From NCBI GenBank assembly GCA_041180165.1, contig JBEGSC010000003.1, positions 92,902 to 156,901 on the forward strand: 64,000 nucleotides of DNA. The letters run 5' to 3'. Below, piece after piece: positions 1-64,000 of the stretch. A model generated the notes under the pieces. That model was not told the origin of the DNA, ran no database searches, and saw only the letters and a program-made list of their open reading frames with translations. How positions within the stretch are numbered: position 1 is the stretch's first letter; every line of letters starts with the position of its first letter. This DNA comes from Pseudomonadota bacterium. GTDB taxonomy: Bacteria > Pseudomonadota > Gammaproteobacteria > Burkholderiales > Burkholderiaceae_C. The position numbers were made by a program, and so were the translations under genes.

Positions 1-1
1 G

Positions 2-304
2 AACTTTGTTGAAAATCCAGACATCTTGGCTGGCGTGGCGCAATCGGCGCGAGCGCAAAGCGGTGCTTTGTATTGCGTGGGATTCGCCGCTGAAAGTCAT
101 GATTTGCTCAAGCATGCCACTGCCAAACGCGAGCGCAAAAACGTGCCGTTGTTAGTCGGCAATATTGGTCCTGCGACGTTTGGCTTGGACGACAACGCTT
201 TGTTGTTGGTGGACGCACACGGTCACCAAGAACTGACGCATGCCAACAAACTGACCTTGGCGCGTCAATTGGTGGGCGAGATTGCCCGCCGTTTGACCCC
301 TTAA
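2..304 (+). CDS. coaBC: Phosphopantothenoylcysteine decarboxylase/ligase CoaBC, C-terminal part (5' truncated by window)
   Basis: Frame open from base 2 (NFVENPDIL...VGFAAES...KRERKNVPLLVGN); directly upstream of dut. Confidence 0.92.
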   Translation, partial: NFVENPDILAGVAQSARAQSGALYCVGFAAESHDLLKHATAKRERKNVPLLVGNIGPATFGLDDNALLLVDAHGHQELTHANKLTLARQLVGEIARRLTP

Positions 305-336
305 TTTTTCACACTCAATTTTTCATTTGAAGCACT

Positions 337-786
337 ATGAAACTCGACGTCAAAATTCTCGATCCCCGCATGGCCGACCAGCTGCCGCAATACGCCACAC
401 CTGGCAGCGCTGGCTTAGATTTACGTGCTTGTTTGGATGCGCCTATCACGCTCGAACCTAACGCTTGGCAATTGGTGCCCACGGGCATCGCCATTCATTT
501 GGCCGACCCTGCGTATGCTGCGCTCATCTTGCCTCGCTCAGGCCTCGGTCATAAGCACGGCATCGTGTTGGGTAATTTGGTGGGCTTGATTGACAGCGAT
601 TACCAAGGCCAGCTCATGGTCAGCGCTTGGAACCGCAGCGATGTGGCATTCACACTGGAACCCATGGAGCGTTTGGCGCAGTTGGTCATCGTGCCAGTGG
701 TGCAAGCGCAGTTCAATGTGGTGAATGAGTTTGCGGGCTCGACCGAGCGCGGCGAGGGCGGTTATGGCTCGACAGGTAAGAAGTAA
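337..786 (+). CDS. dut: dUTP diphosphatase
   Basis: [32 protein letters not shown] motifs. Confidence 0.98.
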
Positions 787-817
787 AACGCTGGCAATGC
801 GAAGTTAAGAACCCAAC

Positions 818-844
818 AAAAAGCAGCCCTCGGGCTGCTTTTTT
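818..844. terminator. Bidirectional intrinsic terminator
   Basis: AAAAAGCAGCCC-TC-GGGCTGCTTTTTT between convergent dut and slyD. Confidence 0.85.
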
Positions 845-862
845 GATGTGCAGAGATAGATC

Positions 863-1387
863 TCAGTGCAACAGATCGCTACCCGGCGCTTGCGGCTCAA
901 TTTTGAAGAAGCCTGTCCCTAAAGTGCCGCGCTCAAGTTCCTCTTGCGTGGCTTCACGCACAGCCTGCACATCGAGGTGGATGCGAATGGCAATTCCCGC
1001 GAGCGGGTGGTTGCCGTCAAGCACCACGTGTTCTGGGTAGATCTCGGTGACGGTGTAGAGCAAATCTTGCGGTGCATCTGGGTTGCAGCCTTGTGGCAGC
1101 GCGTGCCCTTCAAGCGTGTGGCCTTCTTCCAGCTCTTTCGGAAAGCGCGAACGCGCTTCTAAAAACACCAAGTTTTCGTCATAGTCGCCGAAGGCTTCCT
1201 CGGGTTCGAGTTGCAAGTCGATGTGGTCGCCCACGCTGTGGCCTTGCAGGGCTTCTTCGATCTTGGCCAGCAAATCATCGCCACCCACTAAAAATTCAAC
1301 TGGGCTGTCTAATTCATCGAGCACTTCGCCCAAAGTGTCTTTCAAGGTCCAAGTTAAGCCGACCACGCAGTGTTGTGTAATTTCCAT
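863..1387 (-). CDS. slyD: FKBP-type peptidyl-prolyl isomerase, SlyD-like
   Basis: LEPEEAFGDYD and VVLDGNHPLAG...VREAT motifs; start moved to MEITQHCVV (ATG at 1387). Confidence 0.85.
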   Translation of the reverse strand: MEITQHCVVGLTWTLKDTLGEVLDELDSPVEFLVGGDDLLAKIEEALQGHSVGDHIDLQLEPEEAFGDYDENLVFLEARSRFPKELEEGHTLEGHALPQGCNPDAPQDLLYTVTEIYPEHVVLDGNHPLAGIAIRIHLDVQAVREATQEELERGTLGTGFFKIEPQAPGSDLLH

Positions 1388-1406
1388 AGGGCAAAATTGT
1401 CGCACG

Positions 1407-2537
1407 ATGCATGTGAACAAACCCCTGACCCTGCTCGGCGGCATCAGCCCCGCCGAATTTATGAGTACCTATTGGCAACGTAAGCCCTTGTTGGTGCGTC
1501 AAGCCATCCCTGAATTCAAAGCGCTGCTCAGCCGTCCTGAGCTGTTCGACTTGGCCGAACACAACGAGGTCGAATCTCGCTTAGTCATTGGCTCCAATGG
1601 CGGCAAGCGCGATTGGCAAATGCAGCGCGGTCCGTTCAAACGCCGCGCCATTCCTAAGCTGACCGAACGTGATTGGACTTTGTTGGTGCAAGGTGTGGAC
1701 TTGCATGACGACCGTGTGGCTGCTTTGATGCAGCAATTTCGCTTCATCCCAGACGCCCGTTTGGACGACGTGATGATCAGCTACGCCACCGAAGGCGGCG
1801 GTGTAGGGCCGCACTTTGACAGCTATGACGTGTTTTTGTTGCAAGCCCACGGCCAGCGCCGCTGGCGCATTGGCCGACAAAAAGACCTTTCACTCGTGCC
1901 CGACATGCCCTTGAAGATTTTGGCCAATTTCAAGCCAGAGCACGACTGGGTGCTCAATCCTGGCGACATGCTGTATCTGCCGCCGCGTTACGCACACGAC
2001 GGCATTGCACAAGGTGAGTGCATGACTTACTCGATAGGTTTTCGCGTGCCCCAAGCCGGCGACCTCGCTCGTGAGTTGCTGGTGCGTTTGAGTGAAGGTG
2101 CAGAGGATGTTGCGGGTTGCGATTTGTACAAAGATGCCACTCAGCCTGCTGTGTCCAAACCTGCCGCTATGCCTGACGGTTTGGCTGAGTTTGCGAAATC
2201 AGCACTTCAAAAAGCGCTAAAAGATCCTAAAGCGCTGCAACGTGCTTTGGGTGAGTATCTGACAGAGCCTAAAGCCAATGTATGGTTTGAGATGGGTGAT
2301 ATGCCAAACAAGCTCAAATCCGTGCGCTTAGACCGTCGAAGCAAGATGATGTATGACGCACATCACATTTTCCTCAATGGTGAAAGCTGGCGTGCCGCTG
2401 GAAAAGATGCGACTTTGATGCGTCAGCTGGCAGATTCGCGTCAATTAAGTGCAGATGAGATCAAAAAGGCCAGTCCCGAAGCTTTAAGCCTATTGCTGGA
2501 GTGGTGCGACGACGGTTGGCTTCATGCAGTTCAGTGA
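1407..2537 (+). CDS. JmjC/cupin ribosomal protein uL16 arginine hydroxylase family (RoxA/YcfD-like)
   Basis: YWQRKPLL, RLDDVMISYA..GGGVGPHFDSYDVFLLQ, PGDMLYLPP..AHDG; start at ATG 1407. Confidence 0.88.
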   Translation: MHVNKPLTLLGGISPAEFMSTYWQRKPLLVRQAIPEFKALLSRPELFDLAEHNEVESRLVIGSNGGKRDWQMQRGPFKRRAIPKLTERDWTLLVQGVDLHDDRVAALMQQFRFIPDARLDDVMISYATEGGGVGPHFDSYDVFLLQAHGQRRWRIGRQKDLSLVPDMPLKILANFKPEHDWVLNPGDMLYLPPRYAHDGIAQGECMTYSIGFRVPQAGDLARELLVRLSEGAEDVAGCDLYKDATQPAVSKPAAMPDGLAEFAKSALQKALKDPKALQRALGEYLTEPKANVWFEMGDMPNKLKSVRLDRRSKMMYDAHHIFLNGESWRAAGKDATLMRQLADSRQLSADEIKKASPEALSLLLEWCDDGWLHAVQ

Positions 2538-2697
2538 GTTTTGATTCATGACTCGCAGCTGACAAAGGGTATTTAACACTTATAGGAATTACCCTATAAT
2601 CTTGTCTGGGTTAAATAGCTCGAGCTGGTTAGCCCAGTTGTGGTGCAAACCATAGCAATTTCCGGAAATTGTTTTCATCCCCTTAAGGAATATTCAC

Positions 2698-2877
2698 ATG
2701 AACAAGTCAATCCTGTTGGCATCTTTGTTGGCTGCTGCCGCTCTCGTCGCTTGCGGTAAAAAAGAAGCTCCTGCTGTTGAAGCCGCACCAGCTGCTGCCG
2801 CTTCTGCACCAGTTGAAGCTGCTTCTGCTGTGGCTTCTGAAGCCGCTGCACCAGCTTCTGACGCTGCCAGCAAGTAA
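2698..2877 (+). CDS. Small Ala/Pro-rich lipoprotein (59 aa, not in ORF track)
   Basis: MNKSILLASLLAAAALVAC-GKKEAPAVEAAPAAAASAP...ASK*; AAGGA RBS, lipobox LVAC, followed by terminator. Confidence 0.85.
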   Translation: MNKSILLASLLAAAALVACGKKEAPAVEAAPAAAASAPVEAASAVASEAAAPASDAASK

Positions 2878-2896
2878 TCAGTTTTCGGACTGACTG

Positions 2897-2923
2897 AAAA
2901 AGCCACCCGAGGGTGGCTTTTTT
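2897..2923. terminator. Bidirectional intrinsic terminator
   Basis: AAAAAGCCACCC-GA-GGGTGGCTTTTTT. Confidence 0.85.
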
Positions 2924-2947
2924 CATGCGAGTTTCAAAACCGGTTGA

Positions 2948-3733
2948 TCAGACTGTGACCCACTCAGCGCCTGTCACAGCGTCAGCAACATTCACCTCAG
3001 ACGGTGGGCAATTTAAGGCTTCGCTCAGGCTTGCACGTGCCAGCTGTGGCGTGTTGTTGCGTTCGCTCAAGTGGGCTGCCATGACGTAGCTCAATTGGTC
3101 GTGCAGTACCCGTTGGATTAAATCTGCGGCAGCGTGATTGGCCAAGTGCCCCCAAGGGCCCGCCACTCGCTGCTTTAGAAAATTTGGATAAGCCGAGGCC
3201 TGTAACAAGTCTGGGTCATGGTTGGCCTCAACCAATAAAGCGTGACAGCCCTGCAGCGAGGCCACGACATGGGATGATGGATGGCCCAAATCAGTGACGA
3301 TGCCCAAATGCCGGTTGCCATCACTACAGCGCAACTGCAATGGCTCGCGTGCATCGTGCGGCACGGTGAACGGAAGGGCTTGCAAGTTGCCAAGTTCGAT
3401 GGTGCAGCCATCACGCGCTACATTCAGCAAATGCGAGTGTGGTTTCCAAGTTTCATTGCTGAGTGCCAGCCACGTACCTTGGCTCATCCACAACGGTGTT
3501 GAATAGCGTTTGACAAAGCTCCGAGCGCAACCAATATGGTCGCCATGTTCGTGGGTGATGAAGATCGCGTCTAAATCCTCGGCACAGGTGCCTGCTTCGA
3601 TCAAACGTGCTTCGAGATCGCGCAGTCGTAAACCGCAGTCAATCAGTAAGCGGGTGACATGTGCGCCACTTTGGGCTTCAACCAATGTGGCGTTGCCTGA
3701 GCTGCCACTGCCCAGACTCTTAAAGCGCAGCAT
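2948..3733 (-). CDS. MBL-fold metallo-hydrolase (YycJ/PhnP-like)
   Basis: SLGSGSSGN, THEHGDH, VPHDAREP, EANHD, GHLAN, HLSERNN. Confidence 0.9.
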   Translation of the reverse strand: MLRFKSLGSGSSGNATLVEAQSGAHVTRLLIDCGLRLRDLEARLIEAGTCAEDLDAIFITHEHGDHIGCARSFVKRYSTPLWMSQGTWLALSNETWKPHSHLLNVARDGCTIELGNLQALPFTVPHDAREPLQLRCSDGNRHLGIVTDLGHPSSHVVASLQGCHALLVEANHDPDLLQASAYPNFLKQRVAGPWGHLANHAAADLIQRVLHDQLSYVMAAHLSERNNTPQLARASLSEALNCPPSEVNVADAVTGAEWVTV

Positions 3734-3760
3734 GGCGCATTCGATCGGATCTACGCTGAA

Positions 3761-4867
3761 TCAGCGCAGATCATCTGCCAACAGTTTCAAGATCCGCTGC
3801 GTGACAGGTGTGTTCTCGGTTTTACCTGCGGCGTCTTGTACGGTGACTTCTGTCGAATTAGCCGCTTTGCGAACGACAATTCGGTACTTCACAGGCCCTG
3901 TTGCTTCAGGCTTTTTGCTGAACATGCTGCTGAAGAAACCTTTTTCCTCTTTGGGTGTGGTGTCCACATAGCGCACAAAGTAGACGCCTTGCGCACGATC
4001 GCGGTCTTCGACGGTAAAGCCCGTGCGGTCTAAGGCCAAGCCCACGCGCCGCCATGCCACATCAAATGAGTCGCTGATATTTAGCAACGTGGCGTTGCCT
4101 TGCGTCAACAAGCTTGTTTTGCTTGCAGCGGTTTCAGTCGCTGCAGTGTTGGCTTTGGCTTGGTCGGCAGAAACACCAAGCTTGATCATCAAGCGGCTCA
4201 AAAACTCAGCTTCCAGCTCGGGATCGTTGGGGCGCGGGACCCAGATGGTGCTAGTTTTACTTTGGTCTTTAAACTCTTCAACCATGCCGCGGTGTGTGAC
4301 GTAAATATCTACACCGCCTGCGCTGTTGCGTTCAATGCGTGTGCGGAACTTGTCACGCTCGCCAGATGAGTACAAACCATCCAATACTTTACCCAAGGTG
4401 CGTCGCACCAAGTCTTGTGGAATTTTGGCCCGGTTTTCTGCCCATTCGGTTTCGAGCAAGCCGATTTGCTGCTGCTCGATGGTGTAAGCAAATCCATTTT
4501 CTTTCCAAAAGTCTTGAACGATCGGCCACACTGAGTCGGCAGAGCGGTTCACGACCAACCAACGTTGTTTGCCGTCTCGCTCGATGCGCACGTCGTTAAC
4601 TTGCTTGGCTGCTGTAGCTGCCACAGTTGGGGCAGGACGCACGGCCATGCCGCTGGCCGTGACGGGGCCACCCGGAACCGCGTAGCGTGTGTCGCGGGTC
4701 AGTTGGGTGAGGTCTGGTGGGATGTCCAGCGGCACGACCTTGGTGCCGCCTTGGGTTTTGTAATTGACCTTATCGCCATCCAAGATGGAGGAGCAGCCGC
4801 TGAGCAATGCAAGGGTTGTCACTGCAACTGCTGTGCGATTTGAAGCAAAAGAAATTTTCACAACCAA
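3761..4867 (-). CDS. bamC: Outer membrane protein assembly lipoprotein BamC (NlpB/DapX)
   Basis: Lipobox LSGC, LDIPPDL, ETEWAENRAKIP, FTVEDRDR; downstream of dapA; exact start uncertain. Confidence 0.9.
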   Translation of the reverse strand: MVVKISFASNRTAVAVTTLALLSGCSSILDGDKVNYKTQGGTKVVPLDIPPDLTQLTRDTRYAVPGGPVTASGMAVRPAPTVAATAAKQVNDVRIERDGKQRWLVVNRSADSVWPIVQDFWKENGFAYTIEQQQIGLLETEWAENRAKIPQDLVRRTLGKVLDGLYSSGERDKFRTRIERNSAGGVDIYVTHRGMVEEFKDQSKTSTIWVPRPNDPELEAEFLSRLMIKLGVSADQAKANTAATETAASKTSLLTQGNATLLNISDSFDVAWRRVGLALDRTGFTVEDRDRAQGVYFVRYVDTTPKEEKGFFSSMFSKKPEATGPVKYRIVVRKAANSTEVTVQDAAGKTENTPVTQRILKLLADDLR

Positions 4868-4881
4868 GGCCTTTGTAAAGG

Positions 4882-5775
4882 TTAGATCAAACCAGCGGCG
4901 CGTAATGCACCCTCCACCACAGGCTCATTGGCCTTGGTGAGTTCGGTCATGGGCAGGCGCAAGCTTGGGCCTGCGAGGCCCATGCGGTGCATAGCCCATT
5001 TCACGGGAATAGGGTTGGCTTCCACAAACAGGTGCTTGTGAACAGGCATCAACTTGAATTGAATGTCCATGGCGCGTTTGACGTCACCCGCAATGGCAGC
5101 CATGCACAGCTCGTGCATCAAGCGTGGGGCCACGTTGGCCGTTACGCTGATGTTGCCTTGGCCGCCGCACAGCATCAATGCCACGGCAGTGGGATCGTCA
5201 CCGGAGTAAACGGCAAAGCCTTTGGGTACATCGCGAATCAGCCATTCGGCGCGTTCGATGTTGCCAGTGGCTTCTTTGATGCCCACGATGCCTGGCACTT
5301 GGGCCAAACGCAGCACGGTGTCGTGTGCCATATCGGCCACAGAGCGGCCGGGCACGTTGTACAAAATCACAGGCAAGTCCACCGCTTCGGCGATGGCTTT
5401 GAAGTGCAGGTATTGGCCTTCTTGCGTGGGCTTGTTGTAGTAGGGCACGACTTGCAGCTGGCAATGTGCACCCACCTTTTTGGCGTACTTGGCCAGCTCG
5501 ATCGCTTCAGCGGTCGAGTTCGCGCCGCAGCCAGCCATGATGGGCACATGACGCTCGGTGTGTTGGGCGGCTTGTTCGACGGCCACGCGAATGATTTCGC
5601 AGTGCTCTTCCACATTCACTGTGGGGGACTCGCCGGTGGTGCCCACGACGCCAATGCAGTCGGTGCCTTCGGCGATGTGCCAATCAATGAGTTTGCGCAG
5701 GGTGGGGTAGTCGACGCTGCCGTCTGTGTGCATGGGGGTGGTCAAAGCCACAATGCTGCCGGTAATGGGTGTCAT
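4882..5775 (-). CDS. dapA: 4-hydroxy-tetrahydrodipicolinate synthase
   Basis: GTTGES, PYYNKP, LYNVPGR, GIKEATG; start [11 protein letters not shown]. Confidence 0.97.
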
Positions 5776-5830
5776 GTCCGCGAGTTCGGTCAAGGAAAAA
5801 CGTTCATTCTAGCGATTGCCAGTGACGTTT

Positions 5831-6388
5831 TTAGGAAGAAAGTGGGTAACGCACAGGTGTTTGTGCGTTGTTCGATTCGCTTACCGCCACGATGCGTTGT
5901 ACGAATCGTTCGGGTTGGGCCAAAAAGCCTTCTTCAAACGCCACCACACGAAGGTCTTGGCACATGGCCAGCAGCTCAGCCGTGCTCAGCAAAAAGTCTG
6001 GGCGCGAGGGCTTACCCACGGTTTCGTTGCCAGCAGAGAAGGTTTCGTAAATCAGCACGCCATTGGGCGCAAGGCTGGCCAAGATATGTGTCCACAGCGG
6101 CCGCCACAGGTAGTTGGTAACGACCACACCACCAAAGCTGCGCCCTTGCAGTGGCCAAGGTCCGTTTTCAATATCTGCACAAATCGCTTCGCCCAAAGGG
6201 CTGACGGCTGCAATCGCATCAGGGTTACGGTCGACACCTGTGACGGGGTGGCCAAGGCTTGCAAAGTGGCGCATATGGCGGCCGTGGCCACAAGCCAAGT
6301 CCAGTACATGGCAACCCGCAGGCAACAGGTGCGACCAACGGGCCACCCAGCTCGACGTGGGCTCTTGCCCATGAAGCACAGCGCTCAT
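5831..6388 (-). CDS. Class I SAM-dependent methyltransferase
   Basis: VLDLACGHGRH motif I; VVVTNYLWRP. Confidence 0.88.
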   Translation of the reverse strand: MSAVLHGQEPTSSWVARWSHLLPAGCHVLDLACGHGRHMRHFASLGHPVTGVDRNPDAIAAVSPLGEAICADIENGPWPLQGRSFGGVVVTNYLWRPLWTHILASLAPNGVLIYETFSAGNETVGKPSRPDFLLSTAELLAMCQDLRVVAFEEGFLAQPERFVQRIVAVSESNNAQTPVRYPLSS

Positions 6389-6389
6389 C

Positions 6390-6536
6390 TCAGAAACATC
6401 CCCAGACTTGGTCGGCCAAGGTCAGCAAGAACTCAGGCCGTAAATACATAGATAAAACCGCCAACAAAATCACCACGCACACCAAGCCAATTGCCAGTTG
6501 GCGAATCAAAGCTGAGCTGAACGGGAGACGCAACAT
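6390..6536 (-). CDS. Small single-TM membrane protein (48 aa, not in ORF track)
   Basis: MLRLPFSSALIRQLAIGLVCVVILLAVLSMYLRPEFLLTLADQVWGCF*; fills the gap between MFS and methyltransferase, stop 1 bp from next ATG. Confidence 0.7.
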   Translation of the reverse strand: MLRLPFSSALIRQLAIGLVCVVILLAVLSMYLRPEFLLTLADQVWGCF

Positions 6537-6554
6537 GGCTTGGATATTGGGCAG

Positions 6555-7781
6555 TTAAGCAGCAACGGTCTTTGGCGCATGGCTGCGCTCAATCGCGTTC
6601 TCATTCACTGGCATGTTGACCAGCGCTGCAAACACGCCAAGCGCAATGGAGATGTACCAAACAATGTCGTAGCTGCCGGTTTGGTCATACAAGTAGCCGC
6701 CCAGCCACACGCCCATGAAGCTGCCAATTTGATGGCTAAAGAACACAAAGCCGCCGAGCATCGACAAATGTGCCACGCCAAAAATCTGCGCCACCACCGC
6801 ATTGGTGGGCGGCACGGTGGAGAGCCACAGCAAGCCCATCACGCTAGAGAAGATGTAAACGCTCATGGGCGTGAGAGGTGCTAGCAAGAACAACACAATC
6901 GCCACCGAGCGCGAAAAGTAAATGAACGACAAAATTTTGCGTTTGGCCATGCGCTGGCCCAAACTACCAGAGATGTAAGTGCCAAACACGTTAAAGAGGC
7001 CAATCAGCGCCAAGGCAATGCTGGCCACTTCGGGTGACAAACCTTGGTCTTTGAGGTAACTGGGCATGTGCACACCGATGAACACCACCTGAAAGCCGCA
7101 CACAAAGTAGCCGGCCATCAGCAGCTGAAAGCTGCGGTAGTTAAACGCTTCACGCAGCGCATGCATGATGGACTGTTCGCGGTGCGGCGTAGCCCCGCCG
7201 GCAAAGCCGGGCTCACGCAAGCCATAAGCCAAAGGGATGACCAAGAGCGCCGCCATGGACAACCACACCAACGCCTCTTGCCAGCCGAAGGTGCTGATCA
7301 GGTAGCCCTCGGTCGGCACCATCAAAAATTGACCAAAGGACCCCGCAGCCGCAGCCACGCCCATGGCCCATGAGCGTTTCGCTGCGCTCACGTTACGGCC
7401 AATCACGCCGTAGATCACGGCATAGGTGGTGCCGGCTTGCGCAATGCCAATCAAGACACCAGCGGTCGCTGTGAACAGCGCTGGCGTGGACGAATAAGCC
7501 ATACCCAACAAACCCAGCGCGTAAAAAACAGCACAGGTGACGATGACGCGAAATGCGCCAAAGCGGTCAGCCAACATGCCAGAGAAGATGCCGGCAAACC
7601 CCCAAGTTAAGTTTTGAATGGCAATCGCCATGGCGAAGTTTTCGCGGGTCCAGTCTTGTGCTTGGGTGATAGGTTGCAGCCATAGGCCGAAGCCGTGGCG
7701 CACACCCATCGACAAGGTGACGATGGCGGCCCCGCAGGCCAAGACTTGCCACATGGGCAGGGTTTTGTGTGGGTGAGTCAT
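6555..7781 (-). CDS. MFS transporter
   Basis: Multiple hydrophobic helices, GMLADRFG motif; start MTHPHKTL. Confidence 0.9.
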   Translation of the reverse strand: MTHPHKTLPMWQVLACGAAIVTLSMGVRHGFGLWLQPITQAQDWTRENFAMAIAIQNLTWGFAGIFSGMLADRFGAFRVIVTCAVFYALGLLGMAYSSTPALFTATAGVLIGIAQAGTTYAVIYGVIGRNVSAAKRSWAMGVAAAAGSFGQFLMVPTEGYLISTFGWQEALVWLSMAALLVIPLAYGLREPGFAGGATPHREQSIMHALREAFNYRSFQLLMAGYFVCGFQVVFIGVHMPSYLKDQGLSPEVASIALALIGLFNVFGTYISGSLGQRMAKRKILSFIYFSRSVAIVLFLLAPLTPMSVYIFSSVMGLLWLSTVPPTNAVVAQIFGVAHLSMLGGFVFFSHQIGSFMGVWLGGYLYDQTGSYDIVWYISIALGVFAALVNMPVNENAIERSHAPKTVAA

Positions 7782-7922
7782 GACGCTGACTTTAACCAAA
7801 CTGCGCATCATGCGCTGTCGCGCGGGTTTGAGTAGGGCTCAAGTCCATGATTTGATTTGCGAAAAATATCAGTCTGTTGTTTTATACAGTATCAACTTTG
7901 AAACTGTCTACAATGCCGCCCC

Positions 7923-9898
<1,976 letters not shown>

Positions 9899-9902
<4 letters not shown>

Positions 9903-12241
9903 CCGATTTGTTAACCCCCGAACTGCCTACCGCTGATAACGACGGCGACATCGCGCTGGGCCACTACGCCCAACGCGCCTACCTTGAATACGCGCTCAGC
10001 GTGGTCAAAGGCCGTGCCTTGCCCGATGTGTGCGATGGCCAAAAGCCGGTGCAGCGACGCATTTTGTATTCGATGTCCCGCATGGGCTTGGGCTTTAACG
10101 GCAACTCAGGCGCCAAGCCTGTCAAGTGCGCCCGCGTGGTCGGTGACGTGCTGGGCCGCTACCACCCGCACGGTGACAGTGCCGCCTACGAAGCCCTCGT
10201 GCGCATGGCGCAAGACTTTGCGCAACGCTATCCCCTGATCGACGGCCAAGGCAACTTCGGCTCGCGTGACGGCGACGGCGCTGCGGCCATGCGGTACACC
10301 GAAGCCCGCTTGGCCAAAATCACGTCGCTGTTGCTGGACGAGATTGACGAAGGCACGGTTGACTTCCAGCCCAACTACGACGGCTCCACCGAAGAGCCCA
10401 AGCAGTTGCCCGCCCGTTTGCCATTTGCGTTGCTCAACGGCGCAAGCGGTATTGCGGTGGGTATGGCCACTGAGATTCCAAGCCACAACTTGCGCGAAGT
10501 GGCTGATGCGTGTGTGGCCCTCATCAAGTCGCCCAAGATGAGCGACGAGGAGCTGATGCAAGTGTTGCCCGGCCCCGACTACCCCGGTGGCGGCCAAATC
10601 ATCAGCAGCGCCTCTGACATTGCCGATGCCTACCGCACCGGTCGTGGCTCACTCAAAGTACGTGCACGCTGGGTCATTGAAGACTTGGCCCGTGGCCAAT
10701 GGCAATTGGTGGTCAACGAATTGCCACCTGGCGTAAGCAGCCAACGCGTGTTGGAAGAAATTGAAGAACTCACCAACCCTAAGGTCAAGACGGGCAAGAA
10801 GGCGCTGAGCGCTGAGCAAACCCAACTCAAGGCCACCGTGTTGGCTGTGTTGGATGTGGTGCGCGATGAGTCGAGCAAAGACGCTCCGGTGCGCTTGGTG
10901 TTCGAGCCCAAGACCAGCCGTATTGAGCAGCAAGAACTCATCACCACTTTGCTGGCGCACACCAGCTTAGAAACTTCGTCGTCTATCAACCTCACGATGG
11001 TCGGCATTGATGGTCGCCCTGTGCCCAAGTCGTTGCGTGAGATGTTGAACGAGTGGATCGAGTTCCGCTCTGCCACCATCCTGCGCCGCTCGCAGCACCG
11101 CTTGAACAAAGTGCTGGACCGCATCCACATCTTGGAAGGTCGCCAGTTGGTGTTGCTCAACATCGACGAGGTGATTGCCATCATCCGCAACAGCGACGAG
11201 CCTAAGCTGGCGCTGATCGAGCGCTTCAAACTCAGCGAGCGTCAAGCCGAAGACATCTTAGAAATTCGCCTGCGTCAGCTGGCGCGTTTGGAAGCCATCA
11301 AAATTGAGCAAGAGCTCAAAGAGTTGCGCGATGAACAAGCCAAGCTCGAAGACATCGTGGGCAACCCTTCAGCCCTGCGCCGCTTGATGGTGAAGGAAAT
11401 TGAAGCCGACGCAAAGACTTTTGCCGACCCACGCCGAACGCTGATTCAAGAAGAGAAAAAAGCTGTTGCCGAAGTCAAGGTCATTGACGAGCCTGTGACC
11501 GTGGTGGTTTCTGAAAAAGGCTGGGTGCGCGCACGCACCGGCCACGGCCACGAAGCCAGCGCCTTTGCCTTTAAGTCGGGCGACGGCTTGTACGGCACGT
11601 TCGAGTGCCGCACGGTGGACACCTTCATCGCGTTTGGCTCTAACGGCCGCATCTACTCTGTGCCTGTGTCTGCTTTGCCCGGCGCGCGTGGCGATGGCCA
11701 GCCCGTAACCACCTTGATTGATTTGGAATCGGGCACTCAATTGCTGCACTATGTCGCTGGTCCTGCAGGCGCCACGTACTTGCTCAGCAGCACGGGTGGC
11801 TATGGCTTCATGGCCAACATCGAGCACATGATTTCGCGCAACAAAGGCGGCAAAGCCTTCATCACCGTGGGCGAGGGCGAAACTGTGTGCCGTCCATCGC
11901 CTGCTAGCGGTGGCTCGGGCGCGCAGCCTTTTGCACCTGCCACGCATGTGGCGTGTGCTTCCACGGGCGGTCGCTTCTTGACCTTTGAGTTGTCTGAACT
12001 CAAAGCCATGGAAAAGGGCGGTCGCGGCTTGATGCTGATTGACCTAGAAGCCAAAGACACCTTGGCTGGTGCGGCTGCGTATACACGCAGCGTGCGCATC
12101 GAAGGCATTGGCCGTGGTGGCAAAGTACGCGAAGAAACGCTAGAAATTCGCAGCTTGAACAACGCCAAAGCCGCACGCGCTAAGAAGGGCAAAGTGGCTG
12201 ACTTGGGCTTTAAGCCCAATGCGGTGGTGCGGGTGGAGTAA
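9899..12241 (+). CDS. parC: DNA topoisomerase IV subunit A
   Basis: [32 protein letters not shown]; ATGA overlap with parE. Confidence 0.97.
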
Positions 12242-12301
12242 CTTGCAGCTAGCCAAATCGAAACGGCCCTTGCTTGCAAGGGCTGTTTGCTTTGTTGCAA
12301 T

Positions 12302-12330
12302 AAAAAAAGCGGCTCAACGAGCCGCTTTTT
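12302..12330. terminator. Bidirectional intrinsic terminator
   Basis: AAAAAAAGCGGCTC-AAC-GAGCCGCTTTTT; a second hairpin lies at about 12262-12287. Confidence 0.85.
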
Positions 12331-12345
12331 GTTGTCTGCCAAGAA

Positions 12346-12618
12346 TTAAGCCTTGGCTTTTTCTTTGGTGGCTGCCGCTGGGGTGGCGCCATCTGCAGGT
12401 GCTGCCTCTTTCTTGGGGGGGCTGCAGTCAAAACACACAAACATGGATGAACCCAAGATGCGCTTAAATGAGCCGTTGTTGCGGGGCTTGTGGATGCCGC
12501 ATTTGATGCAGCTCATGGTGTCGCCAGTACGGCCAAGGCCTTCGAAGGGGGAACCGCCTTTTTTCGACTTGTAGCGCAAACCATCGTTGGAGATTTCTGT
12601 TTTTTCTGGGCGTGACAT
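12346..12618 (-). CDS. Small basic protein with CxxC-x21-CxxC putative zinc ribbon
   Basis: MSRPEK...SCIKCGIHK...FVCFDCSPPKK, Ala/Lys tail, ends at terminator. Confidence 0.7.
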   Translation of the reverse strand: MSRPEKTEISNDGLRYKSKKGGSPFEGLGRTGDTMSCIKCGIHKPRNNGSFKRILGSSMFVCFDCSPPKKEAAPADGATPAAATKEKAKA

Positions 12619-12700
12619 TCGTTGTAGTTCTCGAGGCAAAGATGATATTTTCGCAAATTTATCAACCGTTCTGGCAAGCCGGCCTCAAAAACCTCAAAAT

Positions 12701-13114
12701 TCAACGCAGAAAACGCTTAGAAAACTTCAAAACACTCGGCCCAATGCGCCTAGAGATGGCTTGGCGGTGTTTGGCAAACAGCACATAGCCCGGTTGAAGC
12801 ACGGGCATGAGCCACTTGCGCGATAACAGCCAAGCCAAAACAGGCAGCTTGACCAGCCGATACGCGGTGGCAAACACGGGCACACCCACCAGCACTTGGC
12901 CATCGGAAGTGCGGCCATGAATCTGCGCCATGGCGGCTTCGCATGAGATGTTGTGGCCTGCCTCAGCGAAGCCTGCTTGCGTAATGTCCACAAACGCCAA
13001 CTGGCCCTGCACATTGCGGCTTTGCAAAAACTCCACCTCGGCCACGCACAGCGGGCACTGGCCGTCGTAGTACAGCGTGAGTTCGGGCTCGGCAGTGGAA
13101 GTCGTAGTTTGCAT
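12701..13114 (-). CDS. DCC1-like thiol-disulfide oxidoreductase (DUF393)
   Basis: LYYDGQCPLC (DxxCxxC) motif; start MQTTTS. Confidence 0.88.
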   Translation of the reverse strand: MQTTTSTAEPELTLYYDGQCPLCVAEVEFLQSRNVQGQLAFVDITQAGFAEAGHNISCEAAMAQIHGRTSDGQVLVGVPVFATAYRLVKLPVLAWLLSRKWLMPVLQPGYVLFAKHRQAISRRIGPSVLKFSKRFLR

Positions 13115-13182
13115 CAGGACGTAGGCTAGCACGGCTGCACAGGGTGGGGCTTGCCAAAGGGTAATCGGGCAGAATTGATCGC

Positions 13183-14499
13183 ATGACCCCAGCTTGTTTT
13201 GATACATCCATCACTGCTGCACAACGCGTTGCTTACGCCCTAGAGGGTGCGGCCAGCCACACTGCGCAACATGTGTTCACGCAACTCTATGCCGATAGTG
13301 CACGCGCCACAGCGCAGCAACGTGATGCACAAGCGCAAGCAGGCCTCAGCCTAGGCGCGTTGCACGGCGTGTGTGTCACCCTCAAAGACAACATCGACGT
13401 GGTGGGCGAAACCACCATGGCCGGTGGCGTAGTGTGCGCAGGCGAAGCACCTGCATTGCACGACGCACTTGTGGTGCAACGTTTGCGCGATGCAGGCGCT
13501 GTGGTGCTGGGCAAAACCAATATGAGCGAGTTTGCGTTCTCTGGCGTGGGCATCAACCCACACCACGGTACGCCTGCCAATCCTGTTGACCGAGCGCAGG
13601 CGCGTGTGCCCGGTGGATCGTCCTCAGGCGCTGCCGTATCGGTGGCCTTGGGGCTGGCCGAGGTGGGCATTGGCACAGACACAGGCGGCTCGATTCGCAT
13701 TCCCGCAGCGCTTTGCGGCTTGGTGGGCTTTAAGAGCACACAGGCGCGCATTCCCTGCAAGGGTGTCATGGAGTTATCGCGCACGCTGGACACCGTTGGC
13801 AGCATCACACGCTCGGTGCGGGCGTGTTTAGCGGTGGATGCGGTGCTGTCGCAGCAGCCGTTGCCCACCGATGCAACAGAGTTGCGTGGCTTGCGTTTTG
13901 CCGTGCCGCAAACTTTGATGATGGACGATGTGGATGCCACCGTGGCCCAAGCTTTTGCGCGCACCTTGCGCCGCATCAGCGAGGCGGGCGCACAGGTGGT
14001 GGAGCTACCTTTCACCGCGCTGGGAGACATTGCCTCGCTCAGCATGCCCGGTGGTTTTTCACCGATTGAGAGCTACGCCGCACACCATGCACGCCTAGAG
14101 CGCGGCGCACACCAAATTGACCACCGCGTGGTGGCTCGCATGATGCTGGGCAAAGGCATCAGCGCCCAAGACTACCTAGAGCTACACAACCGCCGCAACG
14201 CTTGGATAACAGCAGCCCAACAAACACTGCAAGGGTTTGACGGCATGTTGTGCCCCACAGTCCCGTTGGTCGCGCCATTGACTGAGCCTTTGCTCCAAGA
14301 CGACGAGGCATTTTTCAAAGTGAACCGTTTGTTGCTGCGCAACCCCTCGGCCATCAACTACATGGATGGCTGCGCGTGGAGCATTCCGTGTCACGAAGTG
14401 GGTGAGCTGCCTGTGGGCTTAATGGTGTCGGGCCTCGCAGGGCAAGATGCGCATTTGGCGCGCGTGGCGTTGGCTTTAGAAAACTTAATCAATTCTTGA
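13183..14499 (+). CDS. Amidase-signature family amidase
   Basis: LKDNID, GKTNMSEFA, GGSSSG, GTDTGGSIRIPAA. Confidence 0.93.
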   Translation: MTPACFDTSITAAQRVAYALEGAASHTAQHVFTQLYADSARATAQQRDAQAQAGLSLGALHGVCVTLKDNIDVVGETTMAGGVVCAGEAPALHDALVVQRLRDAGAVVLGKTNMSEFAFSGVGINPHHGTPANPVDRAQARVPGGSSSGAAVSVALGLAEVGIGTDTGGSIRIPAALCGLVGFKSTQARIPCKGVMELSRTLDTVGSITRSVRACLAVDAVLSQQPLPTDATELRGLRFAVPQTLMMDDVDATVAQAFARTLRRISEAGAQVVELPFTALGDIASLSMPGGFSPIESYAAHHARLERGAHQIDHRVVARMMLGKGISAQDYLELHNRRNAWITAAQQTLQGFDGMLCPTVPLVAPLTEPLLQDDEAFFKVNRLLLRNPSAINYMDGCAWSIPCHEVGELPVGLMVSGLAGQDAHLARVALALENLINS

Positions 14500-14544
14500 C
14501 GCGCATGGACCACAATGAGCGCATTGAGAGAAAGAGAGCAGGCT

Positions 14545-14925
14545 ATGACGATTAAATTTCGCACCTTGGCTTTGAGTCTGTTGCTTGCCACAACTGCCGG
14601 CGCAGCCATGGCACACGGACCCCATGGTGGCTACCGTGGGCATACCAGTGTTTATTACGGTGGTTACAGCAACAATTTTTGGGGCCCAGCTTTGGTCGGT
14701 GGTGCAATGGTGGGCACGTCGATTTATTTGTCGCGCCCCGTGCAGCCTTCCACTGTCATCATCACCAGCCCGCCTACGGTGGTGGTGACCAATCCGCAGC
14801 CCACGCAATGGGTCAACAGCCAACCCGTGCCCCAGCCCGTTGAGGCTTACTACTGTCGCGAAACGGGCCAGTACTTTCCAATGGTGCAAACCTGTGTCAG
14901 CCCTTGGTTGGTGGTGATGCGATGA
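14545..14925 (+). CDS. Secreted Gly/His/Pro-rich protein with C-terminal YYC..YFP.VQTC..PW motif
   Basis: Signal peptide ending AMA, low-complexity linker, two-Cys tail; paralogue of 15371-15754. Confidence 0.75.
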   Translation: MTIKFRTLALSLLLATTAGAAMAHGPHGGYRGHTSVYYGGYSNNFWGPALVGGAMVGTSIYLSRPVQPSTVIITSPPTVVVTNPQPTQWVNSQPVPQPVEAYYCRETGQYFPMVQTCVSPWLVVMR

Positions 14926-15302
14926 AAACTTCTTTTTTGTGCGTCTTGATCGCTGGCTTATTGCCCTACATGGGCACGATGGCTGCGAAGTGGGGCTTTC
15001 GCCGTTACGACAACCACAACCCTCGCCAATGGTTGAGCGAGCAAACGGGTTTCAGAGCGCGGGGCAACGCTGCGCAGGCCAACAGTTTTGAAGCGTTTCC
15101 GTTTTTTGCCGCTGGCGTCATCATCGCCACCATGGCGCAGGTGGATGTCGCTGTGGTGGAAGGGCTTGCAGTCACGTTTGTGGTGGCGCGTGTGGGTTAC
15201 ATCGTTTGTTATGTGGCCGACAAGGCCACTTGGAGATCCATCTTTTGGCTGGTGGGGCTGCTGAGCGTGGTGGCTTTGTTTGTCGAGGCCTTGCGCGTGT
15301 GA
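14922..15302 (+). CDS. MAPEG family membrane protein
   Basis: YDNHNPRQWL, RARGNAAQANSFEAFPFFAA, RVGYIVCY. Confidence 0.88.
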   Translation: MKTSFLCVLIAGLLPYMGTMAAKWGFRRYDNHNPRQWLSEQTGFRARGNAAQANSFEAFPFFAAGVIIATMAQVDVAVVEGLAVTFVVARVGYIVCYVADKATWRSIFWLVGLLSVVALFVEALRV

Positions 15303-15370
15303 ATGTGCTTGTCATCCAAGTAGCGACTTGCTGCGTTGTAGGGTGACATTTTTCACAAAGTGAGTTTGCT

Positions 15371-15754
15371 ATGAAACGCGTATCTGCCTTGTTAGCCTGT
15401 TTATTGACCTTTGCCGTGGTTGTGCCTGCGCAAGCGGGTGGTCATGGGCATGGCGGTGGCCGCGGGGGCCACAGCATTCAGCACTTTGGCGGTCATGGTT
15501 ATGTGCAAAGTCATGGTCATGGATATGGCAGCCACTACCGTGGTTCAAGCAACCATTGGTTGGCCCCCGTGTTGGGCGCTGCCATCGTGGGCAGCGTGAT
15601 TTACGCAGCCAGCACCCCCAGCTATGCTGCGCCGGTGGTGGTGCAGCAGCAATATGCACCGCCTAACCGTGTGGCGTATTTTTGCCCCACAGCCCAGCAG
15701 TACTACCCCAATGTGCCAACATGCCAAGTGCCATGGCAGCCCGTGAGCTACTAA
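15371..15754 (+). CDS. Secreted Gly/His-rich protein with C-terminal YFC..YYP.VPTC..PW motif
   Basis: Signal peptide ending AQA, GGHGHGGG repeats, two-Cys tail. Confidence 0.75.
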   Translation: MKRVSALLACLLTFAVVVPAQAGGHGHGGGRGGHSIQHFGGHGYVQSHGHGYGSHYRGSSNHWLAPVLGAAIVGSVIYAASTPSYAAPVVVQQQYAPPNRVAYFCPTAQQYYPNVPTCQVPWQPVSY

Positions 15755-15770
15755 ACACATTGCAACACAA

Positions 15771-15804
15771 ACAACAAAGCCGGGCTAGCCCGGCTTTTTG
15801 TTGT
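15771..15804. terminator. Bidirectional intrinsic terminator
   Basis: ACAACAAAGCCGGG-CTAG-CCCGGCTTTTTGTTGT. Confidence 0.82.
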
Positions 15805-15836
15805 GCGTCATGCACTGAGTTGACGGCATCACCCGT

Positions 15837-16748
15837 TTAAAGCGTCACCACTTCTTTGTGGCCCACACGGTTGGAGTAGCGCACTTTGCCGCCCGTGGTT
15901 TCTAGCTCCACGCGAGCACTGCGGCCTGCGTACACATGGTGCTTGAGCCATTCGAGCTCTTGCTTGGTTTCGGCTTCACCAGCCACCACGCGGCTCCAGC
16001 AGCGTAGCTCGGCAGACCAGCGGTAGTTGCGGGCTTTGAGCTTGTCTTTGGTTTCAAAAGGTGAGTTGATGGCGTACACCTTTTGCTGCGGTTTGTTCAA
16101 GGTCATCAGCACTGCGAGCAGGGCGGTTTGTTGGCTTTGGGGCAGCACAAGATTGAGCAGTTCTAGCAAGGCCCAGCAATCGGCTTCTGCGCGGTGGGCT
16201 TCGTAAAAATAGCCTTGGGTGCTGAGCAAATACTCCAGCTTGGCTGACCCAAAACCTTCTTCACGCCAGTCAATGTCCTTGATGCTGCACGCCCAGTTGA
16301 GTTGTTCAAACAACGGCCAGCGGGCTTCGACGAAGGGGCGGTCAAATTGGGCGTTGTGGGCGATGACCACCTCTACATTTTTCAAAAACTCAGCGACGCG
16401 GGCGTCATCAATGCGTTGGCCTTTCACCATTTCGTCGGTGATGTGGTGCACCGCGATGGTGGCAGGGGGAATGGCAAAGCCTGGGTCTTCCAGCTCGTCC
16501 AACACATCGACCACGCGGTAGACCACGCCTGTGACAGGGTCGAACTCAAAGGCCAGCATGCCCAGCTCAATCACGCGGTCGTTGGCGACGTCAAAGCCTG
16601 TGGTTTCGGTGTCGAGCACCACGCCTTTGCTGAGCTTTTGGCCGGGAGCGGGGGTGTTGAACACACGGCCAGGCACGAGGCGGCGAAGCACGCGGTAGTC
16701 TGGGTGTTGTTCGAGTTGTTGGGCGAGTTGTTCGATGTCTTGAGTCAT
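15837..16748 (-). CDS. DEDDh 3'-5' exonuclease (DnaQ/epsilon-like)
   Basis: LDTETTG, IAHNAQFD, AHRAEADC. Confidence 0.9.
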   Translation of the reverse strand: MTQDIEQLAQQLEQHPDYRVLRRLVPGRVFNTPAPGQKLSKGVVLDTETTGFDVANDRVIELGMLAFEFDPVTGVVYRVVDVLDELEDPGFAIPPATIAVHHITDEMVKGQRIDDARVAEFLKNVEVVIAHNAQFDRPFVEARWPLFEQLNWACSIKDIDWREEGFGSAKLEYLLSTQGYFYEAHRAEADCWALLELLNLVLPQSQQTALLAVLMTLNKPQQKVYAINSPFETKDKLKARNYRWSAELRCWSRVVAGEAETKQELEWLKHHVYAGRSARVELETTGGKVRYSNRVGHKEVVTL

Positions 16749-16757
16749 GCGCCAATG

Positions 16758-17972
16758 TTAAGCGTGGTCGGCCTGTGTGGCGTTGCGCTTGGCAATGGCG
16801 TGTGCAAAAAAAGCGCCCAGTCCCATCACGCCCACAGCCATTGCGCCAATGACATGGCTGGACTCAAAGACACCGATGAGTGCTGCCAGAACCAGTACGC
16901 CGATGGCTTGTCCTAGAAACAAAAAGCCTGCAAACAGCGTCACGCCTGTGGCGCGCGCCGTGGGCACCATTTGTGTGGCCTTGGCTTGCATGGTGTTGTG
17001 AAACATGGCAAAGCCAAAGCCCGCCACAAAGCAAGCGGGCAGGGCCAGTTGCCACCACGGGCAAAACGCAATCACCCAAAACGCCAGACCAAAGTAAGCG
17101 CCGCCCCATCGGGCCAAGCCCACTTCGCCAAAGCGGCGAATGGCAAATTTGGCCACAGCCATGTAAGCCATGCCACCCAAGCCATACAGCGCGGTGGTTC
17201 CGCCTGCCAGCGTGAGCGAGATGTGATGCATCTGATGCAAGTGGGATGCGGTGACCGCCAGCAAACCAAAAATCATCGCGCCTTCGACCAATGCCACGAT
17301 CAGCAGCGTACGCGCCCATGCGTTGTGTGCCACTTGTTGAAGTTGCTTGAAAAAGCCGGTGGGCTCGTGCCCGTGTTGCGCGATGGGCTCTAAGCGCTTG
17401 AGTTGCTGCCACAACAAAAAGCTCACGAGGGTGAATGCAACTGCCATCAGCGCAAAGGCCCAACGCCAGCCAAAGGTGTCGGTCAGCAAGCCGCCAAACA
17501 ACTGACCGCCTGTCATACCCAAGGTCGTGCCTAGGCCTACGCGAGCCAGCGTTTCTTGGCGTTGCTCGTAATGCACCACATCACCCACCCAGGCCAGTGT
17601 GAGCGGAATGATGGCTGCTGCTGCCAGCGCGGTGGCAATGCGGGCCGCCACCAGAATTTCTAAATTGGGGCTGAGAGCCGACAAAACACTGCCCACACCG
17701 CAGCCCAAGCAGGCCAGCATGACCACGCGGTACTTACCAAAGCGGTCGCCCACGGGGCCGTAAAACAACTGCATCAAGCCATAGGTGAGGGCAAACAGCG
17801 AGATGACTTGCGACGCCTCGCTGATGGGCACCTCAAACACGCGTGACAGCTCGGGCAGCATAGGGTCGCAAATGCGTTGCAAGGCCATGCTGGAGAAGGT
17901 GGCCAGTGACAACAAAAAAATCGCCCGACGAGTGGTGGGCGAGAGGGAGTGAGTGGAAGTCTGGGTTTTCAA
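16758..17972 (-). CDS. MFS transporter
   Basis: GPVGDRFGK motif, many TM segments, GWRWAF. Confidence 0.88.
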   Translation of the reverse strand: MKTQTSTHSLSPTTRRAIFLLSLATFSSMALQRICDPMLPELSRVFEVPISEASQVISLFALTYGLMQLFYGPVGDRFGKYRVVMLACLGCGVGSVLSALSPNLEILVAARIATALAAAAIIPLTLAWVGDVVHYEQRQETLARVGLGTTLGMTGGQLFGGLLTDTFGWRWAFALMAVAFTLVSFLLWQQLKRLEPIAQHGHEPTGFFKQLQQVAHNAWARTLLIVALVEGAMIFGLLAVTASHLHQMHHISLTLAGGTTALYGLGGMAYMAVAKFAIRRFGEVGLARWGGAYFGLAFWVIAFCPWWQLALPACFVAGFGFAMFHNTMQAKATQMVPTARATGVTLFAGFLFLGQAIGVLVLAALIGVFESSHVIGAMAVGVMGLGAFFAHAIAKRNATQADHA

Positions 17973-18064
17973 AGCGTGCCGACTTTACCTGTTTCGCCAC
18001 TTGGCCCGTGTCGCCTGTAAGTCAAAGTCGAGAAATGTGATGGTGACGGTTTAGCATTGGCACT

Positions 18065-18592
18065 ATGAAGTTTTTTGTGTTTTTGTTAATTGGGCTGCTT
18101 GGGGTGGTCGCTGCCCCAGCCAGAGCGCAGTCCGGTAACCCAGGCATGACGGTAGAGGTGTTGGGTGTGTATTTCACGCCGCCTGCGCATGCGGCTGCGG
18201 CCATTATCAAAGCCATTGATGCCAGCGAACGTGAGGTCTTGGTGCAGGCCTACAGTTTCACGCACAACGGCATTGCTCAAGCCTTGGTGCGCGCCCATCA
18301 GCGCGGGGTGAAGGTGCGTGTGTTGATGGATCAAAAAAGCCAAACCGCTAATCGCTATGTGATTGGCGTCTTGACCGATGCCGACATGGCTGTTCGCCAA
18401 GATGGCAAACATGCCATCGCACACAACAAAGTGATGGTCATAGACCAAACTGTGGTCATCACGGGCAGTTTTAACTTCACCAACTCAGCCGAGACACGCA
18501 ATGCCGAGAATGTGCTGATTCTGAAGTCACCAGATTTGGCGCTGCAATACAGGCTTCAATGGCAAAACCATTGGGCGCACGCGGCTCAGTGA
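18065..18592 (+). CDS. Phospholipase D-family nuclease (Nuc-like, single HKD), exported
   Basis: HNKVMVID, TGSFNFT..A..RNAEN; N-terminal signal peptide. Confidence 0.88.
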   Translation: MKFFVFLLIGLLGVVAAPARAQSGNPGMTVEVLGVYFTPPAHAAAAIIKAIDASEREVLVQAYSFTHNGIAQALVRAHQRGVKVRVLMDQKSQTANRYVIGVLTDADMAVRQDGKHAIAHNKVMVIDQTVVITGSFNFTNSAETRNAENVLILKSPDLALQYRLQWQNHWAHAAQ

Positions 18593-18689
18593 GGGCTTGC
18601 TGCCTAGGATTTAGTCTGTCGGCTCTAAAAGCGCACCATTTCGGCGCTAAACCCTTGTTTAGTCAAAACAAGTCCCTAAAATACGCGTC

Positions 18690-18706
18690 ATGCTGCACTG
18701 CAACAT
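18690..18706. promoter_or_regulatory. Putative PhaR operator
   Basis: Imperfect palindrome ATGCTGCA-C-TGCAACAT about 65 bp upstream of phasin; TGC-rich sites are typical of PhaR targets. Confidence 0.55.
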
Positions 18707-18770
18707 AACTTTGGCCAATAGGCAGGTTTCGGAGCAGTTTTAACCTTCCTTTTAAATTTTGGAGATAGAA

Positions 18771-19316
18771 ATGACTTTGACACCTGAACAAGTAATCGCC
18801 GCGAACAAAGCCAACTTGGAAACTTTGGTTGGTTTGACCAACAAAGCATTCTCTGGCGTTGAGCAACTCATCGAGTTGAACTTGGCTGCTGCTAAAACCA
18901 CATTGGCTGACTCTCAAAAACAAGCCAATGCTGTGTTGACAGTGAAAGACGCGCAAGAGTTGTTGGCTTTGCAAGCCAGCTTGTTCCAGCCTTTGGCTGA
19001 AAAGGCTGTGGCCTACAACCGTCATTTGGTCGAGATCGCCAACGGTACTGGCTCACACTTCCAAGGCCACTTGGAATCTAAAGTGGCAGAAGCTCAAAAA
19101 GCTTTCCACGACATGGTGGACAACGCTGCTAAGAATGCACCCGCTGGTTCTGAAGCTGCTGTGGCCGCATTCAAAACCGCTGTTGCCGCTGGTAACAACG
19201 CGCTGGAATCTGTGCAAAAAGCTGTTAAGCAAGCCACCGATGTTGCTGAAGCCAACTACAAAAACTTGACTGAAACTGCTTTGAAGACAGCCAAGCCTGC
19301 TGCTAAAAAGCGTTAA
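18771..19316 (+). CDS. phaP: Phasin (PHA granule protein)
   Basis: MTLTPEQVIAANKANLETL, KNAPAGSEAAVA; GGAGA RBS. Confidence 0.92.
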   Translation: MTLTPEQVIAANKANLETLVGLTNKAFSGVEQLIELNLAAAKTTLADSQKQANAVLTVKDAQELLALQASLFQPLAEKAVAYNRHLVEIANGTGSHFQGHLESKVAEAQKAFHDMVDNAAKNAPAGSEAAVAAFKTAVAAGNNALESVQKAVKQATDVAEANYKNLTETALKTAKPAAKKR

Positions 19317-19346
19317 TTTTTAAGGTTCTCCAAGACCTTCGAAATG

Positions 19347-19369
19347 CGGCTCCTTCGGGGGCCGTTTTT
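19347..19369 (+). terminator. Intrinsic terminator
   Basis: CGGCTCC-TTCG-GGGGCCG-TTTTT after phasin. Confidence 0.8.
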
Positions 19370-19400
19370 CTTGGTTGTGTGAACGCCTTGCAGTAAAGTC

Positions 19401-19892
19401 ATGCGTATGAACAAACGCTTGTTTCTCAGTGCTTGTCTCACGCCCTTGCTGGTTGCGTGTTCGTCGCTGTCGCGCAAGTCGTCCTCCACGTCGCAGAGCT
19501 ATCCCAATAACCCAGCCAAGCGCCAAGACATCGTCATGCAAGCCATGGCCATGCTTGATCGTGGCTACACCTACGGCGGCAAAAAACTCCACACCGGTTT
19601 TGACTGCTCAGGCTTGGTGACGTTTGTCTACAGAGAGTCGGCAGGCATTGCCTTGAAAGGTAGTGCCGCGCAAATGGCTGAGGCCACGCGCGCCATCGAA
19701 GTGTCTCAAGCCCATCCAGGTGACTTGGTGTTTTTCAACACACTTGGACCATCGTTCTCACATGTGGGCATCTACATTGGCGACGGGAAATTTGTGCATG
19801 CAGCCAACGAACGCACAGGTGTGAAAACCGAGCGCTTGAACAATGCCTATTGGTCCAAGCGATTTGAGGGTTATCGCACCGTGTTTGCGTGA
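19401..19892 (+). CDS. NlpC/P60 (C40) peptidoglycan endopeptidase lipoprotein
   Basis: Lipobox LVAC, GFDCSG, PGDLVFF, HVGIYIG..FVHA. Confidence 0.92.
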   Translation: MRMNKRLFLSACLTPLLVACSSLSRKSSSTSQSYPNNPAKRQDIVMQAMAMLDRGYTYGGKKLHTGFDCSGLVTFVYRESAGIALKGSAAQMAEATRAIEVSQAHPGDLVFFNTLGPSFSHVGIYIGDGKFVHAANERTGVKTERLNNAYWSKRFEGYRTVFA

Positions 19893-20975
19893 TCAAGTGC
19901 GATTGCGAATCGCTTGAGCCGCTTCTTTCACCAAGGCTGGGCCTTTGTAAATCAAGCCGGTGTAAATCTGCACCACGTTCGCGCCCGCTTCAATTTTCGA
20001 CACCGCATCTGCGCCGCTGAGCACGCCGCCCACGCCAATAATGGGAAAGTTCGGTCCCATCGCTGCACGCAGTTGGCGAATGACCGCATTGCTTTTCTCA
20101 AGCACTGGCGCACCTGATAGGCCACCTGTTTCTTCGGCATGCGCCAAACCTTGCACCGCATCGCGGGCAATGGTGGTGTTGGTGGCAATCACGCCCCACA
20201 AGCTGTTGGCCAGCGTGGTGTCGGGCGTGACGCAGTGGCGCTTCAAGGTGGCCGCAATCACGGCCACTTGGGCTTCGTCCAAATCGGGGGCGATTTTGAT
20301 GAACACCGGCACTTGCTTGCCGTGTTGTTGGGCGAGTTCGTTGCGGCGTTGGGCCACTGCACCAATCAAGGCGTCCAGCGCTTCGTCGCTTTGCAGCTCA
20401 CGCAGGTTTTTGGTGTTGGGGCTGGAGATGTTGACCGTCACATAGTCGGCGTGGGGGTACACGCCGTTCAAGCAGATCAGGTAGTCATCTACCGCGTTCT
20501 CGATGGGCGTGACGGCGTTCTTGCCGATGTTCAGGCCGAGCAACATAGGGGTGTCGCCGCCCTTGTGGCGGAACTGCGCTTGTTGCACGTTGGCCAAAAA
20601 TGCATCCAATCCTTCGTTGTTAAAGCCCAAACGGTTGATGAGCGCGTTGGCCTCGGGCAAACGGAACATGCGCGGCTTGGGGTTGCCGGGCTGGCCCTTG
20701 GGCGTGACTGTGCCCACCTCGACAAAGCCAAAGCCCATGGCTGCTAAGCCGTCGATGCAATGCGCGTTTTTGTCCAAACCTGCGGCCAAGCCCACGCGGT
20801 TGGGAAACTTCAGGCCCGCGAGTTGAATCGGGTCTTGCACGCGCTCTTGGCAATACGCCCAAGACAGCGGCGTGTTTTGCGTGCGGGCCAACATGGCCAG
20901 CGTGTGTTCGTGGGCAGTTTCGGCGTCCATGGCAAACAAGAACGGACGGGCGAGCGAGTAGGGCAGTAACGACAT
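19893..20975 (-). CDS. pyrD: Quinone-dependent dihydroorotate dehydrogenase
   Basis: [27 protein letters not shown]. Confidence 0.96.
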
Positions 20976-21019
20976 GGATAATCTCAGACTTTGAAAACTT
21001 CTTTGCTGGATTTTCGCCC

Positions 21020-21706
21020 ATGAGCACCCCTACTTTCACCCAAGACGAATTGAAAACTTTGGTCGGCCAAGCCGCGCTGCAATACGTGGTGCCCGGCGAG
21101 GTGGTGGGCGTGGGCACGGGCTCCACGGTCAACAAATTCATTGACGCACTGGCCAGCATGAAAGACCAAATCAAGGGCGCGGTGTCCAGCTCAGTGGCTT
21201 CCACCGAGCGCTTGCAGGCCTTGGGTATTCCAGTGTTTGATGCGACCGAGGTGCAAAGCCTGTCGGTCTACATCGACGGTGCAGACGAAATCGACCACCA
21301 AGGCCATATGGTCAAAGGTGGCGGCGCAGCCTTGACCCGCGAAAAAATTGTGGCCGCATTGTCCGAAAAGTTTGTGTGCATCGCCGATGACAGCAAGCTG
21401 GTCGACACGCTCGGCGCATTTCCGTTGCCTGTAGAAGTTATCCCAATGTCGAGCGCCCAAATCATTCGCCAGTTTGCGGCGATGGGCGGTGCGGGCAAAG
21501 TGCGCATGAAAGACGGCCAACCTTTGGTCACTGACAACGGCCAACACATCGTCGATGTGACGGGCCTGAAAATCACCGACCCCGTGGCCTTTGAAGCCAC
21601 CGTCAGCCAATGGCCGGGCGTGGTGACCGTGGGCGTGTTTGCGTACCAAAAAGCGCAGGTGTGTTTGCTGGGCACCTCTGCCGGTGTGAAAACGCTAGAG
21701 TTTTGA
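21020..21706 (+). CDS. rpiA: Ribose-5-phosphate isomerase A
   Basis: [26 protein letters not shown]. Confidence 0.97.
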
Positions 21707-22407
21707 AAAGCCTAGGCCCGTCATACCGCGCATTGGTGTTGGGCGCATCGGGTGCGCTAGGACGTGCGTTTGTCGACGCTTTGCAAGCTGATGCGGCTTG
21801 CTCGCACGTGGTGGGACTGTCGCGTAGCTCTCAGCCTGCATTTCGCTTAGAGGACGAGAGCAGCATTGCGGCTGCATCGGCTGAACTCGCTTCGACGTCT
21901 CAAGGTTCGTTTCACCTCATCATCGATGCCACAGGTGCACTCACGATCGACGGGCATGGACCAGAAAAACACATGGGCGCGCTCAATGCTGCGCAACTGG
22001 TCCGTGCGTTTGAAGTCAACACCATTGGGCCTGCGTTGTTGCTCAAACACTTTGTGCCTTTGCTGGTTACCGATCAGCGCAGCATCTACGCCAAGCTCTC
22101 GGCACGTGTAGGCAGCATCAGCGACAACGGCAAAGGTGGTTGGTATGGCTATCGTGCAGCCAAAGCGGCATTGAACATGGTGTTGCAAACCGCAGCCATT
22201 GAGGCTGCACGCAAACGCCCACAACTTGTGGTGGCCGCCATGCAGCCGGGGACCGTGGCCTCTAATTTATCAGCGCCGTTTGTGCCTGCGCAAGACTGCC
22301 TCACGCCCGCGCAATCTGTGGCGGGTTTACTCAGTGCTTTGGATGATTTGCCAGCGAAAGCAGCTGCGCACTTTGTGGATTACAAAGGCGCAGCGATTCC
22401 TTGGTGA
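21703..22407 (+). CDS. Short-chain dehydrogenase (CsgA/C-factor-like)
   Basis: [26 protein letters not shown]; TTG start overlapping rpiA stop. Confidence 0.88.
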
Positions 22408-22410
22408 TGC

Positions 22411-24495
22411 TCAATGCGCGGCGCTCATACCTTGGTGGCGCAGCAGTGCATCCAGCTGAGGTTCGCGGCCACGGAAGGCTTTGAACGACTCCATCGCTGG
22501 GCGGCTACCGCCAACTTCTAGGATAGTTTCTCGGTAGCGGCGGCCGGTGTCGATGCTGGGTGTGCCATCGGCAGCGGCGGTTTCTTCAAACGCGGCGTAG
22601 GCATCGGCGCTCAGTACCTCGGCCCACTTGTAGCTGTAGTAGCCCGCCGCATAGCCACCCGCAAAGATGTGGCTGAAGGTGTGTAGCGTGCGTCCCCAAG
22701 TGGGGGCTTGAAGCACGGCGACTTCGGCGCGCACATCGCGCAGCACTTGCATGAAGTCTTGGGCTTTTTCGCCCTCGGTGTGCAAGCGCATGTCGACGAG
22801 CGAGAACTCGATTTGGCGCAGCGTTTGCAAACCGCTTTGGAAGTTTTTGGCGGCCAGCATTTTGTCGAACAGCTCACGTGGCAACGGTTCGCCCGTATCC
22901 ACATGTGCCGTCATGTGGCGCAGCACGCTCCACTCCCAGCAAAAGTTTTCCATGAACTGGCTGGGCAGTTCCACCGCGTCCCACTCCACGCCGCTGATGC
23001 CAGACACATCGCGCTCGTTCACTTGCGTGAGCATGTGGTGCAGGCCGTGGCCGCATTCGTGGAAAAGGGTGATGACGTCGTCGTGCGTCAAGAGCGGGGG
23101 CTTGCCGTTCACGCCTTCGGCGAAGTTGCATACGAGGTGCGCCACGGGCGTTTGCAGTTGTCCGTTGTCGGGGCGCAGCCAGCGGGCGCGCACATCGTCC
23201 ATCCACGCGCCACCGCGTTTACCGGCGCGAGCGCCTGGGTCGAGGTAGAACTGGCCCACTAACTCAGGCGGCAAGCCGCGTGCGCGGGTTGCTTCGGTGT
23301 GGCGCTCAATGCGATAGAACTCCACCGCTGGGTGCCACACCGGCGCGTCGTCGCGGCGAATGCTCACCTCAAACAAGGTCTCCACAATTTTGAACAAACC
23401 CGCCAACACCTTAGGCGCAGTGAAGTACGGTTTGACTTCTTGCTCGCTGAACGCGTAGCGCGCTTCTTTGAGCTTCTCGCCGATGTACGGCCAGTCCCAA
23501 GGTTGTGGGTCTTGCAGGTTCAGGTGCTCAGCAGCGAAGGCGCGCATTTCGGCCACGTCTTGCTCGGCGTAGGGGCGGGCACGTTTGGCGAGGTCGCGCA
23601 AGAAGTGCATCACCTCGGCAGGGGACTGAGCCATCTTTGCGGCTAGCGATACCTCTGCGTAGTTGGCGTAACCGAGTAACGCCGCTTCTTCTTGGCGCAA
23701 AGCCAGAATTTCTTGAACGTATTTGGTGTTGTCTTGTTCGGGTTTGCCGTTTTGCACAGCTTCAGATTGGTCTGACGCACGCGTGGCATAGGCGCGGTAG
23801 AGCTTCTCGCGGAGTGACGAGCTGTGCGCAAACTGCATGATGGGCAGGTAGCATGGCATTTTCAAATTTAGCTTGTGGCCAGCCACACCATCTTTCTCAG
23901 CAGCTGCGCGAGTGGTTTGCAACACGTCGTCTGGCACACCGTCCAGATCTTCGGCACTCACAATCAGCGACCACTGATCGGTTGCGTCGAGCACGTTCTC
24001 GCTGAACTTTTGGCTCAGCTCTGCCTGACGTTCTTGAATGGCGGCAAAGCGCTCTTTGGCCGCACCTACCAGCTCTGCGCCCGAGAGCACAAAGTTGCGC
24101 ATAGCCAAGCTGTGGGCGTGTTTTTGCTCGGCATTGAGGGTGTTCACGTCAATTGCTTTGTACTTCGCATACAAGCGTTCGTCCGCACCAAGACGTGTGT
24201 AGAACTCTGTCACACGTGGCAGCGCTTGGCCATAGGCCTCGCGCAGTTCGGGTGTGTCTGCCACGCTGTGCAAGTGGCTGATGGCGCCCCATGCACGGCT
24301 CAGCTGCTCAGTGGCCACATCCAGCACAGAGGCAATCGCTTTCCAATCTGCAGGGAACTCTGCGGCTGTCACTGTCTCCAGCGCCGCATCGGCAGCAGGC
24401 AGTAACTTGTCCAACGCAGGCGAGATATGCGCAGGTTGGATCGCGTCGAACAGCGGCAAGTCAGCAAAGTTGAGCAGTGGATTTGTTTTTGACAT
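22411..24495 (-). CDS. prlC: Oligopeptidase A (M3 family)
   Basis: HECGHGLHH, VEWDAVELPSQFMEN, GYYSYKWAEVLS. Confidence 0.95.
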   Translation of the reverse strand: MSKTNPLLNFADLPLFDAIQPAHISPALDKLLPAADAALETVTAAEFPADWKAIASVLDVATEQLSRAWGAISHLHSVADTPELREAYGQALPRVTEFYTRLGADERLYAKYKAIDVNTLNAEQKHAHSLAMRNFVLSGAELVGAAKERFAAIQERQAELSQKFSENVLDATDQWSLIVSAEDLDGVPDDVLQTTRAAAEKDGVAGHKLNLKMPCYLPIMQFAHSSSLREKLYRAYATRASDQSEAVQNGKPEQDNTKYVQEILALRQEEAALLGYANYAEVSLAAKMAQSPAEVMHFLRDLAKRARPYAEQDVAEMRAFAAEHLNLQDPQPWDWPYIGEKLKEARYAFSEQEVKPYFTAPKVLAGLFKIVETLFEVSIRRDDAPVWHPAVEFYRIERHTEATRARGLPPELVGQFYLDPGARAGKRGGAWMDDVRARWLRPDNGQLQTPVAHLVCNFAEGVNGKPPLLTHDDVITLFHECGHGLHHMLTQVNERDVSGISGVEWDAVELPSQFMENFCWEWSVLRHMTAHVDTGEPLPRELFDKMLAAKNFQSGLQTLRQIEFSLVDMRLHTEGEKAQDFMQVLRDVRAEVAVLQAPTWGRTLHTFSHIFAGGYAAGYYSYKWAEVLSADAYAAFEETAAADGTPSIDTGRRYRETILEVGGSRPAMESFKAFRGREPQLDALLRHQGMSAAH

Positions 24496-24530
24496 ACGAC
24501 AGTTTCAGAAAGTGAATGCAAGCGAAGCGC

Positions 24531-25391
24531 TTATCGCTTTTCAGCTAAGGCCCGTTGCGCCGATTCCAAGGTGTTGACAAGCAACATTGTGATGGTCATC
24601 GGTCCAACCCCACCGGGCACAGGGGTGATGTAGCCCGCTACTTCCTTCACGCCGTCAAAGTCCACATCGCCGCAGAGCTTGCCCTCGTCGTTGCGGTTCA
24701 TACCCACGTCCAGCACTACCGTGCCAGGCTTGACCATGTCGGCCGTCAGCACATTGCGCTTACCCACGGCAGCCACGATCACGTCGGCTTGCAGGGTGAG
24801 GGCTTTCAAGTCCTTGGTGCGCGAGTGCGCCACCGTCACGGTGGCATCTTTTTGCAAGAGCATCAATGCCATTGGTTTACCCACGATGTTGCTGCGGCCT
24901 ATCACTACAGCGTGTTTACCTTTGAGGTCGTAGCCAATGCTCTCAAGCATCTTCATGCAGCCGTAGGGCGTGCAAGGCCAAAATCCGGGCATGCCGGTCA
25001 TCAATGCGCCTGCGCTGGCGATGTGAAAACCGTCCACATCTTTGGCGGGGCTGATGGCTTCGATCACTTTTTGCGCGTCGATGTGGGCAGGCAAGGGCAG
25101 TTGCACCAAGATGCCGTGAATGCTGTCATCGTGGTTGAGTGCGTCCACGCGAGCGAGCAAGTCGGCCTCGGTCATGGTGGCTTCATATTTTTCGAGCACC
25201 GAATGCAGCCCCGCGTCTTCGCAGGCCTTGACCTTGTTGCGTACATAGACCTGGCTGGCTTGGTTGTCGCCCACCAAGACGACGGCCAAGCCAGGTGTCA
25301 AACCCTTGGCCTTGAGGGCAGCGGTGTCTGCTGCGACCTGGGCGCGCAGTTGTTTGGAGAGGGCGTTGCCGTCGATGAGTTGTGCAGTCAT
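24531..25391 (-). CDS. folD: Methylenetetrahydrofolate dehydrogenase/cyclohydrolase
   Basis: [34 protein letters not shown]. Confidence 0.97.
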
Positions 25392-25421
25392 GTTTGTATG
25401 CAATTTTCAAAGGTTGAATTG

Positions 25422-25448
25422 AAAACGCCCGTGATGCACGGGCGTTTT
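25422..25448 (-). terminator. Intrinsic terminator-like hairpin between response regulator and folD
   Basis: AAAACGCCCGTG-ATG-CACGGGCGTTTT. Confidence 0.7.
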
Positions 25449-25470
25449 GGGAAGGTCGAACCGCAGGGTT

Positions 25471-26097
25471 TTAAGCTTTTGCCGCGTTTTGTCCGAGGGC
25501 GGTTTTCAGCAAGTCGGCTACCGTGTTGGCGTTGAGCTTTTCCATAATGTTGGCTCGGTGCGCTTCTACAGTTTTGATGCTGATACCCAAGTCGTCTGCA
25601 ATTTGTTTGTTCAAGCGACCTGCGACGATGCGCTCGAGCACTTGCGCTTCACGGGTGGTCAGCTTGGCCATCAGGGCATCGCGGCTGGCGGCTTGTTGTG
25701 ATTCAGCGAATGAGGTGTTGGCTTGGGCCAGCATACGTTCGACCAAATTCACCAAGGCGGTTTCGTCAAAAGGCTTTTGGATGAAGTCCATCGCGCCTTT
25801 TTTCATGGTGTCCACAGCCATGGGCACATCGCCGTGGCCGGTGATGAACACGATAGGCAAAGGGGATTTGCGTTCGACCAAACGGTCTTGCAATTCGAGG
25901 CCTGTCATGCCGCCCATGCGGATATCGACGATCAAGCAGGCCACTTCACGCTGGTCGTAGCGGCTCAGAAATGTTTCGGCGGAGTCAAAGCAGCGAACGC
26001 GGTAGTCCTTACCCTCTAACAACCATTGCAATGAATCACGAACAGCCTCGTCGTCATCGACAACATAGACCGTACCTTTTTTGGGAATCAAACTCAT
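25471..26097 (-). CDS. FixJ/LuxR-family response regulator
   Basis: VVDDD, IVDIRM, TGHGDVPMAV, KP; LuxR HTH LTTRE..NKQIA..ISIKTVEAHRA. Confidence 0.95.
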   Translation of the reverse strand: MSLIPKKGTVYVVDDDEAVRDSLQWLLEGKDYRVRCFDSAETFLSRYDQREVACLIVDIRMGGMTGLELQDRLVERKSPLPIVFITGHGDVPMAVDTMKKGAMDFIQKPFDETALVNLVERMLAQANTSFAESQQAASRDALMAKLTTREAQVLERIVAGRLNKQIADDLGISIKTVEAHRANIMEKLNANTVADLLKTALGQNAAKA

Positions 26098-26112
26098 CAA
26101 TCAAACTCCAAC

Positions 26113-28620
26113 CTATCGGACCGGTATCCAAAAGGAAAAGCGGCAGCCCGTTATTTCCTCAGCATTGTAGAGGTTCTCAGCCTTCATTCGGCCTTGGTGC
26201 GACTCGACGATGGAACGGCATAAATTCAGGCCAATGCCCATGCCTTCTGACTTGGTCGAGAAGAACGCCTCGAACAAACGCTCCATCACCTCGGGGGGCA
26301 ATCCTCGACCTGTGTCAGTGACCGAAAACTCAATTACCGCTTGGCCATCTTCTGTTCGGGGCAACACCTTGAGTTCCACATCGCGGCGGGTCAGTGGGCG
26401 TTGGGCCAAGTCAATCGACTCGGCTGCATTGCGCATCAGGTTGACCAATACCTGCTCGATCAAGATAGGATCCACGTTGATAGCAGGCAGTCGAGCTGCC
26501 ACCACTTGGGTGAGACGCACCTGTCGCCGACGCATCTCGATACCCGCCAATTCCACAGCTTCAGCCACCATCGCTGTCACATCGGATGGGGTGCGGTTGG
26601 GCTCGCTGCGCTTCACGAAGGTGCGAATGCGTTGAATAATTTGGCCTGCACGTTGGGCTTGGTGTGCTGTTTTCTCCAAGGCCTTGAGCAACTCTTCTTC
26701 GTTTAAGTTGTTGGCTTTGATGCGCGACACCATACCACTGCAATAGTTATTGATAGCAGTCAGCGGCTGGTTCAATTCATGTGCCACGCTGGATGCCATC
26801 TCGCCCATCGTGATGAGACGACTGGCCGATTGCGCGCGTTCAGCTTGCACTTGTGCCTGTTCTTCGGCATGTCGACGTGGCGTGATGTCCGAGGCAATCA
26901 CCATTTGTGCCAAACGACCATCCACCCAGTTGAGGTAACGCGAACGTACTTCAAGCCACTTACCCAATTCAGGCACAAAAATTTCAGCGTTCTCTGCTTT
27001 GGTCTCGGTGATGCCATCCGTGGGGAGTCCCATCAAAGCATCGTCTTGGTCATGTCCATCGTCTTCTGCGGCTTCGGATGCTGCCAAGCTCCGTGGTTGG
27101 CCTGCCTGCGAGACCAAGCTCAGATGCCCTTGCGTGGTGCTAGCAAACCATTGGCGGTAGAGCTTGTTGGCAAACAAGAGTTCTTTGCTCCCCAGCGGTG
27201 CCACTGACACAGAGGCGTCCAAGCCTTCGAGCACTGTGGTGAACCGGTCATGTGCGGCTGAGAGTTGTTCGCGCACACGGTTGGGCTCGGTGATGTCGGT
27301 CATTGACGTCATCCAACCCGTTTGTTGGCCACGCGCATCAACGAGGGGTGACACATACAAGCGTGCATCAAACACTTCGCCGTTTTTGCGTTTGACGCGA
27401 ACCTGAAAACCACTGCTCGTCGTTTCACCCTGCAGTTCTTGTGCAAGTTTTTGCTCAAGGGTCTCGCGGTCTTCTTCAGGCCAATAAGGGAAAGGGGGAA
27501 CTCGACCTACCAACTCATCTTCGGTCCACCCGGTCATTTGACAAAACGCGGCATTCACATAAGTAATTCGGCCCTTCAAGTCCATCGCACGCATGCCGGT
27601 GAGGATGGAGTTTTCCATTGCTCGGCGAAAGTTGGTTTCTGCCACCAAGGCTTGCTGTGCTTGAACGCGTCGGCGTGTGTGGCGCCAGGTGCCAATCAGC
27701 ATCCATGCGGTCATGGCACTGAGTACGGCCACTAACCAAAAGACACCATTGCCAATTAAGCCTTGCGAGGTGCGATAGGCCTGCGCATGTAGAAAAAGTG
27801 CGTATCCCACGGGTGTGATGGGAACTTCATATTCGTTGGTTTGAAATAACCAGGGCAATACCTCGGTCACTTTCGGGCGTGCTTTGTTGGCTTGGCCTGC
27901 CAAAACAATATTGTTTACATCGCGCAGGGAGACCGCATAACGGCTAGCGATTTCGCTGGGTACAGCAAAGCGCAGCATGCCATCAAGCGTGTATTCAGCC
28001 ACCAGAACGCCTTCAAATTTACCGTGATTTATGACCGGTACATGCATCTGCATGTGCGCGTAAGGGGCTGCATTGTTGCGTTTCTCAATGATGGGTTGTG
28101 AGTAAACAGGTTGCTGCAAGTCTCGTGTCAATTGAAACGTAGCCAAGGTTTCTGTGTGGGTGATGATGCTGCCCTGCGTAAAGCTCAAAGTTGAGTTATT
28201 GCTTGCGCTGGCATAGCTGGCGTGCACACGTTGGCGAGCATCAAGCCAACTCAAGCTGGCGAACTCTGGACTTTGGTTCAACAGATTTTGAGCGTCATTT
28301 GCAAAGGAACGGCGGTCAGTTTCACGGTTCGCAATATCGCGCGCGATGCGCATGATTTGTTCTTGTTTGTCTAACAGGCGAAGACGCAACCGTTGTTGGG
28401 CGTACTCCACATCGCGGCGAACCACCTCTTGCTCTCGCACGATTTCCTCGTACCGTAAGTACCAAAACGCCGTGGTGATGGCGGTCATGAAGAGCACTAC
28501 AGCCGCCAAGGGCGCCATGAAGGCAAAACGGTCTTGACGGTTTGGTGTTTGCTTACGCCACCAGCTTCGCCAATGGCTAATGAGTATCTCTAAGAATGGA
28601 AATGTCGATGTCTTTTGCAT
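26113..28620 (-). CDS. Membrane PAS-domain sensor histidine kinase
   Basis: Two TM segments, PAS domain, AHELNQPL H-box, NLMRNA, DTGRG, GMGIGL. Confidence 0.95.
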   Translation of the reverse strand: MQKTSTFPFLEILISHWRSWWRKQTPNRQDRFAFMAPLAAVVLFMTAITTAFWYLRYEEIVREQEVVRRDVEYAQQRLRLRLLDKQEQIMRIARDIANRETDRRSFANDAQNLLNQSPEFASLSWLDARQRVHASYASASNNSTLSFTQGSIITHTETLATFQLTRDLQQPVYSQPIIEKRNNAAPYAHMQMHVPVINHGKFEGVLVAEYTLDGMLRFAVPSEIASRYAVSLRDVNNIVLAGQANKARPKVTEVLPWLFQTNEYEVPITPVGYALFLHAQAYRTSQGLIGNGVFWLVAVLSAMTAWMLIGTWRHTRRRVQAQQALVAETNFRRAMENSILTGMRAMDLKGRITYVNAAFCQMTGWTEDELVGRVPPFPYWPEEDRETLEQKLAQELQGETTSSGFQVRVKRKNGEVFDARLYVSPLVDARGQQTGWMTSMTDITEPNRVREQLSAAHDRFTTVLEGLDASVSVAPLGSKELLFANKLYRQWFASTTQGHLSLVSQAGQPRSLAASEAAEDDGHDQDDALMGLPTDGITETKAENAEIFVPELGKWLEVRSRYLNWVDGRLAQMVIASDITPRRHAEEQAQVQAERAQSASRLITMGEMASSVAHELNQPLTAINNYCSGMVSRIKANNLNEEELLKALEKTAHQAQRAGQIIQRIRTFVKRSEPNRTPSDVTAMVAEAVELAGIEMRRRQVRLTQVVAARLPAINVDPILIEQVLVNLMRNAAESIDLAQRPLTRRDVELKVLPRTEDGQAVIEFSVTDTGRGLPPEVMERLFEAFFSTKSEGMGIGLNLCRSIVESHQGRMKAENLYNAEEITGCRFSFWIPVR

Positions 28621-28671
28621 GTGCTGAGAGTTTATGCGCGAGGGTAAACACGGTCCTTGAATAATTATTGA

Positions 28672-28688
28672 ATTTCATAATAAGAAAT
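28672..28688. promoter_or_regulatory. Palindromic operator candidate in the kinase/aceE divergent promoter
   Basis: ATTTC-ATAATAA-GAAAT in an AT-rich intergenic region. Confidence 0.4.
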
Positions 28689-28771
28689 CATTGACCGCTA
28701 TTTGAAATTTTCGAAATTTGTGCGAAACTCCGTACATTCGAGTCAAAACAGTGCAACAAGAGGAGACAAGC

Positions 28772-31471
28772 ATGTCAGCACAACCGAACGATCTGCGCAC
28801 CGACGTGGACAGCCAAGAAACGCGTGAATGGATGGACGCGTTGTCCGCCGTCATCAATGCAGAAGGGCCTGAGCGCGCGCACTTCTTGTTAGAGCAATTG
28901 CTCGAGCACGCACGCGAGAGCAGCATCGACATGCCGTTCTCTGCCACCACGGGTTACGTGAACACGATCGAACCCGATCAAGAAGCCCATTGCCCCGGCA
29001 ACATTGAAATTGAAGAACGTCTGCGCGCTTATATGCGCTGGAACGCGATGGCGATGGTGGTCAAAGCCAACCGCCACAACCCCGAAGACGGTGGCGACTT
29101 GGGCGGCCACATCGGTTCATTCGCCTCTTTAGCCCACATGTTTGGTGCGGGCTTTAACCACTTCTGGCACGCTGAAAACGAAAACCACGGTGGTGACTGC
29201 TTGTACATCCAAGGCCACGTGTCACCCGGCGTTTACGCCCGCGCTTACCTCGAAGGCCGCTTGACCGAAGAGCAGTTGCTCAACTTCCGTCAAGAGGTGG
29301 ATGGCAAAGGTTTGTCCAGCTACCCACACCCCAAACTCATGCCTGAGTTCTGGCAGTTCCCAACAGTGTCGATGGGCCTTGGCCCATTGATGGCCATTTA
29401 CCAAGCGCGCTTCTTGAAGTACTTGCACGCACGTGGCATTGCCAACACCGAAAACCGCAAGGTCTGGGTGTTCTGCGGCGACGGCGAGATGGACGAAGTG
29501 GAATCTTTGGGTGCGATCGGTTTGGCCGCTCGCGAAAAACTCGACAACTTGATCTTCGTGGTCAACTGCAACTTGCAACGCTTGGACGGCCCAGTGCGCG
29601 GCAATGGCAAGATCGTGCAAGAACTCGAAGGCGAATTCCGTGGCTCAGGCTGGAATGTCATCAAGCTCTTGTGGGGCAGTGAGTGGGACAAACTGTTGGC
29701 CCGCGACAAAGACGGCGCGTTGCGCAAGTTGATGATGGACACCTTGGATGGCGACTACCAAGCGTTCAAAGCCAACGACGGTGCTTATGTGCGCAAGCAC
29801 TTCTTCGGCCGCGACCCACGCACGCTCGAGATGGTTGCCCATATGAGCGACGACGAAATTTGGGCTTTGAAGCGCGGCGGTCACGACCCACAGAAGGTGT
29901 ACGCGGCTTATCACGAAGCGGTCAACACCAAAGGCCAACCCACTGTGTTGCTCATCAAGACCGTCAAAGGTTTTGGCATGGGCAAAGCGGGCGAGGGCAA
30001 GAACAACGTGCACCAAACCAAGAAGCTCACGGATGAAGACATCAAGTACATGCGTGACCGCTTCAACATTCCAATCCCAGACAGCGAACTGTCGAAGATT
30101 CCTTTCTACAAGCCTGCAGACGACACGCCCGAAATGCGTTACCTGCATGAGCGCCGCAAGGCCTTGGGCGGCTACTTGCCACACCGTCGCACCAAAGCGG
30201 ATGAAAGCTTCACCGTGCCATCGCTCGACATCTTCAAGTCGGTGATGGAGCCCACCGCCGAAGGCCGCGAGATTTCGACCACCCAAGCGTATGTGCGCTT
30301 CCTCACGCAGCTCTTGCGTGACCAAGCCTTGGGCCCGCGCGTGGTGCCTATCCTTGTGGACGAAGCCCGTACCTTTGGTATGGAAGGTTTGTTCCGTCAA
30401 ATCGGTATTTACAACCCTGCAGGTCAGCAATACACACCGGTCGATAAAGACCAAGTGATGTACTACAAAGAAGACGTGGCTGGCCAAATCTTGCAAGAGG
30501 GCATCAACGAAGCCGGCGGTATGTCGAGCTGGATTGCAGCGGCTACGAGCTACTCCACCAGCAACCGCATCATGGTTCCGTTCTATGTGTACTACTCGAT
30601 GTTTGGTTTCCAACGCATTGGCGACTTGGCATGGGCCGCTGGCGACATGCAAGCACGCGGCTTCTTGTTGGGCGGCACATCGGGCCGTACCACTCTGAAC
30701 GGCGAAGGCTTGCAGCACGAAGACGGTCACAGCCACATCATGGCCAACACCATCCCGAACTGCGTGTCTTATGACCCCACCTTCGCACACGAAGTCGGCG
30801 TCATCCTGCACCACGGTTTGAAGCGCATGGTCGAGAAGCAAGACAATGTCTTCTACTACTTGACCTTGTTGAACGAAAACTACGCCATGCCTGGCCTCAA
30901 AGCCGGCACCGAAGAGCAAATCATCAAAGGCATGTATTTGCTGCAACAAGGAGAAGGCAAGAAGAACGCACCACGCGTGAACTTGTTGGGCTCGGGCACT
31001 ATCCTGCGCGAATCCATGGCCGCACGCGATTTGCTCGCCGCCGATTGGGGCGTCGCTGCCAACGTGTGGAGCTGCCCAAGCTTCAACGAACTCACACGCG
31101 ACGGCCAAGACGCTGAGCGCTACAACTTGTTGCACCCCACCGAGACACCAAAGGTGCCTTTCGTGGCGCAACAGTTGGACCCCTACGTTGGCCCCGTGGT
31201 CGCATCGACCGATTACATGAAAGCCTATGCCGAACAGATTCGTCCGTTCATCCCCAAAGGCCGCACCTACAAAGTGTTGGGCACAGACGGCTTCGGTCGT
31301 TCCGACTTCCGCAGCAAGCTGCGCGAGCACTTTGAAGTCAACCGCCACTACATCGTGGTCGCAGCCCTCAAAGCCCTCAGCGAAGAAGGCACTGTGCCAG
31401 TCACACAAGTGGCTGAAGCCATCAAAAAGTACGGCATCAAAACCGACAAGATCAACCCGCTGTACGCATAA
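28772..31471 (+). CDS. aceE: Pyruvate dehydrogenase E1, homodimeric
   Basis: ETREWMDAL, GDGEMDE, TVSMGLG, EGLQHEDGHS; AGGAG RBS before ATG 28772. Confidence 0.98.
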   Translation: MSAQPNDLRTDVDSQETREWMDALSAVINAEGPERAHFLLEQLLEHARESSIDMPFSATTGYVNTIEPDQEAHCPGNIEIEERLRAYMRWNAMAMVVKANRHNPEDGGDLGGHIGSFASLAHMFGAGFNHFWHAENENHGGDCLYIQGHVSPGVYARAYLEGRLTEEQLLNFRQEVDGKGLSSYPHPKLMPEFWQFPTVSMGLGPLMAIYQARFLKYLHARGIANTENRKVWVFCGDGEMDEVESLGAIGLAAREKLDNLIFVVNCNLQRLDGPVRGNGKIVQELEGEFRGSGWNVIKLLWGSEWDKLLARDKDGALRKLMMDTLDGDYQAFKANDGAYVRKHFFGRDPRTLEMVAHMSDDEIWALKRGGHDPQKVYAAYHEAVNTKGQPTVLLIKTVKGFGMGKAGEGKNNVHQTKKLTDEDIKYMRDRFNIPIPDSELSKIPFYKPADDTPEMRYLHERRKALGGYLPHRRTKADESFTVPSLDIFKSVMEPTAEGREISTTQAYVRFLTQLLRDQALGPRVVPILVDEARTFGMEGLFRQIGIYNPAGQQYTPVDKDQVMYYKEDVAGQILQEGINEAGGMSSWIAAATSYSTSNRIMVPFYVYYSMFGFQRIGDLAWAAGDMQARGFLLGGTSGRTTLNGEGLQHEDGHSHIMANTIPNCVSYDPTFAHEVGVILHHGLKRMVEKQDNVFYYLTLLNENYAMPGLKAGTEEQIIKGMYLLQQGEGKKNAPRVNLLGSGTILRESMAARDLLAADWGVAANVWSCPSFNELTRDGQDAERYNLLHPTETPKVPFVAQQLDPYVGPVVASTDYMKAYAEQIRPFIPKGRTYKVLGTDGFGRSDFRSKLREHFEVNRHYIVVAALKALSEEGTVPVTQVAEAIKKYGIKTDKINPLYA

Positions 31472-31489
31472 CAAATCGGGAGACACAAC

Positions 31490-33145
31490 ATGGCATTGGT
31501 AGAAGTAAAAGTCCCGGATATCGGGGATTTCGACGAAGTCGCAGTCATCGAGCTGCTGGTCAAAGTAGGCGACACCGTGAAAGCGGAACAGTCCCTCATC
31601 ACCGTCGAATCAGACAAGGCCTCGATGGAAATTCCATCGAGCACAGCCGGTGTGGTCAAAGAGCTCAAAGTAGCTTTGGGCGACAAGGTCAAAGAAGGCT
31701 CTGTGGTGTTGGTGGTGGAAGCTGCTGGTGCTGCCGCTGCTCCAGCAGCCGCACCTGCAGCAGCTGCTCCTGTAGCCGCTGCACCAGCCCCAGTTGCAGC
31801 AGCTGCCCCCGTGGCTGCAGCGCCATCAGCATCGGGCCCCATTGAAATTCACGTGCCAGACATTGGCGACTTCAAAGACGTAGCCGTCATCGAAGTGTTT
31901 GTGAAGCCTGGCGACAGCATCAAAGTGGAGCAGTCGCTCATCACCGTGGAGTCTGACAAAGCCTCGATGGAAATTCCATCGTCACATGCAGGTGTGTTGA
32001 AAGAGCTCAAGGTCAAAGTAGGCGACAAGGTCAACATTGGTGACTTGTTGGCCATTCTGGAAGGCACGGTGTCTGCCGCTGCTGCGCCTGTGGCCGCTGC
32101 CGCTTCTGCAGTTGCTGCCGTCGCACCTGCCGCTGTGGCTGCACCCACAGCCGTTGCTGCTGCAGTGGCTGCCGTGGCAGCACCTGCGCACGCACCTGGT
32201 GGTACGACCTTGGGTCTGCCACATGCATCACCTTCAGTACGCAAGTTCGCACGCGAACTCGGTGTGCCGTTGGAAGAGCTCAAAGGCACAGGCCACAAAG
32301 GCCGCATCACACAAAGTGACGTGCAAGCGTTCACCAAGTCGGTCATGTCCGGCGCGACACAAACCAAGGCGCAAGCTGCCAAAGGTGGCACTGCCGGTGG
32401 CGATGGTGCAGCTTTGGGTCTCATCCCTTGGCCAAAGGTCGACTTTGCCAAGTTTGGCTCGATCGAACGCAAAGAGTTGGGCCGCATCAAGAAGATCAGC
32501 GGCGCTAATTTGTTGCGCAACGCCATCATGATTCCAGCCGTCACCAACCATGACGATGCTGACATCACCGAGCTCGAAGCCTTCCGCGTGTCGACCAACA
32601 AAGAGAACGAAAAGTCGGGCGTCAAAGTCACGATGCTGGCGTTCTTGATCAAGGCTTGCGTGGCCGCGCTCAAGAAATACCCAGAGTTCAATAGCTCGCT
32701 CGATGGTGATGCACTGGTTTACAAAAACTACTGGCACATCGGCTTTGCGGCTGACACGCCCAATGGTTTGATGGTGCCCGTCATCCGTGATTGCGACAAA
32801 AAAGGCGTGCTGCAAATCAGCCAAGAAATGTCAGAGCTGGCCAAGAAAGCACGTGACGGCAAACTCGGCCCCGCTGAAATGACCGGCGCAACCTTCACCA
32901 TCTCCAGCCTAGGCGGCATTGGTGGCAAGTACTTCACGCCCATCATCAATGCGCCCGAAGTGGCCATCCTCGGTGTGTGTAAGAGCACCATGGAACCCGT
33001 GTGGGACGGCAAGGCCTTCCAACCGCGTTTGATGTTGCCTTTGAGCTTGACGTGGGACCACCGCGTTATCGACGGTGCAGCAGCGGCACGCTTCAATGCG
33101 TACCTCGGTCAAATCCTCAGCGACTTCCGTCGCGTGTTGCTCTAA
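31490..33145 (+). CDS. aceF: Dihydrolipoamide acetyltransferase E2 with two lipoyl domains
   Basis: Two ESDKASME lipoyl motifs, ASPSVRKFAREL, DHRVIDG. Confidence 0.97.
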   Translation: MALVEVKVPDIGDFDEVAVIELLVKVGDTVKAEQSLITVESDKASMEIPSSTAGVVKELKVALGDKVKEGSVVLVVEAAGAAAAPAAAPAAAAPVAAAPAPVAAAAPVAAAPSASGPIEIHVPDIGDFKDVAVIEVFVKPGDSIKVEQSLITVESDKASMEIPSSHAGVLKELKVKVGDKVNIGDLLAILEGTVSAAAAPVAAAASAVAAVAPAAVAAPTAVAAAVAAVAAPAHAPGGTTLGLPHASPSVRKFARELGVPLEELKGTGHKGRITQSDVQAFTKSVMSGATQTKAQAAKGGTAGGDGAALGLIPWPKVDFAKFGSIERKELGRIKKISGANLLRNAIMIPAVTNHDDADITELEAFRVSTNKENEKSGVKVTMLAFLIKACVAALKKYPEFNSSLDGDALVYKNYWHIGFAADTPNGLMVPVIRDCDKKGVLQISQEMSELAKKARDGKLGPAEMTGATFTISSLGGIGGKYFTPIINAPEVAILGVCKSTMEPVWDGKAFQPRLMLPLSLTWDHRVIDGAAAARFNAYLGQILSDFRRVLL

Positions 33146-33154
33146 GGACTTGAT

Positions 33155-34972
33155 ATGGCAATGATTGATATCAAAGTTCCAGACATCGGCGACTTCGACG
33201 AAGTGGCCGTGATTGAGTTGCTGGTCAAACCCGGCGACACCGTCAAAGCAGAACAATCGCTCATCACCGTCGAGTCCGACAAAGCGTCGATGGAAATTCC
33301 ATCCTCACACGCGGGCGTGGTGAAAGAGCTCAAGGTCAAGCTCGGCGACAAAGTGAGCGAAGGCTCGGTGGTGTTGGTGTTGGACGGTGAGGGCGCATCT
33401 TCGGCTCCTGCACCTGCTGCAGCACCCGCCCCCGCTGCTTCGCCTGCGGCTCCCGTGGCGGCTGCACCTGCACCCACTGCTTCATCGTTTGGTGGCAGCG
33501 CTGACATCGAATGCGATGTGATGGTGTTGGGCGGTGGCCCTGGCGGTTACTCCGCTGCCTTCCGCGCTGCCGACCTCGGCTTGAGCGTGGTGGTGGTCGA
33601 GCGTTACCCCACCTTGGGCGGTGTGTGTTTGAACGTGGGTTGCATCCCATCCAAAGCTTTGCTGCACGTCGCAGCGGTGATGGACGAAGTGGCTCACATG
33701 GCAGACCTCGGTGTGGACTTCGGCAAGCCTGCGGTCAACATCGACAAGCTGCGCGGCCACAAAGAAAAGGTGATTGGCAAACTCACCGGCGGCTTGGGCG
33801 CGATGGCCAAGATGCGTAAGGTAACCATCGTGCGTGGCTACGGCAACTTTGTGGGCGCGAACCACATTGAAGTGCAAGAAACCACAGGCACAGGCCAAGA
33901 GAAAACGGCCAGCAAAAAAGTGGTGGCGTTCAAACGCGCCATCATCGCCGCCGGTTCGCAAGCCGTGCATTTGCCTTTCATGCCCAAAGACCCACGCGTG
34001 GTGGACAGCACCGGTGCATTGGCCCTCAAAGAAGTGCCTAAGAAAATGCTCATCGTCGGTGGCGGCATCATCGGCCTAGAAATGGGCACCGTGTACAGCA
34101 CACTGGGCGCACGCTTAGATGTGGTGGAAATGATGGACGGCCTCATGCAAGGCGCGGACCGTGACTTGGTGAAGATTTGGCAAAAGATGAACCAAGGCCG
34201 TTTTGACAACATCATGTTGAAAACCAAAACGGTGGGCGCACAAGCCACACCCGAAGGCATCAAGGTGCAGTTTGAAGGTTTGGACGGCACCAAGAGCGAA
34301 GGCACTTACGACCTCGTGTTGCAAGCCGTGGGCCGCACGCCCAATGGCAACAAAATTGCTGCCGACAAAGCGGGCGTGGCCGTGACCGACCGAGGCTTCA
34401 TCAACGTCGACATTCAAATGCGCACCAATGTGCCGCACATCTTCGCCATTGGCGACATCGTGGGTCAGCCCATGTTGGCGCACAAGGCGGTGCACGAAGC
34501 ACACGTGGCGGCTGGGGTGATTGCAGGCGAGTTGAAAGGCGACAAAGACTTGGCCGCTGCGGCGTTCAACGCACGCGTCATCCCAAGCGTGGCCTACACC
34601 GACCCCGAAGTAGCATGGGTCGGTTTGACCGAAGACCAAGCCAAAGCGCAAGGCATCAAGGTGAAAAAGGGCTTGTTCCCTTGGAGCGCCTCGGGCCGAG
34701 CCATTGCCAACGGACGCGACGAAGGCGTGACCAAACTGCTGTTTGACGATTCACCCGAGGCTCACGGCCACGGCAAGATCTTGGGCGGCGGCATGGTGGG
34801 CACACATGCGGGCGACATGATTGGCGAAGTGGCTTTGGCCATCGAGATGGGCGCAGACGCTGTGGACATCGGCAAAACCATCCACCCACACCCCACGTTG
34901 GGCGAAAGCATCGGCATGGCGGCAGAAGTGGCGCACGGCAGCTGCACGGACTTGCCGCCTAGCAAGAAGTAA
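33155..34972 (+). CDS. lpdA: Dihydrolipoamide dehydrogenase E3 with N-terminal lipoyl domain
   Basis: [36 protein letters not shown]. Confidence 0.96.
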
Positions 34973-34986
34973 ACGCTTCGCGCTGC

Positions 34987-35032
34987 AAACAAAGAAGCCG
35001 CCAACCTGAAAGGGTTGGCGGCTTCTTTGTTT
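34987..35032. terminator. Long intrinsic terminator closing the PDH operon
   Basis: AAACAAAGAAGCCGCCAACC-TGAAAG-GGTTGGCGGCTTCTTTGTTT. Confidence 0.9.
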
Positions 35033-35079
35033 AGAATGCTAAAACGTATACTTAGTAGCTAATTAAGGTTCAAAAAAAT

Positions 35080-35604
35080 ATGTTCAAACATCTTCTAACT
35101 CTTGCCGTTATTTCAACCACGTTTCTTGTTGGATGTGCAGGCACAAGCAGTCCCAATGGCCACGCCTATGAAGACACTGTGGCTCCAGGTAAAGTTAAAT
35201 TATTGAACTTGACGGGAGCATCTACTACTGACGGCGCTGCAGAAGTCTATTTCAGCTCCAGTCAACGCACCGAGGCTGCGGTTGTATTTCGTGACAGATT
35301 GGTTGCAATTCAAGTAGATGGGAAGGATTTGCCTGGGGCAGACAGAGGAAATAAACTCACTTACCCAACGGGCTATCAAGCCATTGCATTAACTCCTGGT
35401 GTTCATTCCATTTCGTATTGCCATATGACCAGATCTGCATTAGCGACAGGTGTCTGGAGCTGTAACTTTAAAATTAATGACTTCAATTTTGAGCCCAACG
35501 CTCGCTATATGGTTCAAGGCAACGTGAAAGTAAGCACTGGAACGATCGGGAATAACATGACACAAACTGCAAACGTAAAGACTGGAATTTATAAACTAGA
35601 TTGA
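35080..35604 (+). CDS. Hypothetical lipoprotein, AT-rich
   Basis: Lipobox LVGC; beta-rich mature part; visibly more AT-rich than core genes. Confidence 0.78.
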   Translation: MFKHLLTLAVISTTFLVGCAGTSSPNGHAYEDTVAPGKVKLLNLTGASTTDGAAEVYFSSSQRTEAAVVFRDRLVAIQVDGKDLPGADRGNKLTYPTGYQAIALTPGVHSISYCHMTRSALATGVWSCNFKINDFNFEPNARYMVQGNVKVSTGTIGNNMTQTANVKTGIYKLD

Positions 35605-35621
35605 GTTTTTGCTTCAGCAAT

Positions 35622-36752
35622 TCAATAGCAGTTTTCATTTGGCCTGACTTCATAACTCGTACTCCGCCCACTCGCCTCAGACCGCATCAACACACCGCGC
35701 TCTAGCAGCTCGTTGATATCGCGCAGCGCGGTGTCTTGCGAGCATTTGGCAATCGCTGCCCACTTGCTGGTGGTGAGCTTGCCGTCAAAGCCATCTAGCA
35801 GTTTGTTGAGCAGTTTGATTTGTCGCTCGTTCATGGGTGTGTCGGCCCATTGCCGCCAGAAGTTGGCTTTGCTCAGCACGGCAGACAGCGTGCCTTGTGC
35901 GCCTTGCACGGCGCGTAGCAGGCAGCCCAAAAACCACTCTAGCCAATCGGTCACGTCCAGCGTGCCTTTTTGCGTGCGTTCGAGTTGGTTGTAATAGTCT
36001 TTGCGCTCGCGCTGGATTTGCGCCGACAGGCTGTAGTAGCGCTGCGCAGTGCCTTCGGCGCGGGCCAGTGCCAAGTCGCCCACGGCGCGGCCCATGCGTC
36101 CATTGCCATCATCCATCGGGTGCACCGTCACAAACCACAAGTGGGCCAGCCCGGCTTTGATCAGCGGGTCGTCTTGGCTGGCGGTGTTGAACCAATCTAG
36201 AAACAGCGCCATTTCAGCGTCTAGAGTATTCGCAGGCGGGGCTTGGTAGTGCACGCGTGGGCGGTACGACGGGCCAGACACCACTTGCATGGGGCCTTGT
36301 GCGTCGTTGCGCCACGCGCCCACGCGGATGGGCGTCATGCCGCTGTAACCGGTGGGGAAGAGGGCGGCGTGCCAGCCGCACAGGCGCTGCACCGTTAGTG
36401 CTTGGTCGTGCTGTTGGGTGGCGTCTAGCACCATGTCCACCACGCCGTCCACATGGCGGTCGGTGGGTGCCAGTGCGCCAATGTCCACGCCTAAGCGGCG
36501 GGCGATGGACGAGCGCACGGACTCGGGGTTGAGCATTTCCCCCTCGATCTCGCTGGTTTTGATCACGTCTTCGGTCAGCACGCGCAGGGTGGCTTGGTCG
36601 CGTTGCTGTAGGCCAATGTCGTGCATGCGGCCCAGCAGCAGCCCTTGTGCGTGGTGCACTTGCGCCAGTAGTGGGGCCAAGCGCGTGTGCGCGTAGGTCC
36701 ACTTGGGCCAAGTGTCTTGCTGCCAGATATAAAGTTTATCGCCGCTATTCAT
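35622..36752 (-). CDS. Fic family protein (DUF4172 N-terminus, C-terminal HTH)
   Basis: YIWQQDTWP N-terminus, Fic motif HPMDDGNGRMGR, C-terminal KCSQDTALRDINEL; start MNSGDK. Confidence 0.92.
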   Translation of the reverse strand: MNSGDKLYIWQQDTWPKWTYAHTRLAPLLAQVHHAQGLLLGRMHDIGLQQRDQATLRVLTEDVIKTSEIEGEMLNPESVRSSIARRLGVDIGALAPTDRHVDGVVDMVLDATQQHDQALTVQRLCGWHAALFPTGYSGMTPIRVGAWRNDAQGPMQVVSGPSYRPRVHYQAPPANTLDAEMALFLDWFNTASQDDPLIKAGLAHLWFVTVHPMDDGNGRMGRAVGDLALARAEGTAQRYYSLSAQIQRERKDYYNQLERTQKGTLDVTDWLEWFLGCLLRAVQGAQGTLSAVLSKANFWRQWADTPMNERQIKLLNKLLDGFDGKLTTSKWAAIAKCSQDTALRDINELLERGVLMRSEASGRSTSYEVRPNENCY

Positions 36753-36833
36753 GCGGTGATTATGCGGTGAATACGTCTCATGTGCAAGATATTCAATGCA
36801 TATTGTGCGGTGATTGTGTGGTTTTATCGCCGC
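36737..36833. promoter_or_regulatory. Repeated TGCGGTGA / TTATCGCCGC boxes over the Fic start and promoter
   Basis: ATGCGGTGATT-ATGCGGTGAAT at 36751, GTGCGGTGATT near 36805, TTATCGCCGC near 36737 and 36824. Confidence 0.55.
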
Positions 36834-36956
36834 AGGCTTGCTTTTTAGCTGGTCTTTTCTAGGCCGAAGCTTGCTCCGTGCAACTGGAGGCGCTGTTAAG
36901 GAAATGGGTAGTTTGGATATTCGCCTCAGGTAAACTGATGTCAATCAAAAGATAAC

Positions 36957-37118
36957 ATGAGCAAAACCGAAGCACAAACCAGATCGGACCTGATTGACCA
37001 GCATCTTGCGCAAGCAGGCTGGAACGTCAAAGACCCAACGCAGGTCGTTGAAGAGTTCGACATCTTGACCGCTTTGCCCGAAGGTGTGGCAGAAGCCCGC
37101 ACTCCGTATGAAGGGCAT
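36957..37118 (+). pseudogene. hsdR: Type I restriction subunit HsdR (EcoAI-like), N-terminal fragment
   Basis: MSKTEAQTRSDLIDQHLAQAGWNV...VVEEF...YEGH is a typical HsdR N-terminus; the frame stops at 37145 without the D..L...VEAKK nuclease motif. Confidence 0.75.
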
Positions 37119-38865
37119 TGCCTTAATTACTGGGCCACTAACTAAAGTAGATTCCGAAGTCGGCTGGTTGTTCAACCACGCAAGGGCTAATAAAAATGAT
37201 CCTGAGAGATTTTTTAGAAACGTTGGCACAGCTAACTTTAGCTCGGATACAAAACGTAATAAATTAAGAGTTGTTTGCGATCACTTGAAGACAGCAAATG
37301 GAAATGTCGCTCTTACTGATGATGTGCTTCATGAGTTTTTTACACATTTTTATTTGTTGGGGTATGACCTTGGTGAAGAGGAAGGGGTTGTTCTCTCTCT
37401 AATAAATTCTCACATTTCACAATTCAAAATTGAGTCTTCTCTGTATGTGTGGGACCGTATTCTGTCATTTACTATGACTCGTAATCACCACGCAGGCTGT
37501 ATCAAACGGGAAAGTCTGCCAAATGATTTGACGGATATTTTTATTACTAAGCCTGCTGTTGAATTTCCAATCGAATTGTCATTGCCTGACCATCAAACTG
37601 GCAAAACGGATTGGACTCAACATACAGATGCAACCTATCTTGCCTTGGCTGTTCTGATTGGATCATGGCAAGATAAAAGCCAAAGTGATCTTGATGCAGT
37701 AACCCAAATTCTCGGCATTAGTTACGACGATTGGCTAAGGAAGGCCAGGGAACTATTGCACGCGCCTGACAGTCCGTTGTCTTTTAAAAATGGCGTCTGG
37801 AAAGTTGTAAATCGATCAGAGCTTTTGACTTTGTTGGGCTCTCGAATTCTTGATCAAAATCTCGATGCGTTAAGGTCTTTGGCTATTGATGTGTTGCAAG
37901 AGTCAGACCCCGCATTTGATCTTCCTTCTGAAGAACGATATGCAGCAAGCATTCATGGGAAGGTGTTGAGTTATTCCAATGCTCTGCGAAGCGGTATTGC
38001 TGAAGGCCTAGCTATTCTGGGTAACCAGCCGCAAGCATGCACAAATTGCTCACAAGGCAAGGCAGATACAACCACTCTCTTGGTAGTTCGTAAAGTCCTC
38101 TCCGACGCTGATTGGAAGCTGTGGGGTAGCTTGAATAGTTTGTTGCCTACGTTAGCCGAGGCTGCTCCTGATGAATTTCTTGAATTAGTGGGGCGTGCGT
38201 TTCGTTTGAACCACTGTCCATTTGATCAGCTCTTTTCTCAAGAAGGAGACGGCATTACAGGTGGCAATTATTTAACCGGGTTACTTTGGGCTCTCGAGTG
38301 CCTCGCTTGGGATGAGCAGTATCTTGTTCGTGCTTGTGATGCTCTTGCCGAACTCGCCAGTCATGACCCAGGTGGCAAATGGGCTAATCGACCATCCAAT
38401 TCACTTGCGACCATTTTGTTACCTTGGCTACCTCAGACGCTCGCACCATTTGAAAAACGTAAAGTGGCAGCGCGGGCGATTGTTAATGATTGGCCTGAGA
38501 TTGCATGGAGCCTTGTCATTCAACTTTTGCCTGGTCGACACCAGACTTCATCTGGATCGTACAAACCACGATGGCGCAAGACAATTCCTGATAATTGGGA
38601 AAAGGGCGTTACTCAGAATGAGTATTGGCAGGAGGCATCTTATTACGCGGAACTTGCGGTGGGGCTAGCAGGCTACGATATTGTTCGGCTTGATCCAACC
38701 GGCAAGCCAGAGAAAGAGCTTGCTCAGAAATTTCGCAGTAAGGCTGAAAAAATTGAGAATGCGGGGTTTTCGCGATTTGCAGTCACGTTGAGAAATTTGG
38801 CGGAGGGCTACGAACGCGACGCTGCGCGAGTTATTTCAGAACACAAAGATTCGAATGACGATTGA
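37108..38865 (+). pseudogene. Remnant of a large AT-rich defence-island-type protein, N-truncated and probably internally deleted
   Basis: Open frame IALITGPL...LAEAAPDEFL...YLTGLLWALE.LAW...WANRP.NSL..ILLPWLPQT...DPTGKPEKELA; composition shifts abruptly at about 37117. Confidence 0.55.
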
Positions 38866-38873
38866 TCTTCAGT

Positions 38874-38974
38874 TCAATGCGCCCAAGATAACACCCCTCA
38901 GCCCGCTCCCCATTCACTTCATCACCATCCTCGTTGCACAGCGCGGCAATCAAGGCAAGGTCTGCCACTTGGCC
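38874..38974 (-). repeat. Diverged direct-repeat copy of the 3' end (40286-40387) of the TauD-like gene
   Basis: Encodes GQVADLALIAALCNEDGDEVNGERAEGCYLG versus GQVADQALIAALCSEEGDEADGERAEGCYLG. Confidence 0.9.
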
Positions 38975-38988
38975 CCAAGGCAATGCGC

Positions 38989-40203
38989 TCAGCTTTGCAG
39001 CCACAAATCCAATGGCATGCCCCCCGTGCCAATGATCAGCGGCTGTGCCTGTGGAAACTGCTGCACAAACGCGGTTAGGCCTGACACATTGCCTATGTTG
39101 TGGCCGCTTTTTACCTCCAGTGCTTGTAGCGTGGGGCCATCGCGCAGTACGTAGTCCACTTCTTTTTGGCCATTGTTCCAGTAGTGAATGACGGGGTGCC
39201 TGCTGCTGTGGGTCAGGTGCCGGGCCAACAACTCAGTGCCCACGGCGCTTTCTGCTAGCCGGCCCCACACGTCGGGGCGCGCTTGCGCCGCTTGCAGTCC
39301 CACGCCTTGTGCTACCCAGTGGCAGCCCATCAGGGCGTTGTTGAATACTTGCAGCTTGGGGCTTGATGCGCGTTGACGCACCACTTGGCCCATGTATTTG
39401 GGCAGGCCGCAGGCCATGCCCGCGCCTTCTAGCAGGTCGAGGTAGTGGGCGAGGGTAGTGGTGTTGCCCGCATCATCGAGCTGGCCCAGCATTTTTTGGT
39501 AGCTCAGAATTTGGCCGCTGTATACGCAGGCCAGGTCAAACACGCGGCGCAGCAGGGCGGGCTTTTGCACGGGGGCCATCAACAGCACATCTTTGCTGAT
39601 GGTGGTTTCAATCAGCGCGTCGCTCACATAGGCGGCCCATCGGGTTTCATCGTGCACCAAGGGGGCTGCGCCGGGGTAGCCACCATAAAAGATGAACTGC
39701 TCCAAGGTAAAGCCAAAGGCGTCGCGCATTTCGGCGTAGCGCCAGTGGCCCAAGCGGCTGATCTCAAACCGCCCGGCCATGCTTTCGCTCAAGCCCCGAG
39801 CGATCAACAGCGGGGCCGAGCCGAGGATGACCACGCGCACATCTCGGGCAGCGGCGGTGTCTTCGTCCCACAGGCGTTTGACTTCTTCGGTCCAGTTGGA
39901 CACTTTTTGGATCTCGTCCAGCACCAGCACACAGCTGCCCGCTTGGGCCGCGAGTGCACGGGCCACTTGCCATTGGGTGCTCAGCCACACTTGGCCTTGC
40001 AAGCCGGGGCCATCGGCACTGGCGCTGTGTTGCGCCAATGGTGTGTTGGGTTCGGTTTTGGCATCCAGCTGCAAGCGCTCCAGCGCCTGGCGTACCAGTG
40101 TGGTTTTGCCCACTTGGCGTGGGCCAGCCACCACTTGCAGAAATCGGCGGGGTTCTTTGAGCCTTGCCACCAAGGGGGCCAGTGCTTCGCGTTCGATGGT
40201 CAT
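38989..40203 (-). CDS. AAA+ ATPase (AAA_14 + DUF4143) with C-terminal PD-(D/E)XK-like motif
   Basis: GPRQVGKT, VLDEIQ, ESMAGR, GGYP, EVDY...LEVKSG. Confidence 0.92.
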   Translation of the reverse strand: MTIEREALAPLVARLKEPRRFLQVVAGPRQVGKTTLVRQALERLQLDAKTEPNTPLAQHSASADGPGLQGQVWLSTQWQVARALAAQAGSCVLVLDEIQKVSNWTEEVKRLWDEDTAAARDVRVVILGSAPLLIARGLSESMAGRFEISRLGHWRYAEMRDAFGFTLEQFIFYGGYPGAAPLVHDETRWAAYVSDALIETTISKDVLLMAPVQKPALLRRVFDLACVYSGQILSYQKMLGQLDDAGNTTTLAHYLDLLEGAGMACGLPKYMGQVVRQRASSPKLQVFNNALMGCHWVAQGVGLQAAQARPDVWGRLAESAVGTELLARHLTHSSRHPVIHYWNNGQKEVDYVLRDGPTLQALEVKSGHNIGNVSGLTAFVQQFPQAQPLIIGTGGMPLDLWLQS

Positions 40204-40212
40204 TTTGGTTTG

Positions 40213-40255
40213 CTCATTGCATTGAGTAATTTATCTCATTGTATTGAGTAATTTA
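40213..40255. promoter_or_regulatory. Tandem 21-bp operator-like repeat upstream of the AAA+ gene
   Basis: CTCATTGCATTGAGTAATTTA (40213-40233) and CTCATTGTATTGAGTAATTTA (40235-40255); each contains a CTCA...TGAG dyad. Confidence 0.7.
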
Positions 40256-40285
40256 AAAATGAACAATCCAAGGAACGATTTATGC

Positions 40286-41197
40286 TCAATGCGCCCCAAG
40301 GTAACACCCCTCAGCCCGCTCCCCATCCGCCTCATCACCTTCTTCGCTGCACAGCGCAGCAATCAAGGCTTGGTCGGCCACCTGGCCGGGTAGCAGCAGC
40401 TCTTCATTGGTCCAGCGCTTGACCAAGTGGCCATTGGCCACGCCGCCTGTGTGTGGGGCTTGGTAGGCGCGGCGGTGTTGCATGGTGATGCCACTGTTGG
40501 CGTTGGCAATGAAGCGGCTTTCGCCCAAGGCCCAAGGTTCAAAGTAGGCGTTGGCGGCGGCATCGACTTGGCGGAAGTAGCTGCGTGCGCCTTCGGCGTC
40601 GAGCTTTTTGCGCACGGTTCGGGTGATGAGACCTTGCAAGTGGTCTAGCGCGGCGTAGTCCATCTGTTCCAAGGCTTCGGGGCTCATGTCTTGCGTGGCC
40701 AGCGCGGCTGTGGCGGCCAGCTCGGCGGGCAGCACTTGCACCATGGCTTTGACCACATCGTGATGGGGCGCTACAGCGGTGGCCACGCCGCGTGTTTGCG
40801 GTTGGATGGGGCAGCGAATTTCCACAAAGCGCGGCTTGACAGGGCCAGTGCAGCCATCGTGATGGTAGTACTCGCCTTGGCTCAGCCGCCCTTTGCTAGA
40901 GCGCCCGCGCACATCGCGGTAGGTGGGGTGTTGGGTGTGCACGTTCAGGCACACCACCAAGCCCGTGGCATCGACCAGCTTGTAAAAAGCTTCACGCCAT
41001 TCGGGCAACAGCAGTTTGTCGTGCAGGTAGTCGGTGGGGGCTTGTGCCTCATGGCCCTTAAAGTCTTTTTCTTCGCCTTCAATCACCAACACAAAGGGTT
41101 TGGGCCTGCGAACGCGCCACTGGCAGTTGGCAAATTCCAGCACCGAGCTGGTTTGTTCAGATGGAGTGGCGGCGCTGTGGCCCGAAGGGGTGGACAT
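40286..41197 (-). CDS. Hypothetical protein, possible divergent TauD/TfdA-like Fe(II)/2OG dioxygenase
   Basis: YHHDG (HxD) and W.LGES.FIAN....TMQHRR resembling the TauD C-terminal W..GD....DN....H.R. Confidence 0.6.
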   Translation of the reverse strand: MSTPSGHSAATPSEQTSSVLEFANCQWRVRRPKPFVLVIEGEEKDFKGHEAQAPTDYLHDKLLLPEWREAFYKLVDATGLVVCLNVHTQHPTYRDVRGRSSKGRLSQGEYYHHDGCTGPVKPRFVEIRCPIQPQTRGVATAVAPHHDVVKAMVQVLPAELAATAALATQDMSPEALEQMDYAALDHLQGLITRTVRKKLDAEGARSYFRQVDAAANAYFEPWALGESRFIANANSGITMQHRRAYQAPHTGGVANGHLVKRWTNEELLLPGQVADQALIAALCSEEGDEADGERAEGCYLGAH

Positions 41198-41319
41198 GGT
41201 GAAGTGGGGTAGAGGCTAGGCCCGAACAACGAGCGAGTGATGTGCCAATTTTAGGGCTTCGCCTCAGGGCATCTTCACCACGTGCTGCGCAACAAGGGCA
41301 GCTTGTTTAGACTCGATGC

Positions 41320-42021
41320 ATGTCTATCAAACATGCTTTATCAGCCTTGTTGTTCGTCACATCTTCCGCGAATGCGCAAGTAGGTGAGCGCGTGGTGTTG
41401 CCAAGCTTTGCGATAGACCGAACCGAGGTGACCATCGCGCAGTTTGAGCGCTATGTGCAAGCCACGGGCACGGTGACGCGGGCCGAGAAAGAGGGTGGTG
41501 GTTTTGAGTACGGGGCAGGGTGGGAGCGCCGCCCCGGCTGGAGCTGGCGAAAGCCCGATGGGCAGACGACCCGAGCCGACATGCCTGCGGTGCATTTAGA
41601 TTTTGCTGAGGCACAGGCTTATTGCCGCTGGGCGGGTGGCCGTTTGCCCACGGGGGACGAGTGGCAAAAAGCAGGCTTTACCGAGCTGCGCGATGCACCG
41701 CCTGTACCGTGGGTGAAGGGCCGTACTTACCCATGGAGCACAGGCGAAAGTCCGCAAGGTGCTAACACCAGCGACCCCGACCCATGGCCACGTGCCGCCC
41801 CTGCAGGCGCGACGCGCCAAGGCGTGAATGGCTTGTATGACATGGGCGCGAATGTGTGGGAATGGACCACCGACAGCACAGACGCCACAGGCCGCGAACG
41901 CAGAACAGTGGGTGGCTCGTGGTGGTACGGCGCGTTCAACATGAAGGCGGATGTGAAGGCGTTTAAGCCTGCAGATTTTTATGCGGTCTACATCGGGTTT
42001 CGATGTGTGTATGACCGCTGA
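41320..42021 (+). CDS. FGE-sulfatase (SUMF1/EgtB/PvdO) domain protein, exported
   Basis: IDRTEVT, AQAYCRWAGGRLPT..EW, NGLYDMGANVWEW, GGSW, IGFRC. Confidence 0.9.
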   Translation: MSIKHALSALLFVTSSANAQVGERVVLPSFAIDRTEVTIAQFERYVQATGTVTRAEKEGGGFEYGAGWERRPGWSWRKPDGQTTRADMPAVHLDFAEAQAYCRWAGGRLPTGDEWQKAGFTELRDAPPVPWVKGRTYPWSTGESPQGANTSDPDPWPRAAPAGATRQGVNGLYDMGANVWEWTTDSTDATGRERRTVGGSWWYGAFNMKADVKAFKPADFYAVYIGFRCVYDR

Positions 42022-42028
42022 GTTTGCT

Positions 42029-42622
42029 TTACAACTTCAAAGCTTCCCACACGCGATACGCAGCATACGCATCGTTGGCGGCGTAAACCAGCTGTGATTC
42101 GCTCAAGCGCAAATTGGCCCAATTGCTGGTGGCGGCCTTCTTTGACTTTTGAAAACGCTGGTTGAACAGCACAGCCACTGCGCCTTTGACGCCCATTTCT
42201 TTGCGATAGCCCTGGGCTTTGAAAATGGTGTTCAGTTCCAAAATGCCCGCAGGCTCCACACCAAATTTTTGGATGATGCGTTTGCGGTCGTCTCCCAAAC
42301 CAAAGCCTGCTTTGGCAATGCCTTCGCGCGCTAACAAGTCGGCAGCCACAGCGCGGCACTCGGGGTCGTGCAGCTGAAACACCCAAGCGCGTTCGCCCGT
42401 GGCGAGTTGCAACACATGCGGACCGTCAGACGCTTCGCCCACGCGAAAGGTCGGCTTCGATTCAGTGTCAAAACCCCAAGCGTTTGAGGTGATCAACGCA
42501 TCGTGTGCGAGCTGCGCTTGTTGGCCGGTGTTGACCAAGGTGATGCGGTCAAGCCCCAAACGAGGAAACTCTGGAAGCAGGGCGATGGCTTCTTTGTCGG
42601 GAGTGTCGCGGCGTTGTGTCAT
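42029..42622 (-). CDS. 3'-5' exonuclease (DEDDy, WRN/RNase D-like)
   Basis: GFDTESKP, LQLAT, SNW..L.ESQLVYAANDA. Confidence 0.9.
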   Translation of the reverse strand: MTQRRDTPDKEAIALLPEFPRLGLDRITLVNTGQQAQLAHDALITSNAWGFDTESKPTFRVGEASDGPHVLQLATGERAWVFQLHDPECRAVAADLLAREGIAKAGFGLGDDRKRIIQKFGVEPAGILELNTIFKAQGYRKEMGVKGAVAVLFNQRFQKSKKAATSNWANLRLSESQLVYAANDAYAAYRVWEALKL

Positions 42623-42634
42623 GTGTGGCTGATC

Positions 42635-43573
42635 TCAACGCTTCTTAGATTTGAACGCCGTTTTCTTGTTTTTCTCAATCGCCTCTTTGCGCACGGCGCG
42701 TTCGGCATCGGCTTGTTTGCCTTCGGCCAACCAAGCGGCAAATTCTTCTGGCGTTTCTAGCGTGATGCGCCCCAATGCGGCTGAGCGGAAATCGTGAATG
42801 ACGATGTGCGCGGCTTTGGTGAGGTTAATACGCCCACCGCTTTGCACCGCGCCGCGTTTGCGGCCAATGGCCTCCAACATTTCTTCGTCGGTGTGGCTGG
42901 CCACGTCGTCGATGGTGTAGCGCTGCTTGAGCTCGTTGGGGTAGTGCGGGATGAGATAGTTGAGCAACTCAAGCGCGACGGTTTCTTCGTCAAACGCATT
43001 CACGCCAATCGCGCCGCTGGCGGCGAGGTTGAAGCCGCTTTGCTCAACGATGATGCGCGGCCACAGCACGCCGGGCGTGTCGTACAAATAAAAGTCATCG
43101 GCCAAGGCAATGCGCTGTTCTGTTTTGGTCACGCCAGCTTCGTCGCCCGTCTTGGCGGCGCGTTTGCCTTTGAGCGTGTTGATGAGGGTGGACTTGCCCA
43201 CGTTGGGAATGCCGCAAATGAGCACGCGCATGGGCTTGACCATGCCGCCACGGTTGGGCGCGAGTTGTTGGCAAGCCTCAATCAATGCTTTGGCGGGGGA
43301 CGTCATGCTGGTGTCCAAGCCAATGGCACGCACACCGGGCATGGCGTTGTAGTGGGCCAGCCACAAGGCGGTGCGGGCAGGGTCTGCCAAATCTTGTTTG
43401 CTCAAAATCTTGAGCGCGGGTTTGGTTTTGATCAGCTCGGCCAGCATCGGATTAGCGCTCGAACCCGGCAAGCGGGCGTCGAGCATTTCGATGACAACGT
43501 CAATCTCTTTGATGCGCTCCCCAATCGCCTTGCGCGTGAGGTGCATGTGTCCGGGGAACCATTGAATAGCCAT
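42635..43573 (-). CDS. rbgA: Ribosome biogenesis GTPase RbgA/YlqF
   Basis: MAIQWFPGHM, LDARLP, GIPNVGKST, DTPGVLWP (circularly permuted GTPase). Confidence 0.96.
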   Translation of the reverse strand: MAIQWFPGHMHLTRKAIGERIKEIDVVIEMLDARLPGSSANPMLAELIKTKPALKILSKQDLADPARTALWLAHYNAMPGVRAIGLDTSMTSPAKALIEACQQLAPNRGGMVKPMRVLICGIPNVGKSTLINTLKGKRAAKTGDEAGVTKTEQRIALADDFYLYDTPGVLWPRIIVEQSGFNLAASGAIGVNAFDEETVALELLNYLIPHYPNELKQRYTIDDVASHTDEEMLEAIGRKRGAVQSGGRINLTKAAHIVIHDFRSAALGRITLETPEEFAAWLAEGKQADAERAVRKEAIEKNKKTAFKSKKR

Positions 43574-43588
43574 AGCCTTGATTGTCGT

Positions 43589-44323
43589 TCACGCGGCGTG
43601 GGTGGCTGCCTGCAATCGCAGATGCACGTCATCGGCCAAATCAACGGGCAGTTGTTGCTTGGCTTTGAGGTAGTGCTCGGTGAACACTTCAAAGTAGGCG
43701 TTGAGGGCTTCGGCGGCTTGCGTGTCATCAGCCATCGCCAAACACATCGCACCCACTTCGGCGGTGCAAAGGTGCGCTTCGCTTTGAGCACGACGCAGTT
43801 TGTAGCGTGAGAGTTGTTCGGGGTGCAGGCTGAGCACTGGAAAGTTTTGCAGATAGGGGCTTTTGCGAAACATCTTGCGGGCTTCGTCCCATGTGCCGTC
43901 GAGCAGGATGAACAAGGGGCGCTTGGTGTCGTCGTGTTTGACCTCATGCACCACGCGTGCATCATCGGCAAACTCAGCAGGGAACACCACATAGGGTTGC
44001 CATTGCGGGTCGTTCAACAACGCTAACAGTGCAGGGTCAACTTCGGTACGCGCCCAACCAAACGCAAAGGTATCGGCCACCACATCGGCAATAAGCCAGC
44101 CGGTGTTGCTGGGTTTGAGTGGCTCGATGTCGGCCATGAGCAAACACATGCCTGCGCGTGTGGGCACATCGGGGCGCAGAGTGCAGATGCAGTGGGAGGG
44201 GACTAAGCGGCAGCCGTTGCAGCGTTCACCTTTAGGGCCGCCACGGGCTAGAAAGGGTTTGACGCTGCGGGCGAGGCGGGCTGCGCGTAGGCGAGCAACC
44301 GCGTGAGGTAAGTCAGCAGACAC
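43589..44323 (-). CDS. tapT: DTW-domain tRNA-uridine aminocarboxypropyltransferase (TapT/YfiP-like)
   Basis: CxxC..CxC zinc motif, KPSNTG, LDGTW.EARKMFRKS, LCTAEV. Confidence 0.88.
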   Translation of the reverse strand: MSADLPHAVARLRAARLARSVKPFLARGGPKGERCNGCRLVPSHCICTLRPDVPTRAGMCLLMADIEPLKPSNTGWLIADVVADTFAFGWARTEVDPALLALLNDPQWQPYVVFPAEFADDARVVHEVKHDDTKRPLFILLDGTWDEARKMFRKSPYLQNFPVLSLHPEQLSRYKLRRAQSEAHLCTAEVGAMCLAMADDTQAAEALNAYFEVFTEHYLKAKQQLPVDLADDVHLRLQAATHAA

Positions 44324-44326
44324 AGC

Positions 44327-45529
44327 TTAGTCCGCCACATTGCACTCGCGGCGCAACAGCGCCAGTGCATCATGCAGTTTGTAGTCGTGGTCGCTCTCAA
44401 GCGTGTCGAGTGATTCATCGATGAAGGCTTCCCACATGTCGATGTAATCGTCTTGATGTTCAGCCGGTGCATTGGCTTGGATGAACGCGGTAGCTAACTC
44501 GGGTTGCACGCCTGATTTACGAATTTTGCGAATCAGCGTGGCAGCGGTTTTTTCGGTCAGCAGTGTTTTGCCTGTGCTGCCTGTGGCGATGCACAAAAAG
44601 AGGGTGAGCAGCGAACTGTCGTCGCTGTGGCCCCCCGTGGCTTTGGACCATGCGGCAGAGGTTTGACGGTCAAAGTGATCGACCTCAGACAAGCCGTCTT
44701 CCACCCAAAAGTAGCGGCCTACAAATGCGGGTGTTTGGTTGAACAACTTTTGCGGTGTGAGTTTGGCATCCAAAATTTTGGGTAAGTCAGCCTCAACGCT
44801 TTGTCGCACTTGCTCGACGGCAGCTTTGAATTCAATGGGCAAGTTTTTAGGCGCAGCCAAGTTGATGGTTTTAGTGGCGCTCGGCTTGCGCAAGGTGGCG
44901 ATGATTTTTTGAAAGGCCACCCAGTCTGGCATCTCTTTGTGTTTGGTGGCAGCTGCCAACAACGCCGTGCGAATGACGGCCTCGGCATCGCAGCCCGCTT
45001 CTTCTAAATCATCGGCGTGCAGGCCGAGTTGGTCTGCTAGCCAAATGGCGGCGTCGATGACGTGCGCCACTTGTTGGCGCTTGGCCAGCTCGGCTTGGTA
45101 GTCAGCCAAATTGCACAGCGACCACTTGGCCAATTGTGGGATGTGTTTGTCGCTGAAGCCGCCGTGTTCGTTCATGCCAAAGTGCGTGTTTTGCGGCATG
45201 ACGATGAGGGCTTTGAGCATGTCTGATGCAGCCTTCGAGCGCGACATGAATGAGTTCTCGCGCAAATGCTCGGCAGCTTTGCGCAAGTCGCCACCGCTTT
45301 GAATTTCAAGCGTGAGGCTGACCAAGTTGACGATGCGGTCTTTGGCTTTTTCTAACTCTGGGCGCAAAAACTCGCTGCCAAAGTAACGCGCAATTTGCAC
45401 CATGCCTTTGGGCGCATCAGTTTGAATGGCTTCTAACTTTGCAGCGTCCAAGATGCCATGTTGCACGCCGTAGGCAAGCGCCTTTTCAAAGAAAGGGCGG
45501 TCATCAAAGATGGCGATGGATTGCGTCAT
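44327..45529 (-). CDS. atcC: AtcC-like protein (assigned by synteny), 400 aa helical hypothetical
   Basis: Third and largest hypothetical gene after the PX7W J-protein; synteny inference only. Confidence 0.55.
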   Translation of the reverse strand: MTQSIAIFDDRPFFEKALAYGVQHGILDAAKLEAIQTDAPKGMVQIARYFGSEFLRPELEKAKDRIVNLVSLTLEIQSGGDLRKAAEHLRENSFMSRSKAASDMLKALIVMPQNTHFGMNEHGGFSDKHIPQLAKWSLCNLADYQAELAKRQQVAHVIDAAIWLADQLGLHADDLEEAGCDAEAVIRTALLAAATKHKEMPDWVAFQKIIATLRKPSATKTINLAAPKNLPIEFKAAVEQVRQSVEADLPKILDAKLTPQKLFNQTPAFVGRYFWVEDGLSEVDHFDRQTSAAWSKATGGHSDDSSLLTLFLCIATGSTGKTLLTEKTAATLIRKIRKSGVQPELATAFIQANAPAEHQDDYIDMWEAFIDESLDTLESDHDYKLHDALALLRRECNVAD

Positions 45530-45543
45530 GGTGGCGAGTCAGC

Positions 45544-46299
45544 TTAGATCGCGGATTCTTCGTCAGAGTCACGCGCAGCGGGTGTGGCTTGGCCGCGGTC
45601 GGTGGCGCTGGTCTCGACCTTGCCATCGTCTTCTTCATCTTCTTCGTCGGAGAGGCCTGCATCAAACGCGCGTGCTTTGGCGCGCAGCACCAAGAGCATC
45701 TCGATGAAGAGGTCTGGAATTTTGTGGCGCAAGATCCAAGCGAGTTGCATCCAGTCTTGGTCGGCCACTTCGTCTTCTTCGACTCGGGGCTTCACATAGG
45801 CCGAGCCGAGCAGGGCGCTTTCAGACAGCATGTCACCGTCGTCTTCCATGGTGTCAAACGTGCCGGTGCGGGCGAAGGCTTCGATGCGGCTCCACTTTTC
45901 GCTGAAGTAATCGGCCAGCGCTTCAGCGCCGCCCTCCAAATCGCCAATCGCGGTGAGGAACTCAATCGGGTCTGCGTCTTCACGAAAGATGATGGAATTC
46001 ATCATGCCGCGCAAGTGGGTTCGTGTGAGGTCTTTGTATTGTTTTTCAATCACCACGGCACGCGCAAATTGCTCGGGCGTGACCAAGAGGTTGATGACCG
46101 ATTCTTTAGACGTGTCGTACTCACGAATGACGGCCAAGATGTCTTTGGGCGGCAGCTGCTCCAGCACCACCATCAAGGCTTGATCGCCCTCAGCATCGGC
46201 CAGCTCGACCAGCGCAGCTTCAGCGCCTGTGATGTCGCCTGCGGCAATGAGGCTTTGTGTTTTGGTGATCAGTGCAATGGCATTGGTTTTGTCGGTCAT
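45544..46299 (-). CDS. atcB: AtcB-like protein (assigned by synteny), acidic 251 aa
   Basis: Second hypothetical gene after the J-protein; highly acidic C-terminus; synteny inference only. Confidence 0.55.
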   Translation of the reverse strand: MTDKTNAIALITKTQSLIAAGDITGAEAALVELADAEGDQALMVVLEQLPPKDILAVIREYDTSKESVINLLVTPEQFARAVVIEKQYKDLTRTHLRGMMNSIIFREDADPIEFLTAIGDLEGGAEALADYFSEKWSRIEAFARTGTFDTMEDDGDMLSESALLGSAYVKPRVEEDEVADQDWMQLAWILRHKIPDLFIEMLLVLRAKARAFDAGLSDEEDEEDDGKVETSATDRGQATPAARDSDEESAI

Positions 46300-46311
46300 G
46301 GGGTCACCTGT

Positions 46312-46854
46312 TTATTCTTTGCTGTCGAAGCCTTGTTCAACCATCCACGCGTTGCCTGCTTCTTCGCGTTCGCGGGCCTCGCGCTCTTCGTCCGATTCGG
46401 CTTGGTCGCCGCGTTCGACGTTTTCCAAGTCTTCATCGGCATCTGCGCTATTGGCGCTGCGTCGCATCGGCGTGCCGTGCATGTACTCCAGGGCTGCGGC
46501 CACGCTCATGAACCAAGCGCCCACAGGTTCAGCCAAGATTTTGTCGACGATGGGTTGTGCCCAAGGTGCAATGCGCACGCCTTCAGACAAGGTATCCCAA
46601 CTCAGCAAATCATCGGCATCCAAGGTGATGAAGTGGTCCATCAACTCGGGCTCATGGAACTCAAAGGCTTGGTGCAACACCACAGCCACCATCTCGGGGC
46701 TGAGATCCATCATCTGCAACAGGAACTCTAGCTCTTGGCGCTTTTCAGCCAAACGCTTGTCGAGGATGTAGTGGCCTTCTGAATCTGAGTTCAGATCGTC
46801 CAGCTCGGCTTGGTAAGCCGTGCGCAGTTCTTGGAAAAAAGGAGAAATGCTCAT
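46312..46854 (-). CDS. atcA: AtcA-like protein (assigned by synteny), acidic 180 aa
   Basis: First hypothetical gene after the J-protein; acidic tail ending W..EQGFD; synteny inference only. Confidence 0.55.
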   Translation of the reverse strand: MSISPFFQELRTAYQAELDDLNSDSEGHYILDKRLAEKRQELEFLLQMMDLSPEMVAVVLHQAFEFHEPELMDHFITLDADDLLSWDTLSEGVRIAPWAQPIVDKILAEPVGAWFMSVAAALEYMHGTPMRRSANSADADEDLENVERGDQAESDEEREAREREEAGNAWMVEQGFDSKE

Positions 46855-46884
46855 GGTGTGTGGGCCTGTGCCTGTACGTGCGAG

Positions 46885-47169
46885 TTAGGAGCGGTTTAGC
46901 ACTTGCTGAAAATACGCGCCCCAAATCTCGCGTGCAGTTTGCGCGGGGTCGTCCAACAAGTTGCGGCGACGGTTGTCGTCATAGGCTTTGCGTTTGTCGT
47001 CGTCTGACAGCACGTCGTAGGCCTCTTGCACCTCGCGAAAACGTGCAGGTGCATCGGGGTCGCTGTTGCGGTCGGGGTGAAACTGCGAGGCTTTTTGGCG
47101 AAACGCGCGTTTGATGTCCGACAGCGTGGCATCGCTTTTGAGACCTAAGGCGGCGTAGTGTTCAGACAC
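46885..47169 (-). CDS. atcJ: Short J-domain co-chaperone, AtcJ-like (94 aa)
   Basis: HYAALGL..IKRAFR..HPD..F.EVQEAYDVLSD..KRKAYD; tail PAQTAREIW matches PX7W. Confidence 0.8.
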   Translation of the reverse strand: MSEHYAALGLKSDATLSDIKRAFRQKASQFHPDRNSDPDAPARFREVQEAYDVLSDDDKRKAYDDNRRRNLLDDPAQTAREIWGAYFQQVLNRS

Positions 47170-47203
47170 GTGAAACTCTTGTTGAATGACAGCGGTTGAG
47201 AAA

Positions 47204-47728
47204 TTAAAGTGATTGCTTTAGGCGAATTTCTTCCACCTTGACAGGGCCCATGGGCACAGTCTTGGCGCTCGACATTTCGCGTTTGAAACCCGCCAGTTCG
47301 TGAAAGCGCATGGCGCGGTCGTTGGCGATGGGAACCCAGATAGACACATGGGTGCAGCCTTCGTCTTGCAGGCCTTCGCGAGCAGCATCCCACAAAGCCA
47401 AACCTACGCCTTGGCCCCAGTAAGCGGCATCGACATAGATGTCCCAAATTTCACCCATGGTGTTGGGCGTGCCTTTGTCGCGTGAACGGTCAAAGCCAAC
47501 AAAGCCAATGATCTTGCTGCCATCCACGGCAACTTGCACTTGGGGCTCAGCAAATTCAATAGCTTCGCGCCAGTAAACGGTGTTTTTTTCTTCGGGGACG
47601 GGCAAGACTTTGCTACCCGTTTGCATGGTTTTGAAAGCTTCTTTGGCGGTGGCTGCGTACAGCTCGGCGATTTTGGCGGCGTCGCGCATCGTGGCGGGAC
47701 GGACTTCAACAGTTGTCAGGTCGGACAT
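47204..47728 (-). CDS. GNAT family N-acetyltransferase
   Basis: IYVDAAYWGQGVG (Q/RxxGxG), N.RA.RFHE..GF. Confidence 0.9.
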   Translation of the reverse strand: MSDLTTVEVRPATMRDAAKIAELYAATAKEAFKTMQTGSKVLPVPEEKNTVYWREAIEFAEPQVQVAVDGSKIIGFVGFDRSRDKGTPNTMGEIWDIYVDAAYWGQGVGLALWDAAREGLQDEGCTHVSIWVPIANDRAMRFHELAGFKREMSSAKTVPMGPVKVEEIRLKQSL

Positions 47729-47849
47729 TCGGGGAACAATTCAGATTTCAGTAAAGCCCGCTATTGTCCCAGTAAATCTAGCGCGGCTCAGAGTTGGGTA
47801 GAGTAATGCCTTCGCTGCGTGCAGCCTTCTTTGTCTAACTCCCAAATCC

Positions 47850-48803
47850 ATGCTCATTCTTGCCCCAATGGAGGGCCTGCTCGACTTTGTGCTGCGCGAC
47901 GTGCTGACCCGTATTGGCGGTGTGGACCGTTGTGTGTCAGAGTTCATCCGTGTCAGCGGCACCTTGCTGCCCGAGCGCACGTTTTTGCGCATCGTGCCCG
48001 AGCTAACCAACGGTGGCCGTACCTTGGCGGGCGTGCCTGTGCGCCCACAGTTATTGGGGTCTGACCCCCAATGTTTGGCTGATAACGCGGCACGTGTGGC
48101 GGGCATGGGCTGCGATGGGGTCGACCTCAACTTTGGTTGCCCCGCCAAACAAGTGAACCGCCACGGCGGTGGCTCGGTGCTGCTCCAAGACCCCGAGGTG
48201 CTGTACCAAATCGTGCGAGCCGTCCGCGCTGCTGTGCCAGCCCACCAAGTGGTGTCGGCCAAGATGCGCTTGGGCTTCAATGACGACAGCACAGCCGAAG
48301 AGTGCGCCTTGGCGTTAGAGGCGGGCGGTGCCAGCGAAATTGTGGTGCACGCCCGCACCAAGGCTGACGCGTATCGTCCGCCCGCGTATTGGCACCGCAT
48401 TGCAGATATCAAGGCCAAGGTGAAAACACCTTTGGTGGCGAATGGCGAAATTTGGAATGTGCAAGATGCCTTGCAAGCACGTGCTGAGTCGGGTTGTTTT
48501 GACTTGATGTTGGGGCGAGGGATGGTTGCGAATCCCGGACTGGGTTGGGCCATTCAAGCGCACGACGCTGCAGCGCAAGGTTTGCCCGCACCCTCTGCGC
48601 CAGTTCAATGGCAAGATCTGCCGCCGCACCTATACACGTTTTGGCAAATTGTGTCGGGCCATGTGAGCGAGCGGCACAGGGCAGGGCGCTTGAAGCAGTG
48701 GTTGAACTTTTTGCGCAAGCATTACCCCGAGGCAGAGGATGCTTATATGCACGTGAGGACCTTGACCAGCCCCAAAGACATAGATGCTTGGTTTGCAAAA
48801 TAA
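47850..48803 (+). CDS. dusC: tRNA-dihydrouridine synthase C
   Basis: LAPMEG, EFIRV, DLNFGCP, SAKMRLG, VHARTK..YRPPA, ANGEIW. Confidence 0.9.
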   Translation: MLILAPMEGLLDFVLRDVLTRIGGVDRCVSEFIRVSGTLLPERTFLRIVPELTNGGRTLAGVPVRPQLLGSDPQCLADNAARVAGMGCDGVDLNFGCPAKQVNRHGGGSVLLQDPEVLYQIVRAVRAAVPAHQVVSAKMRLGFNDDSTAEECALALEAGGASEIVVHARTKADAYRPPAYWHRIADIKAKVKTPLVANGEIWNVQDALQARAESGCFDLMLGRGMVANPGLGWAIQAHDAAAQGLPAPSAPVQWQDLPPHLYTFWQIVSGHVSERHRAGRLKQWLNFLRKHYPEAEDAYMHVRTLTSPKDIDAWFAK

Positions 48804-49959
48804 ACACCTCCATCCTTGGCAAGTCATCACAGGCGGCATTTGCGGCTTGGTGTTGACCATCGGTTTGGCTCGTTTTGCTTACACGCCTTTGTTGCCAAGC
48901 CTTCAAGCCCAAACGGGATTGACCGATACCGCCGCAGGTGGTTTGGCCGCCATCAATTACGCCGGTTACATGAGCGGTGCTTTAGCCGCCACATGGATTG
49001 ACGATGTGCGCTGGCGGCATTGGCTGTACAGCGCGGGTTTGTGGATGGCCTTGCTCACGGTGGCCGCGATGGCGTTGACGACTTGGATGCCTGCCTGGGC
49101 TTTGATTCGCTACATCGGTGGCTTGTGCGGCGCAACCGGCATGTTGTTGGGCTCTGGCTTGGTGTTGGGTTGGCTCATGCGCCAAGGCCGCAGGCCCGAG
49201 CTCGGTTTGTATTTCATTGGTTTAGGCCTGGGCATTGTGGTGTCGGCCATGGGCGCGTGGGGCTTGTCACATGTGTGGCCCACATGGTCGGACCAATGGT
49301 TGGCGTTTGCCGCACTGGGCTTGGTGTTTTTTGTGCCGGCTTGGAAGTGGCGTCCACCCGTGCCGCCGCAGGTGGTGGTGGCGCATGACGCAGCACCTGC
49401 TGCAGGCTTGGGTTCACGCCGTTGGGCGTGGACGATGTTGACCAGCTACTTTGCGGCGGGTTGGGGATTTGTGATCAGTGCCACATTCACCGTGGCAATT
49501 GTCGAGCGCGAGCCAGCACTAGCAGGTCAAGGCCCATTGGCTTGGGCAATGGTCGGCATGGCGGCCATGCCAGCAGTTTTCATTTGGGATTTGGTGGCGC
49601 GGCGTGTGGGTGACAAGCGGGCTTTGCTGTTGGCGTTTGGTTTGCAAACGCTCTCAGTCATGTTGCCCGCGATGTCGGGCGCGTTGTGGGCAGCGCTCGC
49701 AGGGGCTGTTGGCTATGGCGCAACATTCATTGGCATTGTGAGCATGACGTTGGCTTTGGTAGGACGCAGGGCACCTAACAACCCAGGCAAAGCGATGGCC
49801 AAGCTCACGCTGAGCTATGGCGTTGCGCAAATCCTAGCCCCCGTGATTGCAGGTCATATGGCGCAGACTACCGGCACGTTTAAGGGTGCGCTGTGGTTGA
49901 CGGCTTTTGTGATGACCGCAGGTCTGGCGCTGCTGGCAACGTTGCCCGAGGAGGGATGA
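48784..49959 (+). CDS. YbfB/YjiJ family MFS transporter
   Basis: IGLARFAYTPLLP, NYAGY. Confidence 0.88.
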   Translation: MLGLQNKHLHPWQVITGGICGLVLTIGLARFAYTPLLPSLQAQTGLTDTAAGGLAAINYAGYMSGALAATWIDDVRWRHWLYSAGLWMALLTVAAMALTTWMPAWALIRYIGGLCGATGMLLGSGLVLGWLMRQGRRPELGLYFIGLGLGIVVSAMGAWGLSHVWPTWSDQWLAFAALGLVFFVPAWKWRPPVPPQVVVAHDAAPAAGLGSRRWAWTMLTSYFAAGWGFVISATFTVAIVEREPALAGQGPLAWAMVGMAAMPAVFIWDLVARRVGDKRALLLAFGLQTLSVMLPAMSGALWAALAGAVGYGATFIGIVSMTLALVGRRAPNNPGKAMAKLTLSYGVAQILAPVIAGHMAQTTGTFKGALWLTAFVMTAGLALLATLPEEG

Positions 49960-49990
49960 GCGAATGGGCCGGGCGATTCAAGCGAGTTGC

Positions 49991-50698
49991 TCAAATGCCG
50001 TCGCTGGACAAAACAACCAGCCCCTTGGGGGTTTGCAAGGTGACTTTCAAATTCGCTGGGCCTTCGGTCACTGCGATGTGCTTGAGTTCAATCGCGTCAT
50101 AAGCCCCCTGCAATTTGTCCGCGCTCGGGTGACTCACTTCAATGCTTTGTAGTGTCACACCTGAGCGAGTGAGGGTGTTGCGTGGGTGTAGCTTGAGCGG
50201 GTCGGTGGCATCGGGCTTGCCCCATTGAATGAGCGTGGGCATACAGCCGTCGAACAAACGCTGGCCATCTGCGCGCACAGAAATTTGCCAATTGAGCGTG
50301 CCACGGTTGGTGCGGCGACTGCAGGGGACAGCGGGGCCGCGGTCGATGCCTTGCATGCGAATGGCCATGCGTGCGGCACGGATGTCGGGCGTGTTGACCA
50401 CAAAGTGGACCAAGCGCGGCTCTTTGGCTACGGCTTTTTGCAGGGCTGGGTTGTCCATGTCGTACCAGCGAGTGGGGCAAGCGCGTTTGGGCCGTACAGA
50501 AGCTGGGTTGATGGCGATGATTTCGACGTAGGCCATCGGGTTAGCGGGGGATGCAACCTTGAACAAGCGGTTGTGTGTGCCATAGAGCGTGTGCTCGCCG
50601 CCGGGTCCAGGCGTGATGCCCAGTGTGGCTTCGCACCATTGCACGCCTTGTTCTAAATTTTTGGCAACGATGACGAGATGGTCTATTTGTGTCTGCAT
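49991..50698 (-). CDS. VOC/glyoxalase-like (Glyoxalase_3) protein
   Basis: IDHLVI, GGEH..GTHNRL, YVEIIAI, PTLIQW. Confidence 0.88.
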   Translation of the reverse strand: MQTQIDHLVIVAKNLEQGVQWCEATLGITPGPGGEHTLYGTHNRLFKVASPANPMAYVEIIAINPASVRPKRACPTRWYDMDNPALQKAVAKEPRLVHFVVNTPDIRAARMAIRMQGIDRGPAVPCSRRTNRGTLNWQISVRADGQRLFDGCMPTLIQWGKPDATDPLKLHPRNTLTRSGVTLQSIEVSHPSADKLQGAYDAIELKHIAVTEGPANLKVTLQTPKGLVVLSSDGI

Positions 50699-50715
50699 GG
50701 GGCAGCACGATACCA

Positions 50716-52266
50716 CTAGGACTGGGTAAGCCTTTGGCGCAGTTCAGTTTTGAGTACTTTGCCGTAGTTGTTTTTGGGCAAGCTGTCGACCAATTCATAG
50801 CGCTTGGGGCGTTTGAAGCGGGCAATTTCGTTAAGGCAATAAGCGTCTAGGTCTTTGGCGCTAACGGTGCTGCCTGGTTGCGCCACCACAAAGGCGACGA
50901 TGACTTCACCCCACTCGGGGTCAGGTGCGCCGACCACAGCCACTTCGCTCACGCCTGGGGCTTGCAACAGTACTTCTTCTACCTCGCGTGGGTACACATT
51001 GGAGCCGCCGCTGATGATGAGGTCTTTGCTGCGATCTTTCAGGGTGAGAAAACCATGGGCGTCTAAGCAACCCATGTCACCCGTGAACAACCAGCCATCG
51101 CGAATGGCCGCTTGCGTGGCTTCTGGGTTGCGCCAGTAACCGGCCATGACGCTGTCGCCTTGGATGAGCACTTCACCCACTTCGCCTAGGGCCAGGTCAT
51201 TGCCATGTTCATCGGTGATGCGAATTTGTACCGGCGTTTGTGCCACGCCGATCGAGGCTAAGCGTTGCGCGTGCTCAGGGTGTGTGGCGTCGCTCAAATG
51301 AAAGCGAGAGAGCGCCGTGCCCACCATCGGGCTTTCACCTTGACCATAGATTTGCACAAAACGAGGCCCCATGATGCGCAGGGCGCGCTGAATGTCTGCG
51401 GCATACATGGGGGCACCGCCATAAACGATGGTTTTGAAGGCGCGTGCGCAGTCTGTGGATGTGAGTGATGTGTGTTCGGCATGGTCGACCAAGCGTTTGA
51501 CGATGGTGGGTGCGGCAAACATGGAGAGTGGCCCTACAGACTGTCCGAGTTCAAACAACTCCGCTGCGTCAAAACCACCAGAAGCTGGAACCACATGGCG
51601 TGCGCCAGCCATTAAATGTGGGATGGCGTACAAGCCTGCGCCGTGTGACATGGGTGCGGCGTAGACGATGGCATCTTGCGCAGCCACCGCATCCACATCG
51701 GTGAAGTAGGCCAGGCCCATGGTCATCAAATTGCGGTGGGTGATCATCACACCCTTGGGGCGGCCCGTGGTACCGCTGGTGTAAAACAACCAGGCAAGGT
51801 CGTTTGACTCTCGTTCGATGATGGGTTTTGCAGGGGGCACATCGCTTGCGGCAGGCATGGTCCATAGCTCATTGGCTTGCGCACTGTCGACATCAATGAC
51901 GCGTTGCAAGCCTGTGAGTTGTTGCTCTGTATCGGTGGTGATGTCGGATGTCACAAAGGCCCAACTGGCTTGCGCGTTGTCGAGGATCCATTGCGTTTCG
52001 CGCACATGCAACTTGGCATTGATAGGCACCACGGCCAGACCGGCCCACCATGCGCCAAATAGCACCTCAAGGTAGCGTGGATGGTTGTGCATGAACAGGG
52101 CGATGCGATCGCCGGGCTGCAAGCCGGCCTCTTCAAATTGTTGGGCCAAATGCGCGCAGCGTTGTGCCCATTGCGCGTAAGTTGCGACAGCCTGCGTGCC
52201 GTGAAAAATAGCCGCGCGGTTGGGAAACTGTCGCGCCATGCGCTGAAGTAAATGAGCCAAGTTCAA
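50716..52266 (-). CDS. Long-chain acyl-CoA ligase (AMP-binding)
   Basis: YTSGTTGRPKG, YGQGE, TGDMG, DRSKDLIISGGSNVYP, LPKNNYGK; probable TTG start. Confidence 0.92.
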   Translation of the reverse strand: MNLAHLLQRMARQFPNRAAIFHGTQAVATYAQWAQRCAHLAQQFEEAGLQPGDRIALFMHNHPRYLEVLFGAWWAGLAVVPINAKLHVRETQWILDNAQASWAFVTSDITTDTEQQLTGLQRVIDVDSAQANELWTMPAASDVPPAKPIIERESNDLAWLFYTSGTTGRPKGVMITHRNLMTMGLAYFTDVDAVAAQDAIVYAAPMSHGAGLYAIPHLMAGARHVVPASGGFDAAELFELGQSVGPLSMFAAPTIVKRLVDHAEHTSLTSTDCARAFKTIVYGGAPMYAADIQRALRIMGPRFVQIYGQGESPMVGTALSRFHLSDATHPEHAQRLASIGVAQTPVQIRITDEHGNDLALGEVGEVLIQGDSVMAGYWRNPEATQAAIRDGWLFTGDMGCLDAHGFLTLKDRSKDLIISGGSNVYPREVEEVLLQAPGVSEVAVVGAPDPEWGEVIVAFVVAQPGSTVSAKDLDAYCLNEIARFKRPKRYELVDSLPKNNYGKVLKTELRQRLTQS

Positions 52267-52334
52267 AGAAATCTCTCCACAAAGAGCTGATAGATGAACG
52301 ATACAACGATTAACTGTGGGAGGATTCAACTCTT

Positions 52335-53177
52335 ATGAATTCCAGTCAATCCACGAGCCAGCGCTCAGCCGAGGGCGCACGCCTTTCTAAACGCATCATG
52401 CAACTGCGCGACTGTTCGCGCCGCGAAGCCGAGCAATACATTGAGGCGGGTTTTGTACGCGTGGACGGTGTGGTGGTGCAAGAGCCGTCACGTCGGGTGA
52501 CCACCCAAAAAGTGACGGTGGATGCCCATGCCAGTCTGCTCAACCTCATGTCGGTGACGCTGATTTTGAACAAACCTGCAGGGTGGACGGATGGCTTAGA
52601 ACCTTTGCCGGTCAAGAGGCCTGTTGTTCGTTCAGTGGCAGCGGGGAAAGTTGGTCTGCCAGTTCGCGCACCCAGAGGCCCCCAAAATGTTCGAAGCTTG
52701 CTCACGCCTGAGCAGCACAGCAAGCAAGACCAAAGCGGCGTGCGTTTTTTGAAAAGCCATTTAGCCAGGCTGGATGCCAGCGTGCCGTTGGAATACGAGG
52801 CCAGCGGCTTGGTGGCGTTTACTCAAGACTTTCGTGTCCAGCGCAAGCTGATCGAGGACATGGCGTTCATCGAGCAAGAGCTCATCATTGATGTGCGTGG
52901 TGAGGTGTCCCCTGATGCACTGCGTCCCATTGAACGCGCCATGCGCGATGAGCGCTTGCGTTTGCCCGAATTAAAGATCAGCGTGGGCAGTGCCAATCCT
53001 GAGCGTAGCAAGCTGCGTTTGGCAGTGAAGGGGTCGCACCTTGGACTGGCGGTTTATCTGTGCAAACTGGCAGACCTAGAAATTCTGGCGCTGCGACGCA
53101 TTCGCTTAGGCCGCGTGAGCTTGGGTGATTTGCAGGAGGGGACTTGGCGCTACTTGGGAGAATTTGAGCGCTTTTAA
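52335..53177 (+). CDS. S4-domain RsuA/RluB/RluF-like pseudouridine synthase homologue with degenerate active site
   Basis: RLSKR..CSRREAE (S4), LNKP.G, SGL..FTQD, LRRIRLG; GRLD replaced by VPLE. Confidence 0.82.
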   Translation: MNSSQSTSQRSAEGARLSKRIMQLRDCSRREAEQYIEAGFVRVDGVVVQEPSRRVTTQKVTVDAHASLLNLMSVTLILNKPAGWTDGLEPLPVKRPVVRSVAAGKVGLPVRAPRGPQNVRSLLTPEQHSKQDQSGVRFLKSHLARLDASVPLEYEASGLVAFTQDFRVQRKLIEDMAFIEQELIIDVRGEVSPDALRPIERAMRDERLRLPELKISVGSANPERSKLRLAVKGSHLGLAVYLCKLADLEILALRRIRLGRVSLGDLQEGTWRYLGEFERF

Positions 53178-53196
53178 TGCTAATTGTTTACGGTGA

Positions 53197-53736
53197 TTAG
53201 TTGCTGTCGTTGCTGTTGGTTGGCACGCGGCGAGCACCGGTAAAACGGCGATCCCAGTATGCGTCACGCATGTCCTCAACCTTAACTTGCTTGCCAGGAC
53301 GAGGTGAATGGATGAACTTGTTATCGCCCACATAAATACCGACGTGACTGAAGGTTTGACGCATGGTGTTGAAGAACACTAGGTCGCCAGGTTTCAAGTC
53401 TTGTCGGTCTATTTTCTCTGTTGCTGCCGCTTGTTCGCTAGCTCGCCGAGGGAGAACTTTGCCAACTGTTTGCTCAAACATAGAGCGCACAAAGCCGCTG
53501 CAATCAAACCCTGTGCTGGCACTTGTTCCTCCACGACGGTATGGCACGCCCAAGAAAGTCATAGCGTTGCCGACCAAGTCAGAGGCCGTATCTCCAACTG
53601 ATTGACGAACTTGATCCATCTGCGCAACGATGCCGCGCTCCGCCAAATAGCGCTCAATGTCGTCTGCAGCGTTGTTCGACGGCGCAGCATGTGCACTGGC
53701 GACGCAACAGAGAATGAGAAGGAAACGTTTGAACAT
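53197..53736 (-). CDS. NlpC/P60 (C40) endopeptidase, secreted
   Basis: LGVPYRRGG, GFDCSG, PGDLVFF, HVGIY..FIHS. Confidence 0.93.
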   Translation of the reverse strand: MFKRFLLILCCVASAHAAPSNNAADDIERYLAERGIVAQMDQVRQSVGDTASDLVGNAMTFLGVPYRRGGTSASTGFDCSGFVRSMFEQTVGKVLPRRASEQAAATEKIDRQDLKPGDLVFFNTMRQTFSHVGIYVGDNKFIHSPRPGKQVKVEDMRDAYWDRRFTGARRVPTNSNDSN

Positions 53737-53787
53737 AACAGCACAGTATAGCTGATCTATTTGTGAAAATTGATCAGATTTGTGTTG

Positions 53788-53800
53788 TAAGTGGTTGATT
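53788..53800 (-). promoter_or_regulatory. IHF consensus site
   Basis: Reverse complement AATCAACCACTTA matches WATCAANNNNTTR in a divergent promoter. Confidence 0.45.
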
Positions 53801-53892
53801 CAATGAGGGTTAACTCGAATTGAGTCAATGTTTCCTAAGTGGGGTGTGGTCATCGTAGATACTCAGTGTTTTTTACACACATTTATCTTCGC

Positions 53893-54495
53893 ATGTTGCT
53901 CGACGATCAAGAATCTCAACTTGTACTGCTGGACTACCAAGCGCGCCTGATGCCCGCCATTTTTGAAGCAGATTTGGTGTTAGCCAATGCCATGCGTTTG
54001 GCACAAGCTGCGCATTGGATGGAAGTGCCGACCTTTGGCACTGAGCAGAACCCAGACAAGCTGGGTCAAAACCCTGCCCAGTTGCGCGCTTTGTGTCGTC
54101 GCACCATACCCAAGATGAGTTTCAGCGCTTGCCCAGACGGTTTGAGCGAAGTTTTGCGGCCATCTGCTCGTGCGCCTGCTGGCAACGCCCGCAGTTTGCC
54201 CAAGCATCTGCAAAAGGCCGTGCCTCAAGAGCCGACGCGTCAAAGTATTGTGATTGCCGGTTGTGAAGCGCATATTTGTTTGCTGCAAACCGCCTTGGAT
54301 TTGTTGGAGGAAGAGTATTCAGTTTGGGTTGTAACGGATGCCTGCGGATCTCGCACCGAGCGTAACCGCGACGCTGCGTTTGACCGCCTCGCTGGTGCCG
54401 GTGCAGAACTGGTCACAACTGAGATGGTGCTGTTTGAATGGCTACGCACAGCTGAGGCTGACCCGTTCAAAGAAATTCAGACTCTGGTCAAGTGA
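53893..54495 (+). CDS. Isochorismatase-family hydrolase
   Basis: LDYQARL, TEQNP, K..FS, GCEAHICLLQT, DACGSR. Confidence 0.9.
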   Translation: MLLDDQESQLVLLDYQARLMPAIFEADLVLANAMRLAQAAHWMEVPTFGTEQNPDKLGQNPAQLRALCRRTIPKMSFSACPDGLSEVLRPSARAPAGNARSLPKHLQKAVPQEPTRQSIVIAGCEAHICLLQTALDLLEEEYSVWVVTDACGSRTERNRDAAFDRLAGAGAELVTTEMVLFEWLRTAEADPFKEIQTLVK

Positions 54496-54609
54496 TACCA
54501 AAAATAATTTTTAGGGGAGGGTATTTACCCACCTGAAAAGTCAGCTTGTTGCAAGTCCGTCCTTCTCATAATTATGAATTCAGTACAGATTCGTTTTTAG
54601 GAGAGATAG

Positions 54610-56505
54610 ATGGTTGCGTACGCAGATTTTCACCGCCGTTCCATTGAGGACCGTGATGCTTTTTGGTCTGAGCAGGCCAAATTGGTGGATTGGGAAACCC
54701 AGCCCCAACAAATCTGTGACTACAGCAACCCGCCTTTTGCCAAGTGGTTCGTCGGCGGCAAAACCAATATTTGCTACAACGCAGTTGACCGCCACCTCAA
54801 AGATCGTGCCGATCAAGCGGCCTTGATCTTCGTTTCCACCGAAACCAACCAAGAGCACACCTACAGCTTTCGCGAGCTGCACGCCGAAGTGCAGCGCATG
54901 GCCGCCATTTTGAAAGACTTGGGCGTCACCAAGGGCGACCGCGTCTTGATCTACATGCCCATGATTGCCGAAGCAGCATTCGCCATGTTAGCCTGTACCC
55001 GTTTGGGCGCCATCCACTCGGTGGTGTTTGGTGGTTTTGCCTCTCACTCTTTGGCCACTCGCATTGAAGATGCGTCACCCAAGGTCATCATCAGCGCGGA
55101 CGCCGGTTCACGTGGTGGCAAGGGCGTGCCATACAAGCCGTTGCTCGATGAAGCCATCAACTTGTCTGCGCACAAGCCACAAAGCGTCATCATGGTTGAC
55201 CGCAAGTTGGCTGCATTCACGCCAGTGGCTGGTCGTGATGTGGACTACGCCACCGAGCGTGCCAAGCACATGGATGCAGTCGTGCCTTGTGAGTGGGTTG
55301 AGTCGACTCACCCCAGCTACACCTTGTACACATCGGGCACCACAGGCAAGCCAAAAGGCGTGCAGCGCGACACCGGTGGCTACACCGTGGCATTGGCGGC
55401 CAGCATTCCTAACATCTACCAAGGCAAACCTGGTGAGACCTTCTTCTGTACCAGCGACATCGGTTGGGTGGTGGGCCACAGCTACATCATCTACGGTCCA
55501 CTGATCGGTGGCATGGCCACCATCATGTACGAAGGTCTGCCCATTCGCCCAGACGGCGGAGTTTGGTGGAGCTTGGTGGAGAAGTACAAAGTTTCGGTCA
55601 TGTTCAGCGCGCCCACCGCGATTCGTGTGCTCAAAAAGCAAGACCCAGCGCTGCTCACCAAGTACGACTTGTCCACCCTCAAGGCCCTGTTCTTGGCTGG
55701 CGAACCTTTGGACGAGCCAACAGCTAAGTGGATTTCTGAAGGCCTGAATGGCAAAGCCATCATCGACAACTACTGGCAAACCGAAACCGGTTGGCCTATC
55801 TTGACCATTTGCAACGGCGTGGAAAAAGCGCCGAGCAAGTTTGGTTCGCCTGGCAAAGCGGTGTACGGCTACAACGTCAAGTTGGTCGATGACCAAACCG
55901 GTGAAGAGCTCACAGGTGCTAATCAAAAAGGCGTGTTGACCATCGAAGGCCCACTGCCTCCCGGTAACTTGCAAACCATTTGGGGTGACGACAACCGCTT
56001 CGTCAACACCTACTGGAAGACCGTGCCCAACAAGCTCGTGTACAGCACCTTCGACTGGGCTGTGCGTGACGAAGACGGCTACTACTTCATCTTGGGCCGT
56101 ACCGATGACGTGATCAACGTGGCCGGTCACCGCTTGGGCACCCGTGAAATCGAAGAGAGCATTTCTAGCCATCCCAACATCGCTGAAGTGGCGGTGGTCG
56201 GCGTGGCCGATCAGCTCAAAGGTCAAGTGGCCATGGCGTTTGCCATTGCCAAGGACGCTTCTGGTTTGACCAACGAAGCCGCCCACAAAGCCTTGGAAGC
56301 CGAAGTCATGAAGGTGGTGGACGGTCAGCTCGGCGCTGTGGCCCGTCCTGCACGCGTGATCTTCGTGACATCCTTGCCCAAGACACGCAGCGGTAAATTG
56401 CTGCGCCGTGCCATCCAAGCGGTGTGTGAGAAGCGCGATCCAGGTGACTTGACGACCATCGACGATCCAACTGCTTTGCAACAAATCAAAGACCAAATCG
56501 TTTGA
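54610..56505 (+). CDS. prpE: Propionate--CoA ligase
   Basis: YTSGTTGKPKGVQRD, DNYWQTETG, PKTRSGK; PrpE-type N-terminus. Confidence 0.88.
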   Translation: MVAYADFHRRSIEDRDAFWSEQAKLVDWETQPQQICDYSNPPFAKWFVGGKTNICYNAVDRHLKDRADQAALIFVSTETNQEHTYSFRELHAEVQRMAAILKDLGVTKGDRVLIYMPMIAEAAFAMLACTRLGAIHSVVFGGFASHSLATRIEDASPKVIISADAGSRGGKGVPYKPLLDEAINLSAHKPQSVIMVDRKLAAFTPVAGRDVDYATERAKHMDAVVPCEWVESTHPSYTLYTSGTTGKPKGVQRDTGGYTVALAASIPNIYQGKPGETFFCTSDIGWVVGHSYIIYGPLIGGMATIMYEGLPIRPDGGVWWSLVEKYKVSVMFSAPTAIRVLKKQDPALLTKYDLSTLKALFLAGEPLDEPTAKWISEGLNGKAIIDNYWQTETGWPILTICNGVEKAPSKFGSPGKAVYGYNVKLVDDQTGEELTGANQKGVLTIEGPLPPGNLQTIWGDDNRFVNTYWKTVPNKLVYSTFDWAVRDEDGYYFILGRTDDVINVAGHRLGTREIEESISSHPNIAEVAVVGVADQLKGQVAMAFAIAKDASGLTNEAAHKALEAEVMKVVDGQLGAVARPARVIFVTSLPKTRSGKLLRRAIQAVCEKRDPGDLTTIDDPTALQQIKDQIV

Positions 56506-56603
56506 TTTGGGGCTTGAAGACGCGATAACTATAAGAAAAGGCGCGCACGGCTAGGGTTTCGGTGGCACAATCTTGGATGCACTAGATCAATTCTGATCAC
56601 AGT

Positions 56604-56692
56604 CGCATCTGCTAACCGGTCCAGCCGTGTCGCAGAGGTTTTTTTCCAACCAACTAATGTTCCCTGCAGGGGAACGGAGGTCAGCGCAAATG
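56604..56692 (+). ncRNA. sucA RNA motif (cis-regulatory 5' UTR)
   Basis: TCTGCTAACCGGTCCAGCCGTGTCGCAGA stem, GGTT/AACC stem and GTTCCC/GGGAAC stem next to the GGAGG RBS of sucA; matches the betaproteobacterial sucA motif as recalled. Confidence 0.8.
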
Positions 56693-59554
56693 AGTGAGAC
56701 AACCGTCTACCAAGCCTATTCAGGCAATACCCATCTCTTCGGGGGCAACACGCCTTACGTTGAAGAGATGTACGAAAACTACCTAGCCAATCCAGGCAGC
56801 GTGCCCGATTCGTGGCGCGAGTACTTTGACGCGTTGTCACATGTGCCCGCAGTCGATGGCTCCAACGCCAAAGACGTGCCCCACATGCCCGTCATTAACG
56901 CTTTTGCTGAGCGCGCCAAAGCTGGCGGCACCAAAGTCGTCATGGCCAGCGAAAACGCCGAAATGGGCCGCAAGCGCACCGCTGTGCAGCAGCTCATCGC
57001 CGCTTACCGCAACGTCGGTCAACGCTGGGCAGACCTCGATCCACTCAAGCGCACCGAGCGTCCTCATATTCCTGATCTCGACCCTGCTTTCTACGGCTTC
57101 ACCGACGCCGACCAAGAAACCGTGTTCGACACCAGCAACACGTTCTTCGGCAAGAACAGCATGTCCTTGCGCGAGTTGCTCAACGCATTGCGTGAAACCT
57201 ACTGCGGCACTTTGGGTGCCGAGTTCATGTACACCTCAGAAATGGGTGAAAAGCGTTGGTGGCAAGAGAAGTTGGAAAGCATCCGCAGCAAGCCCAACTT
57301 CAACTCAGACCAAAAGAAAACAATCCTTGAGCACTTGACAGCTGCAGAAGGCTTGGAGCGTTACCTCCACACCAAGTATGTGGGTCAAAAGCGCTTCTCC
57401 CTCGAAGGTGGCGAAAGCTTCATCGCTGCGATGGACGAGCTGATTGAACAAGCCGGTATCAAAGGCATTCAAGAAGTTGTGATTGGAATGGCCCACCGCG
57501 GCCGTTTGAACGTGTTGGTCAACACCATGCGCAAGTTGCCTGCCGACTTGTTCGCTGAGTTCGATCACACAGCCCCCGAAGACCTGCCAGCCGGTGACGT
57601 CAAGTACCACCAAGGCTTCAGCTCTGATGTGTCCACCAAAGGCGGCCCCGTGCACTTGTCTTTGGCGTTCAATCCCTCTCACTTGGAAATCGTCAACCCC
57701 GTGGTTGAAGGTTCTGTGCGCGCTCGCATGGACCGCCGCGCTGATCCCACAGGTAGCCAAGTGTTGCCCGTGTTGGTCCACGGTGACTCCGCTTTCGGCG
57801 GCCAAGGCGTGAACCAAGAAACCTTGTGCTTGGCCCAAACCCGTGGTTACACCACTGGCGGCACGGTGCACATCATTGTGAACAACCAAATCGGTTTCAC
57901 CACCTCTGACCCACGCGACATGCGCTCTAGCGTGTTCTGTACCGACATCGTCAAGATGGTCGAAGCGCCTGTGTTGCACGTCAACGGTGATGATCCAGAA
58001 GCCGTGGTGTTGGCAACCCAGTTGGCTCTCGAGTACCGCATGACTTTCCGCAAGGACGTGGTCATCGACATCGTGTGTTTCCGTAAACTCGGCCACAACG
58101 AGCAAGACACCCCAGCGCTGACTCAGCCGCTGATGTACAAAAAAATCGCCGCTCACCCCGGTACCCGCAAGCTGTACGCCGACAAGTTGGCCACGCAAGG
58201 CTTGGGCGAGACGCTGGGCGACGAGATGGTCAAGGCCTACCGCGCCGCTTTGGACGCCGGCAAGCACTTGGACGATCCCGTTTTGACCAACTTCAAGACC
58301 AAGTACACCGTGGACTGGTCTCCCTTCATGGGCAAGAAGTGGACAGATGCTGGTGACACCGCCATTCCGATGACCGAGTGGAAGCGCTTGGCCGAACGAA
58401 TCACCACCATCCCAGACTCTGTGACGCCTCACGCTTTGGTGAAGAAGGTGTACGACGACCGCGCAGCCATGGGCCGTGGCGAGATCAATGTCGATTGGGG
58501 CATGGGCGAGCACATGGCTTTCGCATCCTTGGTGGCCAGCGGTTACCCCGTGCGTTTGTCAGGTGAAGATTGCGGCCGTGGCACGTTCACACACCGCCAC
58601 GCTGTGATTCACGACCAAAAGCGTGAAAAGTGGGACACAGGCACTTACGTTGCTCTGCAACACGTGACCGAAAACCAAGCGCCATTCACCGTGATCGATT
58701 CGATCTTGTCGGAAGAAGCGGTGCTCGGTTTTGAGTATGGCTACGCCTCTAATGATCCCAACACTTTGGTGATCTGGGAAGCCCAGTTCGGCGACTTCGC
58801 CAATGGCGCGCAAGTGGTGATCGACCAGTTCATCGCCTCCGGCGAAGTGAAGTGGGGCCGTGTGAATGGCTTGACCGTCATGTTGCCTCACGGCTACGAA
58901 GGTCAAGGCCCAGAGCACAGCTCTGCACGCCTCGAGCGCTTCATGCAATTGGCCGCCGACACCAACATGCAGATCGTCCAGCCCACCACAGCCAGCCAAA
59001 TCTTCCACGTGTTGCGTCGCCAAATGGTGCGCGACTTGCGTAAGCCTTTGATCATCTTCACACCCAAGTCCTTGCTGCGTAACAAAGACGCGACATCGCC
59101 TGTGTCTGAGTTCACCAAAGGTGGCTTCCAAACCGTCATCCCAGAAAACAAAGCACTCAAGGCCGACAAGGTCAAACGTGTGTTGGTCTGCTCTGGCAAG
59201 GTTTATTACGACCTGGTCAAAAAGCGTGAAGAGCTGGGTGCTGACGACGTCGCAATCTTGCGCGCCGAACAGCTCTATCCGTTCCCACACAAAGCTTTTG
59301 CGGCTGAACTCAAGAAGTACCCCAACGCCACTGAGTTGGTGTGGACGCAAGATGAGCCACAAAACCAAGGTGCATGGTTCTTTGTGCAGCACTACATCCA
59401 CGAAAACATGCTGCCTGGCCAAAAGCTCGGCTACTCAGGCCGTGCCGCTTCTGCGTCGCCAGCCGTGGGTTACTCACACTTGCACCAAGAGCAACAAAAG
59501 TCGCTCGTCGAAGGTGCATTCGCCAAGCTCAAGGGCTTTGTGCTGACCAAATAA
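56690..59554 (+). CDS. sucA: 2-oxoglutarate dehydrogenase E1
   Basis: KRFSLEG, GMAHRGRLN, GDVKYH, HGDSAF.GQG, WEAQFGDF, LPHGYEGQGPEHSS. Confidence 0.98.
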   Translation: MSETTVYQAYSGNTHLFGGNTPYVEEMYENYLANPGSVPDSWREYFDALSHVPAVDGSNAKDVPHMPVINAFAERAKAGGTKVVMASENAEMGRKRTAVQQLIAAYRNVGQRWADLDPLKRTERPHIPDLDPAFYGFTDADQETVFDTSNTFFGKNSMSLRELLNALRETYCGTLGAEFMYTSEMGEKRWWQEKLESIRSKPNFNSDQKKTILEHLTAAEGLERYLHTKYVGQKRFSLEGGESFIAAMDELIEQAGIKGIQEVVIGMAHRGRLNVLVNTMRKLPADLFAEFDHTAPEDLPAGDVKYHQGFSSDVSTKGGPVHLSLAFNPSHLEIVNPVVEGSVRARMDRRADPTGSQVLPVLVHGDSAFGGQGVNQETLCLAQTRGYTTGGTVHIIVNNQIGFTTSDPRDMRSSVFCTDIVKMVEAPVLHVNGDDPEAVVLATQLALEYRMTFRKDVVIDIVCFRKLGHNEQDTPALTQPLMYKKIAAHPGTRKLYADKLATQGLGETLGDEMVKAYRAALDAGKHLDDPVLTNFKTKYTVDWSPFMGKKWTDAGDTAIPMTEWKRLAERITTIPDSVTPHALVKKVYDDRAAMGRGEINVDWGMGEHMAFASLVASGYPVRLSGEDCGRGTFTHRHAVIHDQKREKWDTGTYVALQHVTENQAPFTVIDSILSEEAVLGFEYGYASNDPNTLVIWEAQFGDFANGAQVVIDQFIASGEVKWGRVNGLTVMLPHGYEGQGPEHSSARLERFMQLAADTNMQIVQPTTASQIFHVLRRQMVRDLRKPLIIFTPKSLLRNKDATSPVSEFTKGGFQTVIPENKALKADKVKRVLVCSGKVYYDLVKKREELGADDVAILRAEQLYPFPHKAFAAELKKYPNATELVWTQDEPQNQGAWFFVQHYIHENMLPGQKLGYSGRAASASPAVGYSHLHQEQQKSLVEGAFAKLKGFVLTK

Positions 59555-59592
59555 ATCGTTGAAACGAAATACCAGATACAGAAAGAATTGAT

Positions 59593-60867
59593 ATGGCAAT
59601 CATCGAAGTCAAAGTTCCTCAGCTGTCCGAATCTGTGGCTGAAGCCACCATGCTGCAATGGAAAAAGAAAGTGGGCGAGTCTGTCGCTGCAGACGAAATC
59701 TTGATCGACATCGAAACCGATAAGGTTGTGCTCGAAGTGCCAGCGCCAGCTGCTGGCGTGTTGTGCGAAATCGTGGTCGCTGACGGCGGCACAGTGACGG
59801 CCGAGCAACTCATCGCCAAGATCGACACCGACGGCAAAGTGGGTGCAGCTGCTGCAGCCCCAGCCGCCGCACCTGCTGCCGCGCCCGCCGCACCTGCTGC
59901 CGCGCCCGCCGCTGCTGCACCTGCAGCCGCTGCCGCTGCATCCACCAGCAAAGCTGGCGTGGCCATGCCAGCCGCTGCCAAGCTGATGGCTGACAACAAC
60001 CTGGCAGCTGGTTCTGTGGCTGGCACAGGCAAAGACGGCCGCGTTACCAAAGGTGATGTGTTGTCCGCTGTGGCCGGTGGCGTGCAATCCACTGCGGGTG
60101 TGATTCCCACGGGCGCTCCTACCAAAGCCTTGCCACAAGTGGCCGCACCTGCGGTGAACTTGGGTGATCGCCCAGAGCAACGCGTGCCCATGACCCGTTT
60201 GCGTGCCCGCGTGGCCGAGCGTTTGTTGCAATCGCAATCGACCAACGCCATTCTGACCACGTTCAACGAAATCAACATGGCCCCCGTCATGGACATGCGC
60301 AAGCGCATGCAAGAGAAGTTCGAAAAAGAGCACGGCGTCAAGCTGGGCTTTATGAGCTTCTTCGTCAAAGCGGCTGTGCACGCCTTGAAGAAGTTCCCCG
60401 TGTTGAACGCCTCGGTGGACGGCAACGACATCGTCTACCACGGCTACTTCGACATCGGTATCGCTGTGGGCTCACCACGCGGCTTGGTGGTGCCAATTCT
60501 GCGCAATGCCGACCAAATGAGCTTTGCTGAAATCGAGAAGAAGATCGCTGAATTCGGCGTGAAAGCGCGTGACGGCAAGTTGGGCATCGAAGAGATGACT
60601 GGCGGTACGTTCTCGATCTCCAACGGCGGTACCTTCGGTTCGATGATGTCGACACCGATCATCAACCCACCACAGTCTGCGATTTTGGGCGTGCACGCAA
60701 CCAAAGACCGCGCCATGGTGGAAAACGGCCAAGTCGTGGTTCGCCCCATGAACTACTTCGCGATGTCTTACGACCACCGCATCATTGACGGCCGTGAAGC
60801 TGTCTTGGGCTTGGTGGCGATGAAAGAAGCGCTGGAAGATCCAGCTCGCTTGTTGTTTGATATCTGA
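59593..60867 (+). CDS. sucB: Dihydrolipoamide succinyltransferase E2
   Basis: ETDKV lipoyl site, [18 protein letters not shown]. Confidence 0.98.
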
Positions 60868-60957
60868 TCACCCCCGTTTACGGCGCACTGTGTGTCGCCG
60901 AATCCCCCCTCAAGGGGGCCAACCCTGCGGCCTGGCAAAGCCAGTTCCGCGGGTTGC
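60868..60957. repeat. Multi-hairpin intergenic REP/MITE-like element
   Basis: Three hairpins: CGGCG..CGCCG (60881-60900), CCCCCT-CA-AGGGGG, and AACCC.GCGG-CTGGC-AAA-GCCAG-CCGCGGGTT. Confidence 0.55.
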
Positions 60958-60978
60958 CAAATAAATTAAAGGATTCAT

Positions 60979-64000: not shown

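Follow-up and report, generated by a model that had tools for sequence, protein, structure and literature searches.

A probable Limnohabitans-type atcJABC operon in a freshwater betaproteobacterium

Four adjacent genes in the window (the whole 64,000-nucleotide stretch of DNA that was analysed) are very probably the Limnohabitans-type ortholog of the atcJABC operon, a reading to which we give a probability of about 0.9. Each of the four proteins, or the family to which it belongs, matches the corresponding Shewanella-derived model, and the gene order is the same, in agreement with the AtcJABC reading of an earlier note on this DNA. That note had let the identities of A, B and C stand on synteny; as family-level matches to the AtcA, AtcB and AtcC models were found, the assignment is now backed by homology and motifs in addition to synteny. 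The genes and their immediate neighbours are as follows.

47204-47728, minus strand: GNAT acetyltransferase gene (Pfam Acetyltransf_1, E 1.9e-17)
46885-47169, minus strand: atcJ, 94 aa, GTG start; class C J-domain protein (Pfam DnaJ and, below the cut-off, NCBIfam AtcJ NF050028)
46312-46854, minus strand: atcA-like gene, 180 aa; family-level matches to AtcA NF047888
45544-46299, minus strand: atcB-like gene, 251 aa; family-level matches to AtcB NF047889
44327-45529, minus strand: atcC-like gene, long form, 400 aa; direct match, below the cut-off, to NCBIfam AtcC NF047890
43589-44323, minus strand: DTW-domain gene (Pfam DTW, E 9.6e-59)

Gene layout and neighbourhood

The four open reading frames are real genes, as had been claimed: all lie on the minus strand, and their order and similar protein lengths recur across relatives. 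The sizes given for the three genes after atcJ (180, 251 and 400 aa) and the 12-30 bp spacing also held, the intergenic gaps between the window reading frames being 30 bp (J-A), 12 bp (A-B) and 14 bp (B-C). The two proteins described as very acidic are A, with a pI of 4.23 and a net charge of -28, and B, for which the values are 4.22 and -30; C has a pI of 5.5. The operon is single-copy, resembles its flanks in G+C content and has housekeeping neighbours, and a DnaK gene is present in the same genome (872 bits).

Two flanking genes were missing from the earlier note. The 3' end of the GNAT gene lies 34 bp upstream of atcJ, and 3 bp separate the end of atcC from the DTW-domain gene that follows it. 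Both adjoin atc genes only in Limnohabitans-clade loci, and they are lineage-specific neighbours outside the conserved module.

A promoter and terminator scan returned sites no more numerous than expected by chance. In four freshwater metatranscriptome studies, short contigs (about 90-270 nt) of 92-99% identity together cover the whole stretch. Neither strand nor level nor a single transcript can be read from such contigs, and DNA carry-over is possible, so they were not counted as evidence of expression.

The same layout bears on a larger grouping, in which GNAT-atcJABC-DTW, perhaps together with GTPase and exonuclease genes, would form one operon and link Atc to tRNA or ribosome maturation. 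The genes share one strand with short gaps (34 bp for GNAT-J, 3 bp for C-DTW and 15 bp for DTW-GTPase), no terminator-like site lies between them on the minus strand, and the arrangement is kept across Limnohabitans-clade loci. Against this, the flanking genes are not found beside atc in Rhodoferax, Polaromonas or other Burkholderiales loci, the contigs of the RNA libraries do not have the length needed to reveal one transcript, and co-transcription would in any case not mean a common function. We therefore consider a larger functional unit unlikely, and take the four-gene atcJABC operon as the unit in what follows.

Matches of the four proteins to Atc models

The J protein matched Pfam DnaJ over residues 3-64 (E 7.6e-24), which leaves a C-terminal extension of 30 aa. 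It carries the HPD motif at residues 31-33 and, in its tail, P75-AQTAREI-W83, a PX7W motif that is retained in the great majority of about 100 J tails examined. The earlier note had the protein ending in P-x7-W; both HPD and PX7W are indeed present, but 11 residues follow W83, so that the motif lies near the end of the protein and not at it. An AtcJ is recognised in the literature as a J-domain protein of about 94 aa with HPD, a C-terminal extension of about 21 aa and PX7W, the tryptophan being essential for AtcC binding. The J protein aligned, tail included, with all 93 positions of the NCBIfam AtcJ profile NF050028 at a score of 61.6 bits, short of the equivalog cut-off of 150 bits set for a model trained on close Shewanella relatives. 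The DnaJ models, unlike the AtcJ model, end at around residue 65-70 of the protein.

The C protein likewise gave a direct match, to NCBIfam AtcC NF047890 (E 2e-4, residues 10-93 aligned with positions 10-93 of the profile), its 21 bits falling far short of the 370 set as cut-off; 17 of the 18 members of its family matched the same model, with a best E of 5.8e-6. Residues 1 to about 275 form a core common to the 290-aa forms, as judged by an hhalign comparison of the long and short forms (98.1% probability, residues 36-274), and residues from about 286 to 400 form an extra helical domain. The AF2 model (pLDDT 87.3) places a low-confidence linker at residues 279-285. This additional domain of about 115 aa is missing from the short forms and has invariant W294, D303, P355 and W366. 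A DUF6178 match of C was judged to be noise. Neither a language-model atlas search (nothing usable) nor Foldseek of the C model against the PDB (no match at E 1e-3 or better) added to this, and no solved structure was hit by the sequence profiles of A, B or C.

For A and B the evidence lies at the level of the family. The window B protein gave no match to AtcB NF047889 even at E 10; 16 of the 34 members of its family did match, with a best E of 8.5e-5. B is predicted to be all-helical; its tail is acidic and its C-terminal tip reads DEESAI. D39 and D62 form an Asp-x22-Asp pair that is at least 90% conserved in the B family alignment (A1) and kept in 27 of 28 loci. Pairs with the same 23-residue spacing are described for Shewanella (D37/D60), Collimonas (D28/D51) and Janthinobacterium (D33/D56) (10.64898/2026.09.07.749886), and the literature reports that the two AtcB aspartates are required for RNA polymerase binding. 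The AF2 model of B (pLDDT 87, pTM 0.80) resembled ESM Atlas clusters carrying Pfam AtcB_N and AtcB_C, with TM scores of 0.60-0.68 over 177-194 residues, both sides of the comparison being predicted structures. Foldseek found no PDB counterpart for this model at E 1e-3 or better, and a cluster look-up with ten distant B representatives returned no informative names.

The A gene stands second in the operon, between J and B. In its product, about 125 aa form a globular N-terminal part, followed by an Asp/Glu-rich tail (Asp and Glu account for 18 of the last 55 residues) ending in AGNAWMVEQGFD; an acidic disordered AtcA tail is described in preprint 10.64898/2026.09.07.749886. The window protein did not match AtcA NF047888 even at E 10; nine of the 20 members aligned in its family (alignment A5) did so, with a best E of 6.9e-7, and no other model recurs meaningfully among them. 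The HTH_Tnp_2 and MzaB matches of A (MzaB at E 0.003) were set aside as noise. For the A proteins of a second Burkholderiales subtype, hhalign gave no sign of homology to window A (probability 3.8%), and a search of the language-model atlas with A returned unnamed clusters only.

Taken together, J and C match Shewanella-trained NCBIfam models directly, and all matches, direct or family-level, lie far below the equivalog cut-offs. The Atc models have 93, 178, 252 and 297 positions, compared with 94, 180, 251 and 400 aa for J, A, B and C, and AtcC proteins outside Shewanella are longer according to preprint 10.64898/2026.09.07.749886. These distances might suit a different J-protein system that has only the Atc architecture and directs DnaK to a different target from RNA polymerase: window A and B do not themselves match the AtcA and AtcB models, the C match is limited to residues 10-93, and C has about 115 C-terminal residues that the short forms lack. 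Such a system is very improbable, however, given one-to-one family-level matches to the four Atc models in the right order with nothing else recurrent (no other model was found in more than three members in any of the A, B and C family scans), an Asp-x22-Asp pair at the published spacing and a B fold that matches AtcB_N/AtcB_C clusters. Moreover, the preprint treats betaproteobacterial operons with a long AtcC as Atc, with RNA polymerase binding for two of them. An atcJABC ortholog is thus the reading that we retain.

Predicted docking of the J tail and a proposed mechanism

The earlier note had proposed a complex prediction between the J tail and the 400-aa protein. With C and J residues 58-94 this prediction gave a score of 0.75 against 0.00 for the best control; 58 of 80 solved complexes attained that mark, as did two of 110 mismatched pairs. 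The runs had 91% or more of their contacts in common, and the partner pLDDT was at least 74. The predicted site for the J tail comprises C residues 15-67, with W83 contacting residues 36, 39, 40, 43 and 63. There is no solved relative for the model to have memorised. The modelling therefore supports binding of the J tail to the AtcC-like protein.

By analogy with the Shewanella, Collimonas and Janthinobacterium work, the system in this genome would operate as follows. AtcJ would stimulate DnaK via its HPD J-domain, and its helical C-terminal tail (P75-x7-W83) would dock on AtcC at its N-terminal helical domain. AtcC would in turn bind AtcB, and AtcB would bind a basic helix of RNA polymerase beta' through D39 and D62. 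DnaK recruited by AtcJ and AtcC may then limit the inhibited AtcB-polymerase complex, so that transcription is tuned; in Shewanella this serves growth in the cold. AtcA, with its acidic disordered tail, would be an accessory protein.

No rpoC gene was found in the 78%-complete assembly, so the beta' target helix could be checked only in a close relative, Limnohabitans sp. Jir61 (B 98% identical), in which the basic helix reads KKNAKR compared with KKLTKR at residues 215-220 of E. coli. Some AtcB proteins fail to bind E. coli RNA polymerase (10.64898/2026.09.07.749886), so homology alone is insufficient to assume binding. By analogy, B of the window would probably bind its polymerase and AtcC would probably bind B. 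A cold phenotype may likewise follow by analogy with the Shewanella system, for which the frequency of relatives in MAGs titled Polaromonas, Rhodoferax and Limnohabitans is no more than circumstantial support.

The long form of C, the usual one in betaproteobacteria, invites a further speculation. The tips (D/E)EESA(L/I) of B and DW(L/M)xEQGFD of A are found only alongside long-form C, and the extra domain (residues from about 286 to 400) might be a receptor for both of them, an idea that we regard as doubtful. If true, it would define where AtcA sits in the complex and give the long-form systems an interaction beyond the Shewanella model.

[quoted passage not shown]

Distribution and comparison with known systems

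All 80 named Comamonadaceae loci, and 13 loci from other families of Burkholderiales, have the genes in the order J-A-B-C where the contig is long enough to show it. Relatives of B occur in 578 or more species genomes, and 26 of the 166 genera of the family that were sampled have them. In a class-level sample of 401 genomes there was no match to the AtcC model except the window's own, a scan of a genome collection using the B subgroup that most resembles Shewanella gave no match, and a second genome-collection scan found Comamonadaceae only. Published work reports the operon in 294 genomes, mainly of Beta- and Gammaproteobacteria and including Rhodoferax, with an inheritance that is vertical and congruent with the species tree (10.64898/2026.09.07.749886); Limnohabitans is not named in the text of that preprint. 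The earlier suggestion that little is known of the system in this group did not hold: the operon had already been listed, also for Rhodoferax, a genus of Comamonadaceae. We found no experiments on a copy from Comamonadaceae. Given the 294-genome listing and two characterised betaproteobacterial systems, the operon of the window belongs to a known system.

The finding raises no new question, and its main use is in annotation, as relatives now called 'hypothetical protein' in Limnohabitans, Rhodoferax and unclassified MAGs can be named as atcJABC. Limnohabitans is an abundant, cultivable freshwater genus, which makes it a reasonable host in which to test the link between DnaK and RNA polymerase in cold adaptation outside Shewanella.

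In Shewanella oneidensis MR-1 the four proteins AtcJ, AtcA, AtcB and AtcC are SO_1850, SO_1849, SO_1848 and SO_1846 (Maillot et al. 2019, PMC6715715). The window operon shares with this system the J-A-B-C order, a 94-aa J protein with HPD at residues 31-33 and a PX7W tail, A and B lengths near those of the 178- and 252-position models, B aspartates 23 residues apart and a conserved N-terminal part of AtcC. It differs in that the similarity is remote, C has 400 aa with an extra C-terminal helical domain compared with 297-298 aa for AtcC, the PX7W tryptophan is at position 83 and not 89, and its host, a betaproteobacterium, lives in fresh water and has a small genome.

Closer counterparts are the systems of Collimonas arenae and Janthinobacterium sp. 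B9-8, which have been tested for binding to RNA polymerase, for rescue from toxicity and, by two-hybrid, for J-C interaction (10.64898/2026.09.07.749886). These too are betaproteobacterial long-AtcC operons, with a J protein of about 92 aa and the two-Asp motif in B, and W83 of the Collimonas J protein is the counterpart of W83 here. In one compared locus (L097), B has D33/D56 and the J-tail tryptophan is replaced by alanine in an I-A-x-x-Y pattern, as described for Janthinobacterium B9-8, the equation of compared genomes with published strains being drawn from residue numbering only. Window proteins matched those of L097 with E values of 1e-32 (J), 4e-38 (A), 2e-42 (B) and 1e-55 (C). The two characterised systems belong to other Burkholderiales families, and their proteins are about 31-55% identical to those of the window.

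The atc operons of Rhodoferax are those of fellow Comamonadaceae and have the same J-A-B-C order, and B proteins from Rhodoferax and Polaromonas MAGs are 78-87% identical to window B. The Limnohabitans clade differs from Rhodoferax in the added GNAT and DTW neighbours.

The four genes and their neighbourhood

Four genes at 44327-47169 had been read in an earlier note as an equivalent of the AtcJ-AtcA-AtcB-AtcC (Atc) system of Shewanella oneidensis, in which a small J-protein brings DnaK to the RNA polymerase-binding protein AtcB. The arrangement is borne out by the open reading frames, their close spacing, a DnaJ domain with an HPD motif, the PX7W motif of the J tail and the acidity of A and B.

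Genes of the atc-like operon and its surroundings in the window
46885-47169, minus strand: J (atcJ), 94 aa, GTG start
46312-46854, minus strand: A (atcA-like), 180 aa
45544-46299, minus strand: B (atcB-like), 251 aa
44327-45529, minus strand: C (atcC-like), 400 aa
within 47204-48803, minus strand: GNAT gene, 34 bp upstream of J
47850-48803, divergent from the operon: Dus tRNA-dihydrouridine synthase
at the 44323 end of 42029-44323, minus strand: DTW-domain gene, 3 bp downstream of C
42635-43573, minus strand: GTPase of the 50S ribosome-binding type
42029-42622, minus strand: 3'-5' exonuclease
40286-41197, minus strand: 303-aa ORF lacking a Pfam match at an E-value of 1e-3 or lower

The J/A, A/B and B/C gaps are 30, 12 and 14 bp, and the G+C content of the operon is about the same as that of its flanks. 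J matches the Pfam DnaJ domain with an E-value of 7.6e-24, carries HPD at residues 31-33 and has a tail reading P75-AQTAREI-W83 followed by 11 further residues. A and B form a strongly acidic pair (pI 4.23 and net charge -28; pI 4.22 and net charge -30, respectively), and C has a pI of 5.5. The flanks (42029-44323 and 47204-48803) hold RNA-related housekeeping genes, with spacings of 3-34 bp around atc. The GNAT and DTW genes adjoin atc in the Limnohabitans clade only, and are neighbours outside the Atc module.

The J-A-B-C order is found, where the contig is long enough, in 80 of 80 named Comamonadaceae loci (Limnohabitans, Rhodoferax and Polaromonas) and in 13 loci of other Burkholderiales families. 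A relative of B is encoded by at least 578 species genomes; it occurs in 28 of 401 genomes in an even sample of Burkholderiales, and in 42 of 295 near-complete genomes (26 of 166 sampled genera) of the window's own family.

Relationship to the Atc protein families

The proteins were compared with the four NCBIfam Atc models, whose training sequences come from the Shewanella group (AtcJ, NF050028, 93 positions; AtcA, NF047888, 178; AtcB, NF047889, 252; AtcC, NF047890, 297). J aligned with the AtcJ model end to end (profile positions 1-93, 61.6 bits); alignments of J to general DnaJ models end where the J-domain ends. Residues 10-93 of C matched positions 10-93 of the AtcC profile (E 2e-4), and a six-frame search of the genome with AtcC returned the same protein at E 7.6e-5. 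The window's own A and B gave no match to the AtcA and AtcB models even with the limit relaxed to E 10. Because all matches were far under the narrow equivalog cut-offs, families were tested instead of single proteins. Searching exhaustively for diverse relatives of B gave 187 cluster representatives with E-values of 1e-3 or lower, extra operons were drawn from Burkholderiales genomes, and every family member was scanned separately. AtcB was matched by 16 of 34 members of the B family (best E 8.5e-5), AtcC by 17 of 18 members of the C family (best E 5.8e-6) and AtcA by 9 of 20 members of the A family (best E 6.9e-7), with any other model matched by at most 3 members per scan. The four families thus correspond one-to-one with the four Atc models, in the same gene order. 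The comparison supports the proposed identities, through direct matches for J and C and through family members for A and B, and the relationship is one of remote but consistent homology.

The predicted fold of B adds support to its assignment as AtcB. Its AF2 model is all-helical (pLDDT 87, pTM 0.80) and resembles, with TM scores of 0.60-0.68, ESM Atlas clusters whose members carry the Pfam domains AtcB_N and AtcB_C.

Predicted contacts and a working model

Structure prediction supports a candidate interaction between the J tail and the 400-aa protein. With alignments built in this analysis, C and residues 58-94 of J gave a score of 0.75 against 0.00 for the best control; 58 of the 80 solved complexes attained that mark, as did 2 of the 110 mismatched pairs. 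At least 91% of contacts were common to the runs, with a partner pLDDT of at least 74. In the model, J residues 70-94 lie on C residues 15-67, the part of C best conserved with Shewanella AtcC, and W83 is predicted to contact C residues 36, 39, 40, 43 and 63. Structure and sequence-profile searches found no solved relatives of B or C for the predictor to have memorised.

According to a 2026 preprint (10.64898/2026.09.07.749886), AtcB attaches to RpoC at a basic helix via two aspartates, which are D37 and D60 in Shewanella, D28 and D51 in Collimonas arenae, and D33 and D56 in Janthinobacterium sp. B9-8, in each case 23 residues apart; deletion of the helix KKLTKR of E. coli beta' (residues 215-220) abolishes AtcB binding. 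B of the window has D39 and D62, also 23 apart, which are at least 90% conserved in 34 diverse relatives; the pair is present in 27 of 28 loci compared. The gene for DnaK is present in the window's genome (872 bits). rpoC is absent from the window's assembly (1.87 Mb, 19 contigs, 78% complete), so statements on the host RNA polymerase rest on a related genome. The closest named locus to B is that of Limnohabitans sp. Jir61 (98% identity), other close relatives also being named Limnohabitans sp., and in Jir61 the helix reads KKNAKR.

In the working model, J would recruit DnaK via HPD and dock by its tail onto C, which would hold B; B may sit on the polymerase beta' subunit via D39 and D62, and DnaK would limit the inhibited B-polymerase complex. 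What is shown or supported for the window copy itself is its homology, its motifs and the predicted docking of J on C; contact between C and B, attachment of B to the polymerase and a role in the cold are inferred from the published model.

AtcC forms and comparison with known systems

C of the window is the long form of AtcC, in which residues 36-274 correspond to the short 290-aa form (hhalign 98.1%) and an extra C-terminal domain follows a low-confidence linker (279-285). Wherever C is long, the C-terminus of B reads (D/E)EESA(L/I) and that of A reads AGxDW(L/M)xEQGFD (45544-45564 and 46312-46350 in the window), conserved tips that look like short docking motifs.

A second Burkholderiales subtype (loci L100-L106, in genomes G518, G562, G735, G617, G795, G647 and G531) has short C and different tips. 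Its J is about 97 aa, with PX7W in four of seven; its second protein is acidic, about 170 aa, and without significant homology to AtcA; its B, about 260 aa, keeps both aspartates and ends in S(L/M)GxDIFS; and its 290-aa C again aligns with residues 36-274 of long AtcC (hhalign, 98% probability). Loci L005 and L006 (positions 3692-5963), on metagenome contigs of 37% G+C, encode an Atc-like J-B-C set without atcA, comprising J of 94 aa with PX7W, B of 240 aa, with alanine in place of the second aspartate (own alignment), and C of 376 aa. In-frame TGA codons occur nine times in the C gene and eight times in the adjoining uvrB, with none in the J or B genes. Because two of those in the C gene fall on columns that are glycine in all Burkholderiales AtcC, the alignment suggests that this organism reads TGA as glycine (code 25). 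L002 (positions 3172-4587) is another divergent locus with J, A and B, in which two ORFs of 149 and 180 aa take the place of a single C homolog, owing to a frameshift or to faulty assembly.

The preprint reports the operon from 294 genomes, most of them of Beta- and Gammaproteobacteria and with Rhodoferax among them; two betaproteobacterial Atc systems have been tested (10.64898/2026.09.07.749886). The window operon is an ordinary, so far unannotated copy of this known system. Its A shares an Asp/Glu-rich tail with published AtcA, and AtcC proteins from outside Shewanella are reported to exceed 298 aa by a considerable margin (10.64898/2026.09.07.749886). The window proteins match those of locus L097 (J 1e-32, A 4e-38, B 2e-42 and C 1e-55), which in turn shares with the published Janthinobacterium B9-8 system both D33/D56 in B and a J tail in which the tryptophan is replaced by alanine in an I-A-x-x-Y pattern.
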